Positions 1 to 64,000 of a stretch of 64,000 nt of DNA are shown here, one piece after another. The stretch is from IMG/VR virus record IMGVR_UViG_3300046804_003469, positions 1-64,000 of that record; one strand, written 5' to 3'. A model generated the notes under the pieces. That model was not told the origin of the DNA and did no database searches. It saw nothing but the letters and a program-made list of their open reading frames with translations. Numbering within the stretch: position 1 is the stretch's first letter; the number at the start of each line of letters is the position of its first letter. The position numbers and the translations under genes are program-made.

Positions 1-1
1 T

Positions 2-328
2 TTTAGACCTAAAGAATATGAAAATTTAGGTCCAGAAAAATATTCATATTGTCAACCTTATTCTGAAAAAATTGAAATTATTAATTCTTTATATGATGAT
101 GGGTATAAAATTTTAATTTATACTGCAAGAGGGATGCATCAATTTGATGGCAATATTATTGAAATTTATAATAAGTTATATAATAAAACAAATGATCAAT
201 TAAAATCCTGGGGATTAAAGTATCATAAACTTATAATGGGTAAAATATACTACGATCTTTTAATTGATGATAAAGCATTGAACTCTAAAAATATTGATAA
301 AGATACCATTCGAGAATTTTTAAAATAA
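2..328 (+). CDS. HAD-family phosphatase, capsule-biosynthesis (EcbF/BcbF) type; 5' truncated by window
   Basis: Frame is open from position 2 (..IINSLYDDGYKILIYTARGM..); C-terminal GKxxYDLLIDDK HAD motif. Confidence 0.7.
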   Translation, partial: FRPKEYENLGPEKYSYCQPYSEKIEIINSLYDDGYKILIYTARGMHQFDGNIIEIYNKLYNKTNDQLKSWGLKYHKLIMGKIYYDLLIDDKALNSKNIDKDTIREFLK

Positions 329-336
329 CCAATTAT

Positions 337-348
337 TGTGCTATAATA
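337..348 (+). promoter_or_regulatory. Extended -10 promoter TGTGCTATAATA
   Basis: TGnTATAAT in the gap before ORF 373; near-identical motifs at 6412 and 11120. Confidence 0.6.
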
Positions 349-372
349 TATACTAAGAGTTTTTATTCATCT

Positions 373-1440
373 ATGAGTGATTATAAGAAGACAGCACTTG
401 TTCTTGGTGCTGGTGGTTTTATTGGAAGCCACATGGTAAAAAGACTGCGAGCAGAAGGTTATTGGGTTCGTGGTGTAGATCTTAAGAAACCAGAATTTTC
501 TCCGTCTGAAGCGAACGAATTTATTATTGGAGATCTTCGTGATGTTACTTTTGTTGAAAGAGTAATTCAATTTAAAGGTTATTCTGGAAACTTTTATCAT
601 TTTGTTGCTTCTCAGTATCTCCAACCATTTGATGAAATCTACCAGTTTGCTGCCGATATGGGTGGAGCAGGATTCGTTTTCACTGGAGAAAACGATGCAG
701 ACATTATGCACAATTCAGTGTCTATTAATCTAAATGTTCTTGAATCTGTAAGACAATTCAATAATTACAAAGGAGAAAACAAAACTAAAATTTTCTATTC
801 TGGATCTGCTTGCATGTATCCAGAGCACAACCAATTAGATCCTGATAATCCCGATTGCCGTGAAGAATCCGCATATCCAGCAAACCCAGACTCAGAATAT
901 GGTTGGGAGAAACTTTTCTCCGAACGTTTATACTTTGCTTACAACCGTAATTATGACATCCCTGTTAGGGTTGCTCGTTACCATAATATTTTTGGCCCTG
1001 AAGGAACCTGGGAAGGTGGAAGGGAAAAGGCACCCGCAGCGATCTGTCGTAAAGTTGCTTATTTACCATCAGAAGGCGGAACTGTAGAAGTATGGGGTGA
1101 CGGTAAACAGACTCGTTCATTCCTTTATATTGATGAGTGTATTGAAGCCACTCGTCGTATGATGGATTCTGATTTTATGGGACCAGTTAATATTGGTTCG
1201 GAAGAGATGGTAACAATTAATCAACTTGTTGATATTGCAGCAAAAGTTGCTGGTAAAACTGTGCATAAAATGCATAAGTTAGATGCTCCTTTGGGAGTTC
1301 GTGGACGTAATTCTAATAATGATTTAATTCGTGAAAAACTTGGATGGGATTATTCTCAACCTCTTGAAGAAGGGATTCGTAAAACATATGAATGGATTTA
1401 CTCTAGAATAAATCAAACAATCATGTATCACCCTGTTTGA
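373..1440 (+). CDS. GDP-mannose 3',5'-epimerase-like extended SDR
   Basis: GAGGFIG, AADMGGAGF, SSACxY-like SGSACMY, YGWEK, GGREKAPAA, WGDGKQTRSF. Confidence 0.85.
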   Translation: MSDYKKTALVLGAGGFIGSHMVKRLRAEGYWVRGVDLKKPEFSPSEANEFIIGDLRDVTFVERVIQFKGYSGNFYHFVASQYLQPFDEIYQFAADMGGAGFVFTGENDADIMHNSVSINLNVLESVRQFNNYKGENKTKIFYSGSACMYPEHNQLDPDNPDCREESAYPANPDSEYGWEKLFSERLYFAYNRNYDIPVRVARYHNIFGPEGTWEGGREKAPAAICRKVAYLPSEGGTVEVWGDGKQTRSFLYIDECIEATRRMMDSDFMGPVNIGSEEMVTINQLVDIAAKVAGKTVHKMHKLDAPLGVRGRNSNNDLIREKLGWDYSQPLEEGIRKTYEWIYSRINQTIMYHPV

Positions 1441-1449
1441 GGTAACAAT

Positions 1450-2238
1450 ATGAATATTGGTATTATTGGTGTAGGTGTAGTTGGAAGCGCAATCAAATTA
1501 GGATTTGAAAGATTGGGGCATGATGTATTTTTTCATGATGTTAAACATAATACATCAATAACTGATGTACTTAATACTGAAGTATGTTATATCTGCGTAC
1601 CAACACCAGAAAATGAAGATGGTAGTTGTAATACTGTAATTGTTGAAAACGTAATTGATGAATTAGTTCAAAATAATTACAATGGTATTATTGCTATTAA
1701 ATCTACTGTAGTACCTGGAACAACAGAGAATCTTTTATCCAAATATGAAAAACTTGCTTTTGTTCCAGAGTTCTTGAGAGAAAGATGTGCTATATCTGAC
1801 TTTATACAAAACCATGAAGTCTGTGTTATTGGTACACATTCTGATGAGATTTATGAAGTAATCAAATCCAGTCATGGAAATTTCCCACAAGAATTTGTAA
1901 AATGTACTCCAACAGAAGCAGAATTTAGTAAGTATTTTCATAATGTTCATAACGCTATGCAAATTATATTTGCAAATAGTTTTTATGAAGTCTGCACTAA
2001 AATGGGAGTCAGTTATGACAATGTGAAAAATTCTCTCAAAAATAGAACAAATATTAATTTTAATTATTTGAACTGTAATAAAAACTTCAGAGGATTTGGT
2101 GGTGTATGTCTGCCTAAAGATACTGCAGCAATGGATTATCTTTGTAAAAAATTAAATTTAGATGTAGAGTTTTTTCAGAACATATTAGATGAAAATTCTA
2201 AGTATGTAACGACTGTCCCAGATGGAATGAGATTATGA
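1450..2238 (+). CDS. UDP-glucose/GDP-mannose 6-dehydrogenase, short form lacking the C-terminal domain
   Basis: GVGVVG, ICVPTP, KSTVVPGT, PEFLRE, GFGGVCLPKD; 262 aa. Confidence 0.85.
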   Translation: MNIGIIGVGVVGSAIKLGFERLGHDVFFHDVKHNTSITDVLNTEVCYICVPTPENEDGSCNTVIVENVIDELVQNNYNGIIAIKSTVVPGTTENLLSKYEKLAFVPEFLRERCAISDFIQNHEVCVIGTHSDEIYEVIKSSHGNFPQEFVKCTPTEAEFSKYFHNVHNAMQIIFANSFYEVCTKMGVSYDNVKNSLKNRTNINFNYLNCNKNFRGFGGVCLPKDTAAMDYLCKKLNLDVEFFQNILDENSKYVTTVPDGMRL

Positions 2239-3170
2239 AAAGAGTTTTAGTAACAGGTGGATGTGGATTTATAGGTCATCACCTTGTAATGAAACTTCTA
2301 AAAGAAGGATATGAAGTAACTGTTTTTGATAATCAACAGAGAGGAAATATTGGTCTTTTAGAATCTGTAAAAGATAAGATTAATTATTATAATGGTGACA
2401 TCAGACAACTTGATGATCTTGTAAATGCATCTGTAAATATTGATGTAATTATTCATTTAGCATTTGTAAACGGAACAAAAAACTTTTATTCAATACCTAG
2501 TTCAATTATAGATATTGGAATTCGTGGATTAATGAATGTTTATGATGCTGCAAAAATTAATAATATCAAAGAATTGTTTTTAGCATCATCTTCAGAAACA
2601 TATCAAACTCCTCCAATTACTCCTACACCAGAAGATGTTCCTTTGATTATTCCTGATGTAACAAATCCAAGGTATTCATATGGAGGAACAAAAATCTTAT
2701 ATGAGTTAGTTGGTCAACACTATAGGAGTGATGAGTTTGATAGAGTTATTACTTTTAGACCTCATAATGTTTATGGAACAAACATGGGTAAAGATCATGT
2801 TATTCCAGAATTAATTGAAAAAATTAAAAAGGGATATGATTCTGGTGAAATAACTTTATTAGGTGATGGAACCCAAACAAGATCTTTTTGCCATATTGAT
2901 GATTTTTGTGATGGAATTTTAACTCTATTAATTTCTGGGAAGCATAAAGAAATTTATCACATTGGAAATGATGAAGAAGTTACAATAGAAGAACTTTGTA
3001 AAAAAATATTTAATACGATGAATGTAAATCTGAAGATTAAATATTCAGAAGCACCTAGGGGAGAAACAAATCGTAGAATCCCTGACATTTCTAAATTAAA
3101 ATCATTAGGATATAATCCTAAAATAAATCTTGATGAAGGATTAGTACAAATATTAAATGAGGAAAAATGA
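2235..3170 (+). CDS. NAD-dependent NDP-sugar epimerase/dehydratase/decarboxylase
   Basis: TGGCGFIG, ASSSETY, YGGTK (YxxxK), NVYG, GDGTQTRSF. Confidence 0.85.
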   Translation: MKRVLVTGGCGFIGHHLVMKLLKEGYEVTVFDNQQRGNIGLLESVKDKINYYNGDIRQLDDLVNASVNIDVIIHLAFVNGTKNFYSIPSSIIDIGIRGLMNVYDAAKINNIKELFLASSSETYQTPPITPTPEDVPLIIPDVTNPRYSYGGTKILYELVGQHYRSDEFDRVITFRPHNVYGTNMGKDHVIPELIEKIKKGYDSGEITLLGDGTQTRSFCHIDDFCDGILTLLISGKHKEIYHIGNDEEVTIEELCKKIFNTMNVNLKIKYSEAPRGETNRRIPDISKLKSLGYNPKINLDEGLVQILNEEK

Positions 3171-3595
3171 AATTAATTTATTCTAAAGTAGAACCAGAAA
3201 AACTACTCCACATTGTTTACAGATATTCCGAAATTAACGAAAGGACTGATATTGCTCCAGAGAATCAATTCTTGCAATTATCTAGTATTAAACAGAATAA
3301 GGGTAAAAAATATAGAGCACATGAGCATATTTGGAAAGAACCAAAATACGAAAAAGTAATAGCACAAGAATCTTGGGTTGTAATCGATGGATCTGTAAAG
3401 GTTTACATGTATGACTTAGATGGATCTCTTTTAAATGAGGATATTATTACTAGAGGAGATTGTTCTGTTACTTTTGAAGCGGGTCATAACTATGAAATAA
3501 TGGAAGACAATACGATTGTTTATGAATATAAAACTGGACCTTATGAAGGTGTTAAAAATGACAAAGTGTTTTTCGATGAAAAGTATAGGGACTGA
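3167..3595 (+). CDS. WbuC-like cupin protein
   Basis: AHEH..QESWVVIDG..GHNYE..YEYKTGPY cupin pattern; context. Confidence 0.65.
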   Translation: MKLIYSKVEPEKLLHIVYRYSEINERTDIAPENQFLQLSSIKQNKGKKYRAHEHIWKEPKYEKVIAQESWVVIDGSVKVYMYDLDGSLLNEDIITRGDCSVTFEAGHNYEIMEDNTIVYEYKTGPYEGVKNDKVFFDEKYRD

Positions 3596-4106
3596 TGTTT
3601 GTATTGATAAATTTGTAAGGATAACTCGACCAAATTTAGTTGAAATTGGAAATCATGTAGCAATTGATTTTGGATTTACCTGCACAACACAATTAAAAGT
3701 TGGTGATTATGTGCATATATCTCCTCATGTTTCTGTTATAGGTGGGGAACAAGGAAGATTAGAAATAGATGATTTTTGTTTCATATCTACAGGAGCAAGA
3801 GTTATATGTTCGTCTGAAAAATTTATGGGAGATGGATTAGTCGGTCCTTTTATTCCTAAAGAATATCGAGATACAGTTCTTAAAGGTACAGTTAAATTTG
3901 AAAGATTTTCTGGCATGTGTGCAAATTCTATAATTATGCCAGGAGTTACAATGGCAGAAGGATCCGTACTTGGTGCTAATTCTTTTCTTAAAGAATCTAC
4001 AGAACCTTGGGGGATCTATGCTGGAAGTCCTGCAAGGTTGATAAAGAAAAGAAGGAGTGATATAATTTACAATAACGCAAAAGAAATGGGTTACGTCTAT
4101 GAGTAA
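3576..4106 (+). CDS. Hexapeptide-repeat (left-handed beta-helix) sugar acetyltransferase
   Basis: IGNHVAID, VGDYVHI, MPGVTMAEGSVLGANS, YAGSPAR; start moved to ATG 3576. Confidence 0.8.
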   Translation: MKSIGTDVCIDKFVRITRPNLVEIGNHVAIDFGFTCTTQLKVGDYVHISPHVSVIGGEQGRLEIDDFCFISTGARVICSSEKFMGDGLVGPFIPKEYRDTVLKGTVKFERFSGMCANSIIMPGVTMAEGSVLGANSFLKESTEPWGIYAGSPARLIKKRRSDIIYNNAKEMGYVYE

Positions 4107-4704
4107 TTTTGATGTAGTTACAGAACTAGAAAACAAAGTTGCAGAATTTTTTGGATCTCCATATGCAATCGCTGTAGATTGCTGTACACATGGAGTTGAA
4201 TTATGTCTGAGGTATGAGAACGTAAAAAAGATTACAGTCCCAACCAGAACTTATATTTCTATTCCTTTCCTAGCAAAAAAATTAAATCTTGAATGGGAAT
4301 GGGAAGATAAAGTGTGGAATGATTACTATCATCTTGGAGATACTAATATTATTGATGCTGCAGTTTTATGGGAAAGAAATAGTTACATCCCTGGAACATA
4401 TATGTGTCTTAGTTTTCAATTTCAAAAACACTTAAGTCTTGGTAGGGGAGGAATGATTCTTCTTGATAATCCAGTCGCTAGAGATCATCTTAAAAAGATG
4501 TCTTATGATGGTAGAGAACACGGTATTCCTTGGAGAACTCAAAACATCAGTAGTATGGGATATCATTATTATATGACTCCAGAAACTGCTCAATTAGGAT
4601 TAGATAAATTACCTAAAGCAATTGAATCAACACCTAGGAAATGGGTAGTTACTGATTGGCCAGATCTGAGAGAAATGGATGTTTTTAAAGAGGATGTAAA
4701 ATGA
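4099..4704 (+). CDS. DegT/DnrJ/EryC1/StrS-family PLP aminotransferase, compact 201 aa
   Basis: AIAVDCCTHG, IDAA, SFQFQKHL (PLP lysine), GRGGMIL, GYHYYM. Confidence 0.8.
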   Translation: MSNFDVVTELENKVAEFFGSPYAIAVDCCTHGVELCLRYENVKKITVPTRTYISIPFLAKKLNLEWEWEDKVWNDYYHLGDTNIIDAAVLWERNSYIPGTYMCLSFQFQKHLSLGRGGMILLDNPVARDHLKKMSYDGREHGIPWRTQNISSMGYHYYMTPETAQLGLDKLPKAIESTPRKWVVTDWPDLREMDVFKEDVK

Positions 4705-5564
4705 TAGGATTTAATGAACTTGGAAGAAAGGGATGGTTGGGAAATCAAATGTTTCAGTATGCCTCACTGAGAGGAATTGCTGCAAATAGGGGATATGATT
4801 TTTGTATTCCTCCTAATGATAATACAAGAATTCATAACTATTCTCTCTTTGAATGTTTTGAATTAACTAACTGCGAAAGAGTTGGATATATTAATGCTGA
4901 AACTTATTATGCGGACACTACGGATCTACCGCATTCTTGTTGTTTTGAGTTTAGTGAAAAGTTATTCAATGAATGCCCAGACAATGTTAACATCAATGGG
5001 TTTTTTCAGACTGAAAAATACTTTAAACATATTGAAGAAAGTATAAGAGAAGATTTTACTTTTAAAAAAGATTACTTGGAACCATGCCAAGAATTTATTT
5101 CTCAATTTGATAAAACTCCGTTATTTTTACATGTACGCAGAAATGATTATGTAAAACATCCTGATCATCATTTCAATCAACCGATTGAATATTACATGAG
5201 ATCTTTAAAATATTTTGATGATGATTTAGATGTTTTGATTTTTTCTGATGATATTGAATGGTGTAAACAGCAAGAATTCTTTAATGGAGATAGATTCCAT
5301 TTTTCAGAATCAAAAGATAGATTTAATACTGTTGTTCCAGATTCTGGACACACTCAACCAGCATTAGTTCCATTTGTTGATTTGTGTTTGATGTCACTCT
5401 GTAATGGTGCTATTATTCCTAATAGTACATTAGGATGGTGGGGTGCTTGGTTGCAAAAAAATAGAGATAGGAGTATTATTTGTCCTACTTCTGATAGATG
5501 GTTTGGTCCCGCATATCCAGTGAACACTAAAGATATTTGCCCAGAAACTTGGATTAGAGGTTAG
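4701..5564 (+). CDS. GT11 alpha-1,2-fucosyltransferase-like
   Basis: GWLGNQMFQYA, GFFQTEKYF, HVRRNDY, FSDD, NSTLGWWGAW. Confidence 0.9.
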   Translation: MIGFNELGRKGWLGNQMFQYASLRGIAANRGYDFCIPPNDNTRIHNYSLFECFELTNCERVGYINAETYYADTTDLPHSCCFEFSEKLFNECPDNVNINGFFQTEKYFKHIEESIREDFTFKKDYLEPCQEFISQFDKTPLFLHVRRNDYVKHPDHHFNQPIEYYMRSLKYFDDDLDVLIFSDDIEWCKQQEFFNGDRFHFSESKDRFNTVVPDSGHTQPALVPFVDLCLMSLCNGAIIPNSTLGWWGAWLQKNRDRSIICPTSDRWFGPAYPVNTKDICPETWIRG

Positions 5565-5570
5565 TTTACT

Positions 5571-6410
5571 ATGATTACATTTTTAGAATTAGGTCAATAT
5601 GGAAGACTTGGAAACCAGTTATTCCAATACGCTGCTTTAAAATCTTTATCAGTTTCTAAAGGATATCAAATAAAACTTCCTGGTAATCTTTATGATAGAG
5701 TGTGGCATAGTCAAAAATGTCTGTTATCTAAATTTAATATAAAGTTTGATAATTTAGAAAGCAGTGATTTATATAATGTAAAGACATATGATCAATATCA
5801 AATAACTGGAAGTGCTCAAGCATATGATCCAAATTTCTTTGATGTAGAAGATAATACAAATCTTTCTGGGTATTATCAAAATCTTAAATATTTTCATCAT
5901 CATTCTGAAGTCATCAAAGAAGATTTTAAAATTGATGAAAGTATTCAAAAAGAATCTATCAAATACCTAGAAGATAAAATTGGATTTGAAAAACCTATTG
6001 TCAGTGTACACATTCGAAGAGGAGATTATGCTCCTCATTCTGATCAAGAATTAATTAAAAATCATATCGAACAGTGTATAAAGTTTTTCAATGATGAAGT
6101 TAACTTCTTGCTTTTTACTGGTGGATCTACAGGAGTAGGAGAAAATAATATTGATGATGTCCAATATTTGAAATCAAATTTTAAAGATAGTAATTTTTAT
6201 TATAGTGAAACAAATAATCCTATTCAAGATTTTTGTTTGATGAGTAACTGTAATCATAATATTATTTCTCACGGTAGCACCTTTAGTTGGTGGGCTGCTT
6301 ATTTAAATTCCAATCAAGATAGAAAAGTCCTTGCTCCTAAAAATCCAGATAGTGTAGATCAAAGTGTAGTATATGATTGCTTCTATCCAGAAGATTGGAT
6401 TTTAATGTAG
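5571..6410 (+). CDS. GT11 alpha-1,2-fucosyltransferase-like
   Basis: GRLGNQLFQYA, HIRRGDY, STFSWWAAYL. Confidence 0.9.
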   Translation: MITFLELGQYGRLGNQLFQYAALKSLSVSKGYQIKLPGNLYDRVWHSQKCLLSKFNIKFDNLESSDLYNVKTYDQYQITGSAQAYDPNFFDVEDNTNLSGYYQNLKYFHHHSEVIKEDFKIDESIQKESIKYLEDKIGFEKPIVSVHIRRGDYAPHSDQELIKNHIEQCIKFFNDEVNFLLFTGGSTGVGENNIDDVQYLKSNFKDSNFYYSETNNPIQDFCLMSNCNHNIISHGSTFSWWAAYLNSNQDRKVLAPKNPDSVDQSVVYDCFYPEDWILM

Positions 6411-6411
6411 T

Positions 6412-6426
6412 TGATGTGGTATAATA
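6412..6426 (+). promoter_or_regulatory. Extended -10 promoter TGATGTGGTATAATA
   Basis: Exact 15-nt copy at 11120-11134; intergenic. Confidence 0.55.
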
Positions 6427-6429
6427 AAG

Positions 6430-7107
6430 ATGGAAAACACTAACAAATGCGGTATGTTTGAAAACATTGAAATACCTTCTAATATTGAGAGAATCTATAT
6501 TGATGTAGGTTTAGCAGCAGATGCTCCACATTCTTTGGAATGGTTATCTTCAGATCCAAATTGTTTTGTATTTGGATTTGAACCAGTTAAAGAAAATTGT
6601 GAACGAGTTTTGGAAAAAATAAAAGAACGTGGATATGAAGATAGGTATAAACTATATGAATGTGCAGTAGACAATGTAGTTGGGCAGCAAGTTAAAGATT
6701 TTTATGTAACTTGTAATTCTGAAGTTGATAGAGATCATGGTCAATCTAGTCTATTCAAATTGAAAGATGAATTGAAGCATTCTGAAGGTACAAAATATTG
6801 GGTTGAAAAGGTTGTCCCTACAGTCTGTATTAATTTGGCAGATTTTTTAATTAAAATTGATTGGGAAAGATTTAAAAATATTTCTTGTCTTAAGACAGAT
6901 ACTCAAGGAAATGATATGAATATACTCAATTCTATCGAATCTTTCTTTGATAGAATCCCATTAATCTTTTGTGAGTCGCATGTTCATGGACAATATCAGA
7001 AGGACGATGATAATCCAAATATTGTATACAATTATATGACAAGTAAAGGATATCAACTTGTAAACTGCAGTATTGATAATGCAGATCATTATTACCAAAG
7101 AGTTTAA
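6430..7107 (+). CDS. FkbM-family methyltransferase
   Basis: IDVG, GFEP, LKTDTQGND. Confidence 0.75.
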   Translation: MENTNKCGMFENIEIPSNIERIYIDVGLAADAPHSLEWLSSDPNCFVFGFEPVKENCERVLEKIKERGYEDRYKLYECAVDNVVGQQVKDFYVTCNSEVDRDHGQSSLFKLKDELKHSEGTKYWVEKVVPTVCINLADFLIKIDWERFKNISCLKTDTQGNDMNILNSIESFFDRIPLIFCESHVHGQYQKDDDNPNIVYNYMTSKGYQLVNCSIDNADHYYQRV

Positions 7108-7112
7108 ATCGT

Positions 7113-8069
7113 ATGAGAGTTGTAACAGATGGATCTGGTGATTACCCAGATGGACCTACAGTAAAAATCAATCTAACTAGATTTGATGAACCTGATAATG
7201 ATACGGTTCTTTTTTATGGATACAATTCTGTCTTCAATCAAGAACTCCGCGAAGAATATAAAAATTATAAAAACAAAATTTTATTGAATCTTTGGATGCC
7301 AACAGAGTTTAATGGTAATCCTCCTTTTCCATCTGGTATGACAGATTATCAACCAGATGGAAAATTCATGGAATATTTTGATACCATTTATACTATTTGT
7401 CCATATACAATTGATTGGATAAAGGAAATGACTGGAGATGAAAGATATAAATTTATCTGGCATCCGTTTGCTTCTCCAAGAGATTATAATGGATCTGATT
7501 TATCATATGAAAAGAAATATGATATGTGTTATTTTGGTGGCATCCATGGAAAGTATCATGAAGATATTGCCAGGGTAGTTAGAGAATATAATGGTAGAAT
7601 TTCTTACATCTATCCCAATCAATATACAACTGATATTGCATTGAGTCATCATCAAAAAATGCAACTTGCTTGTAATTCTAAAATTACAGTGGTAATCAAT
7701 CAATGCCCATTAACTACTAATCATATTAATTCTATTAAGAGATATAAGAATTGGGATAAAAATGAAGCATTTGTTGGGGTAAATTTTGATATTCCTACTG
7801 TTCCTCAATACAAATGTAGAACTGCTGAAGCAGCATTTGCTCGTAGTGTTATTCTTGTAAAACGTGATCGTTGGAATATCATCGAAAATTTCTTTGAAAC
7901 AGATGAGTTTGTCTACTTTGATGATATTAATGATATGAAAGAAAAGATAAATCATATTCTAACTAAATATGAGGAATATCAACCAATGCTTGAAAAGGCA
8001 TATTTAAGATCATTACAAATGGATGGACAAGGAACATTTATGAAAATTAAGGAGAATGAAAATGTTTGA
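7113..8069 (+). CDS. Putative GT-B glycosyltransferase (CgeB/Glyco_trans_1_2-like C-terminus)
   Basis: KYDMCYFGG, KCRTAEAAF, EFVYFDD..KINHIL; context. Confidence 0.55.
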   Translation: MRVVTDGSGDYPDGPTVKINLTRFDEPDNDTVLFYGYNSVFNQELREEYKNYKNKILLNLWMPTEFNGNPPFPSGMTDYQPDGKFMEYFDTIYTICPYTIDWIKEMTGDERYKFIWHPFASPRDYNGSDLSYEKKYDMCYFGGIHGKYHEDIARVVREYNGRISYIYPNQYTTDIALSHHQKMQLACNSKITVVINQCPLTTNHINSIKRYKNWDKNEAFVGVNFDIPTVPQYKCRTAEAAFARSVILVKRDRWNIIENFFETDEFVYFDDINDMKEKINHILTKYEEYQPMLEKAYLRSLQMDGQGTFMKIKENENV

Positions 8070-8604
8070 TACCTCATCAAGAAAAAAATTCGTAGCATCT
8101 TTCCCAGAATCTTTTACTGTCGGAGCAGAAGTAGGGGTATCAAGTGGAGATTTTGCAAAGAACATTCTTACAGTAACAAAGAATGTAAAACTATATTGTG
8201 TAGATATTTGGGAACAAAATTATCAACTTCCAGATCCAGAAAGATCATATAAAGAAACATTCAATAATCTTATTCCTTTTGGTGCTGAAAGATTTGAATT
8301 AGTTCGTGAAGGATCACCAAAATCAGCATTAAGATTTGAAGATGAATTCTTTGATTTTGTTTACATCGATGCAGATCATCATTACGAACCAGTTCTTGAG
8401 GATCTGAAAGCATGGTATCCAAAAGTTAAGAGTGGTGGAGTATTCTTCGGTCACGATTATAATCAACCTTGGGATGGTGTAGTTAATGCAGTTAATGAAT
8501 TCTTTGCTGAAAAAGGATATGAAGTTGGAGTTATTTCTTCTGTTGGATATGCTGATGGCGACCAAGATGGAGGATCTCAAAGTTGGTATGTGATTAAAAA
8601 ATGA
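8062..8604 (+). CDS. Class I SAM-dependent methyltransferase (Methyltransf_24-like)
   Basis: GAEVGV, VDIW, FDFVYIDADH.YE..DL..W..KVKSGG..GHDY; AAGGAG RBS fits ATG 8062. Confidence 0.85.
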   Translation: MFDTSSRKKFVASFPESFTVGAEVGVSSGDFAKNILTVTKNVKLYCVDIWEQNYQLPDPERSYKETFNNLIPFGAERFELVREGSPKSALRFEDEFFDFVYIDADHHYEPVLEDLKAWYPKVKSGGVFFGHDYNQPWDGVVNAVNEFFAEKGYEVGVISSVGYADGDQDGGSQSWYVIKK

Positions 8605-8614
8605 TCTAACCTTT

Positions 8615-9268
8615 ATGAAAAAAATTGCAATTCTTTATAAAGGAATTTTTGGATTGAAAAGAATTAATTCCAAAGGTCTAAAGGATCAAGTTCTTTTGGA
8701 TGCAAAGGAAAATCTTAATGATCATAAAATCAAAATTTTTAATCAAATAAAAGATCTTGGATATGACATTGACTTTTATATGAGCACATATAATGTCAAT
8801 GATGAATTGAATAAAATTTATTTGGAAGAATTGAATCCCAAATTTTATTCTTATCTTCCAAATGAATACTTGAAAAATTATTCAACTTGGCAATGTCAGT
8901 TGATGCATTATAAAAATTTAATTTTAGAATTAAAGAATCAAAACATTTCTTATGATTTTTTAATCTTTACCCGTCCAGACTTGAAATTCCTTCAAGACTT
9001 CAGTACAATTAATTTAAATTTGGATCTATCTAAATTTAATTTACCAGTACAACATTTGTCTGGAAATTGTGATGATAATTTGTTTATCTTTCCGAGTAAT
9101 TTTCTAAATCAATTTGAAAATATTATTGACACTTTGATTAGGAGAAACGGAATAACACATGAAATAAATCATTTATTAGAAGAACAATGTGTCCCAATTA
9201 ATTGGATGAGTTCTTATGTTCATGAAAATGATGAATTTGGGCACAATATATTTTGCTGTTTCCGTTAA
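8615..9268 (+). CDS. Hypothetical glycan-island protein, possibly glycosyltransferase-like
   Basis: KKIAILYKG, YDFLIFTRPDL, CDDNLF; very AT-rich. Confidence 0.5.
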   Translation: MKKIAILYKGIFGLKRINSKGLKDQVLLDAKENLNDHKIKIFNQIKDLGYDIDFYMSTYNVNDELNKIYLEELNPKFYSYLPNEYLKNYSTWQCQLMHYKNLILELKNQNISYDFLIFTRPDLKFLQDFSTINLNLDLSKFNLPVQHLSGNCDDNLFIFPSNFLNQFENIIDTLIRRNGITHEINHLLEEQCVPINWMSSYVHENDEFGHNIFCCFR

Positions 9269-9280
9269 TTAAAAACTATT

Positions 9281-10084
9281 ATGATTGAACATAATTATTC
9301 AAAAGATTTTGACAATCTGAAAACCAAACTATTAGAAGGAGAAAACTTTGCCTTTTTAAGATTTTCTGATGGTGAGGGATATATTCTTTATAATCAATAC
9401 TTAGAATTGAATGATAAAGGATATAACCTGGATGGATCTACTGGATACGCTTACTATGGTAAAGAAGAGCAAAAATTATTTGATCCAGAAAAACATTCCT
9501 TTTATAGAGAAAGACTCATTGAATCCTTAGAATACGTTGCTGACAATTATTATAAAGGTCTTCCAATGAGATATGATTGTGAAGCATGTGGTTTTATCTT
9601 TGATGAATTGATTGAAAATGCTGGAGGAGATAGTGAATATCTAACTTTTGCTAACTTATGGAATAATGCAAATTATCCAAGGTTCGTTGAAGAAATTGTT
9701 CCAATTTTTTCTGATAAGAAAATTGTTATGGTTGTAAATGAATGTGCAAATATTGATAAACTACCTTTCAAAGTAGAAAAAGATTTTAGAGTTGGAACTA
9801 ACTGTTTTATCAATAACTATGATATAATTGAAGAGATCAAGGCATACATAACTGATAATTCAATTCAAGATCATGTGTTCTTAATTTCTGCATCTAGTTT
9901 AAGTAATTTAATCGTTCATCAATTATACGAGATGAACAAGAATAATACTTATATTGATATTGGAAGCACGTTAAATCCTTTAATGGATATGACTGGTTGG
10001 ACAGGAACTAGAACATACTTGTCGCAATATTGGAATTCAGAATCATCTAAAGCACAACTTGAACTAGTTGATACCTGGGTATAA
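9281..10084 (+). CDS. GT-D-fold-like glycosyltransferase
   Basis: FAFLRFSDGE and IDIGS motifs resemble GT-D/DUF1792. Confidence 0.55.
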   Translation: MIEHNYSKDFDNLKTKLLEGENFAFLRFSDGEGYILYNQYLELNDKGYNLDGSTGYAYYGKEEQKLFDPEKHSFYRERLIESLEYVADNYYKGLPMRYDCEACGFIFDELIENAGGDSEYLTFANLWNNANYPRFVEEIVPIFSDKKIVMVVNECANIDKLPFKVEKDFRVGTNCFINNYDIIEEIKAYITDNSIQDHVFLISASSLSNLIVHQLYEMNKNNTYIDIGSTLNPLMDMTGWTGTRTYLSQYWNSESSKAQLELVDTWV

Positions 10085-10088
10085 ATTT

Positions 10089-11132
10089 ATGAACGAACTA
10101 AAACTAATTCCCAATGAACAAAAATATTGGGAGTTTATTCGGGAATTGAGATTTCATCCAAATAATCTTTCGGGATTTGTTATTTCTGAAGAAGTAACAA
10201 CTGAACAACAAATTGAATACATGAAAAAATATAATGATACTTATTTTATTTGTTTGGATGAATCTGAAAATCCTGTAGGATTTATTGGTGAAGTTGATAA
10301 TGATATTCGTTTAGCAGTACATCCAGATTCCAAAGGAAAAGGAATTGGTAAGTACATGTTAAATGAATTCATGAAGACTCATCCTTTTGCCACTGCTAAA
10401 ATCTTATCAGATAATACAGCAAGTCTTAAAACCTTTTATTCATGTGGATTTATCTCACATAAGTTTGATGGAAAGTTTTTCTATCTTACAAAAACTGAAC
10501 ACGGATATTATAAGATCAAACATAATCCATACAAAATTGTGAGAATGTTTGAAGAATCAATTGCAGATTACACTGGTGCTCCTTATGCAATTTCTGTAGA
10601 TAGTTGTACCAATGCTTTGTTTTTATGTTGTAAATATCTGGAAGTTAAAGATGTAATGATTCCATCAAAGACTTATCTTTCTGTTCCAGAATCAATTATG
10701 CAAGCAGGAGGAAATGTAATCTTTGATACTGAAAGAAATAATTGGACTGGAACATATCAATTGAAACCGTATCCAATATGGGATTCTGCTAAAAGATTAA
10801 CTTCGAATATGTACATTCCAGGATCTTTCATGTGCTTATCTTTCCACATCAAAAAAACTTTAAAGATTGGTAAAGGTGGAATAATTTTAACTGATGATGA
10901 AAATGCTGTAGAATGGTTTAAAAAAGCAAGATACGAAGGAAGAAGCGAAAAATTATACAAAGAAGATAACATTCAGACCGAAGGGTGGAATATGTATATG
11001 ACACCTCAACAAGCAGCACACGGTCTTTGTCTATTACAAAACTACCCACTTCATGTACCAGATCTAGGTGAAGAGAACGGATATTCTGATCTTCGTCAAT
11101 TTGATTTATTTTCTAAATGTGATGTGGTATAA
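10089..11132 (+). CDS. GNAT acetyltransferase fused to a DegT-family aminotransferase
   Basis: N-terminal VHPDSKGKGIG and NTASLKTF GNAT motifs; C-terminal VDSCTNAL, DSA, SFHIKK, GKGGIIL. Confidence 0.8.
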   Translation: MNELKLIPNEQKYWEFIRELRFHPNNLSGFVISEEVTTEQQIEYMKKYNDTYFICLDESENPVGFIGEVDNDIRLAVHPDSKGKGIGKYMLNEFMKTHPFATAKILSDNTASLKTFYSCGFISHKFDGKFFYLTKTEHGYYKIKHNPYKIVRMFEESIADYTGAPYAISVDSCTNALFLCCKYLEVKDVMIPSKTYLSVPESIMQAGGNVIFDTERNNWTGTYQLKPYPIWDSAKRLTSNMYIPGSFMCLSFHIKKTLKIGKGGIILTDDENAVEWFKKARYEGRSEKLYKEDNIQTEGWNMYMTPQQAAHGLCLLQNYPLHVPDLGEENGYSDLRQFDLFSKCDVV

Positions 11133-11134
11133 TA
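11120..11134 (+). promoter_or_regulatory. Extended -10 promoter TGATGTGGTATAATA
   Basis: Identical to 6412-6426; about 25 nt before ORF 11159. Confidence 0.6.
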
Positions 11135-11158
11135 TACGAAAACTTTATTAAGAGAATT

Positions 11159-11911
11159 ATGAGCAAAAGTATTACAGTTATTTTAAATGGTTACAAAAGA
11201 AATAATCTGAAAGAACAAGTAGAAGCAATTAGAAATCAAACAGTTCCTGTCCAAGAAATTTTTTATTGGCAAAACACTGTACCTGGATTCTCTTATGATG
11301 AAGATACTTATTCTGAATTAAATTCTGCCCTTAGTAACTATAATTATGGTGTTTGGGCAAGATTTGCATATGCATTGAATGCAAGGACTGATTATGTTTG
11401 TGTATTTGATGATGATACTATTCCTGGAAATAAGTGGCTAGAGAATTGTTTAAACACTTATGAAACACATCCTGGTCTTTTGGGTGGAATTGGTCTCTGG
11501 TTTAAAAATAAAAACTATGAGTTAGAGACTCTTGAAGATGGACAACCTGCCAGATTTGGGTGGCATGTTAATAATAACGCTACAGTTCAAGTTGATATTG
11601 TTGGTCATTCTTGGTTTTTCTCTAGAGATCTTCTTTCAGTATTTTGGAGAGAAATGCCTGAGAAACATTGGACAATGTTGTGTGGAGAAGATATTCATTT
11701 CTCGCATATGATTCAAAAATACACTGATCTTAAAACATGGGTTCCTCCACATCCTTCAAATGATACTTCTATGTGGAGTAGTTTAAAGGCACTTCAATAT
11801 GGTGGAGATCATTTGGCAACAGCAAATATTACAGTTCAAACTGGTGAGATGGCTCAATATCTTTCTTATTGTGTTGATAATGGATTTAAACTTCTTAAAG
11901 ATTTAAAATGA
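11159..11911 (+). CDS. GT-A fold (GT2-like) glycosyltransferase
   Basis: ITVILNGYKR, VCVFDDDTIPG, GEDIHFS. Confidence 0.7.
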   Translation: MSKSITVILNGYKRNNLKEQVEAIRNQTVPVQEIFYWQNTVPGFSYDEDTYSELNSALSNYNYGVWARFAYALNARTDYVCVFDDDTIPGNKWLENCLNTYETHPGLLGGIGLWFKNKNYELETLEDGQPARFGWHVNNNATVQVDIVGHSWFFSRDLLSVFWREMPEKHWTMLCGEDIHFSHMIQKYTDLKTWVPPHPSNDTSMWSSLKALQYGGDHLATANITVQTGEMAQYLSYCVDNGFKLLKDLK

Positions 11912-12783
11912 TTAATATTTTTTATTCTGATTCATATTTTGGATATACAAATAGAATGTGTGGTCCAAAAAAAGTTGTTTGTAATTTAATTGAATCTTTA
12001 GAACAGGAAAAAGTACCTTATTCAATTAATGAAGATGTTTATGATTATAATTTCTTACTTCAATATGATGCAATAGGTTATCAAAAACATGAAAATTTAG
12101 AGCATGAAAGTTGTGTTATAGGACCACAATTCTGGCCTTTTGATGGAGATATCTATGGTAATTTTCTAATTGATAACCCACAATACTATAAAAAGTTAAT
12201 TGCTCCATCTTATTGGGTCAAAGATTTATTGGTAGATAAGTTTAAATTACCAGAAAATAAAGTTTCTATTTGGCCAGTTGGAATCAAAGATCTTTCTGGA
12301 ATTAAAAATGAGACAAGTACAACTGATTGTTTAATCTATTTCAAATCTCGTTCAGAAGAGGATCTTGAATTTGTTAAGAACTTTTTAAACTATAAGAGAA
12401 TTACCTATAAAGTAATCGGGTATGGATCTTATTCTGAGGAGGAATTTTATGAAGAACTTTCAAAAGTAAAATTTTGTTTTATCTTAAATCATACTGAAAG
12501 TCAAGGTATTGCAATTCAGGAAATGATGTCAGCAAATATTCCTCTTCTTGTTTGGGATGTTCCATATTGGGATCACAAAGGAGAAGAATATAAACTTCCA
12601 TCTAGTTCTGTTCCTTATTGGAATTCCGAATGTGGAGAAAAGTTTTATACTGCCTTTGACATTGAATCGACTTTTGAAAAATTCTATGATAAAATGGAAC
12701 AGTACAGTTCTAGAAAAATATACGATACTGAGTTATCTTATAAAGTTACTGTTGAAAAAATATTAAAAATTTTTGAAGAATGA
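11908..12783 (+). CDS. GT-B fold (GT4-like) glycosyltransferase
   Basis: ESQGIAIQEMMS (Ex7E motif), IAPSYWV. Confidence 0.7.
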   Translation: MINIFYSDSYFGYTNRMCGPKKVVCNLIESLEQEKVPYSINEDVYDYNFLLQYDAIGYQKHENLEHESCVIGPQFWPFDGDIYGNFLIDNPQYYKKLIAPSYWVKDLLVDKFKLPENKVSIWPVGIKDLSGIKNETSTTDCLIYFKSRSEEDLEFVKNFLNYKRITYKVIGYGSYSEEEFYEELSKVKFCFILNHTESQGIAIQEMMSANIPLLVWDVPYWDHKGEEYKLPSSSVPYWNSECGEKFYTAFDIESTFEKFYDKMEQYSSRKIYDTELSYKVTVEKILKIFEE

Positions 12784-13469
12784 AAATTTGTATTCTCACG
12801 ATTGCTACTAATAAGTATCTTCAATTTGTAGAAAAACTCTATGATAATATTGAAGAAAGATTTTTAAATGGACATGAAATTAGTTGCTTGTTATTTACAG
12901 ATCATGAAGTAGAAACTTCAGAAAATATCAAAGTACATTATATTGATCATGAACCTTGGCCTATGCCAACACTTAAAAGATATAATTACTTTTTAAAGGA
13001 AAAGGATTTTATTCTTCAGCATGATTATTGTTTTTATTTCGATGCAGATATGAGGATTGATAATCCTGTTGGAGATGAAATTCTTGGTGATTTAGTAGGT
13101 ACTAAACATCCATATCAATCCTTTCATAAACTTGATGAAATGTCTTATGAGAGGAGACCAGAATCTTTAGCATATGTTCCTTATGGTGAAGGTGAAACTT
13201 ATTATGCTGGAGGATTTAATGGTGGAAAAACAACAAGATTCTTGGAGATGGCAGAAGTAATTGCCAATAATGTAAATAGGGATCTTGAGAACAATATAGT
13301 TGCAGTATGGCATGATGAAAGTCATATGAATAGATATATGATTGATAATCCACCAACCTTAAGTTTAACTCCATCGTATTGTTATGCTGAAGAATTTTAT
13401 GGAACGGATTATCCATATGAACCAAAAATTATTGCATTAAAGAAGAATCACAATGAACTTAGATCTTAG
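12780..13469 (+). CDS. GT6 (ABO-type alpha-1,3-Gal/GalNAc transferase family)
   Basis: IATNKY, WPMPTLKRY, FDADM, YYAGGFNGG, WHDESHMNRY. Confidence 0.9.
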   Translation: MKICILTIATNKYLQFVEKLYDNIEERFLNGHEISCLLFTDHEVETSENIKVHYIDHEPWPMPTLKRYNYFLKEKDFILQHDYCFYFDADMRIDNPVGDEILGDLVGTKHPYQSFHKLDEMSYERRPESLAYVPYGEGETYYAGGFNGGKTTRFLEMAEVIANNVNRDLENNIVAVWHDESHMNRYMIDNPPTLSLTPSYCYAEEFYGTDYPYEPKIIALKKNHNELRS

Positions 13470-14097
13470 AGAAATTCCTGCTGTTTATTTAAATCTTGAA
13501 AAGCATACTGAAAAAAATGAAAGTATGCAAAATCTTCTTAAAGAATGTGGATTTAAAAATATTATTCGGGTAGAGGGAGTTGCAAGACCAGATAACACTG
13601 TTGCTGGATGTTCTGCTGCTCATTATAAAGGACTTGGTGAAATTGATCCTCCATTTATTCTTTTTGAGGATGATTGTGTAATTAAAAATTTTAGACCAGT
13701 AATTGAGATCCCAGATGATGCTGATGCAGTTTATCTTGGAATTTCATCATGGGGTAGAATGAATGGTCATTCGGGACCTTACCTTCAATATAAACATATT
13801 AAAGATGATTTATACCAAGTTTATAATATGCTTGGTGGTCATGCGATCTTGTATTTAACTGAAGATTATGTTAAAATGTGCCAGAGAATTACATATCATG
13901 CTGGTTATATAATCGAAGATTATCAAGATATTGGATTTGCTGAAGTTCAGCGTTGGTTTAATGTTTATACGTTTGATGATCCATTCTTTTTCCAAACAAG
14001 TGGATACCATGGAACTGTAAATCCACTTACAAGTTATCCTACAGAAGAATGTTTCAAATATGATAAAAACTATTTCTTACCTGAGAGAGTTGTATGA
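13453..14097 (+). CDS. GT25-like glycosyltransferase
   Basis: VYLNL, GCSAAH, ILFEDD, DAVYLG, GHAILY. Confidence 0.65.
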   Translation: MNLDLREIPAVYLNLEKHTEKNESMQNLLKECGFKNIIRVEGVARPDNTVAGCSAAHYKGLGEIDPPFILFEDDCVIKNFRPVIEIPDDADAVYLGISSWGRMNGHSGPYLQYKHIKDDLYQVYNMLGGHAILYLTEDYVKMCQRITYHAGYIIEDYQDIGFAEVQRWFNVYTFDDPFFFQTSGYHGTVNPLTSYPTEECFKYDKNYFLPERVV

Positions 14098-14993
14098 TTA
14101 AAAGTTTAGTTACTGGTGGTGCTGGATTTATTGGTTCAAACCTCGTAGACCGTTTACTTGAAATGGGACACGAGGTTGTTGTAATTGATAATGAGTACTC
14201 TGATGCTCATGATCAATTTTATTGGAATGATAAAGCACAAAACTATAAGTATGATATTCGTGATTATAAAAATACTCGACCTTTGTATGATGGAGTAGAT
14301 TATGTATTTCATATTGCAGCAGAGGCACGTATTCAACCAGCAATTTTAAATCCTATTGAAGCAGTAAGTATTAATTCTGTTGGAACTTGTACTGTTCTTC
14401 AGTGTGCTCGTGAAGCAGGCGTTAAACGTGTAATGTATTCTTCTACATCTTCTGCATATGGAACTAACCAACCTCCAAATGTGGAAACTCAACCAGACGA
14501 TTGTTTAAATCCTTATTCAGTTTCTAAGGTGAATGGTGAAAAACTATGTAAGATGTATACAGATCTCTTTGGATTACCTACAGTTATCTTTAGGTATTTC
14601 AATGTATATGGTGAAAGGCAACCTTTAAGAGGTCAATATGCTCCTGTAATTGGTATTTTCCTCCGTCAACGTGCTGCTGGAGAACCTTTAACTATTGTTG
14701 GTGATGGAGAACAACGTAGAGATTTTACTTACGTTGGAGATGTTGTAAATGCTAATGTTATGGCAGCAATTTCAAATCCAGATCCAGAAGCATTTGGACA
14801 AGTTTATAATGTAGGAACTAATAATAATTATTCAATCAATCAAATTGCAAGAATGTTTGATCATCAAACTGTAAATATTGCTCCTAGACCTGGAGAAACT
14901 AAATTAAGTCTTGCAAACAACCAAAAAATTAAAAAAACATTTGGTTGGCAACCAACTGTAAAACTTGAAAATTGGATACAAGAAAACTTATGA
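14094..14993 (+). CDS. NAD-dependent NDP-sugar 4-epimerase (GalE/WbpP-like)
   Basis: TGGAGFIGS, SSTSSAYG, YSVSK, RYFNVYG, GDGEQRRDF. Confidence 0.9.
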   Translation: MIKSLVTGGAGFIGSNLVDRLLEMGHEVVVIDNEYSDAHDQFYWNDKAQNYKYDIRDYKNTRPLYDGVDYVFHIAAEARIQPAILNPIEAVSINSVGTCTVLQCAREAGVKRVMYSSTSSAYGTNQPPNVETQPDDCLNPYSVSKVNGEKLCKMYTDLFGLPTVIFRYFNVYGERQPLRGQYAPVIGIFLRQRAAGEPLTIVGDGEQRRDFTYVGDVVNANVMAAISNPDPEAFGQVYNVGTNNNYSINQIARMFDHQTVNIAPRPGETKLSLANNQKIKKTFGWQPTVKLENWIQENL

Positions 14994-15745
14994 ATCGTAT
15001 TACTGATTATTCTGAATTGCAAAATAATATTGTAACTTGGATTAAAGAATATGCTAATTCTAATGGCATTGAATCTCTTGTAGTGGGAATTTCTGGAGGA
15101 ATCGATTCTTCAGTTGTTTCCACTCTTTGTGCTGAGACAGGACTTCCTACTTATGCTTTGTCTATGCCTTTGATGCAAATTTCATCTCAATCTGAATTAT
15201 CTAATACACACCGAGAATTTCTTTCAAAGAAATATAATAATGTAATTTCACTCAAAATTGATTTATCAACAACCTACAATCAGTTTTTAACAGCATCTAG
15301 ATTTTGGTTAGGTGAAGATATGGTCTCCAATAATTTAGCATTGGCAAATACAAAATCTCGTCTTCGTATGGTGACTCTTTATCAAGTTGCTGGATCCGTT
15401 AAGGGTATTGTTGTTGGTACTGGTAATAAAGTCGAAGATTATGGTGTAGGATTCTATACTAAATATGGTGACGGAGGAGTTGACATTGCTCCTATTGCTG
15501 ATCTTTATAAAACTGAAGTATGGGAACTTGGAAAGCATCTTGGTGTAGATCAACGTATTATTGATGCACAACCTACAGATGGTCTCTGGGAAGACGGAAG
15601 AACCGATGAAAATCAAATCGGTGCTTCCTATGCTGAACTTGAAGAAGCAATGGAAAATGGAACTGGTCCTGCAGTTGAAATACTTAAAAAATTCAACGCA
15701 CAAAATAAACACAAAATGATTTCTATTCCTACATTTAAACTATGA
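14990..15745 (+). CDS. nadE: NH3-dependent NAD+ synthetase
   Basis: GISGGIDS PP-loop, NTKSRLRM, GTGNKVE, GFYTKYGDG, PIADLYKTEV, PTDGLW..TDE. Confidence 0.9.
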   Translation: MNRITDYSELQNNIVTWIKEYANSNGIESLVVGISGGIDSSVVSTLCAETGLPTYALSMPLMQISSQSELSNTHREFLSKKYNNVISLKIDLSTTYNQFLTASRFWLGEDMVSNNLALANTKSRLRMVTLYQVAGSVKGIVVGTGNKVEDYGVGFYTKYGDGGVDIAPIADLYKTEVWELGKHLGVDQRIIDAQPTDGLWEDGRTDENQIGASYAELEEAMENGTGPAVEILKKFNAQNKHKMISIPTFKL

Positions 15746-16893
15746 AGATTGGAGTTATCGGAGCAGGAAGACTTGGCATTTGCTTTGCTCTTCTAATGGA
15801 AAAAGCAGGATACGATATATTGGTATCTGATATTCGTGAGAATTATGTTAATGATCTAAACAATAAAAAGATCATAACAAATGAACCTCATGTCCAAGAA
15901 CTGCTGTCAAATTCTAAAAAAATTGTGGCAACTACGGACAATAAAAAAGTAATTGAAGAGTGTGATATTATTTTTACTTTAGTTGCTACACCTTCTCTTC
16001 CTGATGGCAGTTACGATGTAAGTTCCGTTTGGGAAGTTATTGACGACATTCAAAATTCTGAAAAGTCGAGAAATAAATTATTTGTTGTTGGTTGTACAAC
16101 AAATCCAGGAGACTGTGAGAAGTTCCAGGAAGAACTTTTACCTTATAGTGTTGATGTATTATATAATCCAGAATTTATTGCACAAGGATCTATTATCAAT
16201 GATCTTGAAAATGCAGACATGGTTTTGATTGGTGGTAATAATCCTTCCAACATTGAAAAGATTAAAGAAATTTATTATAAGATTCAAATCAACAAACCAA
16301 ATATTTGTACAATGTCTCCTAAGGCAGGTGAAATTACAAAAATTGCTATCAACTGCTTCTTAACTTCAAAGATTAGTTTTGCCAATATGATTGGTGAAGT
16401 GATGTGTTTATCTGGAATGGAAGATGAAGTATCTGACGTTCTAACTGCAATTGGAAGTGATACAAGAATAGGAGGAAAATATCTGAAATATGGATATGGA
16501 TTTGGTGGTCCATGTTTCCCTAGAGATAATAGATCCTTTGCTTCTTATGCTGAAAGCGTTGGATGTCAATTTAATATTGGAAGAACTACTGATAATTTTA
16601 ATAAAAAGCATGTAGAGTTTTTAAAAAATTATTTTATAAACAAAAACTCAAATAATGAACCATATTACTTTGATTATATTTCTTATAAGAAGGGAACTGA
16701 TATACTGATAGAAAGTCAACAATATCAATTGTGTTTAGAATTATTGAATTCTGGATATGTAGTTTATGTAAATGATATAGAATCTGTTGTTGAACAAGTT
16801 AAAGAATCGTTAGAAAATAAATTTTATGATAGAATTAGATTTGTCAAAGATGAATCTGAGTTACCAGAAAAAATTTTAAAAATTAAATTTTAA
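15742..16893 (+). CDS. ugd: UDP-glucose 6-dehydrogenase family protein
   Basis: GAGRLG, VATPS, NPEFIAQG, KISFAN, GFGGPCFPRD. Confidence 0.8.
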   Translation: MKIGVIGAGRLGICFALLMEKAGYDILVSDIRENYVNDLNNKKIITNEPHVQELLSNSKKIVATTDNKKVIEECDIIFTLVATPSLPDGSYDVSSVWEVIDDIQNSEKSRNKLFVVGCTTNPGDCEKFQEELLPYSVDVLYNPEFIAQGSIINDLENADMVLIGGNNPSNIEKIKEIYYKIQINKPNICTMSPKAGEITKIAINCFLTSKISFANMIGEVMCLSGMEDEVSDVLTAIGSDTRIGGKYLKYGYGFGGPCFPRDNRSFASYAESVGCQFNIGRTTDNFNKKHVEFLKNYFINKNSNNEPYYFDYISYKKGTDILIESQQYQLCLELLNSGYVVYVNDIESVVEQVKESLENKFYDRIRFVKDESELPEKILKIKF

Positions 16894-16898
16894 GACTT

Positions 16899-17750
16899 AT
16901 GAAAATAACTATACTTGGTTCTAGTGGTCAAATTGGAACTTACCTTACAGAATATTTGCGTGAAAAGGGTCACTATGTTTACGAGTTTGATGTTGTAAAC
17001 AATCCTCATGAGGATATGACTCAGATTCCAAATCCTCTTTTGGAAGAAAGAATTGCAGATTCTGATTTTGTATTCTTCCTTGCATTTGATGTTGGTGGAT
17101 CTCGTTATCTTAAAAAGTACCAACATACTTTCCAATTTATTAATAATAATTGCCGTTTGATGGCAAATGCTTTTACTATACTTCAGAAGTATAATAAGAG
17201 ATTTATTTTTGCTTCGTCTCAGATGAGCAATATGAGTTATTCTCCTTATGGAGTTCTTAAGAACGTTGGAGAACTTTATACTAAATCCTTGAATGGTTTG
17301 ATTGTAAAGTTTTGGAATGTCTATGGTATTGAAAAGGATCATGAAAAAGCACATGTCATCACAGACTTTATTCGTAAAGGATTTGAGACTGGTGTGATTG
17401 ATATGATGACTGATGGTGAAGAAGAAAGAGATTTTCTTTATGCTGAAGACTGCTGTGAAGCATTAGAAATAGTGATGGAAAAATATACTGAATTTACATA
17501 TGAAGATGATCTTCATATTACAAGTTTCAAAAACACTAAAATTAGAGATGTTGCCAGTATTATATCTGGACAGTTTAATTTGATTGGAATGCATGACGTA
17601 AAAGTTCAACCATCAGAAGAAAAAGATAGTGTTCAATTAGATAAAAGAAATCAAGCGAGTACTTTTATTACAAAATGGTGGATTCCAAAGACAACAATTG
17701 ATCAAGGTATTGCAAAAGTATTTGAGGAAATGAAGAATGATCGGAAATAA
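16899..17750 (+). CDS. NAD-dependent epimerase/dehydratase
   Basis: LGSSGQIG, FASSQ, YGVLK, NVYG, DGEEERDFLY. Confidence 0.8.
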   Translation: MKITILGSSGQIGTYLTEYLREKGHYVYEFDVVNNPHEDMTQIPNPLLEERIADSDFVFFLAFDVGGSRYLKKYQHTFQFINNNCRLMANAFTILQKYNKRFIFASSQMSNMSYSPYGVLKNVGELYTKSLNGLIVKFWNVYGIEKDHEKAHVITDFIRKGFETGVIDMMTDGEEERDFLYAEDCCEALEIVMEKYTEFTYEDDLHITSFKNTKIRDVASIISGQFNLIGMHDVKVQPSEEKDSVQLDKRNQASTFITKWWIPKTTIDQGIAKVFEEMKNDRK

Positions 17751-18591
17751 TACTATTGGTACAATGGGACGTTTGGGAAATCAAATGTTTCAGTATGCAT
17801 CATTAAAGGGAATTGCTGTCAATAATGGATTTGAGTATACAATACCGCCACAAAATCCTCAGATTCAAATTGATAATTATGGTCTTTTAGAGGCATTTGA
17901 ATTATCCACCAATAAAAATATTGGTTGGAGTGAATCTGAGTTTGGAATACAGGAAAGGTTCTTTCATTTCGATGAAGAACTTTTTAACAATTGTAGGGAT
18001 GATGTAAATTTGGTCGGATTTTTTCAATCTGAAAAGTACTTTAAACATATTGAAAAAGAACTTCGTCAGGATTTTACTTTTAAATCGGATTGGTTAACTC
18101 CATGTCTTGAATTTAGAAAAGAATTTGAAAATCAAGAAGTTTTGTTTCTTCATGTTCGTAGGGGAGATCCAAATCTTTCTGATAAACGTGGGTTTAAATG
18201 GGCGTATGTGAATCTTCAGGATCAACATCCTGTTCAATCTTTAGAATATTATGAACAGGCATTGAAAGAATTTCCTGAAGATATGCCAGTGATTGTTTTT
18301 TCTGATTCAATTGAATGGTGTAAAGAGCAAGAAATTTTTAAACCAGATAGGTTTATGTTCTCTGAACCTGAGCATAAACATTCTGATGGTGCTTTAGTTC
18401 CTTACACTGATTTATGCTTGATGTCTTTATGTGATCATGCTATAATTGCGAATAGTTCTATGAGTTGGTGGGGTGCCTGGTTAATTAAAAATCCAAATAA
18501 AAAAGTAATTGCACCAAAAACTTGGTTTGGATCTGCCTATGCAGATAAAGATACTAAAGATCTTTATTGTGAAAATTGGATAGTACTATGA
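17737..18591 (+). CDS. GT11 alpha-1,2-fucosyltransferase-like
   Basis: GRLGNQMFQYA, GFFQSEKYF, HVRRGD, NSSMSWWGAW. Confidence 0.9.
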   Translation: MIGNNTIGTMGRLGNQMFQYASLKGIAVNNGFEYTIPPQNPQIQIDNYGLLEAFELSTNKNIGWSESEFGIQERFFHFDEELFNNCRDDVNLVGFFQSEKYFKHIEKELRQDFTFKSDWLTPCLEFRKEFENQEVLFLHVRRGDPNLSDKRGFKWAYVNLQDQHPVQSLEYYEQALKEFPEDMPVIVFSDSIEWCKEQEIFKPDRFMFSEPEHKHSDGALVPYTDLCLMSLCDHAIIANSSMSWWGAWLIKNPNKKVIAPKTWFGSAYADKDTKDLYCENWIVL

Positions 18592-18601
18592 AAATCTGAA
18601 G

Positions 18602-18865
18602 ATGATTAGAAAAATAAGAGTATTTTTATGGAGTATAGCTTTTGAATTAGAAAATATACTATACCCATATAGTGCATTTTCTGAAGAAGACTATTATATT
18701 AAAGTAAAAAATGATGAGACTGGTGAAAACTATTTGATTATAGATTGGATCAAAGCACACAAAGAACAAATAGAAAGATTACAAGAAGAAATGATATGGG
18801 TAAAATCTGAGTTGAATAGAATTCAAGAATCAATCAAAAATCATGACGATTATGGACAAAAATAA
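18602..18865 (+). CDS. Hypothetical protein with coiled-coil C-terminus
   Basis: Fills the operon gap; heptad pattern. Confidence 0.55.
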   Translation: MIRKIRVFLWSIAFELENILYPYSAFSEEDYYIKVKNDETGENYLIIDWIKAHKEQIERLQEEMIWVKSELNRIQESIKNHDDYGQK

Positions 18866-19658
18866 ATCAGCATACAAACTTAAAAATTTTGGGCCAGTAT
18901 ATTACCTAAATCTGGATGGTCAACCAGAAAGGGCACAATATATGGAGGATCAATTTAAGTATTGGGAAGTTGAAAACTACACTCGTATTTCTGCCTATGA
19001 TGGTAGAGAAGATGATTTGGGTGATATTATTAAAGGTAAATATCCAGATATGATGACATCTGGAGAAGTTGGATGCGTTACATCACACCTTAAAGCAATT
19101 AAGCATTGGTATGAAACTTCAGATAGTCCTTATGCGATTATTATGGAAGATGATTGTAATTTAGATCCAGTAAGATTTTGGAATTTTACTTGGGATGATT
19201 TTATTTGTAGAGTACCATATGATTGGGATGTAGTTCAAATTGCAATCATTTGTACTGGAGATATTCACGTAAGACTTCATAAGAGGTTTGTGAATGATTT
19301 CTCCACTGCTTGTTATATTATAAATCGTCATCATGCTGAAAAACTTTTAAAACATCATATTCGTGGTGACAAATATAAACTTGATAATGGTGTAAAACCT
19401 CGTCCTGTTGCTGATGATTTGATCTATAATTCTGGAAATACCTATAGCATTCCTCTACTTTTATATAAAATTGAATTGGGTTCTTCAATTCATCCTGAAC
19501 ATATTGACATTTTCCACAGAGCAAGTCATGATGGACTTGTCAATTTCTGGACTCAAAATGGAGCACAGTTTGCTATTGAATCTTTAATGGATTATGATCC
19601 ATATTTGGGGAGAGTTGTTGAAAATACCGCTGCTCAACAAGCACAACAACCCTCTTGA
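18843..19658 (+). CDS. GT25 (LPS-biosynthesis) glycosyltransferase
   Basis: YYLNLD..ER, RISAYDG, GEVGCVTSHL, IMEDD, STACYII. Confidence 0.85.
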   Translation: MTIMDKNKSAYKLKNFGPVYYLNLDGQPERAQYMEDQFKYWEVENYTRISAYDGREDDLGDIIKGKYPDMMTSGEVGCVTSHLKAIKHWYETSDSPYAIIMEDDCNLDPVRFWNFTWDDFICRVPYDWDVVQIAIICTGDIHVRLHKRFVNDFSTACYIINRHHAEKLLKHHIRGDKYKLDNGVKPRPVADDLIYNSGNTYSIPLLLYKIELGSSIHPEHIDIFHRASHDGLVNFWTQNGAQFAIESLMDYDPYLGRVVENTAAQQAQQPS

Positions 19659-19712
19659 CATGATTGAAAAAGTAGTTTAGGATATAAACCAATCTTAATA
19701 TTTAATTAAGAC
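19655..19712 (+). promoter_or_regulatory. Sigma70-type promoter TTGACA-17-TAGGAT followed by degenerate Pho-box-like repeats
   Basis: TTGACA 19655, TAGGAT 19678; CTTAATAT 19694 and ATTAAGAC 19705 are 11 nt apart. Confidence 0.5.
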
Positions 19713-19781
19713 TCCTAAATAACGAAGACTTCTTTTTGTAAGAATTCTTTACATTTGTCGTTTAGTACACAAAACAAATTT

Positions 19782-21263
19782 ATGAAACTCAAACAACTGA
19801 TGCTTGCGCCTGTTGCTCTGGGAATGGTTGCTCCTGTTGCTGCGAATGCTGCAGATCTCAATATGGTAGCAGTCAACCAATATTCCTCGGAACAGGTTAC
19901 AAGCGTTTCACAACTGTCTGATGTGCAACCTACCGATTGGGCATATCAAGCACTTAGCAATCTTGTAGAGCGTTATGGTTGCGTCGCTGGTTATCCCAAC
20001 GGCACTTTTGGTGGTGGTCGTGCAATGACTCGTTATGAGGCAGCAGCACTTTTGAATGCTTGTCTGGATCGTGTAACTGAAGTTACCGATGAATTGAAGC
20101 GTCTTACTAATGAATTTGCTTCTGAACTTGCTGTTCTCCGTGGTCGTGTAGATAAACTGGAAGCACAAGTTGGTCAACTTGAAGCAACTCAATTTTCTAC
20201 CACCACAAAACTGCGTGGTGAAGCAACCTTTGTTCTCGGTGGTGTAGATGGTGCTCAACTCTCTAACGGAACTAATGTTGGAAATACTGCTTTCAACTAT
20301 GATCTCCGTCTGAATTTTGACACTTCGTTCACTGGTAAAGACCTGCTCCGTACTCGTCTGCGTTCGGGTAATTTCTCCAGTCAACCCTTTGGTTCTAGTT
20401 CGTCACTCTTCAAACTGGATAAGGCAGAAAGCACTGCTAACAGTGTTATTCTTGATCGTCTGTACTATCAGTTCCCCGCTCTCACTAAAGGTCTGACTCT
20501 GACTGCTGGTGCTCTGGTTCGTAACACCGAAATGGCGTGGGTTCCTACTGCATATAAGTCTGATATTCTGGACTTCTTTGCTGTTGCTGGTGCTCCTGGT
20601 GTTTATAACAAAGCAACTGGTGCTGGTTTTGGTGCCCAATGGGCACAATCTGGTAAGAAAGGTTTCGTTGCTGGTGTGAACTATGTTGCCCAAAATGGCA
20701 ATGATTCCACCAAAGGTGAATTTAACTCTACTGGTGCTCTGAATACTCTGGCACAGATTGGTTATCGTGCTCCTCAGTATGGTATTGCTTTTGGTTACCG
20801 TTATGGTACTGAAGGAACCCGTGTTCGTACTTTTAATGCTATTGATGGTGGTTCTGGTGTTCTTGCTCCTGGACAAACCTCTAACGGTTATGCTATCAAT
20901 GCTTATTGGCAACCAAAGACCTCTGGCATTATTCCTTCCATCAGTGCTGCTTATGGATGGAACAATGTGAGTGGTGCAACAACTCCTAATGGTGCTACTA
21001 ACTCTCAAACCTGGATGGCAGGTGTTCAGTGGAGTGATGTATTTGCTAAGGGTAATGCTGCTGGTTTTGCTATTGGTGCTCCTGGAAATGCTGCTTCTCT
21101 GGATTCTGATCAGAAAGCAATCATGTGGGAAACTTTCTATCGTTATAAAGTCAGTGACAACATCAGTATTACTCCTGCTGTGTTCTATGTTTCTAACAAC
21201 CAATCGTTTAGTGGTGCTTCCTCTAACTATGGTGGTGTGATTCAGACTAAGTTCACTTTCTGA
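19782..21263 (+). CDS. som: Cyanobacterial Som/OprB-type outer-membrane porin with SLH domain
   Basis: Signal peptide, SDVQPTDWAYQAL..LVERYGC SLH domain, coiled coil, FSTTTKL, beta-barrel ending in TKFTF. Confidence 0.9.
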   Translation: MKLKQLMLAPVALGMVAPVAANAADLNMVAVNQYSSEQVTSVSQLSDVQPTDWAYQALSNLVERYGCVAGYPNGTFGGGRAMTRYEAAALLNACLDRVTEVTDELKRLTNEFASELAVLRGRVDKLEAQVGQLEATQFSTTTKLRGEATFVLGGVDGAQLSNGTNVGNTAFNYDLRLNFDTSFTGKDLLRTRLRSGNFSSQPFGSSSSLFKLDKAESTANSVILDRLYYQFPALTKGLTLTAGALVRNTEMAWVPTAYKSDILDFFAVAGAPGVYNKATGAGFGAQWAQSGKKGFVAGVNYVAQNGNDSTKGEFNSTGALNTLAQIGYRAPQYGIAFGYRYGTEGTRVRTFNAIDGGSGVLAPGQTSNGYAINAYWQPKTSGIIPSISAAYGWNNVSGATTPNGATNSQTWMAGVQWSDVFAKGNAAGFAIGAPGNAASLDSDQKAIMWETFYRYKVSDNISITPAVFYVSNNQSFSGASSNYGGVIQTKFTF

Positions 21264-21286
21264 TAAACTACTCACATTTTGAGTTG

Positions 21287-21314
21287 AACCACCCCAGAAA
21301 GGGGTGGTTTTTTT
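21287..21314 (+). terminator. Rho-independent terminator
   Basis: AACCACCCC-agaaa-GGGGTGGTT plus T run. Confidence 0.85.
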
Positions 21315-21352
21315 AATTAAAATCTTAACCAAATCTTAGTTGACCTTAAGAT
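21312..21352 (+). promoter_or_regulatory. Pho-box-like direct repeats upstream of pstS
   Basis: CTTAACCA (21324), CTTAGTTG (21335), CTTAAGAT (21345); resembles the cyanobacterial PyTTAAPyPy(T/A) repeat with about 11-nt period. Confidence 0.65.
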
Positions 21353-21403
21353 TGTCCTCTAGTATTATTACTTATGAAGTCAATTTACTTCTAAAAACTT
21401 TTT

Positions 21404-22369
21404 ATGAAACTTAAAAATTTTATTGCTATTGGTCTGGTTACTGCTCCTGTTGCTGCACTTGCTGGATCTTCTCTGAATGGTGCTGGTGCCACCTTCCCAT
21501 CACCAATTTATCAACGTTGGTTCCAAGATTATGCACGAACTTCTGGGAGTAGGGTTAATTATCAGTCCGTTGGTTCTGGTGCTGGTGTTCGCCAATTCCT
21601 TGCGGGAACAGTTGATTTCGCAGCAAGCGATGAACCAATCAAACCCGCAGAGGCAGCAAAAGTGAAACGTGGTGTCGTTCAAATTCCTATGGTAGGTGGA
21701 ACGATTGCTATTGCCTATAATAAAACTGGATGTACTCTGAAACTCTCTCAGAAACAAACTGTGGATATTTTTGCTGGACGTATTAAGGATTGGAAACAAC
21801 TTCCTAACTGTGGTAATGGTACTATTCGTGTGGTACATCGTGCTGATGCTTCTGGTACTACCTTTGCTTTCACTAACTCTCTTGAATCATTTGGTGGTTG
21901 GACTTATGGTGTTGCTAAATCCGTAAACTGGCCTACTGGTATTGCTTCTAAGGGTAACGAAGGTGTTGCTGGTACGATCAAAAACACTCCTGGTTCTATC
22001 GGTTATGTAAATACTGGATTTGTTCGTGCCAACAAACTCCAAGCAGCAGCAATTCAAAACAAGGCAGGTAAGTTCATTCTTCCTTCTGCTTCCACTGGTT
22101 CTGCTGCTCTGAATAGTATTACTCTAGATACAAACCTTGCAGGTGAAAATCCTAATCCTTCTGGTGTAAATGCATATCCCATTTCTACTCTGACATGGAT
22201 TCTTGCCTATAAGACTGGTAATGGTTCTAAGGCAGGTGATATTCGCTCTGCTCTAAACTATGCTCTAAGTTCTAAGGCACAGATGATTGCTGATGACCTT
22301 GGATATGTTCCTCTTGCTGGAAGTGTTCTAAACAAAGCACGTCTTGCAGTTGGTCGTATCGGTCAGTAA
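21404..22369 (+). CDS. pstS: Phosphate ABC transporter periplasmic binding protein
   Basis: GAGATFP, YQSVGSGAG, DFAASD, RADASGTT, KGNEGV, YPISTLTW. Confidence 0.95.
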   Translation: MKLKNFIAIGLVTAPVAALAGSSLNGAGATFPSPIYQRWFQDYARTSGSRVNYQSVGSGAGVRQFLAGTVDFAASDEPIKPAEAAKVKRGVVQIPMVGGTIAIAYNKTGCTLKLSQKQTVDIFAGRIKDWKQLPNCGNGTIRVVHRADASGTTFAFTNSLESFGGWTYGVAKSVNWPTGIASKGNEGVAGTIKNTPGSIGYVNTGFVRANKLQAAAIQNKAGKFILPSASTGSAALNSITLDTNLAGENPNPSGVNAYPISTLTWILAYKTGNGSKAGDIRSALNYALSSKAQMIADDLGYVPLAGSVLNKARLAVGRIGQ

Positions 22370-22399
22370 ATTCCGACAAAATAAGTATCAGATAATACC

Positions 22400-22437
22400 A
22401 AGGGGTGCTTGACACCTCTTTATTTTTCCTATATAAT
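22400..22437 (+). promoter_or_regulatory. Terminator hairpin overlapping a consensus sigma70 promoter for hli
   Basis: AAGGGGTG-cttga-CACCTCTT plus T-rich tail; TTGACA 22409, 17 nt, TATAAT 22432. Confidence 0.8.
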
Positions 22438-22464
22438 TGTGTAACAATTCGTAATAAAACGAAA

Positions 22465-22674
22465 ATGACTGTAACAAAAAATGAATTTGGACAAATGAAT
22501 ATGTGGGCAAAAGAACCTTCGATGTATATGACGAAGGAAGATCTTGAACGTTATGGTATTGAACCTTATGCAGAAAAAGCGGAGAAAATGAATGGACGTT
22601 GGGCAATGCTCGGCATTATTGCTGGTGCTATTTCTTATGCTCTCACTGGTAAACTTTTCTTCGGAGTCTTCTGA
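22465..22674 (+). CDS. hli: High-light inducible protein with N-terminal extension
   Basis: AEKMNGRWAMLG chlorophyll-binding helix. Confidence 0.9.
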   Translation: MTVTKNEFGQMNMWAKEPSMYMTKEDLERYGIEPYAEKAEKMNGRWAMLGIIAGAISYALTGKLFFGVF

Positions 22675-22679
22675 TTGAT

Positions 22680-22844
22680 ATGAGTGCTGGAATGCTCGGG
22701 CAATTTAATCTTGCCCTTCAAGAACTTGTAGAATCAGGTGCCTGGGATAAAGATGATGAACTTAAAGTTTGCATCGCAGGCACCTTACCTAAAGATAAAT
22801 TTATTGTCATTCAAAACATTACTAAAAGAGGAGAAAAAAAATGA
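22680..22844 (+). CDS. Hypothetical 54-aa protein between the two hli genes (not in ORF track)
   Basis: MSAGMLGQFNLALQELVESGAWDKDDELKVCIAG..; ATGA overlap with next gene. Confidence 0.65.
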   Translation: MSAGMLGQFNLALQELVESGAWDKDDELKVCIAGTLPKDKFIVIQNITKRGEKK

Positions 22845-22960
22845 AAAATCTTTTTACTGAGAAAGCAGAACGTATTAATGGTTGGGCTGCTATGATTGGA
22901 ATTATTGCTGGTATGGGTTCTTATCTTGCCACTGGTCAACTGATTCCTGGTGTATTCTGA
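22841..22960 (+). CDS. hli: High-light inducible protein, 39 aa (not in ORF track)
   Basis: MKNLFTEKAERINGWAAMIGIIAGMGSYLATGQLIPGVF; GAGGAG RBS. Confidence 0.9.
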   Translation: MKNLFTEKAERINGWAAMIGIIAGMGSYLATGQLIPGVF

Positions 22961-22971
22961 TGGAGGTTACT

Positions 22972-23496
22972 ATGCGTAAAGAAGGTTATCAAATTGCTCA
23001 AGTTGAATTTGTATTTCGTGAATCTGGCGAGTTTGTAACTCGTACAACTGAAGATCTTTTCAATGGAAAACGTGTTGTCATTTTTAGCCTGCCTGGTGCT
23101 TTCACTCCTACTTGCAGTGCCTATCAGTTACCTGGATTCGAAGAGAAATACAACGACTTTCTTGGTCTCGGCATCGACGATATTTATTGCGTCTCTGTTA
23201 ATGACGGGTTTGTGATGAACGCCTGGGCACAAGATCAAAACATTAAAAACGTAAAACTTATTCCCGATGGAAATGCTTATTTCACCCGTTCGATGGGTAT
23301 GCTCGTTCGTAAATCAAACCTTGGGTTCGGTGAGCGCAGTTGGCGTTACGCTGCTGTGGTGAATAACGGAATCATCGAAAAACTTTTTGTTGAGGATGGA
23401 CAACGTGATAATGCAGATTCTGATCCATATGAGGTAACAACTCCAGAAAATGTTTTAAATTATCTAACACTTTCACAAAAACCTGTTGCAGTTTAA
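22972..23496 (+). CDS. Type II (Prx5-like) peroxiredoxin
   Basis: LPGAFTPTCS, SVNDGFVMNAW, DGNAYFT, RSWRYA; GGAGG RBS before ATG 22972. Confidence 0.9.
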   Translation: MRKEGYQIAQVEFVFRESGEFVTRTTEDLFNGKRVVIFSLPGAFTPTCSAYQLPGFEEKYNDFLGLGIDDIYCVSVNDGFVMNAWAQDQNIKNVKLIPDGNAYFTRSMGMLVRKSNLGFGERSWRYAAVVNNGIIEKLFVEDGQRDNADSDPYEVTTPENVLNYLTLSQKPVAV

Positions 23497-23502
23497 ATTT
23501 AT

Positions 23503-23529
23503 TCCCCCTTCTACAAGGGGGATTTTTTT
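23503..23529 (+). terminator. Rho-independent terminator
   Basis: TCCCCCTT-ctac-AAGGGGGA plus T7. Confidence 0.85.
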
Positions 23530-23536
23530 ATAAATA
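23529..23536 (+). promoter_or_regulatory. T4-type late promoter TATAAATA
   Basis: Exact consensus directly after the terminator and before the hydrolase genes. Confidence 0.8.
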
Positions 23537-23561
23537 TCTCAGTGTCGCAAAAATATTTCAA

Positions 23562-24233
23562 ATGACATTAGATCTTCATAACTTTTTTAAGTATTATGAT
23601 GATAGTAATTCAAACCATGTAGCAGCAGTTCAATGGTTAGAGGATAATCTTCCTGCTGAATATATGGATGACTCTGAAACTGAATGGGTTAGAATTTTTA
23701 GAACTAAACCTCCAACTCCAGCAGTATTAGATGTTCCCTACTTTAATCAAGTAGATAACTATAGAGATGCACATAGAACTTGTAACTCTTCATCGTGTGC
23801 TATGTGTCTTGCTTTCCTGAAACCAGGAAGCATCAAAGGTGATGATGAATATATTAAAAAAGTGTTCGCAATTGGAGATACTACTGACCATGCTGTACAG
23901 ACAAAAGTTCTGGCAGGTTATGGTGTTAAGTCACACTTTAGTTACAATCTTTCTTTTGCTGATATTGATAAGAGTCTTGATGCTGGGAAACCTGTCGTTA
24001 TTGGCATCTTACACAGGGGTCCTCTTTCTGCTCCTACTGGCGGTCACATGGTTGTAGTGATTGGTAAGACACCAGATGGTAAAGGTTATTACTGTAATGA
24101 TCCATATGGTTCATGTAATGATAATTACACTGGCCCAGTAACAAACGGTAAGAAAACCGTTTATACCAAAGCAATGCTCAAGTATCGTTGGTGCCCAGGT
24201 GGCAATGACGGTTGGGGTAGAATTTTCGACTGA
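23562..24233 (+). CDS. C39-like cysteine peptidase with an N-terminal domain shared with the next gene; probable cell-wall hydrolase
   Basis: VPYFNQ, CNSSSCAM, GHMVVVIG, NDPYG (Cys-His-Asp). Confidence 0.8.
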   Translation: MTLDLHNFFKYYDDSNSNHVAAVQWLEDNLPAEYMDDSETEWVRIFRTKPPTPAVLDVPYFNQVDNYRDAHRTCNSSSCAMCLAFLKPGSIKGDDEYIKKVFAIGDTTDHAVQTKVLAGYGVKSHFSYNLSFADIDKSLDAGKPVVIGILHRGPLSAPTGGHMVVVIGKTPDGKGYYCNDPYGSCNDNYTGPVTNGKKTVYTKAMLKYRWCPGGNDGWGRIFD

Positions 24234-24246
24234 TAGGAGAACAATC

Positions 24247-24915
24247 ATGGCAAAGGTAGATTTACACAACTTTTTTAAATATTATGATGACAAAAATCCT
24301 AATCATGTAAAGGCGGTTCAATGGATGGAAGATCATCTTCCCATCAAATACTTAGAAGATAACTCTGAATGGGCAGAAATTTTTAGAGGAAAAAAGACTA
24401 GTGCTGCACCAGCCCCTGCCGCTGCTGCAGCTCCAGTCGTAGGTGGTGATGATGTACCTATGATGGGCATCAAATTAATCAAAGAGTTTGAAGGATGTAG
24501 ATTAAATGCTTATCCTGATCCTCTTTCTGGTGGACTTCCTATTACAATTGGGTGGGGTTGTACTCGTAAGAAGGATGGATCTCCATTCCATCTTGGAGAT
24601 ACAATCACTCAAGCAGAAGCAGACGAACTTTTAATTGAAGAATGCAAACATAATTTCCTTCCATCACTCCGTAAAATTCCACATTGGAATGAAATGAGTG
24701 ATGGTAAAAGAGGGGCCCTATTATCTTTTGCATATAATTTGGGTGCTGGATTTTACGGTGGTGATAATTTTAATACTATTACTAAACGTTTGAAAAATAA
24801 AGAGTGGGATTTAGTTCCCGATGCATTGTATCTCTACAGAAATCCTGGTTCAAATGTAGAAGCAGGACTTGCACGTAGAAGAAAGGCTGAAGGTGAATCT
24901 TGGAAAAAAGGTTAA
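24247..24915 (+). CDS. GH24 lysozyme/endolysin with shared N-terminal domain and Ala/Pro linker
   Basis: IKEFEG..AYPD..TIGWG, SFAYNLG, GLARRR.AE; AGGAG RBS before ATG 24247. Confidence 0.9.
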   Translation: MAKVDLHNFFKYYDDKNPNHVKAVQWMEDHLPIKYLEDNSEWAEIFRGKKTSAAPAPAAAAAPVVGGDDVPMMGIKLIKEFEGCRLNAYPDPLSGGLPITIGWGCTRKKDGSPFHLGDTITQAEADELLIEECKHNFLPSLRKIPHWNEMSDGKRGALLSFAYNLGAGFYGGDNFNTITKRLKNKEWDLVPDALYLYRNPGSNVEAGLARRRKAEGESWKKG

Positions 24916-24933
24916 ACTTTCACACAAACTAAA

Positions 24934-25272
24934 ATGGAAAACGACAAAAAGGCAAAATGTATGAGTACTGTTATTCGTGTCGCTATTCTTAGTTGGTCTG
25001 CTGCTCTTCTTACAGCATCATATGCGGGTCTTCTTTCAAAGATGGATCCTACCTTTATTGCAACTGTTTTCACTGCTTCCGCTGCTACCTTTGGTATTAA
25101 CACAATGAAAAAAGGTGGAGATGATGATGAGAAAAAAGTAGAACCACGTAGAGAAGAAGTAGTTGTAGAAGCACCTCCAGAACCACCAGCTCCAGAAACT
25201 CTTGAAGCAAGAGTAGAAGCATTGGAGGAAAAGGTTGAAGAGGGTGAAGGATTTGTTCAACCTCGTACATGA
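24934..25272 (+). CDS. Two-TM membrane protein with charged tail; holin candidate
   Basis: Two hydrophobic segments, acidic Pro-rich tail, directly after endolysin. Confidence 0.5.
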   Translation: MENDKKAKCMSTVIRVAILSWSAALLTASYAGLLSKMDPTFIATVFTASAATFGINTMKKGGDDDEKKVEPRREEVVVEAPPEPPAPETLEARVEALEEKVEEGEGFVQPRT

Positions 25273-25276
25273 TAAA

Positions 25277-25489
25277 ATGAAGTATATAACTTTAACATTT
25301 TCTGTGATAAGTTTGGGCATCAGTACCGCTATAGGTATTGGTGCCTATGTAACTTATCAGAAAGCACAAAAGATTCTTGATAATCCAGAAGCATTTGTTG
25401 GTGCCGTTGTAGAAAAGCAAGTTAACAAAGCATTTGAAAAATTACCAGTTCCAAAACTAAATACCAAAGAGTTCAAATTACCTTTCTAA
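25277..25489 (+). CDS. Single-TM small protein
   Basis: MKYITLTFSVISLGISTAIGIGAYV followed by a helical region. Confidence 0.6.
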   Translation: MKYITLTFSVISLGISTAIGIGAYVTYQKAQKILDNPEAFVGAVVEKQVNKAFEKLPVPKLNTKEFKLPF

Positions 25490-25902
25490 TGGCAGATAAA
25501 GATCCTTACATTTACAGAATCCGTGAGATTCATAAAGTAGTTGATGGAGATACTATTGATGCTGACATTGATTTGGGTTTTGATATTTCTCTCACTAAGC
25601 GAATTCGCCTTGCTGGGGTTGATACTCCTGAGTCACGCACTGCAGATGCGAATGAAAAGAAATATGGACTTGAAGCGAAAGAATGGTTGAAGCACCGTTG
25701 TGAAGGTGCTAAGGACATTCTGATCAAGACTGAACTTCCAGACTCCACAGAGAAGTATGGTCGTATTATTGGTCATTTATTCATTAATGGCGAAACAACA
25801 TCCCTCAACAATCAAATGATTACTGAGGGATATGCTTGGAACTATGACGGTGGAACTAAAGTTAAGAATTTTGCCGAATTAGATTCTAAGAGGAAAAAAT
25901 GA
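25489..25902 (+). CDS. Thermonuclease (SNase)-like nuclease
   Basis: VVDGDT, RIRLAGVDTPE, KYGR. Confidence 0.85.
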   Translation: MADKDPYIYRIREIHKVVDGDTIDADIDLGFDISLTKRIRLAGVDTPESRTADANEKKYGLEAKEWLKHRCEGAKDILIKTELPDSTEKYGRIIGHLFINGETTSLNNQMITEGYAWNYDGGTKVKNFAELDSKRKK

Positions 25903-26642
25903 AAAAATTTTTTTCAATTTTATCTGTTGCATTATTATCCTTACCAGTCAGTGCTGAATCATTAACTAAAACACAACCAACTGTAAAACCATATAGTTTA
26001 TCAGCAATGGGTTGTATGATTCTTTTGGAATGTACAGAAGGAGTTGAAAAACTTACATCAGATTCTGAATTTTTGAAAGGATCTGAATTTGATCCTTTTA
26101 GAGAAGAAATTAAAAGTATTCTTACAGGTCTCGATAAACTTAATGTTCCCGTTTATGTTGCCCCAGAAAGATATTTCACACCAAGAACCGTAGGATTATA
26201 TAAACCAGAATATAATCGATTTTTTGTGAATGAAATTCTTCTTAAAGATCCAAGAGAATTCTTGGGAACAATGAGACATGAGGGATGGCATACAGTTCAA
26301 GATTGTATGGGTGGTGGATTGAATACTGCATTTATGGCACAAGTACATCAAGATTCCGAAATACCTTCTTGGGTAATGAAGATGACTAAACTTTCTTATG
26401 AAAGTATGGGCCAAGGTCGTGCTGTGCCTTGGGAAGCAGATGCTAACTGGGCAGAAGAACAATCCAATACAACTGCACAAAAACTTGAAATGTGTGCAAA
26501 AGGTCCATTGTGGGAACAGATTCGTCCAACACCAATGACTATGGAATGGTTAATTGGGTGTGGATGGATGAAACCACAAGAAGGTTTATATCCATATAAT
26601 CCAAATAAAAAATCAGAATATTGTGTAGAGGGAAAATACTAA
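25899..26642 (+). CDS. Exported zincin-like metallopeptidase
   Basis: Signal peptide (VSA/E), HEGWH motif, downstream WEADA glutamate. Confidence 0.7.
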   Translation: MKKFFSILSVALLSLPVSAESLTKTQPTVKPYSLSAMGCMILLECTEGVEKLTSDSEFLKGSEFDPFREEIKSILTGLDKLNVPVYVAPERYFTPRTVGLYKPEYNRFFVNEILLKDPREFLGTMRHEGWHTVQDCMGGGLNTAFMAQVHQDSEIPSWVMKMTKLSYESMGQGRAVPWEADANWAEEQSNTTAQKLEMCAKGPLWEQIRPTPMTMEWLIGCGWMKPQEGLYPYNPNKKSEYCVEGKY

Positions 26643-26643
26643 T

Positions 26644-26859
26644 ATGGTTTATTTTAATATTGTGAGGGTATTCATTATTGTTTGGGCAGCAGTTATGATT
26701 TCTGCTGTGGAATCAGTTGGAATTCGTTCTAATGGTATGGTGGAATTGGAAAATAAAGCAAGACAAGATACCTACGCCAAAGTTCTTATACTTGCTGTAG
26801 GATCTTTTCTTGGTGACGCTGCATTCAATTTAAAAAGAAAAAAAGATAAATCAGAATGA
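26644..26859 (+). CDS. Small two-TM membrane protein
   Basis: Two hydrophobic segments, basic C-terminus. Confidence 0.55.
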   Translation: MVYFNIVRVFIIVWAAVMISAVESVGIRSNGMVELENKARQDTYAKVLILAVGSFLGDAAFNLKRKKDKSE

Positions 26860-27669
26860 CAGTCTAGCAGAAAGTTTTTTTGCAACTTTTTTAGCAGGGG
26901 CAAATAGAGATTTGAATCTCTTTTGTCCCTCTTTTGTAAATTTATCTAATATTACATCATCGATAATAATTTTATTTTCAATTTCATATAAAGAATTACT
27001 ATCTACTTGATCTCTAATATATTGTTCTATATTATCAACTTGATCTACTAAACGAGTTCCTTCAGAAGAGTATTCAAAAATATCAACATGTCCTTCCTCT
27101 GCTAAAACATAATGTAATACAGGTTTAACTTGTTTAATTTTAATTTTAAATTTATTTTTTGCTGCTTGTCTAATCATAGGTTCTGCAGCATTTTTTAATG
27201 TATTGAAAATAGCAGTTGATGCTACAGTTGCAGCAGTAGTTACTACTGCAACTGCCCCTGCTGTAGCGACTATTGATGGATCTGGTAAATCGAGATTTAA
27301 ACCAGCAATTGTGATACTAGGTTTATCTGCTGGTATTTCAGCAACTGGAGTTTGAAGGGGAGGGGTTTGAGCAATTTGAGGCAGATTAGGTGGGGAGGTA
27401 TCTGGTAATCCTCTATTTTTTTCTGGTTGTTCTTCTTGCTTTTTTTGATCTGCTTTTACAGCAGCATCAAATTCTTCTTGTGTCGGTACGTTAATTGTTG
27501 GATAATTTATTTTAGGATCTGGTATATTTACAACAGGAAGTTCCAGACCACGAATGACTGGAACTTCCATTGATTTAACAACAGGTGGATCTATAGTTGG
27601 AATAATACTGGGTCCATTGATTCCAACCTTAGGAACATTATTGTTTCCTATCGTTGGTATCTCGTTCAT
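26851..27669 (-). CDS. Pro-rich membrane-anchored hypothetical protein
   Basis: Pro-rich N-terminal ~130 aa, Ala/Val/Thr TM-like segment, basic stretch, C-terminal globular domain. Confidence 0.7.
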   Translation of the reverse strand: MNEIPTIGNNNVPKVGINGPSIIPTIDPPVVKSMEVPVIRGLELPVVNIPDPKINYPTINVPTQEEFDAAVKADQKKQEEQPEKNRGLPDTSPPNLPQIAQTPPLQTPVAEIPADKPSITIAGLNLDLPDPSIVATAGAVAVVTTAATVASTAIFNTLKNAAEPMIRQAAKNKFKIKIKQVKPVLHYVLAEEGHVDIFEYSSEGTRLVDQVDNIEQYIRDQVDSNSLYEIENKIIIDDVILDKFTKEGQKRFKSLFAPAKKVAKKLSARLSF

Positions 27670-28205
27670 TTTCTTACTACAACATCAGCACAGATTTTTG
27701 AATATGGTGAGTCAGGATGAAACATGACTCCATTTTTATATGCTTCACCACATTTTAATAATCTAACTAATTCAAAATCTAATCTTGCTTTGTCTGCTTC
27801 TGCTTGTTGTCTTGATATTTCTACTCTTACTCTTGATTTGCACAATTCTTGTAAAGAATTATCCAAAGGTAGATTAAATCCAATAGATAATCCAGCATTA
27901 CCAGTATAAGATTGATAAGTTTCTGGATCTCTACTTGCATTAGTATTCCCCACTAAAAATGGTGAAATACTTAGTGTCGGACCCTGACAACTAACCCCTC
28001 CTCCGTAGGTATTAACTGCGAACGGACCTTGTAAGACTTGTACTGCTTGGTTAGTAACATTGCCTGTAGCAGAAGCACTGGGACCAGCAATATTAGTATT
28101 ACTAGGAGCTGTTTGAGCCCACATGGGCGATACATATAAACTTATTGAGTAAAGACAGATACCGAGTTTGTAGTAGATTGTTGTTCTGTGGTGCGATCTA
28201 TCCAT
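27666..28205 (-). CDS. Exported hypothetical protein: beta-hairpin plus coiled coil, Cys-rich
   Basis: Signal-like segment ending MWA/Q; GLSIGFNLPLD then long helix; start uncertain. Confidence 0.7.
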   Translation of the reverse strand: MDRSHHRTTIYYKLGICLYSISLYVSPMWAQTAPSNTNIAGPSASATGNVTNQAVQVLQGPFAVNTYGGGVSCQGPTLSISPFLVGNTNASRDPETYQSYTGNAGLSIGFNLPLDNSLQELCKSRVRVEISRQQAEADKARLDFELVRLLKCGEAYKNGVMFHPDSPYSKICADVVVRK

Positions 28206-28507
28206 GTTTCTTTTGCCACTCCAGGACCTAGATAAGTTTCCGAGAACTGGAACGGAGCACCTTGAGTTTGAATAGTGTAATTTGCTCCCTGTTGAGGAGT
28301 GCCAGGAATGTTTATATTTGTTCCAGTCACTGTGTATGATGTGCCAGTTGTATATTCAACTTGACGAATCGTTTCTACAATTTTTGTAGTGGTTTCTGTT
28401 GTTGCATTTATAGTGCCACGAGTAAAATTGGGCACAACTTGCTCAGCATAAACGGGAGTACAAACGACTCCCGCTGCTAAAAGCAAAGCGGGAGTTATGT
28501 ATCTCAT
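28142..28507 (-). CDS. Exported Thr-rich beta-strand protein
   Basis: Signal peptide (VYA/E); GTNI, FQFSE and C-terminal SVF motifs. Confidence 0.75.
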   Translation of the reverse strand: MRYITPALLLAAGVVCTPVYAEQVVPNFTRGTINATTETTTKIVETIRQVEYTTGTSYTVTGTNINIPGTPQQGANYTIQTQGAPFQFSETYLGPGVAKETWIDRTTEQQSTTNSVSVFTQ

Positions 28508-28965
28508 TTGAATACGCTTAACTCAACACTACGTTGTGCAGTGGCAGTACTTCCAGGACCGCCAGCAGTAACGGTAGGAACACCAGTAGGTGATAATGTA
28601 CCAGCGAGAGAACCCTTGTCCCCTGCTAATTGTGTAACACTATCCCCATAAAGGTTGGGAGAAGCAATAACTCCACCAGAGACCGATTGAACGGTGACTG
28701 GTGTATCAGCAGAAACGAAACTTTCTGAAAAACTAAATGCTTGCCCCGCATTATCAATTGAATAAGTTCCAGCACCACCTACACCACCAAATGAAGTTGC
28801 TTGGATATTTGTACCTGAGGCAGAATATGATGCCCCTATTCTTGTTGATTGAACCGCTGCGCCCTGAACACCAAGTTGAACAGAATCAGTAATCTTTGAT
28901 GTAATTTCAGCAGCACTTACAGGAGTGATTAAGAATAACGAAGAGATTAAAAGTAATCTTTTCAT
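28504..28965 (-). CDS. Exported Gly/Ser-rich beta-strand protein
   Basis: Signal peptide (VSA/A); GTNI, FSFSE and C-terminal SVF motifs. Confidence 0.75.
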   Translation of the reverse strand: MKRLLLISSLFLITPVSAAEITSKITDSVQLGVQGAAVQSTRIGASYSASGTNIQATSFGGVGGAGTYSIDNAGQAFSFSESFVSADTPVTVQSVSGGVIASPNLYGDSVTQLAGDKGSLAGTLSPTGVPTVTAGGPGSTATAQRSVELSVFK

Positions 28966-28996
28966 TTTTCTTATTATTGTGAGTAAACACTAAAAG

Positions 28997-29011
28997 TATT
29001 TATCATAAATA
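28997..29011. promoter_or_regulatory. Back-to-back late promoters TATTTAT-C-ATAAATA
   Basis: Perfect palindrome between divergent ORFs; ATAAATA on both strands. Confidence 0.7.
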
Positions 29012-29034
29012 TTGTTACACTCACTTTCAGAAAA

Positions 29035-29430
29035 ATGAAACGCCAAAGATCCTCTGAGGATACTTTGACGTTGGGACAGAATATTGCTGATCGGTGTTCA
29101 AGTGCTGTCGGTTCTTGGAAGTTCATAATAATCCAGTCAGTAATTTTAATATTCTGGATTATTCTCAACGTCTCATTACCTAATAGTAAAAAGTGGGATT
29201 CATATCCCTTTATACTTTTAAATTTAATGCTTTCTTTCCAAGCAGCATATACTGGTCCAGTTCTTTTAATGGCAGCAAATCGTCAATCTGAAATTGATAG
29301 AAATAGAGCAATAGAAAATCTTGAACTAGTTCAAAATAATTATAAACAACTTGCAGAATTAATAGAAAATATTAATAAACATTTTCATGAGTTGAATGAA
29401 AAAATCGACAAAAATAATGATAGTAAATGA
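29035..29430 (+). CDS. DUF1003 membrane protein
   Basis: ADR..VGSWKFII, DSYPFILLNLMLSFQAAYTGPVLLMAANRQ. Confidence 0.85.
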   Translation: MKRQRSSEDTLTLGQNIADRCSSAVGSWKFIIIQSVILIFWIILNVSLPNSKKWDSYPFILLNLMLSFQAAYTGPVLLMAANRQSEIDRNRAIENLELVQNNYKQLAELIENINKHFHELNEKIDKNNDSK

Positions 29431-29532
29431 TTATTCTTCGTATGCTTCTTTGAGAATAGAATAAATCACCCAGGCAGTTCCTACTAGTCCAATACTGAGT
29501 AAAATAATTATACTCCAAACCACATCGGTCAT
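29431..29532 (-). CDS. 33-aa single-TM microprotein (not in ORF track)
   Basis: MTDVVWSIIILLSIGLVGTAWVIYSILKEAYEE. Confidence 0.6.
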   Translation of the reverse strand: MTDVVWSIIILLSIGLVGTAWVIYSILKEAYEE

Positions 29533-29553
29533 TTTTATTTCTCTGAGTATAAA

Positions 29554-29664
29554 CTACTTTTTCTTACCACCGTTCTTTGCTTTTTTAGCAGTAGCATTAC
29601 CCTGATTTTGTTTTGGTTTATTTGCTTTCTTATTTGCTGCGCCTTTGTTTTTTGCTTTGGACAT
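29554..29664 (-). CDS. 36-aa Lys/Ala/Asn-rich basic microprotein (not in ORF track)
   Basis: MSKAKNKGAANKKANKPKQNQGNATAKKAKNGGKKK; AGAGGA RBS; minus-strand ATAAATA at 29690-29696. Confidence 0.65.
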   Translation of the reverse strand: MSKAKNKGAANKKANKPKQNQGNATAKKAKNGGKKK

Positions 29665-29725
29665 GTCTTTGTCCTCTAAGGTAACTCACTATTTATTAAT
29701 CTAAATAGTTAAAAAAACAAAGGCA

Positions 29726-30061
29726 ATGGCAGTTTTTGCGGCAAATTTAGTAATACCACAAGGAACTGATTTCGAACAATCATTTAATCTTTTTAATGAA
29801 GATGGTAGTCATTTAGTACTTACTGGATGCGCTGTTACAGCAAAACTCCGTAAGTATTATGGATCTGTAGGAGTAACTACCTTTACTTCATCTATTGTAA
29901 ATCCAACTCAAGGTGGAATTAAAATATCATTAAATGAAACACAAACTGCAAATTTGACAGTGGGTAGACATTACTATGATGTTCTGGTAACGTCTGGATC
30001 AAGCATTACTTCAAAGGTTATTGAAGGAATGATTCTAGTAGAAGGAACTGCATCTTTATAA
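29726..30061 (+). CDS. Small Ig-like/BppU-like virion-associated protein
   Basis: NLVIPQGTDF, GRHYYDVLV, KVIEG pattern common in cyanomyoviruses. Confidence 0.6.
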   Translation: MAVFAANLVIPQGTDFEQSFNLFNEDGSHLVLTGCAVTAKLRKYYGSVGVTTFTSSIVNPTQGGIKISLNETQTANLTVGRHYYDVLVTSGSSITSKVIEGMILVEGTASL

Positions 30062-30062
30062 A

Positions 30063-30170
30063 ATGAAAGTAACTCTATCCACAAATCAAATAATTGTAAA
30101 ATCGGATTTAGAAAAAAGAATAACGGTAGGTATTAGTTCTTCTAATGTTATTCAAGTTAAACAAAAATAA
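30063..30170 (+). CDS. 35-aa hypothetical peptide
   Basis: ATG 1 nt after previous stop; MKVTLSTNQIIVKSDLEKRITVGISSSNVIQVKQK. Confidence 0.4.
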   Translation: MKVTLSTNQIIVKSDLEKRITVGISSSNVIQVKQK

Positions 30171-30188
30171 ATTAAATCATTCTGGCAG

Positions 30189-30222
30189 TTGACGGGAATG
30201 ACTGTCAGTGTTATGATAAATA
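30189..30222 (+). promoter_or_regulatory. psbA promoter TTGACG-17-TATGAT with overlapping late-type ATAAATA
   Basis: Hexamers at 30189 and 30212; ATAAATA 30216-30222. Confidence 0.75.
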
Positions 30223-30231
30223 CAACAACAC

Positions 30232-30390
30232 GTTAAGGAATGTAACAAATCCTTAACAATTGTTCTTGCTGAAACGGGTCTAACCACCTTACTGAGACTA
30301 GGCAAGTAAAAGATGTCTCTCATACCCACAGTGGAGGGTGCTGTGGGAAATAATGTAACATCCAGAACCCCCTGGACTTTTACTTACCCT
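30232..30390 (+). ncRNA. Structured psbA 5' leader, probably PhotoRC-II-type cis-regulatory RNA
   Basis: Helices GTTAAGGA/TCCTTAAC, CTTGC/GCAAG, CCCACAG/CTGTGGG, TCCAG/CTGGA, GTAAAAG/CTTTTAC; family assigned from position only. Confidence 0.6.
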
Positions 30391-30400
30391 TTAACGAAAA

Positions 30401-31480
30401 ATGACTGCTTCAATTGCTCAACAACGTTCTAATTCCACCTGGGAGTCTTTCTGCCAGTGGGTTACTTCAACCGATAATCGTCTTTATGTAGGTTGGTTTG
30501 GAACTCTTATGATTCCTTGCCTGCTTGCTGCTACTATTTGTTTCATCATTGCATTCATCGGTGCTCCTCCTGTAGACATTGATGGTATCCGTGAACCCGT
30601 TGCTGGTTCACTCATGTACGGAAACAACATCATCTCTGGTGCTGTAATTCCTTCGTCAAATGCTATTGGACTGCACTTTTACCCCATCTGGGAAGCTGCT
30701 TCCCTAGATGAGTGGCTCTACAACGGTGGTCCTTTCCAACTGGTTGTGTTCCACTTCCTCATCGGCATCTATGCTTATATGGGTCGTGAATGGGAACTCT
30801 CTTATCGTCTGGGTATGCGCCCTTGGATCTGTGTCGCTTATTCGGCACCTGTTGCTGCTGCATCTGCAGTGTTCCTGGTCTATCCTTTCGGTCAAGGTTC
30901 TTTCTCTGATGCGATGCCTCTGGGTATCTCTGGTACGTTTAACTACATGCTTGTGTTCCAGGCAGAACACAACATTCTGATGCACCCCTTCCATATGCTT
31001 GGAGTTGCTGGTGTCTTCGGTGGTTCTCTGTTCAGTGCGATGCACGGTTCTCTGGTTACTTCCTCGCTGGTTCGTGAAACCACCGAGAATGAGTCGCAGA
31101 ACTATGGTTACAAGTTCGGTCAAGAAGAAGAGACCTACAACATTGTTGCTGCTCACGGTTACTTTGGTCGTCTGATCTTCCAATACGCTTCGTTCAACAA
31201 CTCTCGGTCACTTCACTTCTTCCTTGCTGCATGGCCTGTTGTTGGTATCTGGTTCACCGCTCTTGGTGTTTCCACGATGGCGTTCAACCTGAACGGATTC
31301 AACTTCAACCAGTCTATCGTTGATAGTCAGGGTAAAGTGATCAACACTTGGGCAGATGTCCTCAACCGTGCTGGACTCGGGATGGAGGTAATGCACGAGC
31401 GCAACGCCCACAACTTCCCTCTTGATCTTGCTGCTGTTGAGAACACTCCTGTTGCTCTCACTGCACCTGCAATTGGTTGA
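30401..31480 (+). CDS. psbA: Photosystem II D1 protein, no intron
   Basis: Full-length D1: [44 protein letters not shown]. Confidence 0.99.
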
Positions 31481-31506
31481 TAAAAAAACTGAATAACTGA
31501 TATAAT

Positions 31507-31532
31507 AAGAGGGTGTAATAACCCTCTTTTTT
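31507..31532 (+). terminator. Rho-independent terminator after psbA
   Basis: AAGAGGGT-gtaata-ACCCTCTT plus T run. Confidence 0.8.
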
Positions 31533-31655
31533 ATGTCTCACAATCACAACTACGAACCTATGCCTGACTGGGTTATCTTGGCAGGTATAGGTATTATGGT
31601 ATTTACAGTTCTTGTTTTTCTTTTATTTACCCTTGGAGTCATTTATTGGGGTTGA
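31533..31655 (+). CDS. 40-aa single-TM microprotein between psbA and psbD (not in ORF track)
   Basis: MSHNHNYEPMPDWVILAGIGIMVFTVLVFLLFTLGVIYWG; upstream TTGATA-18-TATAAT. Confidence 0.65.
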   Translation: MSHNHNYEPMPDWVILAGIGIMVFTVLVFLLFTLGVIYWG

Positions 31656-31685
31656 CCTCTTTGTTAACTTATGTTAAGATAAATA
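31652..31685 (+). promoter_or_regulatory. psbD promoter TTGACC-17-TAAGAT with overlapping ATAAATA
   Basis: Hexamers at 31652 and 31675; ATAAATA 31679-31685; AGGAGG RBS downstream. Confidence 0.7.
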
Positions 31686-31706
31686 TGAGAAATGATATAG
31701 GAGGTT

Positions 31707-32768
31707 ATGACTTCATCTACACTTTCACAACCAATTTCACAAAGAGGATGGTTCGATGTACTCGATGACTGGCTTAAGAGAGACCGTTTCGTTTTTGTTG
31801 GCTGGTCTGGACTTCTTCTTTTTCCCACTGCTTATCTTGCTCTTGGTGGTTGGCTTACTGGGACAACTTTCGTTACGAGTTGGTATACTCACGGACTTGC
31901 GAGTTCCTATCTTGAGGGTGCAAACTTTCTTACTGCAGCAGTTAGCACTCCAGCAGATTCTATGGGTCATTCTCTTCTTCTTCTCTGGGGTCCTGAAGCT
32001 CAAGGGGATATCGTCCGCTGGTTCCAACTTGGGGGACTCTGGACTTTTGTGGCGCTCCACGGCGCCTTTAGTTTGATTGGTTTTATGCTTCGCCAGTTTG
32101 AAATTGCTCGATTAGTAGGCATTAGACCTTACAATGCAATCGCATTCTCTGGTCCTATCGCAGTATTCGTTTCTGTATTCCTGATGTATCCATTGGGACA
32201 ATCCAGTTGGTTCTTCGCACCTTCCTTTGGTGTTGCTGCTATCTTCAGGTTCCTTCTGTTTCTTCAGGGTTTCCACAACTGGACTCTCAACCCCTTCCAT
32301 ATGATGGGAGTTGCTGGTATACTGGGAGGTGCTTTACTTTGTGCAATTCATGGTGCAACAGTTGAAAACACCCTCTTTGAAGACGGGGACAAAGCAAACA
32401 CCTTCAAAGCCTTTGAACCTACACAGGAAGAGGAAACTTATTCAATGGTTACTGCGAACCGATTCTGGTCACAGATATTTGGTATTGCTTTTAGTAACAA
32501 GCGTTGGCTTCACTTCTTCATGTTATTTGTTCCTGTCATGGGTCTGTGGACTTCCAGCATTGGTATCATTGGTCTTGCCCTTAATTTACGTGCTTATGAC
32601 TTTGTGAGTCAGGAAATTCGAGCAGCAGAAGATCCAGAATTTGAAACCTTTTACACCAAAAATATTCTTCTAAACGAAGGTCTTCGTGCTTGGATGGCAC
32701 CTACTGATCAACCTCATGAGAACTTTGTGTTCCCAGAAGAGGTTCTTCCGAGAGGTAATGCTCTTTGA
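31707..32768 (+). CDS. psbD: Photosystem II D2 protein
   Basis: [33 protein letters not shown]. Confidence 0.99.
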
Positions 32769-32774
32769 TTTTAT

Positions 32775-32796
32775 GAGACCCGAAAGGGTCTTTTTT
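32775..32796 (+). terminator. Rho-independent terminator after psbD
   Basis: GAGACCC-gaaa-GGGTCTT plus T run. Confidence 0.85.
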
Positions 32797-32829
32797 ATTC
32801 TTTATAAGTAATATGGAAGCAAATAAAAT

Positions 32830-33381
32830 ATGAAAAAAGTAGCAATTTTCGGTTCAGCAAGAACAAATCCAAAATCAGGTCTTTACAGTGCTGTAGAAAA
32901 ACTTGGAAAAAATATTGCTGAACAAGGATGGATTGTGGTTACGGGCGGAGGTCCAGGAACCATGGAAGCAGCAAATAAAGGTGCAATGAGTATTTGTGGT
33001 GATGAAAGACTTTGTTCAGTCGCAGAGGCGATTTATCTGCCCTTTGAGGAAGGTGTAAATGCTTATGTGCAGGAATATGAAAAGCATCAGACGTTCTATT
33101 CAAGATTAAAAACTTTTGCAGAATGTGATGCTTTTGTAGTTACTCCTGGTGGGATTGGAACTCTTCTTGAAATGGCAATGATCTATCAATTAGTTCAAGT
33201 AAATCATATTGATAAAAAACCAATTATTTGTGTTGGAAGAATGTGGAGAACACTTAAGCATTGGATTGAGGAAGAAATGTTAGATAATGGTTTTTTGAGT
33301 CATGATGATATGGATTTAATACATTATGTTGATAGATTTTCAGAAGCAAAACATTTACTTAAAGGTCTTCTTACAGAATGA
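32830..33381 (+). CDS. LOG-family (SLOG) nucleotide phosphoribohydrolase
   Basis: VAIFGSAR, TGGGPGTMEAANKGA, LPFEE, PGGIGTLLE. Confidence 0.9.
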   Translation: MKKVAIFGSARTNPKSGLYSAVEKLGKNIAEQGWIVVTGGGPGTMEAANKGAMSICGDERLCSVAEAIYLPFEEGVNAYVQEYEKHQTFYSRLKTFAECDAFVVTPGGIGTLLEMAMIYQLVQVNHIDKKPIICVGRMWRTLKHWIEEEMLDNGFLSHDDMDLIHYVDRFSEAKHLLKGLLTE

Positions 33382-33524
33382 TAACATCGGAAACTCCATA
33401 TAAACTGGCAGAAATTATTAGAGATACTTGGCCTAATCTTTATAGATATGAATCACCGAAAACACAAGCAAATACAAAACTTACGCAAACCAAAAAAGGA
33501 ACAATACAATCCTTATGCAAATGA
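33378..33524 (+). CDS. 48-aa hypothetical protein (not in ORF track)
   Basis: MITSETPYKLAEIIRDTWPNLY..; ATGA overlap with the LOG stop. Confidence 0.5.
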   Translation: MITSETPYKLAEIIRDTWPNLYRYESPKTQANTKLTQTKKGTIQSLCK

Positions 33525-33642
33525 TCCACCAGATGCTAAGTGTCCTTATTGTGGAGAGAGTGGAAAGATCTGTTCGTATATTAATAGTGTAAGTCGTGGA
33601 TGGGGAAGGGGTGCTTGCAAGATAAAACACAATAACCTATAA
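33448..33642 (+). CDS. Small Cys-rich hypothetical protein
   Basis: CPYC..C..C; overlaps previous ORF. Confidence 0.45.
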   Translation: MNHRKHKQIQNLRKPKKEQYNPYANDPPDAKCPYCGESGKICSYINSVSRGWGRGACKIKHNNL

Positions 33643-33663
33643 TTCCTAAAAGGCATTAAACAT

Positions 33664-33948
33664 ATGAATGATTATTGGGTAGTGACAGATAAAAACACAG
33701 GTAGGATTATCGCTCACTGTGGCGAAGAAATAGATGCCTTGATGATGATTAGTTTTGATCCAAATAAAAGAACTTATAGAAAACAAAAGTTTATTTTAGA
33801 TCAAGTTATTACAATCTCATCAACAACAGATAAACAACTTCCTGGTCAACAAGGTTTACCTGCAGCAAAAGAAGTACTTCCTCATATAGAATTACAACAG
33901 CAAGTATGGTTACCTGAAGGACAAGGAATTCCTTTAAACACTAAATAA
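33664..33948 (+). CDS. Hypothetical protein
   Basis: Uninterrupted ORF in co-oriented block. Confidence 0.6.
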   Translation: MNDYWVVTDKNTGRIIAHCGEEIDALMMISFDPNKRTYRKQKFILDQVITISSTTDKQLPGQQGLPAAKEVLPHIELQQQVWLPEGQGIPLNTK

Positions 33949-33968
33949 TTTTCAGTTTATTAATAATC

Positions 33969-34208
33969 ATGAAGTTTACAATTTATTCGAAAGACGGATG
34001 CCCTTATTGCAGCAAAATACAACAAGTGTTAGAATTATCTGAACTTGAACATGTTGTTTACAAACTCAATGAGCATTTTACTAAAGAACAATTTTATTCG
34101 GAGTTTGGACAAGGATCCACATTTCCTCAAGTAATTTTAAACGACCAAGAACATCTTGGTGGATGTACAGATACCGTTCAATATCTTAAGGAGAAAAATT
34201 TATTTTAA
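33969..34208 (+). CDS. Glutaredoxin
   Basis: YSKDGCPYC, TFPQV, LGGCTD. Confidence 0.9.
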   Translation: MKFTIYSKDGCPYCSKIQQVLELSELEHVVYKLNEHFTKEQFYSEFGQGSTFPQVILNDQEHLGGCTDTVQYLKEKNLF

Positions 34209-34567
34209 TGGAAACAGCAATTCACGAAGTTTATGGTGATGTAGAAAAAGCAATTGATTTTGCTTTTAATGGACAATTCGTTTTGAAATTTTATGATTAT
34301 TTAAAAATTCGTGGAACAAAAAGATTTGAAGTTGAAGAATTCATTGCAAGTGCCACAGCAAATGAAATTAATAATCTTATAATGGATTTGGATGATTATC
34401 TGGAAGGTGGTGCTGATGAGATTCATAAACAACTTCGTGAGGGATATGGTCACATTCCTAAACCTCAAGCAAGGAAAATAAGAAATTACCTATATGGTAT
34501 TCTTGAAGATGCCTGGAGATATAATAATGACAAAAAACCAGGAAGGAGAAAGAAACAAACTAAATAA
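34208..34567 (+). CDS. Conserved cyanomyovirus hypothetical protein
   Basis: LREGYGHIPKPQARKI; usual position after glutaredoxin. Confidence 0.75.
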   Translation: METAIHEVYGDVEKAIDFAFNGQFVLKFYDYLKIRGTKRFEVEEFIASATANEINNLIMDLDDYLEGGADEIHKQLREGYGHIPKPQARKIRNYLYGILEDAWRYNNDKKPGRRKKQTK

Positions 34568-34730
34568 TTCTGAACTCGATATTAATCGAGGATTTGAACT
34601 GTTACTTAGGAATAGGAGGAGAAAGGATCAAAAGCCAAAAACTTTCCAAATGAGATTTGGCAAAATGATTTCTCTCTTCCGACGAGAGATACACTTTTAT
34701 TTTGAATTTCATTTGGACGTAAAGAAGTAA
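34527..34730 (+). CDS. Hypothetical basic protein
   Basis: INRGFELLLR..; start uncertain. Confidence 0.55.
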   Translation: MTKNQEGERNKLNNSELDINRGFELLLRNRRRKDQKPKTFQMRFGKMISLFRREIHFYFEFHLDVKK

Positions 34731-34747
34731 CTCTCGGAGAACCTAAA

Positions 34748-34975
34748 ATGTTAGCAGTAACTCTCACCATCACAACATTAGTATCAATAATGTTTTTGAT
34801 TGTTGGTTGTATGTTAGGATGGATAGCAAAGCAGCATTTTTATGAAAGAAGTTATTTTTCTTCTATGCATCCAGAAATGTTTGACCACAATGGAAATATA
34901 ATTCCAGACGAAATTTTAGCAGTGAGATTTGAAAACGATTATGACACAAACTACGACGAAGAAGAAGACGACTAG
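34748..34975 (+). CDS. Single-TM conserved hypothetical protein
   Basis: N-terminal TM, HPEMFD..DEILAVRFE, acidic tail; GGAG RBS. Confidence 0.7.
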   Translation: MLAVTLTITTLVSIMFLIVGCMLGWIAKQHFYERSYFSSMHPEMFDHNGNIIPDEILAVRFENDYDTNYDEEEDD

Positions 34976-35522
34976 TAATAGATCTACAACTACTAGTATA
35001 GAACTTCCAACTAACCCCTTTGTATTTGAAATTCTTGAATTAGCATCAAAGCAAAAAACAAACGTAAAAAAAGTAGAAGTTCTTCAAAAATATGAACATG
35101 ATTCTTTAAAGAGTGTTCTGATTTGGAATTTTGATCAATCTATCATTTCTCTTCTTCCTGAAGGTGAGGTTCCTTATGGTGATATTAATGATCAATCAGT
35201 TTATTCTGGGACTCTTTCAAATAATCTTTCCATGGAAGCAAGAGGTGGTGAATCTGCCACTGGACAAGATTTAGATGGAAGAGGAAGAACTTCTTTAAGA
35301 AGGGAATATCAAAACCTCTATCATTATGTAAAAGGTGGTAATAATACTCTTTCGAGTATTCGTAGAGAAATGATGTTTATTAACTTACTGCAAGGACTGC
35401 ATCCCCGTGAGGCAGAAGTTCTTTGTCTTGTTAAGGATAAAAAGTTAAGCGATAAATATAATATCTCATTTGAAAATGTTAAAACTGCTTATCCCGATAT
35501 TACTTGGGGTGGTCGTTCATGA
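34941..35522 (+). CDS. Conserved T4-like hypothetical protein
   Basis: WNFD..LPEGEVPY, RREMMFINLLQGLHPREAE. Confidence 0.75.
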   Translation: MTQTTTKKKTTSNRSTTTSIELPTNPFVFEILELASKQKTNVKKVEVLQKYEHDSLKSVLIWNFDQSIISLLPEGEVPYGDINDQSVYSGTLSNNLSMEARGGESATGQDLDGRGRTSLRREYQNLYHYVKGGNNTLSSIRREMMFINLLQGLHPREAEVLCLVKDKKLSDKYNISFENVKTAYPDITWGGRS

Positions 35523-35851
35523 ATTCTACTATGGAGAAAGAGATGGCAGATTGGACTAAACAAGAAAAAGAAGAATTGCCATCTCAATATGGATGTGAAT
35601 TAATTTACGAAAGGGCAACTTTAGAATTAGCAAAGGATAAGTCTTTACCTAATGATGCTTATCTTGTATTTTATGAAGTTGACAATAACATGAGAATGGA
35701 CGTTTGTAGAGGAAGTAGAAGAGTAGATATCTTTGATCTTTATTACGATAAATTTGGTCCAGGATCTGTTAAAAAAATTACCTGGGGTTATGGCAGGAAA
35801 AATCCAAAACTCTGGGGTTATAAAGCACCTGAGAAAAAGAAAAGATCATGA
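35519..35851 (+). CDS. Conserved hypothetical protein
   Basis: LPNDAYLV, IFDLYYD, GRKNPKLWG. Confidence 0.7.
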   Translation: MNSTMEKEMADWTKQEKEELPSQYGCELIYERATLELAKDKSLPNDAYLVFYEVDNNMRMDVCRGSRRVDIFDLYYDKFGPGSVKKITWGYGRKNPKLWGYKAPEKKKRS

Positions 35852-36054
35852 GTGAAGGATTTAGTGAAGAAAAACTTGAAGTAGCGATTAATAAAGATGA
35901 AGTTGATAAATTGCTGAAGCAATATAAAAAAATTAAAAAATATATGAAATCTTCTTTATATACAATCAAAACTCTTGATGGAAATGAAAAAATTGTAAAC
36001 GATTTATTAAAAGAACTGGAAGACGAATCTGATGGGAAAGCATTATCTACTTAA
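35848..36054 (+). CDS. Hypothetical protein
   Basis: ATGA-coupled ORF. Confidence 0.6.
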   Translation: MSEGFSEEKLEVAINKDEVDKLLKQYKKIKKYMKSSLYTIKTLDGNEKIVNDLLKELEDESDGKALST

Positions 36055-36358
36055 TCTATTTGGTTGTTCGTTTGTTTTATTAGATGATGAACAATGTCTT
36101 ATAGACTTATTGGAAAATGCTGCCGCAGCAAGTGGAGCAACAGTTGTTCAAACGATCTCAAAAAAGTTTGAACCTCAAGGAGTAACTGTAATATGCTTAC
36201 TGTCAGAAAGTCATATAAGTATCCATACTTGGCCTGAAGAAGGTAAAGCAGCAGTTGATGTATATACTTGTGGAGATTGTAATCCAAAGATTGGATGTGA
36301 TATAATTATTCAACAACTCTACGCTACTGATCATACATTGAGTTATATAGAACGATGA
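36032..36358 (+). CDS. speD: Pyruvoyl-dependent S-adenosylmethionine decarboxylase family proenzyme
   Basis: GKH, FEPQGVT, LSESHISIHTWPE, DVYTCG. Confidence 0.9.
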   Translation: MGKHYLLNLFGCSFVLLDDEQCLIDLLENAAAASGATVVQTISKKFEPQGVTVICLLSESHISIHTWPEEGKAAVDVYTCGDCNPKIGCDIIIQQLYATDHTLSYIER

Positions 36359-36363
36359 TACTT

Positions 36364-36399
36364 GGGAGGATTGACAACCTCCCTTTTTTTATGTAAAAT
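36364..36399 (+). promoter_or_regulatory. Terminator with the -35 box in its loop; promoter TTGACA-17-TAAAAT
   Basis: GGGAGG-aTTGACAa-CCTCCC plus T7; TAAAAT at 36394. Confidence 0.8.
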
Positions 36400-36421
36400 G
36401 TATTTGTGATATCATATATCA

Positions 36422-36589
36422 ATGGACAAGAAAAAACTAGAACTAATCATCTCAAATTTAGAATATTCAATTCAATCTTTAAAAGAAGAACTTCAACTTG
36501 AAGATAAGCAAGAATATTCTTATGAAGAAATTACATCTCATGTTGATGACTATGATGAAATTTTTGATGATGAAGCATATTCAGATTGA
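36422..36589 (+). CDS. 55-aa acidic hypothetical protein (not in ORF track)
   Basis: MDKKKLELIISNLE..DDYDEIFDDEAYSD. Confidence 0.7.
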   Translation: MDKKKLELIISNLEYSIQSLKEELQLEDKQEYSYEEITSHVDDYDEIFDDEAYSD

Positions 36590-36598
36590 GGAGTATAA

Positions 36599-37288
36599 AT
36601 GAAACCAACCGTTAAATTAATTTCTGCTACGCCTGATGCCGAAAAGCATATTGCTTATTGTGCTAGGGTAAGTAATCCAAAGAATCAAGAAAACTCTAAT
36701 TTTGAAGGATTGCTTAAATATTGCATTAAACATCAACATTGGAGCATCTTTGAACATGCTTTCCTTACTGTTGAAATTAATACATCGTTGGCAATTGCCA
36801 CTCAAATACTTCGACATCGTTCATTTACATATCAGCAATTCTCGCAAAGATATGCGGACAGTACTGAACTTCAAGTTGAACTTTCTACGCCTGAACTTCG
36901 ACGCCAAGATACAAAGAATCGTCAAAATTCTACAGATGATCTTGATCCTGCTTTGAAGGAAACAATGGAAATGCTAATTAAAAAGCATTTTGATGAAGGA
37001 CTTAACATTTATAATCTCCTTCTTGCTCAAGGAGTTGCAAAGGAATGTGCAAGGTTTGTACTCCCACAAGCAACACAAACAAGATTGTATATGTCTGGCT
37101 CTGTAAGATCGTGGATCCATTATATTGATCTTCGTTCTGCTCATGGAACTCAAAAAGAACACATGGAGGTAGCAGAAGCAATTCGATGCATTTTTACTTG
37201 TCAGTTTCCCACAATTTCTTCAGCACTTGGGTGGACTAGAGAAAACTGTCCAGAATGTGTTGATGCTCCATCTATTACTATGGAATAA
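36599..37288 (+). CDS. thyX: Flavin-dependent thymidylate synthase
   Basis: ARVS, HWSIFEH, RHRSFTYQQFSQRY, KECARFVLP. Confidence 0.95.
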   Translation: MKPTVKLISATPDAEKHIAYCARVSNPKNQENSNFEGLLKYCIKHQHWSIFEHAFLTVEINTSLAIATQILRHRSFTYQQFSQRYADSTELQVELSTPELRRQDTKNRQNSTDDLDPALKETMEMLIKKHFDEGLNIYNLLLAQGVAKECARFVLPQATQTRLYMSGSVRSWIHYIDLRSAHGTQKEHMEVAEAIRCIFTCQFPTISSALGWTRENCPECVDAPSITME

Positions 37289-37313
37289 ATAAATTATCTT
37301 GATTTTATAACAC

Positions 37314-37562
37314 ATGGCGACGTATCCCGTTATTAATAAAAACACTGGTGAACAAAAAGAAGTGGAAATGAGTGTCCACGCCTGGGACCAGTGGAAGAAA
37401 GAAAATCCAGATTGGGACAGAGATTGGTCTGACCCATCAACTTGTCCTGGTGCTGGAGAAGTTGGTGAATGGAGAGATAAACTCATCCAGAAAAACCCAG
37501 GTTGGAATGATGTTTTACATAGGGCATCTAAAATGCCTGGTTCTAAAGTCAAAAAACTCTAA
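37314..37562 (+). CDS. Conserved small protein upstream of phoH
   Basis: MATYPVINKNTGE, GWNDVL..PGS. Confidence 0.75.
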   Translation: MATYPVINKNTGEQKEVEMSVHAWDQWKKENPDWDRDWSDPSTCPGAGEVGEWRDKLIQKNPGWNDVLHRASKMPGSKVKKL

Positions 37563-37568
37563 AAAAAT

Positions 37569-38330
37569 ATGGCAAGAAGCAGAAGAAAAGGTGGTGAACA
37601 ACCAATTGGTGTTGGGATGACTACCAGAGCAATGAGGAAAAATAAAAAGGCGATCAATTCTGATCTTCTTCTTGATATCGATCCTCTTACAGAAAATCAA
37701 GAACGACTTTTTCAATCTTATAAGGATGGAAAAAATTTAGTTGCATATGGTGCCGCTGGAACAGGAAAAACTTTTATTACATTGTATAATGCAATAAAAG
37801 ATGTTCTTGATGAACGTAGTCCATATGACAAGATCTACATTGTAAGATCTCTTGTTGCCACTCGTGAGATTGGTTTTCTTCCTGGAGATCATGAAGATAA
37901 ATCATCTCTTTATCAAATTCCATACAAGAACATGGTAAAATACATGTTCCAAATGCCAGATGACGCATCGTTCGAAATGCTCTATGGAAACTTAAAAAAT
38001 CAAGGAACAATTTCTTTCTGGTCTACTTCATTCATTCGCGGAACCACTTTGGACAATGCAATTATCATTGTAGATGAGTTTCAGAATTTAAACTTCCACG
38101 AACTTGATTCAATCATTACTCGTGTTGGTGAAAATACTAAGATTTGTTTCTGTGGTGATGCAACTCAATCAGATCTTGTTAAAACAAATGAGAAGAATGG
38201 TATCATTGATTTTATGCAAATTCTTCGTGTAATGCCATCATTTGATATTATTGAATTTGGTATTCCTGATATTGTTAGATCTGGACTTTGCAAAGAGTAT
38301 ATTGTAGCAAAAACTCAATTAGGATTTTAA
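37569..38330 (+). CDS. phoH: PhoH-family ATPase
   Basis: GAAGTGKT, IGFLPGD, FIRGTTL, DEFQN, TRVG, GDATQSD, VRSG. Confidence 0.95.
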   Translation: MARSRRKGGEQPIGVGMTTRAMRKNKKAINSDLLLDIDPLTENQERLFQSYKDGKNLVAYGAAGTGKTFITLYNAIKDVLDERSPYDKIYIVRSLVATREIGFLPGDHEDKSSLYQIPYKNMVKYMFQMPDDASFEMLYGNLKNQGTISFWSTSFIRGTTLDNAIIIVDEFQNLNFHELDSIITRVGENTKICFCGDATQSDLVKTNEKNGIIDFMQILRVMPSFDIIEFGIPDIVRSGLCKEYIVAKTQLGF

Positions 38331-38336
38331 TTTGTT

Positions 38337-39008
38337 ATGTTTAATCATGTAGATATTGAACTCCCAAAGTTAGTTCGTGAAACTATTGATGGTGTTCGTT
38401 GGTATAGAAAAGAACATGAGACGGATTTAAAAAAGTTCGTCTCTATTACTTCTGTGACTAGCAACTATAAAAAAGAGTTCTTCAATCAGTGGAGACAAAA
38501 AGTTGGTGTAGAAGAAGCAGATAGAATTACTAGAAAAGCAACAAGTAGAGGTACTGATGCTCATACTTTAATTGAACATCATCTAAAAAACCAAGAACTT
38601 CCAAAAGTTCAACCACTTTCTGAAATGTTATTTCAGATTGCTAAACCATCTTTAAATCGTATAAATAATATCTACGCATTAGAAGGATCTCTCTATAGTG
38701 AGTTTCTAGGAATTGCTGGAACTGTAGATTGTATTGCTGAGTTTGATGGAGAACTTTCAATTATAGATTTTAAAACATCTGCCAAGCCAAAACCAAGGGA
38801 ATGGATTGAAGGTTATTTTGTTCAATGTTGTGCGTATGCATGTATGTTACATGAATTAACTGGACTATCAGTTAAGAAATTTGTAATTATCATGTCTTGT
38901 GAAAATGGAGAAGTTGAAGTTTATGAAGAATATGACAAGGCAAAATACATTAAATTACTTACACGTTACATTAAAAAGTTTTTAAAAGACAAACTTGAGA
39001 TGTCTTGA
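38337..39008 (+). CDS. PD-(D/E)xK exonuclease
   Basis: SITSV, RGTDAH, AGTVDC, IIDFKTS, QCCAYA. Confidence 0.85.
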   Translation: MFNHVDIELPKLVRETIDGVRWYRKEHETDLKKFVSITSVTSNYKKEFFNQWRQKVGVEEADRITRKATSRGTDAHTLIEHHLKNQELPKVQPLSEMLFQIAKPSLNRINNIYALEGSLYSEFLGIAGTVDCIAEFDGELSIIDFKTSAKPKPREWIEGYFVQCCAYACMLHELTGLSVKKFVIIMSCENGEVEVYEEYDKAKYIKLLTRYIKKFLKDKLEMS

Positions 39009-39033
39009 CTCGTTTATAATTTTATCTTATAAT
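39005..39033 (+). promoter_or_regulatory. Sigma70-type promoter TTGACT-17-TATAAT
   Basis: Intergenic, upstream of gp33. Confidence 0.75.
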
Positions 39034-39085
39034 AGACAACAGTATTATGGTGTAAAAAAAATTGTACATAACAGTGTTAGATCGA

Positions 39086-39343
39086 ATGGAAAATGAAGTA
39101 GAAAAGGCATTTCAAGATAAATTTTTTTGTCCTTCACGATTTGCACAGGAAATTGAATCTCTTGTGCAAATTAATAAGGAGATGAATTACATTGATGCAA
39201 TTGTTCATTTTTGTGAAAAAAATAATATTGATTTAGAATCAGTACCAAAACTAATCTCTAAACCATTGAAAGAAAAAATTAAGTATGAAGCAATGGAGTT
39301 AAACTTTTTAAAGAAAACTTCCAGAGCAAAATTGGTATTTTGA
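39086..39343 (+). CDS. gp33: Late-promoter transcription co-activator
   Basis: FAQEIE, YIDAIVHFCE, LISKPLKEKIKYEA..LNFL; synteny. Confidence 0.9.
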   Translation: MENEVEKAFQDKFFCPSRFAQEIESLVQINKEMNYIDAIVHFCEKNNIDLESVPKLISKPLKEKIKYEAMELNFLKKTSRAKLVF

Positions 39344-39346
39344 TGA

Positions 39347-39946
39347 ATGGTTCCTTTTGATACTTACAAAACTTATATTTCAATTAAAAATCATTTTACA
39401 AATAAAAAATACGATTATCATAAGTACGCTGGAAAAAATAAAGCGTCATTAGAATCTTTCTATAAAAGAAAGGATAGATATTGGTTTGAAAAATTATCAA
39501 GGCAAAAAGAAGATAAGGATGTGATAAATTTCTTTGTTGCTAATTTTGTTTCATCTACAGATCCAGGACAACTGTGGATGGGAAATTTAATTAAGGAAGG
39601 TGAAAAAACTTATGTAGAGTGGAAAAGAAAAATCGAATCACTCTCTTATGTTTTTAAACAAGAATCAATAGATTTATTTTCTGAGTATAAATTTCAAGAT
39701 GTATTCTCATGTAAGAATGGATCTCACCCAATAGTATTAAAAAAGTTTTTAAGTGGGAAGATCAGTCTTGAAACTATGGTAATCTATGATAGAATATTCT
39801 CGTACTCCAAAAATTTCGACAAACAACTCAAGGATCCAATTTGGGAAATGGTTAGTTTAAAACTAAACAAGTATTCTTCTTTTCTAAATATCGATGTATT
39901 CCATTATAAAAAAATTCTGAAGGAAATAGTAATAGGAGGAAAATGA
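39347..39946 (+). CDS. gp59: Helicase loader
   Basis: KNHFT..YDYHKY.GK, FYKRKDRYWFEKL, ISLET. Confidence 0.9.
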   Translation: MVPFDTYKTYISIKNHFTNKKYDYHKYAGKNKASLESFYKRKDRYWFEKLSRQKEDKDVINFFVANFVSSTDPGQLWMGNLIKEGEKTYVEWKRKIESLSYVFKQESIDLFSEYKFQDVFSCKNGSHPIVLKKFLSGKISLETMVIYDRIFSYSKNFDKQLKDPIWEMVSLKLNKYSSFLNIDVFHYKKILKEIVIGGK

Positions 39947-40287
39947 ACTTTTTTGATTCAGAGGTTGTTAGATCTGAAATGGCAGAAATTGCAGAACTTC
40001 AAGAAGAAATTTATAAAAATATTTTTAAATTTTCTTTTATGGGAAAAGATGATAAGATCTACCATGTCAATCTCCTCCAAAAACTTTTAGATAAACAACA
40101 AGTTCTTTATACGAGACTGAGTTTATCTGATGATCCCGAAGCAAAAGAAATGAAAGAAAAAATTACAGAATCTGCTTCTATGATGGGACTTCCTCCAAAT
40201 ATGGACATGAATATTATTTTTAATAATATGAATAAGTTGATCGATGCAATGAAAGAACAGATTGACAAAGCAGGATCCGACCTGTAG
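39943..40287 (+). CDS. DUF1825-like conserved protein
   Basis: FFDSEVV, RLSLSDDPEA. Confidence 0.75.
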   Translation: MNFFDSEVVRSEMAEIAELQEEIYKNIFKFSFMGKDDKIYHVNLLQKLLDKQQVLYTRLSLSDDPEAKEMKEKITESASMMGLPPNMDMNIIFNNMNKLIDAMKEQIDKAGSDL

Positions 40288-40290
40288 AAT
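40262..40290 (+). promoter_or_regulatory. Sigma70-type promoter TTGACA-17-TAGAAT for gp32
   Basis: Hexamers at 40262 and 40285. Confidence 0.75.
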
Positions 40291-40335
40291 GATGGAGTAC
40301 ACAAAGGCCAAATCCAATTAATACGAGGTACACAA

Positions 40336-41298
40336 ATGTCTTTTGCTGATCTTAAAAAGCAGTCTTCACTTGGTTCACTTACTGAAAAACTTGTGAAGCA
40401 AGTTGAAAAAATGAATAATGTATCTGGTTCAGTCGATGATCGCTTCTGGAAACCAGAAATGGATAAGACTGGAGTAGGTTCTGCAATCATCCGTTTTCTT
40501 CCCGCACCTGAAGGGGAAGATATGCCATGGGTTAAAATTTATTCTCATGCATTCCAAGGTCCTGGTGGTTGGTATATCGAAAATTCTCTAACTACAATTG
40601 GTCAAAAAGATCCTGTTTCTGATCATAACCGTGAACTTTGGAATACTGGTAACGAAAAGGATAAAGAAACCGTGCGTAAACAAAAGCGCAAACTGACTTT
40701 CTATAGCAACATTTACGTTATCAAAGATCCCGCAAATCCCCAAAACGAAGGAAAAGTATTTCTCTTTAAGTTTGGTAAGAAAATCTTTGATAAGATTACC
40801 GCTGCAATGCAACCTGAATTCGAGGATGAAGAACCTATCAATCCTTTTGATTTCTGGAATGGTGCAAACTTCCGTCTGAAGATCCGTAAGGTTGAAGGAT
40901 ATTGGAACTACGATAAGTCTGAGTTTGATAGTCCTTCTCCTCTTCTGAATGATGATGATGCTCTTGAGCAACTCTGGAAGAAACAATATTCTCTTTCTGC
41001 AATCGTTGCTCCCGATCAATTCAAGTCTTATGAAGATCTTGAAAAGCGTCTGAACAATGCTCTTGGTAAGAAAGGTGCTTCTCGTGCTCAACAGCAACAG
41101 GAAGAAGTATATGAGTCTTACACTCAACCTAAGAGTAGGGAAGATGCTGTGATGGAAGAACTGGAAGAATCTTATGCAAAAAGCAAAGCAAGTCCAGTTC
41201 CTGATAATCTCAAACAAGAATTGAATCGCCTCTCTTCAATCGATGATGAAGACGAAGATGAAAGTCTTGCTTACTTTCAAAAACTTGTGGATGAATGA
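40336..41298 (+). CDS. gp32: Single-stranded DNA-binding protein
   Basis: DDRFWKP, IRFLP, HAFQGPGGWYIEN, KFGKKIFDK, NYDKSEF, acidic tail. Confidence 0.95.
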   Translation: MSFADLKKQSSLGSLTEKLVKQVEKMNNVSGSVDDRFWKPEMDKTGVGSAIIRFLPAPEGEDMPWVKIYSHAFQGPGGWYIENSLTTIGQKDPVSDHNRELWNTGNEKDKETVRKQKRKLTFYSNIYVIKDPANPQNEGKVFLFKFGKKIFDKITAAMQPEFEDEEPINPFDFWNGANFRLKIRKVEGYWNYDKSEFDSPSPLLNDDDALEQLWKKQYSLSAIVAPDQFKSYEDLEKRLNNALGKKGASRAQQQQEEVYESYTQPKSREDAVMEELEESYAKSKASPVPDNLKQELNRLSSIDDEDEDESLAYFQKLVDE

Positions 41299-42324
41299 TT
41301 AGTCGTAAAGTCTAATATTATCTCCCCTCTTCATGGTGCTGCTCACGTATTGAGTAGCACCTTCTTTGTAAGGCATAACCTTATCAATATCATTGAATAT
41401 AACATTTAGATAAATTGGTTTTAGTATATAAATTCCTCTTTTTTCATTTTCTAATCTCATTTCATACTCATAGTTAGTAACAGGATTTAGGAATGAAGAT
41501 GATGATACTGTTACATAGTATCCATAGTTATCATCATAATACTCATAATAATAAGAATTGCCAGTTAAAGTAGGGTCTGTAATAATAAATGAAACAGTCT
41601 CAGAACGATTGTCACTAAGATATGGTTGTACGACATCTGGAACAGTGTCTAATTCATATGTAAATCTTTGAATAACACCATCGCTAAAGGGACTATTTAC
41701 ACTAGTTACAGTAAATCTTCCATTGTAAATATTTTCAGATACGTTATCAACTTGTACTTGATTTCCTACTTGTAATCCAGAAATACCATCATTAAGAACT
41801 ACAGTAACTGTAGTAGATGTATTAATACCATCTCCAGAAAATATTGCATTTATAGAATGATTAATTATTTCTACAAAGTTTCCATTTGTTTTCCAAGTTT
41901 TGGGCATAACACGACCCTCTGGAATTAAAACTTTTCCAGTAGAATCAGTCAGTTCTATAGTTTCATAATGATGAATTCCAGCGTATAATTCATCATAAGA
42001 TCCATATCTTTCAAGCATTACCTTATCAAATGTAGACTGAGATAAAGGCCATTCATCATAAACATTTAGAATATTATTTGCTAGTAAAATAATCCAATCT
42101 AGTGATGGGTCATTATAAAATTTTTGAGCAACATTATCGGGTCTTTCATCACCAATAATTTGATACTTTTCAAAAAATTGAAGATCTGAAAATATATCTT
42201 CTCTAAGTTTTCCACGTTTAAAAAGATTTTTTACCTCAATATAATTTGAAATAGTCTTCTCATTTTTATTTCTATTAGTGTATAAAAAGTTTGGGAGATT
42301 TCTGAAGTACTGATTTTCTGCCAT
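41299..42324 (-). CDS. gp53: Baseplate wedge protein with an inserted beta domain
   Basis: YFRNLPN, ERPDNVA, WIILLANNI, HHYET, VTNYEYE..NEKR.I.ILKP. Confidence 0.85.
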   Translation of the reverse strand: MAENQYFRNLPNFLYTNRNKNEKTISNYIEVKNLFKRGKLREDIFSDLQFFEKYQIIGDERPDNVAQKFYNDPSLDWIILLANNILNVYDEWPLSQSTFDKVMLERYGSYDELYAGIHHYETIELTDSTGKVLIPEGRVMPKTWKTNGNFVEIINHSINAIFSGDGINTSTTVTVVLNDGISGLQVGNQVQVDNVSENIYNGRFTVTSVNSPFSDGVIQRFTYELDTVPDVVQPYLSDNRSETVSFIITDPTLTGNSYYYEYYDDNYGYYVTVSSSSFLNPVTNYEYEMRLENEKRGIYILKPIYLNVIFNDIDKVMPYKEGATQYVSSTMKRGDNIRLYD

Positions 42325-42325
42325 T

Positions 42326-43681
42326 TTAGTATCCTATTACATTTTCTGGCATTGTATATTCATCATTATAAACTGGTTCTAATTCTTGGAATTGTAAAGT
42401 CAATTTATAAGTTACCATTGTACCATCTTCGTTAAATGTCATGTAACTTCCTTCTGGAGTATAATCCACATTAAAACTAAGAAGGGCACAATCCTTAATC
42501 AAATTTAGTCCAGCAGCACCTTTTCCTTTATATGCAATTTTAAAAATATTTGGTGCCTTTAAAAACAAATCTGTTTTTGATCTTTGCACTGCCATATTTT
42601 GTTTAAAAAATCTAATAATCTTTTTCACATTTGTTGCTTCGGGAGCACTTCTGGGAGACATTTGAAATGTAAAATTAAAAGGTCTTAATGTAGGACCTTG
42701 GAAAAGAAGTTCAAAATTTGGATTTACAATTGCTCCCGTTAAACGTGGTAACAAACCTTTAGTTGATGCTGCCTCTTGTGCTAACCAAGTTTGAATTGCA
42801 GTGTTGATATTACCACCTTCTTGTTTATATGTATTTGCAGTTCTATCAACTGGACTCTTTCCTTGAGCAAGTGTAGCACTCAAGTCCACTAAAGCTTGAT
42901 CAAGAGCATTCATTTCCATTCCTTGCCAATTTACTGAATTGTAATCAGCAATTGATGGTTGTATTCCAATTAAACATTTACCTTTAGAACTTCCTTGTGA
43001 TCTACCACTAAATCCCAATGTAGTTTCATTGATTGTTTTTTTACCATATTCAAAAGCTTCAAATAAAACCATATCCATTGATTTATTCATTTTTAATGGA
43101 TATTGTAAGTCTCCTCCACCCACAGCAACATTTGATGTTTTTGATTGAATGGATATACTATTAAAATCATTAATTGTTGCTGAAGGATTAGCACCTCCAG
43201 AATTAGCACCTCCAGGGGGAGTACCTCCAGGTGGAGTAGCAGCAGGAGCAGCATTGTTTCTACTAGAAGCAACTTTTCCCATTTGTGCTGGAGTTACACC
43301 AGCTGATGTTGCAGTTTTTATAATTTGTGCCTGAGTATTTTTATAAAGAGCACTATTTGTATCATTTAAATCTTTTAATGCACCAGTACCTAATATTGGA
43401 TCTCCTGCTTTTGCGTATTGAGCAATTCCTAAATTGAAAATTGTAGCGGCATCATATTTTGCTACTGTCCAACTTCCAGGTTTTCCTCCTTGAGTTGATG
43501 ATGCTGCAAGAATGTAATTTCCATTTCCAACAGGATCATATAAGATATTAGTTGTCGAAGAAATTACATTTCCTTGACTATCTTTTGTATATGATACTAC
43601 AGCTTTTGTATATAATGGATTGCTAGAACCTGTCGTTTTAGTTCCAGCTGGTTGACTTGTACGAGTAATTGTATCTGCCAT
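42326..43681 (-). CDS. gp48: Baseplate tail-tube cap
   Basis: LQYP, NPNFELLFQGPTLRPFNFTF, IIRFFK, VDYTPEG, LQFQELEP. Confidence 0.85.
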   Translation of the reverse strand: MADTITRTSQPAGTKTTGSSNPLYTKAVVSYTKDSQGNVISSTTNILYDPVGNGNYILAASSTQGGKPGSWTVAKYDAATIFNLGIAQYAKAGDPILGTGALKDLNDTNSALYKNTQAQIIKTATSAGVTPAQMGKVASSRNNAAPAATPPGGTPPGGANSGGANPSATINDFNSISIQSKTSNVAVGGGDLQYPLKMNKSMDMVLFEAFEYGKKTINETTLGFSGRSQGSSKGKCLIGIQPSIADYNSVNWQGMEMNALDQALVDLSATLAQGKSPVDRTANTYKQEGGNINTAIQTWLAQEAASTKGLLPRLTGAIVNPNFELLFQGPTLRPFNFTFQMSPRSAPEATNVKKIIRFFKQNMAVQRSKTDLFLKAPNIFKIAYKGKGAAGLNLIKDCALLSFNVDYTPEGSYMTFNEDGTMVTYKLTLQFQELEPVYNDEYTMPENVIGY

Positions 43682-43754
43682 CAGAAATTACTCCCGCATC
43701 CAATCCGTATCAATTTTTGAATAGAGATTAACATCTATTTATTTTTTTAATTAT

Positions 43755-44330
43755 TTATGGCACTCTTAAAAATTTTGCATAGGGAATATTTTTCATATCA
43801 TTAATCTCATCATTATTAATAACATGATATAAACTTCCCACTTCTGCCCAAGTGTAATTTCTTTGAGTTCCCCAATGAAAATTAATTCCTTTAAATCCCC
43901 ATTCCTCTGTAGATAAAACTGCAACTAAAGGATGTTGATCATATAAAAGTTTTGGAGTTTTTGCATTATAAACAAATGTGAAATAATTTCCAGGTTGCGG
44001 AAAAGAACTGGTTTCACTGAAAACTTTCATAATAATATCCATGATTAATGTAGGATCATCAATTCCTCTTATTTTTTGTTGAAGAATTTTAACTCTATTT
44101 TGTTCAGTCTTTACATCCTGATCAATTTTTTTGCTTATCTTTTTTTGCTTATAATCAGGATCATTAGAAATGATACTAATTAATTCTAACTTTGTTAGAC
44201 TATTATAATTTCCTATCCTACCTTGACCACTTTTAGTAGTATAATAAACTGAATAGTTTTGTGCGATTTGAATTAATTCACTTCTCGAAAATTGAGATAA
44301 TGGTCTTTCGTAACCAGTTAAAAATGCCAT
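43755..44330 (-). CDS. gp2: DNA end protector-like protein with N-terminal extension
   Basis: FVYNAKTP..YDQHPLV, GINFHW, RNYTW; synteny with gp4. Confidence 0.6.
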   Translation of the reverse strand: MAFLTGYERPLSQFSRSELIQIAQNYSVYYTTKSGQGRIGNYNSLTKLELISIISNDPDYKQKKISKKIDQDVKTEQNRVKILQQKIRGIDDPTLIMDIIMKVFSETSSFPQPGNYFTFVYNAKTPKLLYDQHPLVAVLSTEEWGFKGINFHWGTQRNYTWAEVGSLYHVINNDEINDMKNIPYAKFLRVP

Positions 44331-44773
44331 TACTTAATACCTAATTCGTTTTCTGTAATGATTTTAAATTCAAGCATATTATCTTTACAAAATTCTTCTG
44401 CTGCTTTCCACTTTGCTTGATTTGTTGCGTAAGTATAAACCTCATTCAAATATGATCTAGTCACTTTTGATTTTTGTTTAGGAGGCATTGTTTGACGTTG
44501 AGGTTTAATCTCTACAATATATTTTTTAATTTCCCCAGTGCTTTCTTTAACTTTCATAATAAAATCTGGATAATAAGTTCTTACTCTTTTTCTTACAGGA
44601 TCATAGTATTTTATTCTTATTTCTTCAGATCCCCAAGCAAGAATGTTTTCATTTAGATCACACCATCTACAGAACTTTCTTTCCCAACTACTTCTGCAAA
44701 TAATATTATTAGGATTACCAATATATTTTTCTGGATAAGATGGTTTGTATATGCTTTTAATACTTTCTGCCAT
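44330..44773 (-). CDS. gp4: Head completion nuclease (TnsA-like)
   Basis: PEKYIGN, RSSWE, WGSEE, YYPDF, EIKP, NQAKWKAA, ITE. Confidence 0.9.
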   Translation of the reverse strand: MAESIKSIYKPSYPEKYIGNPNNIICRSSWERKFCRWCDLNENILAWGSEEIRIKYYDPVRKRVRTYYPDFIMKVKESTGEIKKYIVEIKPQRQTMPPKQKSKVTRSYLNEVYTYATNQAKWKAAEEFCKDNMLEFKIITENELGIK

Positions 44774-44803
44774 AATCTTACCTACATAATATATCAATAA
44801 ATG

Positions 44804-44811
44804 TATTTATA
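44804..44811 (-). promoter_or_regulatory. T4-type late promoter TATAAATA for gp4-gp2
   Basis: TATTTATA on the plus strand in the divergent gap. Confidence 0.75.
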
Positions 44812-44812
44812 G

Positions 44813-45655
44813 ATGGGCGCTTCACTTATAAAAACAGATTTTATAAAGGAAAAAATATTACGTCCTTCTTTAACGTCTCATTTTGTTTGTGATTTTACTC
44901 CACCTTCAAATATTCAAGATAAAATGAAATTATGGGGAGTAACTAATAGTCCAGTCAATAATAATGATAATCTTTCTTTGTTATGTGCTGAAGCATCTCT
45001 ACCAGGATCATCAGTAGCGACTGTTGACATTGAAAATGATTTTCATGGAGTTTCTGAAAAACATGCTTACAGAAGATTATATGATGATCGAGCAGATTTT
45101 ACATTTTATGTAAGTATAAGAGAAAAAAATGAATATTATGCAATTAAATTTTTTGAGGCGTGGATATCACTAGTCGTAAATGAACAATACGATGCTGGTC
45201 CAGTTCCTATTCAAAATTCAGAATATTATTATCGTGTAAGTTATCCAGAAAGTTATTATGCAAAAGATTTAAGTATTACAAAATTTGAAAGAGATTTTTC
45301 ACTAGGAAATTCTTCGTTATTGACATACAAATTTGTAAATGCATATCCAATTAGTATTAATTCAATGCCAGTTACATATGAACAATCTGAATTATTAAAG
45401 TGTACTGTATCTTTCTTCTATAGTAGATATTATATTACATCTACAGGATCTCAAACACCAACATCAGTTAAAAATGTAAATGCTCCAGGAGTGCCAGAAT
45501 TAAATCGTTCTTATAGTTCTCCATTACCACCTTCAGTGATCTCTCAATATTTGGGAGATCCTACAGGAGCATTTTTAAATGCTAGTCAGACATCAAATTA
45601 TTTTGATCAATCATCAGTATCAAAGTTAGGAACTCGCCAAACTATCAGTAGATAA
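44813..45655 (+). CDS. Tail tube-like protein (gp19/gp54 family)
   Basis: LLCAEASLPG, FTFYV, FFEAW, ITKFE, AYPISI, CTVSF.Y. Confidence 0.75.
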   Translation: MGASLIKTDFIKEKILRPSLTSHFVCDFTPPSNIQDKMKLWGVTNSPVNNNDNLSLLCAEASLPGSSVATVDIENDFHGVSEKHAYRRLYDDRADFTFYVSIREKNEYYAIKFFEAWISLVVNEQYDAGPVPIQNSEYYYRVSYPESYYAKDLSITKFERDFSLGNSSLLTYKFVNAYPISINSMPVTYEQSELLKCTVSFFYSRYYITSTGSQTPTSVKNVNAPGVPELNRSYSSPLPPSVISQYLGDPTGAFLNASQTSNYFDQSSVSKLGTRQTISR

Positions 45656-45696
45656 CCAGAATAAATAAACACATCTGAAATATTCTATAAGAGATT

Positions 45697-46413
45697 ATGC
45701 CTTTACCAAAGATTTCTACACCAACTTATGAGTTGGAATTGCCTTCGACTGGACAATCAATTAAGTATCGTCCATTTTTAGTTAAAGAAGAAAAACTTTT
45801 AGTTCTTGCTTTAGAATCTGAAGATACAAAACAAATTACTAATGCTATTAAAACGGTAATTAAAAATTGTATCGAAACTAAAGGAATTAAAGTAGAACTA
45901 CTTCCCACGTTTGACATCGAATATCTTTTCTTAAATATTCGCGGCAAATCTGTAGGAGAAGAGATCGAAGTTAATATTATTTGTCCCGATGATGAAACAA
46001 CTACAGTTCCTGTAAAAATTAATATTGATGATATCAACGTAGAAAAGAAAGAAACACACGATAAGCATATTAAAGTTGATGATTCTATTATGATGGAAAT
46101 GAAATATCCATCATTAGATCAGTTTATTAAAAATAATTTTGATGTTTCATCGAGTAATATGGAACAATCATTTGATCTAATAGCATCATGCATTGATAAA
46201 ATTTACACTGATGATGAAGTGTGGGTTGCTGCGGATGTTACGAAAAAAGAATTGAGTGAATTCTTAGAACAAATGAATTCAGCACAGTTTAAAAAGATTG
46301 AAGAATTTTTTGAGACCATGCCAAAATTATCACATAAAGTAAAAGTTATAAATCCAAATACAGAAGTAGAAAATGAAGTTGTTCTTGAAGGGTTATCGAG
46401 TTTTTTCGTATAG
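45697..46413 (+). CDS. gp26: Baseplate hub assembly protein
   Basis: MPLPKI, YRPFLVKEEK.L, FDIEYLFLNIRGKSVGE, FFETMP, LEGL..FF. Confidence 0.9.
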   Translation: MPLPKISTPTYELELPSTGQSIKYRPFLVKEEKLLVLALESEDTKQITNAIKTVIKNCIETKGIKVELLPTFDIEYLFLNIRGKSVGEEIEVNIICPDDETTTVPVKINIDDINVEKKETHDKHIKVDDSIMMEMKYPSLDQFIKNNFDVSSSNMEQSFDLIASCIDKIYTDDEVWVAADVTKKELSEFLEQMNSAQFKKIEEFFETMPKLSHKVKVINPNTEVENEVVLEGLSSFFV

Positions 46414-46415
46414 GA

Positions 46416-46595
46416 ATGATCCATATGGATCTTGAAAATTATTTTAAATTAAATTTTTCCTTAATGCAGTATCATAAATACTCATTAACGGAGATTGAAA
46501 ATATGATTCCTTGGGAAAGGGATATCTATGTTGAACTTTTAAAACAGCATCTGGAAGACGAAAAACTCAAGCAGCAACAGCAAAATGCCAGATAA
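46416..46595 (+). CDS. gp51: Baseplate hub assembly catalyst (not in ORF track)
   Basis: LENYFKLNFSLMQYHKYSLTEIENMIPWERDIYV. Confidence 0.85.
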   Translation: MIHMDLENYFKLNFSLMQYHKYSLTEIENMIPWERDIYVELLKQHLEDEKLKQQQQNAR

Positions 46596-49152
46596 TATTA
46601 ATGTTAATTCAGAAGAACTCAATGAAGTAATACTTCGTTCATTAAAATTATCTGCTAATGCTGTATTATCATATCAACAATATTTTAATATTCTTAAAAA
46701 GAAAATTTCAATGTCAAATATGGCAGGCGGAAGTCTGCCAAGAGAAGAAGAAGAAATTTTAAGACAAGAATTATTAAGAGTTTTTAAACTTGGTACTGAA
46801 GGTAGAAAAAAGAAATTTAAAATTAAATCTAAAAAAGTAAAAGTTAGTAATAAAAAAACTAAAGAAAAGGCACCAACAAAAGAAGATCAGAAACAAAGAA
46901 GAACTGATGGTGGAGGAGCACTGGTAAAATCTGAAAAGAAACCTGCTTTTGTACAAAAATTTGTACCTACTAAAAAAGAAGATGATGCAGTTAAGCAATC
47001 ATTAGATGATATTCAAAGTTCATTAGATTCTATTGCAAATATATTATCTAAGGAATATAAGAATCAAAGAAAAATTGATGAATTGGGTAGAAGAAAAAAG
47101 GAAAACGAAAGAAGAAAGAAAAAAGAAGAATTACTTGAAGGTGCAACAAAACCAGTTATTAATGCTGTTAAAAGATTCTTATCTCCACTAAAATCATTCT
47201 GGGATAAATTAATTAATTTTATTACATACACTCTATTGGGAAGAGCATTTAATATGTTCTTGGAGTGGTCATCTAAACCAGAAAATAAAGAGAAATTAAA
47301 ATCTTTAGGTAACTTCTTAAAGACATGGTGGCCTACTCTTCTTGGCGCTTTTGTATTATTTGCAACTCCTCTGGGTGGATTTATTAGATCCGTTGTAGGA
47401 ACTGTAGCAAAATTAACGTTACAATTATCTAAATTTGCTATACCAAAATTACTGAGATTTATGACAAGTCCTGCTGGAATAGCATTAGGACTTGCAACTG
47501 CTGGCGCATGGGTTCCTGCAGTTGCACCACAAACTGTCAATGAGCAAGAAAGAAGAACTGATACTGCAAAGGGAAGTAAAGAAGATAAGATTAAACAATT
47601 AGAAACTCAAAAATCAAATTTAAATTGGTTCGAAAAACTTCAAGGAAAAGGTTCTGAAATTGATGAGCAACTTTATCATTTAAAAACTGGTAAAACAAAA
47701 TCATATGGTGGATTGTTTGGTCATGCATTTGGTGGAACTTTAGGATGGTATAGTGGATATAAGAAAGGTGGAATACCATCTTTCAGTGGTGTTGTAAATC
47801 ATAAAACAGGAAAAACAGTATCTGGTGCAGGACCTGATACACAAATGTTGCCGATGCAAGATGGTGGAGCAGTTGTTCTTCAAAGAGGAGAAACAGTTCT
47901 TCAAGTTGGTGCTCGTGAAAAAATTATAAAAGAAAAAGGATTTGATCCTTTAGAATATAATGTTGGAACAAATGCAAATAAACCAAGAAAAATATCCAGC
48001 AAAATCTTTAAGGCATCTGGAGGTGGTATATTAGGTTATGCTAATGGTGGAGTTATTGGTGGTAAACCAGACTTTTGGAAACTTGCTGCCTTAGCATCTA
48101 AAGAAGATAGTTTACATCCACAAGGACAAGCAGATGTAGCACAAGCAATTTATAATCGATCTGTTGCTGGTTCTTATCCTGGAGGAAAATCTATTGGTAA
48201 TATTGTTACAGCACCTGGACAATTTGCACCAACTTTTGGAAATCCTAGTGTGTGGAAATCAATTGTAGATAAGAGTTCAGCAATTGCTGCAGTAGGAAAT
48301 GCTGACAAACTTAACATGGCAGTTAAAAGTATAACTAATCCATCTTTGCAGCAAAATGCTAAATCCTTTGTTGGTGGAAGAACTGATTTTATGGGAGAAA
48401 GTCAGAAACCTTATATGAAACCAGGAGATGTTACAAGAGGAAGAGGATATAATTTCCATGGTTGGTTTTATGATACAAAATTAAAAAACCCAGCACCAAT
48501 TCCTGATATTATTAAATCACAACAAAAAACAACAGATTCAAAACCAAAACCAAAACAAGAACAAGAACCAAATATATTCCAAAAAATTTCTTCTGGTATT
48601 CAATCCATGTTTGGTGGGCAGAAAAAGAAGGATGGTGGATTGGTTGGAAATTCGGCAAAATTTTTGTCAGACATTGGAACATCGAAAGGAATGCAATGGA
48701 AGGGGCAAGAAAGTGCAATACAAAAACTTCTGGGTATTTCAATTCCTAAGTCAAATGGTAAATCATTTTCTGGATTGATTAAAGAAAATAGTGGAATGGA
48801 TATTCCAGGTGCTGGTAGAGATAGACAGCATCTTGATGGTGAACCTGGAGAATATGTATTAACGAAAAGAGTTGTTGATGAAATTGGAGTTAATAATCTA
48901 GATAGATTAGTTGCAATGATCGACAAAAATTCAAGTGCTGCTAAAAGAGGAAAAACAATTCCTGGACCACCAGTTGAAGATAATATGAGCAATAATATTA
49001 TTACTTTACCTCCTATTGTTAGATCATCTGCTGATATGTCAGTAAAATCTTCTAGAGATAGACGTGCTCCTCGTTTTTCTGCAACTTCTGGTATTAGAGA
49101 TAGAGTTAAAAAAGATATCGCTAATAGGTACGGTATAGTACACACATTCTAA
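46585..49152 (+). CDS. Tape-measure/hub-like protein with SleB-type cell-wall hydrolase domain
   Basis: Coiled coil, hydrophobic helices, Gly-rich segments; KE..QADVAQAIYNR..IVTAPGQF; follows gp26/gp51. Confidence 0.65.
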   Translation: MPDNINVNSEELNEVILRSLKLSANAVLSYQQYFNILKKKISMSNMAGGSLPREEEEILRQELLRVFKLGTEGRKKKFKIKSKKVKVSNKKTKEKAPTKEDQKQRRTDGGGALVKSEKKPAFVQKFVPTKKEDDAVKQSLDDIQSSLDSIANILSKEYKNQRKIDELGRRKKENERRKKKEELLEGATKPVINAVKRFLSPLKSFWDKLINFITYTLLGRAFNMFLEWSSKPENKEKLKSLGNFLKTWWPTLLGAFVLFATPLGGFIRSVVGTVAKLTLQLSKFAIPKLLRFMTSPAGIALGLATAGAWVPAVAPQTVNEQERRTDTAKGSKEDKIKQLETQKSNLNWFEKLQGKGSEIDEQLYHLKTGKTKSYGGLFGHAFGGTLGWYSGYKKGGIPSFSGVVNHKTGKTVSGAGPDTQMLPMQDGGAVVLQRGETVLQVGAREKIIKEKGFDPLEYNVGTNANKPRKISSKIFKASGGGILGYANGGVIGGKPDFWKLAALASKEDSLHPQGQADVAQAIYNRSVAGSYPGGKSIGNIVTAPGQFAPTFGNPSVWKSIVDKSSAIAAVGNADKLNMAVKSITNPSLQQNAKSFVGGRTDFMGESQKPYMKPGDVTRGRGYNFHGWFYDTKLKNPAPIPDIIKSQQKTTDSKPKPKQEQEPNIFQKISSGIQSMFGGQKKKDGGLVGNSAKFLSDIGTSKGMQWKGQESAIQKLLGISIPKSNGKSFSGLIKENSGMDIPGAGRDRQHLDGEPGEYVLTKRVVDEIGVNNLDRLVAMIDKNSSAAKRGKTIPGPPVEDNMSNNIITLPPIVRSSADMSVKSSRDRRAPRFSATSGIRDRVKKDIANRYGIVHTF

Positions 49153-49161
49153 AATAAGTAA

Positions 49162-51966
49162 ATGGCACCAAAACTTTTACCATCATCAAAATCATCTTCA
49201 ATTATTAAATCTAAAAAAGTTTCCGCGTCAAAATTCATGGGAACTGGTAAAAGTTCTGGTGCATTAATCAAATCAGATAAAGGTAGTTCGTTAGTTCAAG
49301 GTATTATTGGCGTAAAAGTCAAAGTTATCAATGTTGAAAAATTAATTCAAAATAAACTTTTATTAGAATCTAAAGAAAGAAAAGATAAAAGGAAAGAAGA
49401 TGAGAATAACAAAAGAGAAGAAAACAAAAAGAAATTAAAAAAGAAAAAAACACAATTCAAATCTTCTATACTTGGATCAGTATTATCAAAGATTACATTA
49501 ATCGATGAAATTAATAGGTTTATACTTTTCACACTTTTGGGATTTATTTACAATAATATTAAAGGATTTATTCCGCAACTTATACAATTTACAAAATACC
49601 TTGCTCCAGTAGGAAAATTTTTTGAATTTTTAGTTGGTAATTTCTTTGAAAATATTGTCAATTTAATTGATTTTGGAGACAAAGCCTATAAACGAATTAG
49701 AGATATATCAAAAGGAATTGGTGGAGAACCTTTCGCAAAAGGATTTGATGATTTTACAAGTAATCTAACTAAATTTGTTAATCTTGCTCTCATTGTTGGA
49801 ATGGCAACGATGGGTGGTCCTAATGTTAAAAAGCAAGGATCAACTACAACAGGAGGAGTTAGATTAAAACCTGGAGAAGGTGGAAGACCAAGAGTTACTA
49901 AAAGTGGTGGTGGTCGTGCTGGTGGTATTGATATTAGAAATCCTTTTAGAGAAAGACCAAAAGTATCTACAAGTGGTGGTAGAACTGCTGGGGAATTTGA
50001 GTTTAGAAATCCATTAAGACAAAGACCAAAAATAACTGGAGATGTTGCCGAAGGAATTGGTGGAAGAATTGCTAAAGGTGCTGGAAGATTTAGTAAAATA
50101 GGAACTAAAGGTATTCCTTTAATAGGACCTCTAATTGATATTGCAATTCGTACATTAATATTCCATGAACCACTTGGAAAAGCAGCAGCAGGTGCTGCAG
50201 GTGCTGCTGTAGGACAAGCAATTGGTGGATGGGTTGGTGGCACAATTGGTGGAATTGCTGGATCAGTTGTACCAATTATTGGTAATATACTTGGAGGTGC
50301 TGCTGGAGTAACTGTAGGTCAATTGCTTGGGGGATTATTAGGAGATCAATTAGGTGTAGCTTTGTATGATACAATTATGTATTATGCAAATAAATCAGGT
50401 AAAAATGTTACTGGACATGCTGGAGGTGGAAAAGTATCTACAAGAAAAGGACAAATTGTTGGTGGAGAAATAAAAAGAAGTCTGAAAAAAACTTCTAGAA
50501 AAAAAGTTACCCCACCAGCACCACAGAAAACTATTCCAGGAAAAGATATTGGTGGATTTAGAGAAATAGAAAAAATATTTCCATATCCTCCAGAGAGTCA
50601 AAAGATAGTTAGTCCTTTAGGGACAATTATAAAATCTTCAAAAACAGTTAAAGAGATTCCACTTGTTGGTGGAATTATGGGTATTGCTTTGGATCTCGTC
50701 ATGGGTCAAAAACCAGACAGGGTTTCATATGAAAATTTTGGTGTATCTATTGGAAATTTAATTGGGCAACTTGTCAATAAAGATATTAGACTAACATTTA
50801 ATGATATAAGAAAATCTATTATTGGAATGGCAAACGGTGGAGAATTAGATATAAATCTTGAAGATCAATCATACATGATTGGAGAAACAATAGGAAATAT
50901 GATAAGTTCCGTAATTGGAAGATTAATAGATGATAGAATTACTGATATTATCAAAAATATATCTTTAGAATTATCCAAAAAACCACTTAAACTTGAGAAC
51001 GAACAACTGAGAACTGGAGGAGAACAGGGAGCGGGACCAGAAGGACCTGCAGATTTTAGTGGTTCTTCAGGTGCAGAAAAGGCAATGCATTATTTGATGT
51101 CTCAAGGTTTATCTGCTGCCGCTGCTGCTGGAATTGCAGGAAACTTAATGCAAGAATCTGGATTTAATCCAGCAGCAGATAATGGTGGTCACCATGGAAT
51201 AGCGCAGTGGGATAAATCAGTTAGATGGCCAAGAGTTTCTGCTTATATTCGTTCTGTTGGTATGAATCCAGAATCTTTAGAAGGACAATTAGTTGGATTA
51301 AAATGGGAAGCACAAGGTCCAGAAAAACCTTCTTGGACTAGTGTTTCTAATGCAAGCACTGCAGAACAAGCTGCCGCTATTTGGTTAAAAGTTTTTGAAA
51401 GATCTGGCGAGAAACCAGGCATGAGAGGATATGATAATAGAATAATCCATGCGAAAGACTTATTCTCAAAATATGGAAGTTATACTCCAAAAGGTGGATA
51501 TGATTTAAAAGGAACTGGTGTACAAAAAATTATAGATCTTGGTAAAAGACTTCTCACACAAGGATACTATGTTGGTTATAATAAATTCTTTGATGGTTAC
51601 AGATATGTTCCTCAAGGAACCGCATATGTTGGAACACATACTCCAGGAAGTTTGCATTATTCTGCTCGTGCTTTGGATATATCTGGAGTTGGTGCTGAAA
51701 AATTAGATCAACTTTACTCTCAATTAAAAGGAACAAATCCAACACAATTGATATGGAGAGCTCCAGGACATTATGATCACTTACATATTGCATATAAAGA
51801 TGGTGGTTTAATTGCAGATACTAAAAAGAAAGATTATAGTTCACTTCAAATGAACACTTCTTATGAAAAATCTTCTAAAGTAAAATATGTGATTACTCCA
51901 ATAATATATGAAAAACAAATTAAAGTTTCTGCAAATAAAAGCAGAGTTTTAGATTTTGGTGATTAA
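49162..51966 (+). CDS. Second tape-measure-like protein with tail-lysozyme domain and His-rich peptidase-like domain
   Basis: Glycine zipper; AAAGIAGNLMQESGFNP..GIAQW..FERSG; SLHYSARALD..HYDHLHIA. Confidence 0.65.
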   Translation: MAPKLLPSSKSSSIIKSKKVSASKFMGTGKSSGALIKSDKGSSLVQGIIGVKVKVINVEKLIQNKLLLESKERKDKRKEDENNKREENKKKLKKKKTQFKSSILGSVLSKITLIDEINRFILFTLLGFIYNNIKGFIPQLIQFTKYLAPVGKFFEFLVGNFFENIVNLIDFGDKAYKRIRDISKGIGGEPFAKGFDDFTSNLTKFVNLALIVGMATMGGPNVKKQGSTTTGGVRLKPGEGGRPRVTKSGGGRAGGIDIRNPFRERPKVSTSGGRTAGEFEFRNPLRQRPKITGDVAEGIGGRIAKGAGRFSKIGTKGIPLIGPLIDIAIRTLIFHEPLGKAAAGAAGAAVGQAIGGWVGGTIGGIAGSVVPIIGNILGGAAGVTVGQLLGGLLGDQLGVALYDTIMYYANKSGKNVTGHAGGGKVSTRKGQIVGGEIKRSLKKTSRKKVTPPAPQKTIPGKDIGGFREIEKIFPYPPESQKIVSPLGTIIKSSKTVKEIPLVGGIMGIALDLVMGQKPDRVSYENFGVSIGNLIGQLVNKDIRLTFNDIRKSIIGMANGGELDINLEDQSYMIGETIGNMISSVIGRLIDDRITDIIKNISLELSKKPLKLENEQLRTGGEQGAGPEGPADFSGSSGAEKAMHYLMSQGLSAAAAAGIAGNLMQESGFNPAADNGGHHGIAQWDKSVRWPRVSAYIRSVGMNPESLEGQLVGLKWEAQGPEKPSWTSVSNASTAEQAAAIWLKVFERSGEKPGMRGYDNRIIHAKDLFSKYGSYTPKGGYDLKGTGVQKIIDLGKRLLTQGYYVGYNKFFDGYRYVPQGTAYVGTHTPGSLHYSARALDISGVGAEKLDQLYSQLKGTNPTQLIWRAPGHYDHLHIAYKDGGLIADTKKKDYSSLQMNTSYEKSSKVKYVITPIIYEKQIKVSANKSRVLDFGD

Positions 51967-51992
51967 ATAATAATATCTAACTTGTAAAAATA

Positions 51993-53333
51993 ATGGGTGC
52001 TAATAAGGCTGCCGAATCTTCTAATATAACTTTGTTTGATGTTTATTCAAACTATGGGAAAAAGATCTCAGTATTAGGAGGAGTAAGTGAATTATATTAT
52101 CATGAAAGTATATTAGATCATACTGTTATTGTTCACGCTACTATAACAGATAGTGGACATAGAGAGAGTGGATCTGGTTATGCTATGATGGAAAAGAAAG
52201 ATGTTAATTTAACCGCTGGTGAAAAAGTAGAATTACAATTAGTTGATAACTACAATCAAAAGTTAACTCTTACTGGAAATCATCATCTAAGAATTTTACA
52301 AACCAGGAATGTTTTAGAGCACGGAAGAAAAGCATCTTATACTCTTGATCTCTATTCAAAAGAAGCGATGGATCATCATCTTTTAGAGACTAGAGTTACA
52401 AAAAGATATGATGGAAAAATTCCAGATTCAGTTTATAAAATTCTAAAACAAGATTGCTTAAAGACTCCAAAACCAGTTGAAGTTGATCCAGGATTAAATG
52501 AATTTAATTTTCTTGGGCATGTTGAAAAACCATTTGATGTCATTCATTCTTTAGCACCAAAATGTGTACCTGATGGAATGCCAAATGCACTTGGAAATCT
52601 TGCAGGTTATTTCTTTTATGAAACTGGTGGAACATCGGGTGGATTTAAATTTAAATCAATTGATAAATTATTTTCTAAAAAAGCAGCAAGAAAATTAATT
52701 AGCAATAATACAACTGGATTACCACCTGGATATAATGCAAAAATATTAGATTACTTTTTCGATAGCACTTTCAATATGCAACATCAGTTACTAACTGGTG
52801 GATTGTTTCAAACTGAACTGAGAACTTTTGATCCATATTATCATAAGTATGAAGGAGACAAAGAGAAAGCATTTAATTACAAGTCTCAGTTGACTTCAAA
52901 AAATATAGGTGGAACAGAAACTCCCAAACTTGCATCAGATCTTAGTTATCAAAGCAAATCAACAAGAACATCAACTAAATTTAAAGATACTGGTGTTCTT
53001 CCCAAAGGAAAAAATCTCAAAGAACAATTAAAAAAGTCTAAGGAAGTAAACTTTGATATTGACAAAATTGTTAGACAATCTTATATGAGATATAATAATC
53101 TGTACTCAGTAAAACTTTCTATTACAATTCCTGGAGATTTTGGATTGCATGTTGGTGACTTAGTTCATTGTGATTTTCAAGAAATATCTGATGCACAAGA
53201 ACCATCTTATAGTGACAAGAAAAGTGGTCTATATATGATAGTAGATTTATGTCACCTCATACGATCATTCCCTGGTCAAAGTTACACTAGATTAAATTTA
53301 GTGAGAGAATCTATCGGCAGGAAATCATTCTAA
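51993..53333 (+). CDS. Baseplate hub-like (gp27-type) structural protein
   Basis: YHESI, GYFFYET, FKSID.L, IPGDFGLHVGD, SGLYMI..LCH; precedes gp5. Confidence 0.6.
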   Translation: MGANKAAESSNITLFDVYSNYGKKISVLGGVSELYYHESILDHTVIVHATITDSGHRESGSGYAMMEKKDVNLTAGEKVELQLVDNYNQKLTLTGNHHLRILQTRNVLEHGRKASYTLDLYSKEAMDHHLLETRVTKRYDGKIPDSVYKILKQDCLKTPKPVEVDPGLNEFNFLGHVEKPFDVIHSLAPKCVPDGMPNALGNLAGYFFYETGGTSGGFKFKSIDKLFSKKAARKLISNNTTGLPPGYNAKILDYFFDSTFNMQHQLLTGGLFQTELRTFDPYYHKYEGDKEKAFNYKSQLTSKNIGGTETPKLASDLSYQSKSTRTSTKFKDTGVLPKGKNLKEQLKKSKEVNFDIDKIVRQSYMRYNNLYSVKLSITIPGDFGLHVGDLVHCDFQEISDAQEPSYSDKKSGLYMIVDLCHLIRSFPGQSYTRLNLVRESIGRKSF

Positions 53334-53335
53334 CT

Positions 53336-53551
53336 ATGGAAAAATCAATTCAGCAACACATCAATGATGATAAGGATCAATTAGATGATCCAAATACTAG
53401 TTCTCAACGTCGTCGTCATTTAGAAGATGAACTTGATGCATTAGAAAAGTATCAAGTTAATCATCCAGATGATGATCATGATCCAACAGGATTGGAATTA
53501 TATTGTGATGCACATCCAGATGCCCTTGAATGTAGAGTATACGAAGATTAA
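53336..53551 (+). CDS. cp12: CP12 Calvin-cycle regulator, phage type
   Basis: LELYCDAHPDALECRVYED C-terminus. Confidence 0.9.
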   Translation: MEKSIQQHINDDKDQLDDPNTSSQRRRHLEDELDALEKYQVNHPDDDHDPTGLELYCDAHPDALECRVYED

Positions 53552-55788
53552 TGTTTTATCAAGAAAGTTCCAGTTTTAATTCTCAAAATATTGCTGACAA
53601 TCCAATCTGGGTTGGACAAATTGTTAATGATATAACTTGGAAAGATAATGAAAAAAGAGAAAAATGGGATACTCCTCAGGATATCCCAGGTTTTGGATCC
53701 AGATATAAAGTAGCAATTATTGGAAGACATGATCCAGGTAAAGCAGTTCCAGACGATCAACTGGAAATGTCTGAAGTTTGTTATCCAGTAACTGCAGGAT
53801 CTGGTCATGCTGGAAGTCATCAAACATCTAATTTGAGAGCAGGAACTTTTGTAATTGGAACATATAAAGATTGGCCTGAAAAAAGAGAACCTATTATCAT
53901 AGGATGTTTAGGTAACAATGATCAAACCAGATTAGCATCTAAAGATCCACCCAAATCTTTTACACCTTTTAGTGCTTATCTTGTTAGTGGATTACCAGTG
54001 GCATGTTATTCAATGCCAACTTATAATGCTCCACCAAAAGAAGGTGGCACAGGTTCAAATGCACTCGGTAATACTGAGGCAGATAAACAACAATTAAAAG
54101 ATGGACAAACAAAAACAGGATTGGATAATCCATCAAGATGTGAAGCAACTCCACTTCGAGGAATACAATTAAAGATACAAAATTTAATTAAAGATTTAGA
54201 AAAAGTAAAAGGAAAACTGAATAGTTGGGAAACTGCTGCATTAAAACCGATTATGTTCCGTGGACAACAAATGAGTCCACAAGAATATATTCAACAAAAA
54301 ATTGCTGATGCATCCAAAGATATTGCTTGTTTTGTAAAAACGATTATTGATTGGGTTAGAGATTATGTAATTAGAAAAGTAAATAATACACTTAAAGATA
54401 CTTATTATTTGTTCATGCCTAATGAAAGGCCTGCTGTGAAGAAAGCGCAAAACAAAGCATTAGAACTTTTGTCTTGTCTTTTTAATAAAATCATTTCTAA
54501 TCTTCTACAAATGATTGGAAAGTTTCTTCTCCAATGCGTAGATAGATTTATTAATACACCATTATGTGCGGTTGAAAATTTTATTGGTGGACTTCTTGGA
54601 AAACTTGGAGGATTAATTAGTGGATTTGTAGATTCTATTTTAGGTCCAATTCAATCTTTGGTTGGTTCTGCATTCAGTTTAGCGGGACAAATTATTGGGT
54701 TCTTACAACAGATCCTTGGATTCTTCCTTTGTGAAGAGACACCAGCATGTGCAGAAGTTAAAGAGTGGAGTATTTGGGATGGTGCTGGAACAAATTCATC
54801 AGGTTTATCACTCAATTTAGATAATGTTTTTAATGCTGCCAAAGATCTTGGAGCAAACATTGCAAAAGTATCTGATCCAAATAACTATGACTTTGGAGGT
54901 ATGGATTTTAGTGATGTATTTAAAGATACTTGTAATGTTGGTCCAGTTCTTTGCGGACCTCCCACAGTTTCTTTCTTTGGTGGTGGAGGATCTGGAGCAG
55001 CAGGTAATGCAATTATTGGTGCTGCTGGTCAAATATTGGGGGTTGACATTACTGCATATGGACAAAATTATACAAGTGCTCCAACAGTCGCATTTTTTGA
55101 TAGTTGTGGCAAGGGACAAGGTGCAGTTGGGACGGTAAATATAGGAACTGTTCCTGTACCTGGCGCTGGAACTGGCGGTGGAACAGATGGTGGAACAGGT
55201 GATACTACGACTGGTGTTGTTGGTGTCACAATTATAGAACCTGGAACTGGATATATACCATCACCAGATGGAAGTTTGGGAGGAGATGGTAGAACTTGGG
55301 CAGAACCTGGAGATACGGTAGTTAAACATGAAGATGGAACTTATGATCCTCCATACAAACCAGGAGACATCATAAATACAGTACCTGGAGATGAAGTAAC
55401 AGAAGTAGGAATCAATACATACAGAGGAGATCAACCAGGACTTGGAGATGGGTCATATCCTGTTCTTTTACAAGTGTGTAAGATTTCTGTCATTAATCCT
55501 GGAGTTAGATATAGTGCTTCAGATAAGGTTATCGTGACACCAAATAATGGAATTGAGGCATCTTTAGTGATTGGATCTCAAGGAACAATTGATTCAATTA
55601 AAGTTACGAATTGTGGAGTAGGTTATACAGAATATCCAGAAATAACAATAGAAACTGAAACTGGATATAACGGAAAACTTATACCAGAAATAGATATTAT
55701 TAGAGTTGGTGATAATCCTAGAATACCAGAAACTGTTCCATCTCCAGATCAAATCATTCACGTTATAGATTGTGTAGGTAGAATCTAA
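53551..55788 (+). CDS. gp5: Baseplate spike gp5 N-terminal OB-fold protein
   Basis: WVGQI, RYKVAIIGRH, V.G..PIIIG.LG; no lysozyme motif seen. Confidence 0.65.
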   Translation: MFYQESSSFNSQNIADNPIWVGQIVNDITWKDNEKREKWDTPQDIPGFGSRYKVAIIGRHDPGKAVPDDQLEMSEVCYPVTAGSGHAGSHQTSNLRAGTFVIGTYKDWPEKREPIIIGCLGNNDQTRLASKDPPKSFTPFSAYLVSGLPVACYSMPTYNAPPKEGGTGSNALGNTEADKQQLKDGQTKTGLDNPSRCEATPLRGIQLKIQNLIKDLEKVKGKLNSWETAALKPIMFRGQQMSPQEYIQQKIADASKDIACFVKTIIDWVRDYVIRKVNNTLKDTYYLFMPNERPAVKKAQNKALELLSCLFNKIISNLLQMIGKFLLQCVDRFINTPLCAVENFIGGLLGKLGGLISGFVDSILGPIQSLVGSAFSLAGQIIGFLQQILGFFLCEETPACAEVKEWSIWDGAGTNSSGLSLNLDNVFNAAKDLGANIAKVSDPNNYDFGGMDFSDVFKDTCNVGPVLCGPPTVSFFGGGGSGAAGNAIIGAAGQILGVDITAYGQNYTSAPTVAFFDSCGKGQGAVGTVNIGTVPVPGAGTGGGTDGGTGDTTTGVVGVTIIEPGTGYIPSPDGSLGGDGRTWAEPGDTVVKHEDGTYDPPYKPGDIINTVPGDEVTEVGINTYRGDQPGLGDGSYPVLLQVCKISVINPGVRYSASDKVIVTPNNGIEASLVIGSQGTIDSIKVTNCGVGYTEYPEITIETETGYNGKLIPEIDIIRVGDNPRIPETVPSPDQIIHVIDCVGRI

Positions 55789-56369
55789 TGCCAAAGAAAA
55801 AAAATTATGAAACCATAAGATATGGTAATAAAGATGGTGAAATTAAATTTGGACACATTCATAATGATGAAGTTTTATCTGCATACATGGTAAGAAGTGG
55901 GTATGATTTTAGACATTACACTACCATGGATGCCGATGGTAAAAGAAAAGGATGGACAACTAATAAATGTCCAGCAGTTTATCAAATAGAATGTGGAGAA
56001 GATGTAGATTCTAAAAAAGTATCTCTTTATATACATGCAATTAAAGGAGATATTGTATTAAAAGCATCTGATGGAAACATTAGACTTCAAGCAGCTGGTA
56101 ATATTGATATACTTGCGAATGGACATGATAATAAAAATGGTAATATTACAATAGAATCAAACGAAAAGGTAGAAATTAAATCAAAAAATATTGAATGTAC
56201 TGCAACTTCTGTAGCAAAGTTTTTTTCTTCTGGAACATGCAAAGTAGTTGGTGATTCAATGTTGGATATATATGGTGGTCTTGCTGCTTGTGCAACAGGA
56301 GCATCTAAGTTAAATAAATCTAAATATTCGACTGAACCAGAAAAAGAAAATAATTCATTCTTAGCATAG
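55788..56369 (+). CDS. gp5 C-terminal-like beta-helix protein
   Basis: Repeats GDIVLKA, GNIRLQA, GNIDILA, GNITIES. Confidence 0.55.
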   Translation: MPKKKNYETIRYGNKDGEIKFGHIHNDEVLSAYMVRSGYDFRHYTTMDADGKRKGWTTNKCPAVYQIECGEDVDSKKVSLYIHAIKGDIVLKASDGNIRLQAAGNIDILANGHDNKNGNITIESNEKVEIKSKNIECTATSVAKFFSSGTCKVVGDSMLDIYGGLAACATGASKLNKSKYSTEPEKENNSFLA

Positions 56370-56378
56370 GAGAAAAAT

Positions 56379-57047
56379 ATGTTATTTGATGATCTTGCAG
56401 TAGGAAAAAGACTGTTTGTAGGAAATGGTAAACCAGAAATTCTTGGAAGAGGACCTTTGGAAGTTCGTGGTTCTGCCTATATTGAAGGTCCAGAAATTGT
56501 AGGTAATCCTAACCAATTTAAAACTCCTTCTCCAACTGAATTGGGAACTTTGATGTGTGGTCAGACGACAAACGTTGAAATGAAACCAATTCCTTTTTAT
56601 TCATTGTTTGTGAGAACTTTTGCCAGAATTAAAAGTTTTCTAAAAGTTGATACACTTTTGACCGTTGAACTTATCAACGCAAAAATAGTACATACAGAAG
56701 TTCTTATGGCAAAAACTAAGAACTTTATAATTGATCATCCAACAAAAAATGATAAAAAGTTAATTCATGCATGTTTAGAAGGTGCAGAAAATGGTGTTTA
56801 TGTAAGAGGAAGACTGACAAATTCAGATGAAATTAAATTGCCATATTACTGGTGCAAATTAGTAGATCCTGCATCAATTACTATATCCTTGACACCTATT
56901 GGATCACACCAAGATCTTTGTATTAAAAGATTAACATCAGATTCAGTTATCATTCAATCCAGACCAGGACAAATAATTGATTGCTTCTATCACATTTTTG
57001 CAGAAAGAGTAGATGTAGAAAAACTAACAACGGAGATTGATTCATGA
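56379..57047 (+). CDS. Tail-associated protein with chaperone-like C-terminal domain
   Basis: KNFIIDHPTK..LIHACLEGAE.GVYVRG..LP.YW..AER.D. Confidence 0.6.
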   Translation: MLFDDLAVGKRLFVGNGKPEILGRGPLEVRGSAYIEGPEIVGNPNQFKTPSPTELGTLMCGQTTNVEMKPIPFYSLFVRTFARIKSFLKVDTLLTVELINAKIVHTEVLMAKTKNFIIDHPTKNDKKLIHACLEGAENGVYVRGRLTNSDEIKLPYYWCKLVDPASITISLTPIGSHQDLCIKRLTSDSVIIQSRPGQIIDCFYHIFAERVDVEKLTTEIDS

Positions 57048-57880
57048 CATTTACTTTTAAACATTATGGTACTTTTACTGGACCAAATAGTATAAACGGC
57101 GATTATCTTTATGATACTATATCACAAGAAGGAACGTGGCAAAATTTTCTACCAAATGATCCATCATTTAAACTAACTGATATTGCGGTAGTTTTATACA
57201 ATAATCAGGCAGATTATTGTGGAATGTATGTGAACGGTATTTCTTGCAGTACTTTAAATATTGCAAAAAACACTGGAAATTTATCACTTCTCAATATTAT
57301 GTCCAGTAATACAATATTCGCTGGAAGAACTATTACAAATGGAAATGTTTTAATTAATGGTGCTACTATTATTAATGGATCTCTTGTAGTAAATGGAGGT
57401 ATTAGTGGACCTACAATTACCAGTATTTACGCACAAATCGCATCAAAAAAATCTTTTGATATCCCACATCCTACTAAAAAGAATTATCGTTTAAGATATA
57501 TTTGTTTAGAAGGACCAGATGCTGAAGTTTATATAAGAGGGAAATTAGAAAATAAAAATATTATTGAACTTCCAGAATATTGGAAAAAATTAGTTCATGA
57601 GGAGACCATTGGTGTTTCTTTAACACCAATCGGTTATCATCAAGAATTATATGTAGAAAGAATTGAAGACGGTACGAAAATTTTTATTAAAAATAATAAA
57701 GAAGAAAATATTAATTGCACATACGTTGTCTATGGTGAAAGAAAAGATTGTAGTAAAAATATTTCTGAGTATAAAGGAACTTCTGCAGAAAATTATCCAG
57801 GTAACAATAATGAATATGTAATTAATGGTGGTTTAAGGAGAAATATCTTCAATATTACTTCTTTACCATCAAATAAATAA
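57044..57880 (+). CDS. Tail-associated protein, paralogous C-terminal domain
   Basis: KSFDIPHPTK..LRYICLEGPD.EVYIRG..LPEYW..GERKD. Confidence 0.6.
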   Translation: MTFTFKHYGTFTGPNSINGDYLYDTISQEGTWQNFLPNDPSFKLTDIAVVLYNNQADYCGMYVNGISCSTLNIAKNTGNLSLLNIMSSNTIFAGRTITNGNVLINGATIINGSLVVNGGISGPTITSIYAQIASKKSFDIPHPTKKNYRLRYICLEGPDAEVYIRGKLENKNIIELPEYWKKLVHEETIGVSLTPIGYHQELYVERIEDGTKIFIKNNKEENINCTYVVYGERKDCSKNISEYKGTSAENYPGNNNEYVINGGLRRNIFNITSLPSNK

Positions 57881-57905
57881 AGATTAAAGGTATACAATCG
57901 TTATT

Positions 57906-58727
57906 ATGGCTGATTTTTTACCAGCACAAGGAGTGCTAACAATATTAGCGAATCAAAAATTAACATTAGCATCTGCTAATAGTGACGGAATAGGTCCAAA
58001 TCTTACATTGGCATCAAATAATGTATCAGAATATAAAACTTATGCATCTCAACTTGATTCAAAAATACTTCCGTTAATCAATGAGATTAATGCAAAAAAA
58101 CAACAAATTGTAAGTATTTGTGCATTAGCAGGAGCATCAGTTGGAGGAGGAAAAAATCCACCACTTTGCGGACTTTCAACAATTGCATCTAGTATTACAA
58201 CTCAATATTCTGGAATTGCAACTAGTCCTGTAATTACTGGTTTTGGAACAGCAAAAGGAGATACCGTTGGATTAGGAACTACTGCAGTAATTGCTTATGG
58301 AACAATATATCAAGATACTTTACAAGGATATTATTTTCCAAATTTAGAGAATGGAGTTTACAATACCACAAATCCATTAGAGAATCCTGCTTATGCTAGA
58401 ATTACATCATCATCAAATTTAGGAATAGGTCAAAGTACTAATTTATTCATTAATGATTCTGGGGGTAGTTTTCTTGGTTATTGTTATGCGTTTAGTGGAC
58501 CTGCTGGAACATGTGCTGGATATGCGTCTTCAATTTCAACTCTTATTTCTCAAATTACTGCCATAAGATCTAATATTATTTCGAATTATTTAAATAATCC
58601 AACTACAATAAAGGGTTATAAACATTCATCACAATTGCAAGTATGGTCTTTGAATAATGTTAAACTTGATAATACATCTAGTTCATCTGCAATTGATAAT
58701 GTTACAAATATTATCAAGAATATTTGA
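57906..58727 (+). CDS. Hypothetical virion protein
   Basis: Ser/Thr/Gly-rich with G(L/I)GT motifs; TAAATA upstream. Confidence 0.6.
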   Translation: MADFLPAQGVLTILANQKLTLASANSDGIGPNLTLASNNVSEYKTYASQLDSKILPLINEINAKKQQIVSICALAGASVGGGKNPPLCGLSTIASSITTQYSGIATSPVITGFGTAKGDTVGLGTTAVIAYGTIYQDTLQGYYFPNLENGVYNTTNPLENPAYARITSSSNLGIGQSTNLFINDSGGSFLGYCYAFSGPAGTCAGYASSISTLISQITAIRSNIISNYLNNPTTIKGYKHSSQLQVWSLNNVKLDNTSSSSAIDNVTNIIKNI

Positions 58728-58737
58728 TAGGTATCAC

Positions 58738-58766
58738 TTGACAACCACGACCATCCGTGATATGAT
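58738..58766 (+). promoter_or_regulatory. Sigma70-type promoter TTGACA-17-TATGAT
   Basis: Hexamers at 58738 and 58761. Confidence 0.8.
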
Positions 58767-58792
58767 AGTGAGGTAATCAAATCAATGAGTAA

Positions 58793-58990
58793 ATGACCTC
58801 AGAAATTGAACAGGAAGAATATCTGTCTCGTTGTGTTGTAGACACAAGTAGTCGGACTTTTAATCTTTATTCCAGTCTTGGTAATGAAAAGGTCGTAACT
58901 TGTGATACTATGGATGAGTTCATGAACGTTCTTATGTTTGTTCGCAACACAGTTCACGAAGATGAATTAGTCTACGCAAGTCCCCTCTAA
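58793..58990 (+). CDS. Conserved small hypothetical protein
   Basis: CVVD..RTFNLYS..CDTMDEFMNVL. Confidence 0.7.
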   Translation: MTSEIEQEEYLSRCVVDTSSRTFNLYSSLGNEKVVTCDTMDEFMNVLMFVRNTVHEDELVYASPL

Positions 58991-58996
58991 AAACAC

Positions 58997-59025
58997 TTGA
59001 CAGAGTAATATACATATGTTATTCT
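58997..59025 (+). promoter_or_regulatory. Sigma70-type promoter for the tRNA, TTGACA-17-TATTCT
   Basis: Ends 9 nt before tRNA-Gly. Confidence 0.75.
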
Positions 59026-59034
59026 GTTATACAT

Positions 59035-59106
59035 GCGGATGTAACTCAACGGTAGAGTGCCATCCTTCCAAGTTGGAAGTTGCGGGTTCGAATCCCGTCA
59101 TCCGCT
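59035..59106 (+). tRNA. trnG: tRNA-Gly(TCC)
   Basis: GCGGATG/CATCCGC acceptor stem, loop CT-TCC-AA, GCGGG-TTCGAAT-CCCGT; no encoded CCA. Confidence 0.9.
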
Positions 59107-59216
59107 TACCAAAATTGAATTTTATTTTCATTTTTGGTCGAAAAATTTTCCAGGAATTTTTTTCTATATTAGATTTTTGAAAATTTTTCTAAATAAACAA
59201 AAGTAGGAATTATCCT

Positions 59217-59486
59217 ATGAAGTACAGGATTGATGCCAGATATGTATGGTATAATCAAGGATCTCAAATAGTCCTAATGTACTTTATTCAAAATATTCCA
59301 TTTACTTTTGATGAACTTCCAGATACTGCCAAACAGGATTTGGAATTAATTCATTTGGCAGATCAAGAAAAACGTTGGGATCCTGAAGACTTATATCAAG
59401 CATCTTTTTATCTTATAGATGAAGAGTGTCATCCAATGCTTTTCGAATTGGACTTAGAAAATCCAGAAATACTGCCTTGTGATTAA
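59217..59486 (+). CDS. Conserved hypothetical protein
   Basis: IVLMYFI..PFTFDELP, YLIDEECHP. Confidence 0.7.
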   Translation: MKYRIDARYVWYNQGSQIVLMYFIQNIPFTFDELPDTAKQDLELIHLADQEKRWDPEDLYQASFYLIDEECHPMLFELDLENPEILPCD

Positions 59487-59487
59487 T

Positions 59488-59561
59488 GCCTTTGTAGCTC
59501 AGTTGGATAGAGCAGGGCTTTTGTAAAGCTCAGGTCGCAAGTTCAAGTCTTGTCAGGGGCT
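59488..59561 (+). tRNA. trnT: tRNA-Thr(TGT)
   Basis: GCCTTTG/CAGGGGC acceptor stem, GGGCT-TTTGTAA-AGCTC, GCAAG-TTCAAGT-CTTGT. Confidence 0.9.
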
Positions 59562-59580
59562 TAAGTTTATAAAAACTTAT

Positions 59581-59751
59581 ATGAAAATCAATCTCTGGTA
59601 TTGCAAAGATATGAAACAATGGCGCTGGACATTGTGTGATGATTCTCGTCCTATTGTTAAGCAAGAATCAGGTCAACAACCAGATTTAAGAGATGCCATG
59701 AACGATGTTGCGAGTACCGTTGAATATATACTTGACAAACAACATAATTGA
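59581..59751 (+). CDS. 56-aa hypothetical protein (not in ORF track)
   Basis: MKINLWYCKDMKQWRWTL..QESG..LRDAMNDVASTVEY. Confidence 0.7.
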   Translation: MKINLWYCKDMKQWRWTLCDDSRPIVKQESGQQPDLRDAMNDVASTVEYILDKQHN

Positions 59752-59766
59752 TGGGATAATATATAA

Positions 59767-59836
59767 GGTGATACTGAACCAAAATCCCTTCCGTGTGACT
59801 TCTAAAACCTCCAAGAAATTGGAGGTTTTGTTGTTT
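59767..59836 (+). ncRNA. Candidate ~70-nt small RNA
   Basis: TTGACA(59732)-17-GATAAT promoter, no ATG-initiated ORF, ends in AAAACCTCCAA-gaaa-TTGGAGGTTTT hairpin. Confidence 0.5.
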
Positions 59837-59873
59837 GATAAATAATCCATAACGGAACTTACATAGAAATAAA

Positions 59874-62800
59874 ATGGGTCTTTCCAGATTAGATAATTTT
59901 CTGAAGTCAACCAGAGGTACAGTTTTATATGTTGACCCTAATAGTCTTGATGCTACAGATAGCATTGAAAATTTAGGAAACTCTTTAACTAGACCATTTA
60001 AGACTATTCAAAGAGCCCTGATCGAAGCAGCAAGATTTTCATATCAACAAGGATTTAATAATGATAGATTTGGTAAGACCACTATCATGTTATATCCAGG
60101 AGAACATATTGTAGATAATAGACCTGGATGGATACCAAATGCTTCTTCTTTTGTGTTGAGAGATGGTACAACCTCAACAGATTTTACTGCGTGGAATAAT
60201 ATTACAAATTTTGATTTAACAACATCAAATAATGCCCTTTATAAACTAAACAGTATTCATGGTGGTGTAATTATACCAAGAGGTTGTTCTATTGTTGGTA
60301 TGGATCTTAGAAAAACTAAGATTCGTCCAACTTATGTTCCAAACCCAGCAAATGATTCCATTGAAAGATCCGCAATTTTCAGAGTAACTGGTGGTTGCTA
60401 TTTCTGGCAGTTTAGTATTTTTGATGCAGATCCAAACTCAATCTGTTTTAAAGATTATACATCTAATACTTTCTTACCTAATTTTTCTCACCATAAACTT
60501 TCCGTATTTGAATATGCGGATGGATATAATCCTGTTTATATTGCTGATGACTTTTTAGCATATTCAGATACCCGCACTGATCTGGATATGTATTATGAAA
60601 AAGTTGGTATCGTTTATGGACAAGCAACAGGAAGAGCAATTACTCCAGATTATCCTTCCACTCTTGTTGATATTCAACCAGTTATTGATGAATATCAAAT
60701 TGTTGGTTCTAGAGGATCTACTGTAGGAATTACCAGTATAATCTCTGGCGATGGAGTAAATGCTACCACAACAATTACAGTAACGACAGATACAGCATTA
60801 CCTGCAATTAATGTCGATACGCCAATTCAAATACTGGGTGTTGGATCTCCTGGTTATGATGGTCAATATGTTATAAATCAAGTTGTAAATCCATATACCA
60901 TAAAATACTTAGTTCCAACAGTTCCAACTGTAGCAAGACCAAGTTCTTTAGGGGCAACTCTTAATATTGCTGTAGATACAGTAAATTCTTCATCTCCATA
61001 TATTTTCAACGTTTCATTAAGATCTGTCTATGGAATGTGTGGAATAAATGCAGATGGCAGCAAAGCCACTGGATTTAAGAGTATGGTTGTTGCTCAATTC
61101 ACTGGAATTGGACTACAAAAAGATGATAATGCCTTTGTTCGATACAATTATTCTACAGGACAATATGAAGATTCTACATCAATAGTTAATCTTCATAGCG
61201 ATTCAAAGGCAGTATTTAAACCATCATATGAAAATTTCCATATTAAAGCATCTAATAATGCATATTTACAGTTAGTTTCTGTATTTGCTATTGGTTTTGC
61301 AAATCACTTTGTTGTTGAATCTGGTGGTGATTTTTCAATTAATAATTCAAACTCTAACTTTGGTTCTAAATCTTTAGTAGCATCTGGATTTAGAGATAAT
61401 TCATTTCCTCAAGATGATATTGGATATGTAACCCATATTATTCCACCAAAACAAATTGAAGCATCGGAAGTTAATTTAGAATATGACGCAATTGATGTAG
61501 CACTTACTGTAGGTGTTGGTAATACTAGTAGATTATATCTTTATGGGGAAAATAATTTTGGTGATCCACCACCAGCAGTTATTGATGGTTATAGAATCGG
61601 TGCAAGGTCTAATGAAAAAATTTATGTGCAAGTTTCGCAAGGAGGTGAAACTCAAACATATTCATCACGCATTATCATGCCAGATACTGCGTTTACATAT
61701 GTTCAAACATCATCTCAAAAAATTGCATTTGTAAACAAACAAAGTGTTACAAATCTTGTTGGACTTGGAAATAGCATTTCTAATAATGTTATTACTTTTT
61801 CATATCCACACCAATTTTTAAATGGCGAATCAATTCGTATTTTAAGTGATGATGGTCACTTACCAGATGGCATAACTCCAAATGAAGTATATTATGCAAT
61901 TACAACTGGATTAAATATTGATCAGATTAAAGTCGCTCAAACTTTAAGTGATGCTATTAATGGTCAAGCAATTGACATTAATGCTCAAGGAGGTAATTTA
62001 TACGTTGTAAGTAGAGTATCTGATAAAAATTCTGGAGATTATGGTCATCCAGTTCAATGGGATGCTACAAATAACAACTGGTACATTAATGTAAGTACTG
62101 TTGCGGAAAATGAAATTTATTCCTTAATCACTAATTTGGGAGTTGCAAACTTAGGTAACGCAACACCTAGAACTTATATTAAAAGAGTACCTGATAGTAG
62201 AGGATTAATTGATACAATTTATAGATTGAGATATGTTATACCAAAAGATTCTTCGGTAACTGCAAGACCACCTCTTGATGGATATATCTTACAGGTATCT
62301 AATAATGTTATTGGTGCTGGCACGTCAGAAATACAAAAATATTTTAATCCAAATAATGCAACATTATCTAGATCAACAGACTTAAGAAATCCTAGTTTTA
62401 TTTCTGGAGCATTCTGGTATGGTGGTTATGCATTTATCAATACAGAGTTACCACATAGATTATCATTAGGATCTATTGTTCAGATATCAAATGTAAAGAG
62501 TACAGGAAATCCAACTGGAACTTATGGTCTTGGTTTTAATAATGTATTCCAAGTTGTTCAAATTTCAAACGCTAAGCAATTTACAGTTATTCTTACGATA
62601 CCTCCAGGTACTTTTACAAATAATACTTCTTCTAGAGATTCAAGTCTTCCATATTTCCAGAGAAAATCAACTTATGGAACTTATCAAATTTATAGAAGTT
62701 CTGAAATTAAAAAATATATTCCTTCCATTCAAGATGGTGTTTATCATTTAATTATTACAAATTCTTCAAACTCACCAACTGTTACACCATTCAATAACTT

Positions 62801-64000
62801 AAAATTCTCACAACCAATTCAAAATCTTTATCCACAAACAAATAGAGATAATCCATCATCAGATCCAAATCCATCACAATGTTATGCAGTATCTGATCAA
62901 ATTGGTAGAGTTGTTATTAATGATCCTCAAAATAGCATCAGTAAGGAATCTCTTGCAAGAGGATTATATGATGTAAATGTTGCTTTTGCTATCACGGACA
63001 TTTCCACAAAAACCACATATAATGATCATATATTTTACACAGCGATTGATCATGGACTTTCTGGTATTACATCAGTAAGTATTTTATCTGGAGGAAGTAG
63101 TTATGTTCCAGGAACTTATTATAATGCAAGCCTTGTTGGTATTGGAACTTCTGTAACTGGCTCAAATGCATCTGCATTAGTTGTAGTTAATGCTTCTGGA
63201 AATGTTTCAAACGTCCAAATTATGGATGGTGGTAGTGCTTATGGCATAGGAAATACTTTATCAGTTACAGGTATAGGAACTGCAGGTTCTCCAGGATCTG
63301 GTGCAGTTGTACAAGTAACTAGTATTATAGATCCAACTAATGATACCTTGTCCATTCTTGGTATTAGTAGTTTTGCATTCTTAAATTATAATACTCTGTA
63401 TAGAATTACAGGAGTAGATGTTGGAAAACCAAAAGAAATTAATGTAAAATCATCTGAAATAATTACTGGAATTACGACTTTAGTTCTTGGTACTGGAGTT
63501 GTACAAACTGCGGGTGTTTCTAATGCTGGAAAATCCATAGGAGTATCTTCATTAACTTATGATAGAATAACAGGAATTTCTACATTAAACTTTACAAATG
63601 CTCATGGATTTAAAGTTGATAATAAGATTAGACTTTCTGGATGTGATGATACATTCTTTGAGTCTAAAGATTATATTGTTAAGAGAGTAAATAATTTATC
63701 ATCTATTTCTATTAATACTGGTATTACTACAGTTGCAGTTTCTACTGGTGGAACTTCAATTTATGCTTTAAGACATTCATTCTCATCGTATGGAGGTGAT
63801 GTTGATACTGATAATGAAAATACTTCTGGTCGTATTATTCCTGCATATGGTGGATCTACAACATTATTAACTCAAACAGTTCTTTCGACAACATCAGATA
63901 GCGTTGCATTTGTAATTACTGATGCTGTACAATCAGGATTAAAAATTGGTGATTATCTATCAATTAATGATGAAATTGTTAGAATTAGACAAAACGTTAC
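59874..64000 (+). CDS. Very large virion structural/fibre protein, runs off the window
   Basis: MGLSRLDNFLKS..YVDP..RPFKTIQRALIEAARFSY..; absent from the ORF track, consistent with no stop in the window; ATAAATA at 59838. Confidence 0.85.
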   Translation, partial: MGLSRLDNFLKSTRGTVLYVDPNSLDATDSIENLGNSLTRPFKTIQRALIEAARFSYQQGFNNDRFGKTTIMLYPGEHIVDNRPGWIPNASSFVLRDGTTSTDFTAWNNITNFDLTTSNNALYKLNSIHGGVIIPRGCSIVGMDLRKTKIRPTYVPNPANDSIERSAIFRVTGGCYFWQFSIFDADPNSICFKDYTSNTFLPNFSHHKLSVFEYADGYNPVYIADDFLAYSDTRTDLDMYYEKVGIVYGQATGRAITPDYPSTLVDIQPVIDEYQIVGSRGSTVGITSIISGDGVNATTTITVTTDTALPAINVDTPIQILGVGSPGYDGQYVINQVVNPYTIKYLVPTVPTVARPSSLGATLNIAVDTVNSSSPYIFNVSLRSVYGMCGINADGSKATGFKSMVVAQFTGIGLQKDDNAFVRYNYSTGQYEDSTSIVNLHSDSKAVFKPSYENFHIKASNNAYLQLVSVFAIGFANHFVVESGGDFSINNSNSNFGSKSLVASGFRDNSFPQDDIGYVTHIIPPKQIEASEVNLEYDAIDVALTVGVGNTSRLYLYGENNFGDPPPAVIDGYRIGARSNEKIYVQVSQGGETQTYSSRIIMPDTAFTYVQTSSQKIAFVNKQSVTNLVGLGNSISNNVITFSYPHQFLNGESIRILSDDGHLPDGITPNEVYYAITTGLNIDQIKVAQTLSDAINGQAIDINAQGGNLYVVSRVSDKNSGDYGHPVQWDATNNNWYINVSTVAENEIYSLITNLGVANLGNATPRTYIKRVPDSRGLIDTIYRLRYVIPKDSSVTARPPLDGYILQVSNNVIGAGTSEIQKYFNPNNATLSRSTDLRNPSFISGAFWYGGYAFINTELPHRLSLGSIVQISNVKSTGNPTGTYGLGFNNVFQVVQISNAKQFTVILTIPPGTFTNNTSSRDSSLPYFQRKSTYGTYQIYRSSEIKKYIPSIQDGVYHLIITNSSNSPTVTPFNNLKFSQPIQNLYPQTNRDNPSSDPNPSQCYAVSDQIGRVVINDPQNSISKESLARGLYDVNVAFAITDISTKTTYNDHIFYTAIDHGLSGITSVSILSGGSSYVPGTYYNASLVGIGTSVTGSNASALVVVNASGNVSNVQIMDGGSAYGIGNTLSVTGIGTAGSPGSGAVVQVTSIIDPTNDTLSILGISSFAFLNYNTLYRITGVDVGKPKEINVKSSEIITGITTLVLGTGVVQTAGVSNAGKSIGVSSLTYDRITGISTLNFTNAHGFKVDNKIRLSGCDDTFFESKDYIVKRVNNLSSISINTGITTVAVSTGGTSIYALRHSFSSYGGDVDTDNENTSGRIIPAYGGSTTLLTQTVLSTTSDSVAFVITDAVQSGLKIGDYLSINDEIVRIRQNV

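Follow-up and report, generated by a model that had tools for sequence, protein, structure and literature searches.

A predicted small RNA of marine Synechococcus phages antisense to host tRNA-Val(CAC)

Described relatives and the present locus

Several described systems resemble parts of the element examined here. The cyanobacterial sRNA Yfr1 (Rfam RF01116) is a short RNA in which an unpaired conserved core, ACUCCUCACAC, lies between a 5' hairpin and a terminator hairpin. Phage and prophage base-pairing sRNAs and anti-sRNAs such as DicF, IpeX, and AgvB/AsxR (see PMC10690425) likewise combine a seed with a terminator and act in trans on host RNA, their targets being mRNAs or sRNAs. Phages also manipulate host tRNA pools: T4 induces cleavage of the E. 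coli tRNA-Leu that reads CUG, host tRNA degradation has been proposed to drive phage tRNA acquisition (Yang et al. 2021, cited in PMC11726456), and hosts can become resistant by tRNA loss (PMC11726456). In these cases the agent is a protein nuclease or transcriptional loss. The T4 tRNA cluster contains small stable RNAs that are not tRNAs (species 1 and 2, rnaC/rnaD), which are not known to have an antisense relation to a tRNA. Finally, RNA-RNA pairing with tRNA transcripts occurs in 3'ETS-leuZ type sponges, which pair through a spacer rather than the tRNA body, and in T-box leaders, which read the anticodon through 3-4-nt contacts in cis.

The locus studied here lies in a 64,000-nucleotide stretch (the window; positions 1 to 64,000 of IMG/VR record IMGVR_UViG_3300046804_003469) of a 215-kb phage genome. 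The original prediction described a stand-alone small RNA of about 70 nt with a good sigma70 promoter, a weak 5' stem, an open core, a terminator, and no start codon, ahead of a large gene with its own late promoter. This observation holds, as each of these features is present at the locus (Table 1), with one correction: a GTG at 59768 opens a 25-codon frame, but it has no SD and linker lengths in relatives differ by non-multiples of three in our alignment (A2), so the frame is not coding. The interpretation was only partly supported. A stand-alone, conserved phage small-RNA gene with an unpaired core is supported; the proposed anti-Shine-Dalgarno function and the analogy to Yfr1 are not. The original prediction had also offered a protein decoy as an alternative inference.

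Table 1. Features of the predicted small-RNA locus and its neighbors (window coordinates)
Coordinates (strand)	Feature	Support
59488..59561 (+)	Phage tRNA-Thr(UGU)	tRNA gene search and tRNA model; in many relatives the sRNA directly follows such a tRNA instead of having its own promoter
59581..59751 (+)	56-aa conserved phage ORF of unknown function; upstream neighbor	phrog_2818, E = 8e-29
59732..59760 (+)	Sigma70-type early promoter: -35 TTGACA (59732-59737, in the last codons of the 56-aa ORF), 17-nt spacer, extended -10 TGgGATAAT (59752-60)	11/12 match, TG present; same geometry in front of the same RNA in 61 class-A and 55 or more class-B loci
59767..59837 (+)	Predicted small RNA of about 71 nt, weak GGT/ACC 5' stem	Ends inferred: start G59767, six nt after the -10 as in relatives; end from the terminator
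59767..59776 (+)	GGTGATACTG, antisense to tRNA-Val(CAC) positions 62-71 (3' strands of the T stem and acceptor stem), one G-U	Only variable base in alignment A2 is C/T opposite a tRNA G
59777..59781 (+)	AACCA, antisense to tRNA positions 51-55, colinear with the other two blocks; T-loop complement deleted	Cofold structure
59786..59798 (+)	Core CCCTTCCGTGTGA, perfect antisense to tRNA positions 33-45 (U33, anticodon CAC, 37-38, 3' strand of the anticodon stem, start of the variable loop)	12-nt target occurs once in the 2.4-Mb WH7803 genome, inside the tRNA
59803..59836 (+)	Intrinsic terminator: 12-bp stem (59803-59830), 4-nt loop, T-rich tail	Stem sequence varies freely among relatives while pairing is kept
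59837..59844 (+)	T4-type late promoter GATAAATA of the tail-fiber gene, in conserved block GATAAATAATCCATAAC; not part of the sRNA	Invariant in four phages; NTAAATA motif downstream in about 100 of 119 class-A loci
59874..63998 (+)	Tail-fiber gene (ATG at 59874; runs off the window); downstream neighbor	Annotated as tail fiber in S-SM2, Bellamy, and SynMITS9220M01

Because promoter-like and terminator-like sites are not enriched in the region as a whole (11 found against 13 expected, and 1 against 1, respectively), the case for a gene rests on conservation, which is strong. Lack of conservation of the core in related phages had been named as grounds for rejection, but the core is exact in S-CAM1, S-CAM3, Sf-FR1, S-SCSM2R, and more than 100 metagenomic contigs. 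The pattern GATACT-N4-25-CCCTTCCGTGTG, which collects the class that includes the window (class A), is found in at least 119 IMG/VR contigs, of which about 105 share the same build of a sigma70 promoter or an upstream tRNA plus a terminator; 44 class-A loci directly follow a tRNA (Asn 35, Thr 6, Ile 2, Tyr 2). About 12 of the 119 hits, including 3' tRNA fragments (loci L012, L047, L072, and L073), and a few class-B hits (coding regions, and a real tRNA-Val gene in locus L336) are not family members. The core is invariant while terminator stems and linker vary, and although two of the sequence sets were collected by exact pattern, an unselected set shows the same picture. The 72-nt RNA folds at -21.6 kcal/mol (z = -4.0 against shuffles). 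The locus thus has its own promoter and terminator, no coding potential, and a conserved seed on a variable scaffold, as expected of a free-standing trans-acting sRNA gene, although a discrete transcript is inferred from sequence alone; the only public RNA run found to match the window has a single 177-nt contig at 59199-59375 and nothing over the sRNA, which is uninformative either way.

Complementarity to a single host tRNA

The core and the 5' block are antisense to tRNA-Val(CAC) of the host. A BLAST search of the 72-nt RNA against three host genomes missed the 13-nt match, and exact-pattern and all-tRNA comparisons were used instead. Contiguous Watson-Crick matches to WH7803 tRNA-Val(CAC) are 13 nt in the window, 14 nt in S-CAM3, 16 nt in S-SM2 and Bellamy, and 17 nt in Syn9, whereas the best match to any of the other 40 host tRNAs is 10 nt or less. 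The net predicted cofold gain of -17 to -23.5 kcal/mol is the best among 41 host and 12 phage tRNAs. The core is also the only non-tRNA site of 13 nt or more antisense to any host tRNA in the 215-kb phage genome. Other cyanophages carry differently built versions (GTGTGAAGGAAGTGCG in S-SM2, CCGTGTGAAGGAAGTG in Syn9, in which the RNA would be expected to start near 119,42x, after CATAAATA) that are antisense to other, overlapping parts of the same tRNA. In an unselected sample of 73 distinct regions upstream of tail-fiber homologs, 39 carry 10 nt or more antisense to tRNA-Val(CAC) and 36 carry 12 nt or more, while no other tRNA has more than 2 regions with 10 nt or more and none has any with 12 nt or more. 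All 40 elements (the 39 plus the window) cover anticodon positions 34-38, although their flanks differ.

These comparisons bear directly on the anti-Shine-Dalgarno and Yfr1 readings. The only part common to all versions is GUGUG(A), the complement of the tRNA-Val(CAC) anticodon loop, whereas the pyrimidine run CCCUUCC is replaced in sister versions by a purine run (GAAGGAAG); pyrimidine-rich and purine-rich versions cannot share an SD or anti-SD target. The Yfr1 model detects host Yfr1, located by a motif search, at 71.6 bits, but gives no hit on 59560-59900 at gathering score or even at E<=10, and no other Rfam family matches. The window core, CCCUUCCGUGUGA, differs from that of Yfr1, whose motif ACUCCUCACAC is present in the host copy, and its complementarity points to a tRNA, not to porin mRNAs. 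The Yfr1 core shares CACAC with the tRNA-Val anticodon loop, so that the GUGUGA of the phage RNA is complementary to part of it. As for a two-hairpin layout, the terminator hairpin is firm, while the 5' hairpin is 3 bp in the window and 5-6 bp with covarying stems in tRNA-adjacent relatives.

It remains possible, but in our view unlikely, that the element is a conventional sRNA that regulates host or phage mRNAs, or a sponge that titrates Yfr1, with its resemblance to the tRNA a by-product of descent from a tRNA fragment. Its build, a 5' or unpaired seed plus terminator hairpin, is that of mRNA-targeting sRNAs, and the class-B seed can pair with the Yfr1 core through 13 bp with two bulges (S-SM2 with Yfr1, -16.0 kcal/mol, against -17.0 for the tRNA). 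The 5' end of host Cyano-1 RNA (RF01701; UUCGUGUGAGGAGUGC), which is perfectly complementary to the Yfr1 core, also resembles the class B/D seeds (CGUGUGAAGGAAGUGC). However, two extra A residues make the phage seeds perfect for the tRNA and not for Yfr1, the window's class A has a different seed, and there is no Cyano-1 model match at the window. The window's class pairs poorly with Yfr1 (6 nt, -5.7 kcal/mol, against -19.3 for the tRNA). Furthermore, no second perfect target site exists in WH7803, no second site antisense to tRNA-Val(CAC) exists in the phage genome, and the different trimmings all keep 12-17 nt of contiguous perfect tRNA complementarity, far more than mRNA seeds need. Descent alone would not preserve that.

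Mobility, genomic context, and host distribution

The module, a seed at the predicted 5' end followed by a hairpin, moves between genomic sites and promoter classes as a unit. It is found upstream of the tail fiber, directly 3' of tRNA genes, inside tRNA arrays (class B in siphovirus S-SKS1, between tRNA-Lys and tRNA-Gly), after the capsid gene g23, and behind late promoters (Syn9, S-SM1, and Syn19). SynMITS9220M01 lacks it at the tail-fiber site but has it after g23. As with the small stable RNAs of T4, with which no sequence relation is expected, many copies are co-located, and probably co-processed, with phage tRNAs.

A cis-acting, T-box-like leader that couples read-through into the tail-fiber gene to the state of tRNA-Val is very unlikely. 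The position upstream of a gene, the terminator, and the two blocks complementary to the anticodon and the acceptor 3' strand loosely recall specifier and T-box contacts. Yet no Rfam leader model reaches threshold, the best hit being a terminator-only Phe_leader match at 23.6 bits against a 55-bit threshold; the tail-fiber gene has its own conserved late promoter after the terminator; no alternative antiterminator pairing is evident; and the module occurs where no gene follows in cis, for example inside tRNA arrays and between g23 and the tail-tube gene.

We consider it similarly improbable that the element has no function of its own, being the terminator of the upstream early operon plus a chance promoter, a decaying inverted tRNA pseudogene, or an attP-like relic. 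The lack of local enrichment of promoter-like and terminator-like sites would fit this reading, and class A' versions look like an almost complete inverted 3' half of the tRNA, which fits origin from a tRNA gene copy. On the other hand, exact cores occur in more than 200 contigs across myoviruses and a siphovirus, with dedicated promoters placed so that the seed is at the RNA 5' end. The matches are discontiguous, unlike att cores, and class B covers the 5' half of the tRNA, which att sites do not; true 3' fragments (L047 and L072) look different. Kyanoviridae are lytic T4-like phages. Neither is the element a tRNA or tRNA-like gene, as ARAGORN and the tRNA model find only tRNA-Gly and tRNA-Thr nearby.

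The target segment is invariant in Synechococcus/Cyanobium, and a 26-nt target segment is exact in 120 of 122 matching genomes of the host family; by our count it is present in 108 of 117 genomes of 2.0 Mb or more and in 14 of 84 smaller ones. Five small, low-GC genomes that we checked have tRNA-Val GAC and UAC, but no CAC was found. In pattern scans the element is present in 6 of 9 Synechococcus-isolated phages and was found in 0 of 7 Prochlorococcus-isolated phages (one-sided Fisher test, calculated by hand, about 0.01). The three negative Synechococcus phages, S-PM2, S-SSM7, and S-TIM5, showed no element with the two 10-mers used; 10-mer hits in P-SSM4, P-SSM7, P-TIM68, S-SSM7, S-PM2, and others lie in coding sequence without a promoter or hairpin and were not counted.

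A possible codon-selective brake on host translation

Codon usage suggests what such pairing might achieve. GUG makes up 58% of valine codons in the host sample (37 per 1000 codons) and 7% in the phage (4.7 per 1000), the third-largest host-minus-phage codon difference. We propose, with moderate confidence, that the locus encodes an untranslated, early-transcribed anti-tRNA sRNA belonging to a large cyanophage family. In this model, the RNA would nucleate on the single-stranded anticodon loop of tRNA-Val(CAC) and zip into one strand of the anticodon stem, in the window's class also pairing with the variable, T, and acceptor 3' strands. The tRNA would be unfolded or occluded, so that it could not decode GUG and might be handed to RNases. 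Because the C34 tRNA reads only GUG, the result would be a selective brake on host translation that leaves phage mRNAs, which are GUU/GUA-rich and served by GAC/UAC tRNAs, including the phage's own tRNA-Val(UAC), largely untouched. The likely origin is a captured, inverted piece of the host tRNA-Val(CAC) gene placed behind a promoter and then trimmed differently in different lineages. What the sequences themselves establish is the antisense relation of the core, the 5' block, and the sister versions to this one tRNA, the shared coverage of positions 34-38, the movement of the module as a unit, and the distribution of target and element in the genomes scanned; expression, physical pairing, any effect on the tRNA, the mechanism, and the origin are inferred.

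Several considerations weigh against this model. Mature tRNAs are tightly folded and modified, whereas our energies are for unmodified RNA, and the second block targets helical strands that are inaccessible in a folded tRNA. CUG and GCC show larger host-phage differences than GUG, yet no anti-tRNA element against other tRNAs was seen; a scan of 2.3 Mb of phage loci for such elements was strand-blind, dominated by the phages' own tRNA genes, and had a reversed-sequence control that is invalid for a hairpin, and is therefore uninformative. The five small genomes manage without tRNA-Val(CAC), so UAC tRNAs can presumably read GUG, which would blunt the effect. BLAST of the phage tRNA-Val(UAC) over 21 phage genomes was ambiguous, hitting other tRNAs and both sRNA-positive and sRNA-negative phages, and showed no clear co-occurrence. 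In addition, some versions sit behind late promoters, which is late for a host shut-off.

Alternatively, the RNA may pair with tRNA-Val(CAC) or its fragments to shield the anticodon loop from a host anticodon nuclease, or to disarm a host defense that uses, senses, or is primed by this tRNA. The pairing evidence is the same, and the one segment always covered, the anticodon loop, is the usual cut site of anticodon nucleases such as PrrC, RloC, and colicins. Moreover, the tRNA-Val(CAC) gene is an island or att site in hosts: RCC307 carries a duplicated 3' fragment 10.5 kb away, and viral contigs carry 3' fragments. We regard this reading as unlikely, though less so than the other alternatives, because no tRNA-Val-specific nuclease or defense system is known to us in picocyanobacteria, a tRNA held in a 13-17-bp duplex is itself unusable, and the codon-usage contrast is left unexplained.

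The family is abundant in ocean viromes and unannotated in the isolate genomes inspected. We found no description of such an RNA in Rfam or in full-text literature searches on cyanophage sRNAs, antisense RNAs, tRNA-Val, and the anticodon loop, which did not extend to the Syn9 transcriptome (PMC5029184). It is open to study in existing model pairs such as Syn9, S-SM2, and S-CAM1 on WH8109, WH8017, and WH7803, and offers a natural model for tRNA-directed antisense tools. If the pairing is real, this would be, to our knowledge, the first natural regulatory RNA whose target is a mature tRNA, a target class for which we know of no precedent. In its fullest form, which we hold only tentatively, the idea is that cyanophages of several lineages encode dedicated antisense RNAs, born from an inverted captured tRNA gene fragment, that remove the decoder of the host's main valine codon and so reprogram translation toward AT-rich phage messages. 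This would be a new way for a virus to take over translation, codon by codon and without a nuclease, with the same proposed outcome as the described cases of phage manipulation of host tRNA pools, removal of a host tRNA that reads a G-ending codon common in the host and rare in the phage, with phage tRNAs covering phage codons.

The element may also serve as a host-range marker, given its presence in most Synechococcus phages tested, the absence of hits in the Prochlorococcus phages tested, and the lack of a detected target tRNA in the five small, low-GC (Prochlorococcus-like) genomes checked. More broadly, an RNA of this kind would tie together three known features of cyanophage biology: AT-rich codon usage against GC-rich Synechococcus hosts, phage-borne tRNAs, and the dependence of infection outcome on tRNA supply, as is known for Syn9 in Synechococcus (PMC11726456).

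The predicted small RNA gene and its conservation

The window is part of a 215-kb, 34% GC T4-like cyanomyovirus genome from IMG/VR, and its closest isolates at this locus are the Synechococcus phages S-SM2, Bellamy, and SynMITS9220M01. The local gene order is tRNA-Gly, small ORFs, tRNA-Thr, a conserved ORF, the candidate RNA, and a tail-fiber gene. The original prediction placed a sigma70 promoter, a short noncoding transcript with an open core, and a terminator ahead of a gene with its own late promoter, and this observation is confirmed. The promoter is an 11/12 match with an extended -10, the hairpin with its T-run is the only terminator-like site in 2.5 kb, and the implied RNA folds with z = -4.0. 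After the terminator comes GATAAATAATCCATAAC, which is invariant in four phages and is a T4-type late promoter for the fiber gene. Because local counts of promoter-like and terminator-like sites are not above those in shuffled sequence, the reality of the element is shown by conservation and not by the consensus scan.

Features of the phage, host, and related loci (an empty cell means that no strand is given)
Location	Strand	Feature
59488-59561		tRNA-Thr
59581-59751	+	56-aa ORF of conserved phage family phrog_2818 (unknown function); its last codons (ILDK) encode the -35 box
59732 to 59760		Promoter: TTGACA (59732), 17-nt spacer, TGgGATAAT (to 59760)
59767-59837		Predicted RNA of about 71 nt
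59786-59798		Core, CCCTTCCGTGTGA
59803-59830		12-bp terminator hairpin, followed by a T-run
59874 (start)		Tail-fiber gene, more than 1375 aa
6572-6585	+	TTGGATTTGAACCA, 14 nt antisense to the T arm of host tRNA-Tyr
30254-30361	+	PhotoRC-II RNA motif (RF01717, 54.3 bits)
C1:202920-202992 and 201894-208704 of the phage genome (outside the window)		tRNA genes, in a second cluster near 202-209 kb
L141:2062-2133 (cyanobacterial locus)		tRNA-Val(CAC)
L541:1497-1566 and L539:1481-1537 (Synechococcus WH7803 loci)		Host Cyano-1 RNA and Yfr1
C1:623904 and 634373 of RCC307		tRNA-Val(CAC) gene and second copy of its 3' part, 10.5 kb apart
about 119,42x-119,47x of Syn9		Element between gp134 and gp135
about 29,530-29,740 of S-RSM4 (locus L499)	minus	CCCCTTCCGTGTG before tRNA-Gly and the tail-fiber gene
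about 60-130 nt upstream of the fiber ATG in L465-L472, L484, and L490 (tail-fiber loci lacking the sRNA)		A/T-rich element

The core is conserved, but in an unexpected way. S-CAM3 and S-SCSM2R, which are distant from the window phage, carry GG(C/T)GATACT, an A/C-rich linker, CCCTTCCGTGTG, and a terminator before their fiber genes, as do S-CAM1 and Sf-FR1. A pattern scan of IMG/VR returned at least 119 contigs, of which 61 have a sigma70-like promoter plus terminator and another 44 start directly after a tRNA gene (Asn 35, Thr 6, Ile 2, Tyr 2) and end in a terminator, while about a dozen are chance hits or tRNA fragments. The nearest relatives, S-SM2 and Bellamy, keep the promoter and terminator but have a different core, GTGTGAAGGAAGTGCG, whereas SynMITS9220M01 has nothing at this site. 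Relatives without the sRNA here (SynMITS9220M01) have lost the TTGACA motif in the last codons of the upstream ORF. In ten loci, tail-fiber homologs that lack the sRNA share a different conserved A/T-rich element (TTTTAATTCCAAAAA...GGAAAAAAA...CC...TTTTTT). Elsewhere in the window lies a PhotoRC-II RNA motif, the known cyanophage element upstream of photosynthesis genes.

Complementarity to host tRNA-Val(CAC)

The connection to a tRNA emerged from four off-family hits of the pattern scan, which were reverse complements of the 3' half of a tRNA and resembled the element beyond the bases the pattern demanded. The tRNA is cyanobacterial tRNA-Val(CAC), as called by ARAGORN, and the pattern CACACGGAAGGG...AGTATCGCC is found almost only in cyanobacteria, among them Synechococcus WH7803 and RCC307. 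In RCC307, a second copy of the 3' part of this tRNA lies near the gene, and four viral contigs (L012, L047, L072, and L073) carry 3' fragments without a whole tRNA; both look like att sites of integrating elements that use this tRNA gene.

The window core CCCTTCCGTGTGA is antisense to tRNA positions 33-45, GGTGATACTG is antisense to positions 62-71 with one G-U, and AACCA is antisense to positions 51-55. All three blocks are colinear, so the RNA is an antisense copy of the 3' half of the tRNA with the T-loop left out. The S-SM2/Bellamy core, which had looked unrelated, is a perfect 16-nt antisense to positions 23-38 of the same tRNA, an independent prediction that came true.

We examined specificity against all 41 distinct tRNAs of WH7803. 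tRNA-Val(CAC) gives contiguous Watson-Crick matches of 13-17 nt, whereas every other tRNA gives 10 nt or less. After paying for the unfolding of both partners, predicted cofolding still gains -17 to -23.5 kcal/mol, the best of 41 host and 12 phage tRNAs, and the phage's own tRNA-Val(UAC) is not among the top partners. The 12-nt target occurs once in the 2.4-Mb WH7803 genome, inside this tRNA. In the whole phage genome, apart from its 12 tRNA genes, the core is the only site of 13 nt or more antisense to a host tRNA, with the one exception of the 14-mer at 6572 against the T arm of tRNA-Tyr, for which chance has not been excluded.

To obtain an unselected sample, we fetched 80 loci by the N-terminus of the fiber protein rather than by the RNA, which gave 73 distinct upstream regions. 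Of these, 39 have 10 nt or more antisense to tRNA-Val(CAC) and 36 have 12 nt or more, while no other tRNA has more than 2 regions with 10 nt or more and none has any with 12 nt or more. Besides the two exact classes there are further builds, including TTCCTTCCGTGTGAA at the RNA 5' end; TCCGTGTGAAGGAAGT, covering the whole anticodon stem-loop; GACGATACT..CAGTGACCCAAAAAGTGTGAC, which keeps the variable/T-stem and loop complements but has lost the stem complement; and one-mismatch versions. All 40 elements (the 39 plus the window) cover positions 34-38, while the flanks differ. Thus, the pyrimidine run that was originally taken for an anti-Shine-Dalgarno core is just one of several dispensable flanks.

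Distribution among phages and hosts

The module is mobile and gene-like. The 16-mer of class B (the S-SM2 type) is present in at least 120 contigs, almost always begins 5-8 nt after a -10 box or a late-promoter motif, and is followed at once by a hairpin. Its contexts comprise 55 with sigma70 plus terminator, 24 with late promoter plus terminator, and 20 or more next to a downstream tRNA, where RNase P would make the 3' end. It lies between the major head and tail-tube genes in some myoviruses; between tRNA-Lys and tRNA-Gly in the siphovirus S-SKS1, with a C-to-U change that keeps a G-U pair; behind CATAAATA/TATAAATA in Syn9, S-SM1, and Syn19; and after g23 in S-CAM9 and in SynMITS9220M01, the phage that lacks it at the fiber site. 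In S-RSM4, CCCCTTCCGTGTG sits after a series of GC-rich hairpins with no obvious terminator, which may be a longer or differently processed version. No isolate genome inspected annotates the element. A T-box-like leader is contradicted by these non-leader contexts and by the late promoter after the terminator, and a functionless relic is contradicted by the scale and pattern of conservation.

On the host side, the 26-nt segment covering tRNA positions 23-48 is identical in 120 of 122 matching genomes, out of 201 sampled from the host family. By our count, it is present in 108 of 117 genomes of 2.0 Mb or more and in 14 of 84 smaller ones, and five small, low-GC genomes have tRNA-Val(GAC) and (UAC) but no (CAC). 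In identical two-pattern scans, a promoter-seed-hairpin element was found in 6 of 9 Synechococcus-isolated phages (Syn9, S-RSM4 (probable), S-SM1, Syn19, S-CAM9, and SynMITS9220M01), with S-PM2, S-SSM7, and S-TIM5 negative. The same scans found it in 0 of 7 Prochlorococcus-isolated phages (P-SSM2, P-SSM4, P-HM1, P-HM2, P-RSM4, P-SSM7, and P-TIM68); a one-sided Fisher test calculated by hand gives about 0.01.

Proposed role in infection

Codon usage suggests why this tRNA might be worth hitting. GUG is 7% of valine codons (4.7 per 1000) in long ORFs of the phage and 58% (37 per 1000) in a WH7803 sample, the third-largest host-minus-phage codon difference after CUG and GCC. By established decoding rules, a C34 tRNA reads only the G-ending codon, so removing it would spare GUU/GUA. 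The phage, whose 12 tRNA genes lie mostly in a second cluster and include an Ile(UAU)-type tRNA, also carries tRNA-Val(UAC), as does Syn9 (PMC11726456), and that paper shows that tRNA availability decides whether Syn9 proteins are made in Synechococcus. Cleavage of the host CUG-reading tRNA-Leu by T4 is a classical parallel.

What the sequence analysis establishes is the gene-like build, the conserved antisense relation and its specificity, the host correlation, and the codon contrast; expression, physical pairing, and mechanism are inferred from sequence alone. In the mechanism we propose, the RNA nucleates on the seven-nt anticodon loop, which is fully complementary in most versions, and then invades one strand of the anticodon stem. 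In class A, the class of the window, it would pair onward with the 3' strands of the variable, T, and acceptor regions, and decoding would be blocked or the tRNA exposed to RNases. This model has weak points, as native tRNA is folded and modified, the acceptor/T block targets helical strands, wobble reading by UAC tRNAs may buffer the loss, and some copies sit behind late promoters. Alternatively, an anti-defense role, in which the RNA shields the loop from an anticodon nuclease or disarms a tRNA-dependent system, uses the same pairing and cannot be separated computationally from this model.

An mRNA or Yfr1 target is possible for class B, which gives 13 bp with two bulges to the Yfr1 core (-16 against -17 kcal/mol for the tRNA), but it is not plausible for the class of the window (-5.7 against -19.3 kcal/mol). 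The class B seed resembles the 5' end of host Cyano-1 RNA (GUGUGAGGAGU), which is itself a perfect 11-nt complement of the Yfr1 core ACUCCUCACAC, suggesting that Cyano-1 could pair with or sponge Yfr1; the phage class B/D seeds look like this 5' end with two extra A residues.

Rfam 15 has no family at this locus, and full-text literature searches found nothing on phage RNAs antisense to tRNAs, although a Syn9 ncRNA that has been listed but not interpreted cannot be excluded. We therefore regard the element as a predicted base-pairing sRNA, a kind of regulator already known, whose proposed class of target has no known precedent. The original interpretation is partly supported, in that the element appears to be a phage sRNA, but its anti-Shine-Dalgarno target and its analogy to Yfr1 are not. 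The best-supported reading is an anti-tRNA-Val(CAC) sRNA that would cause codon-selective shut-off of the host.
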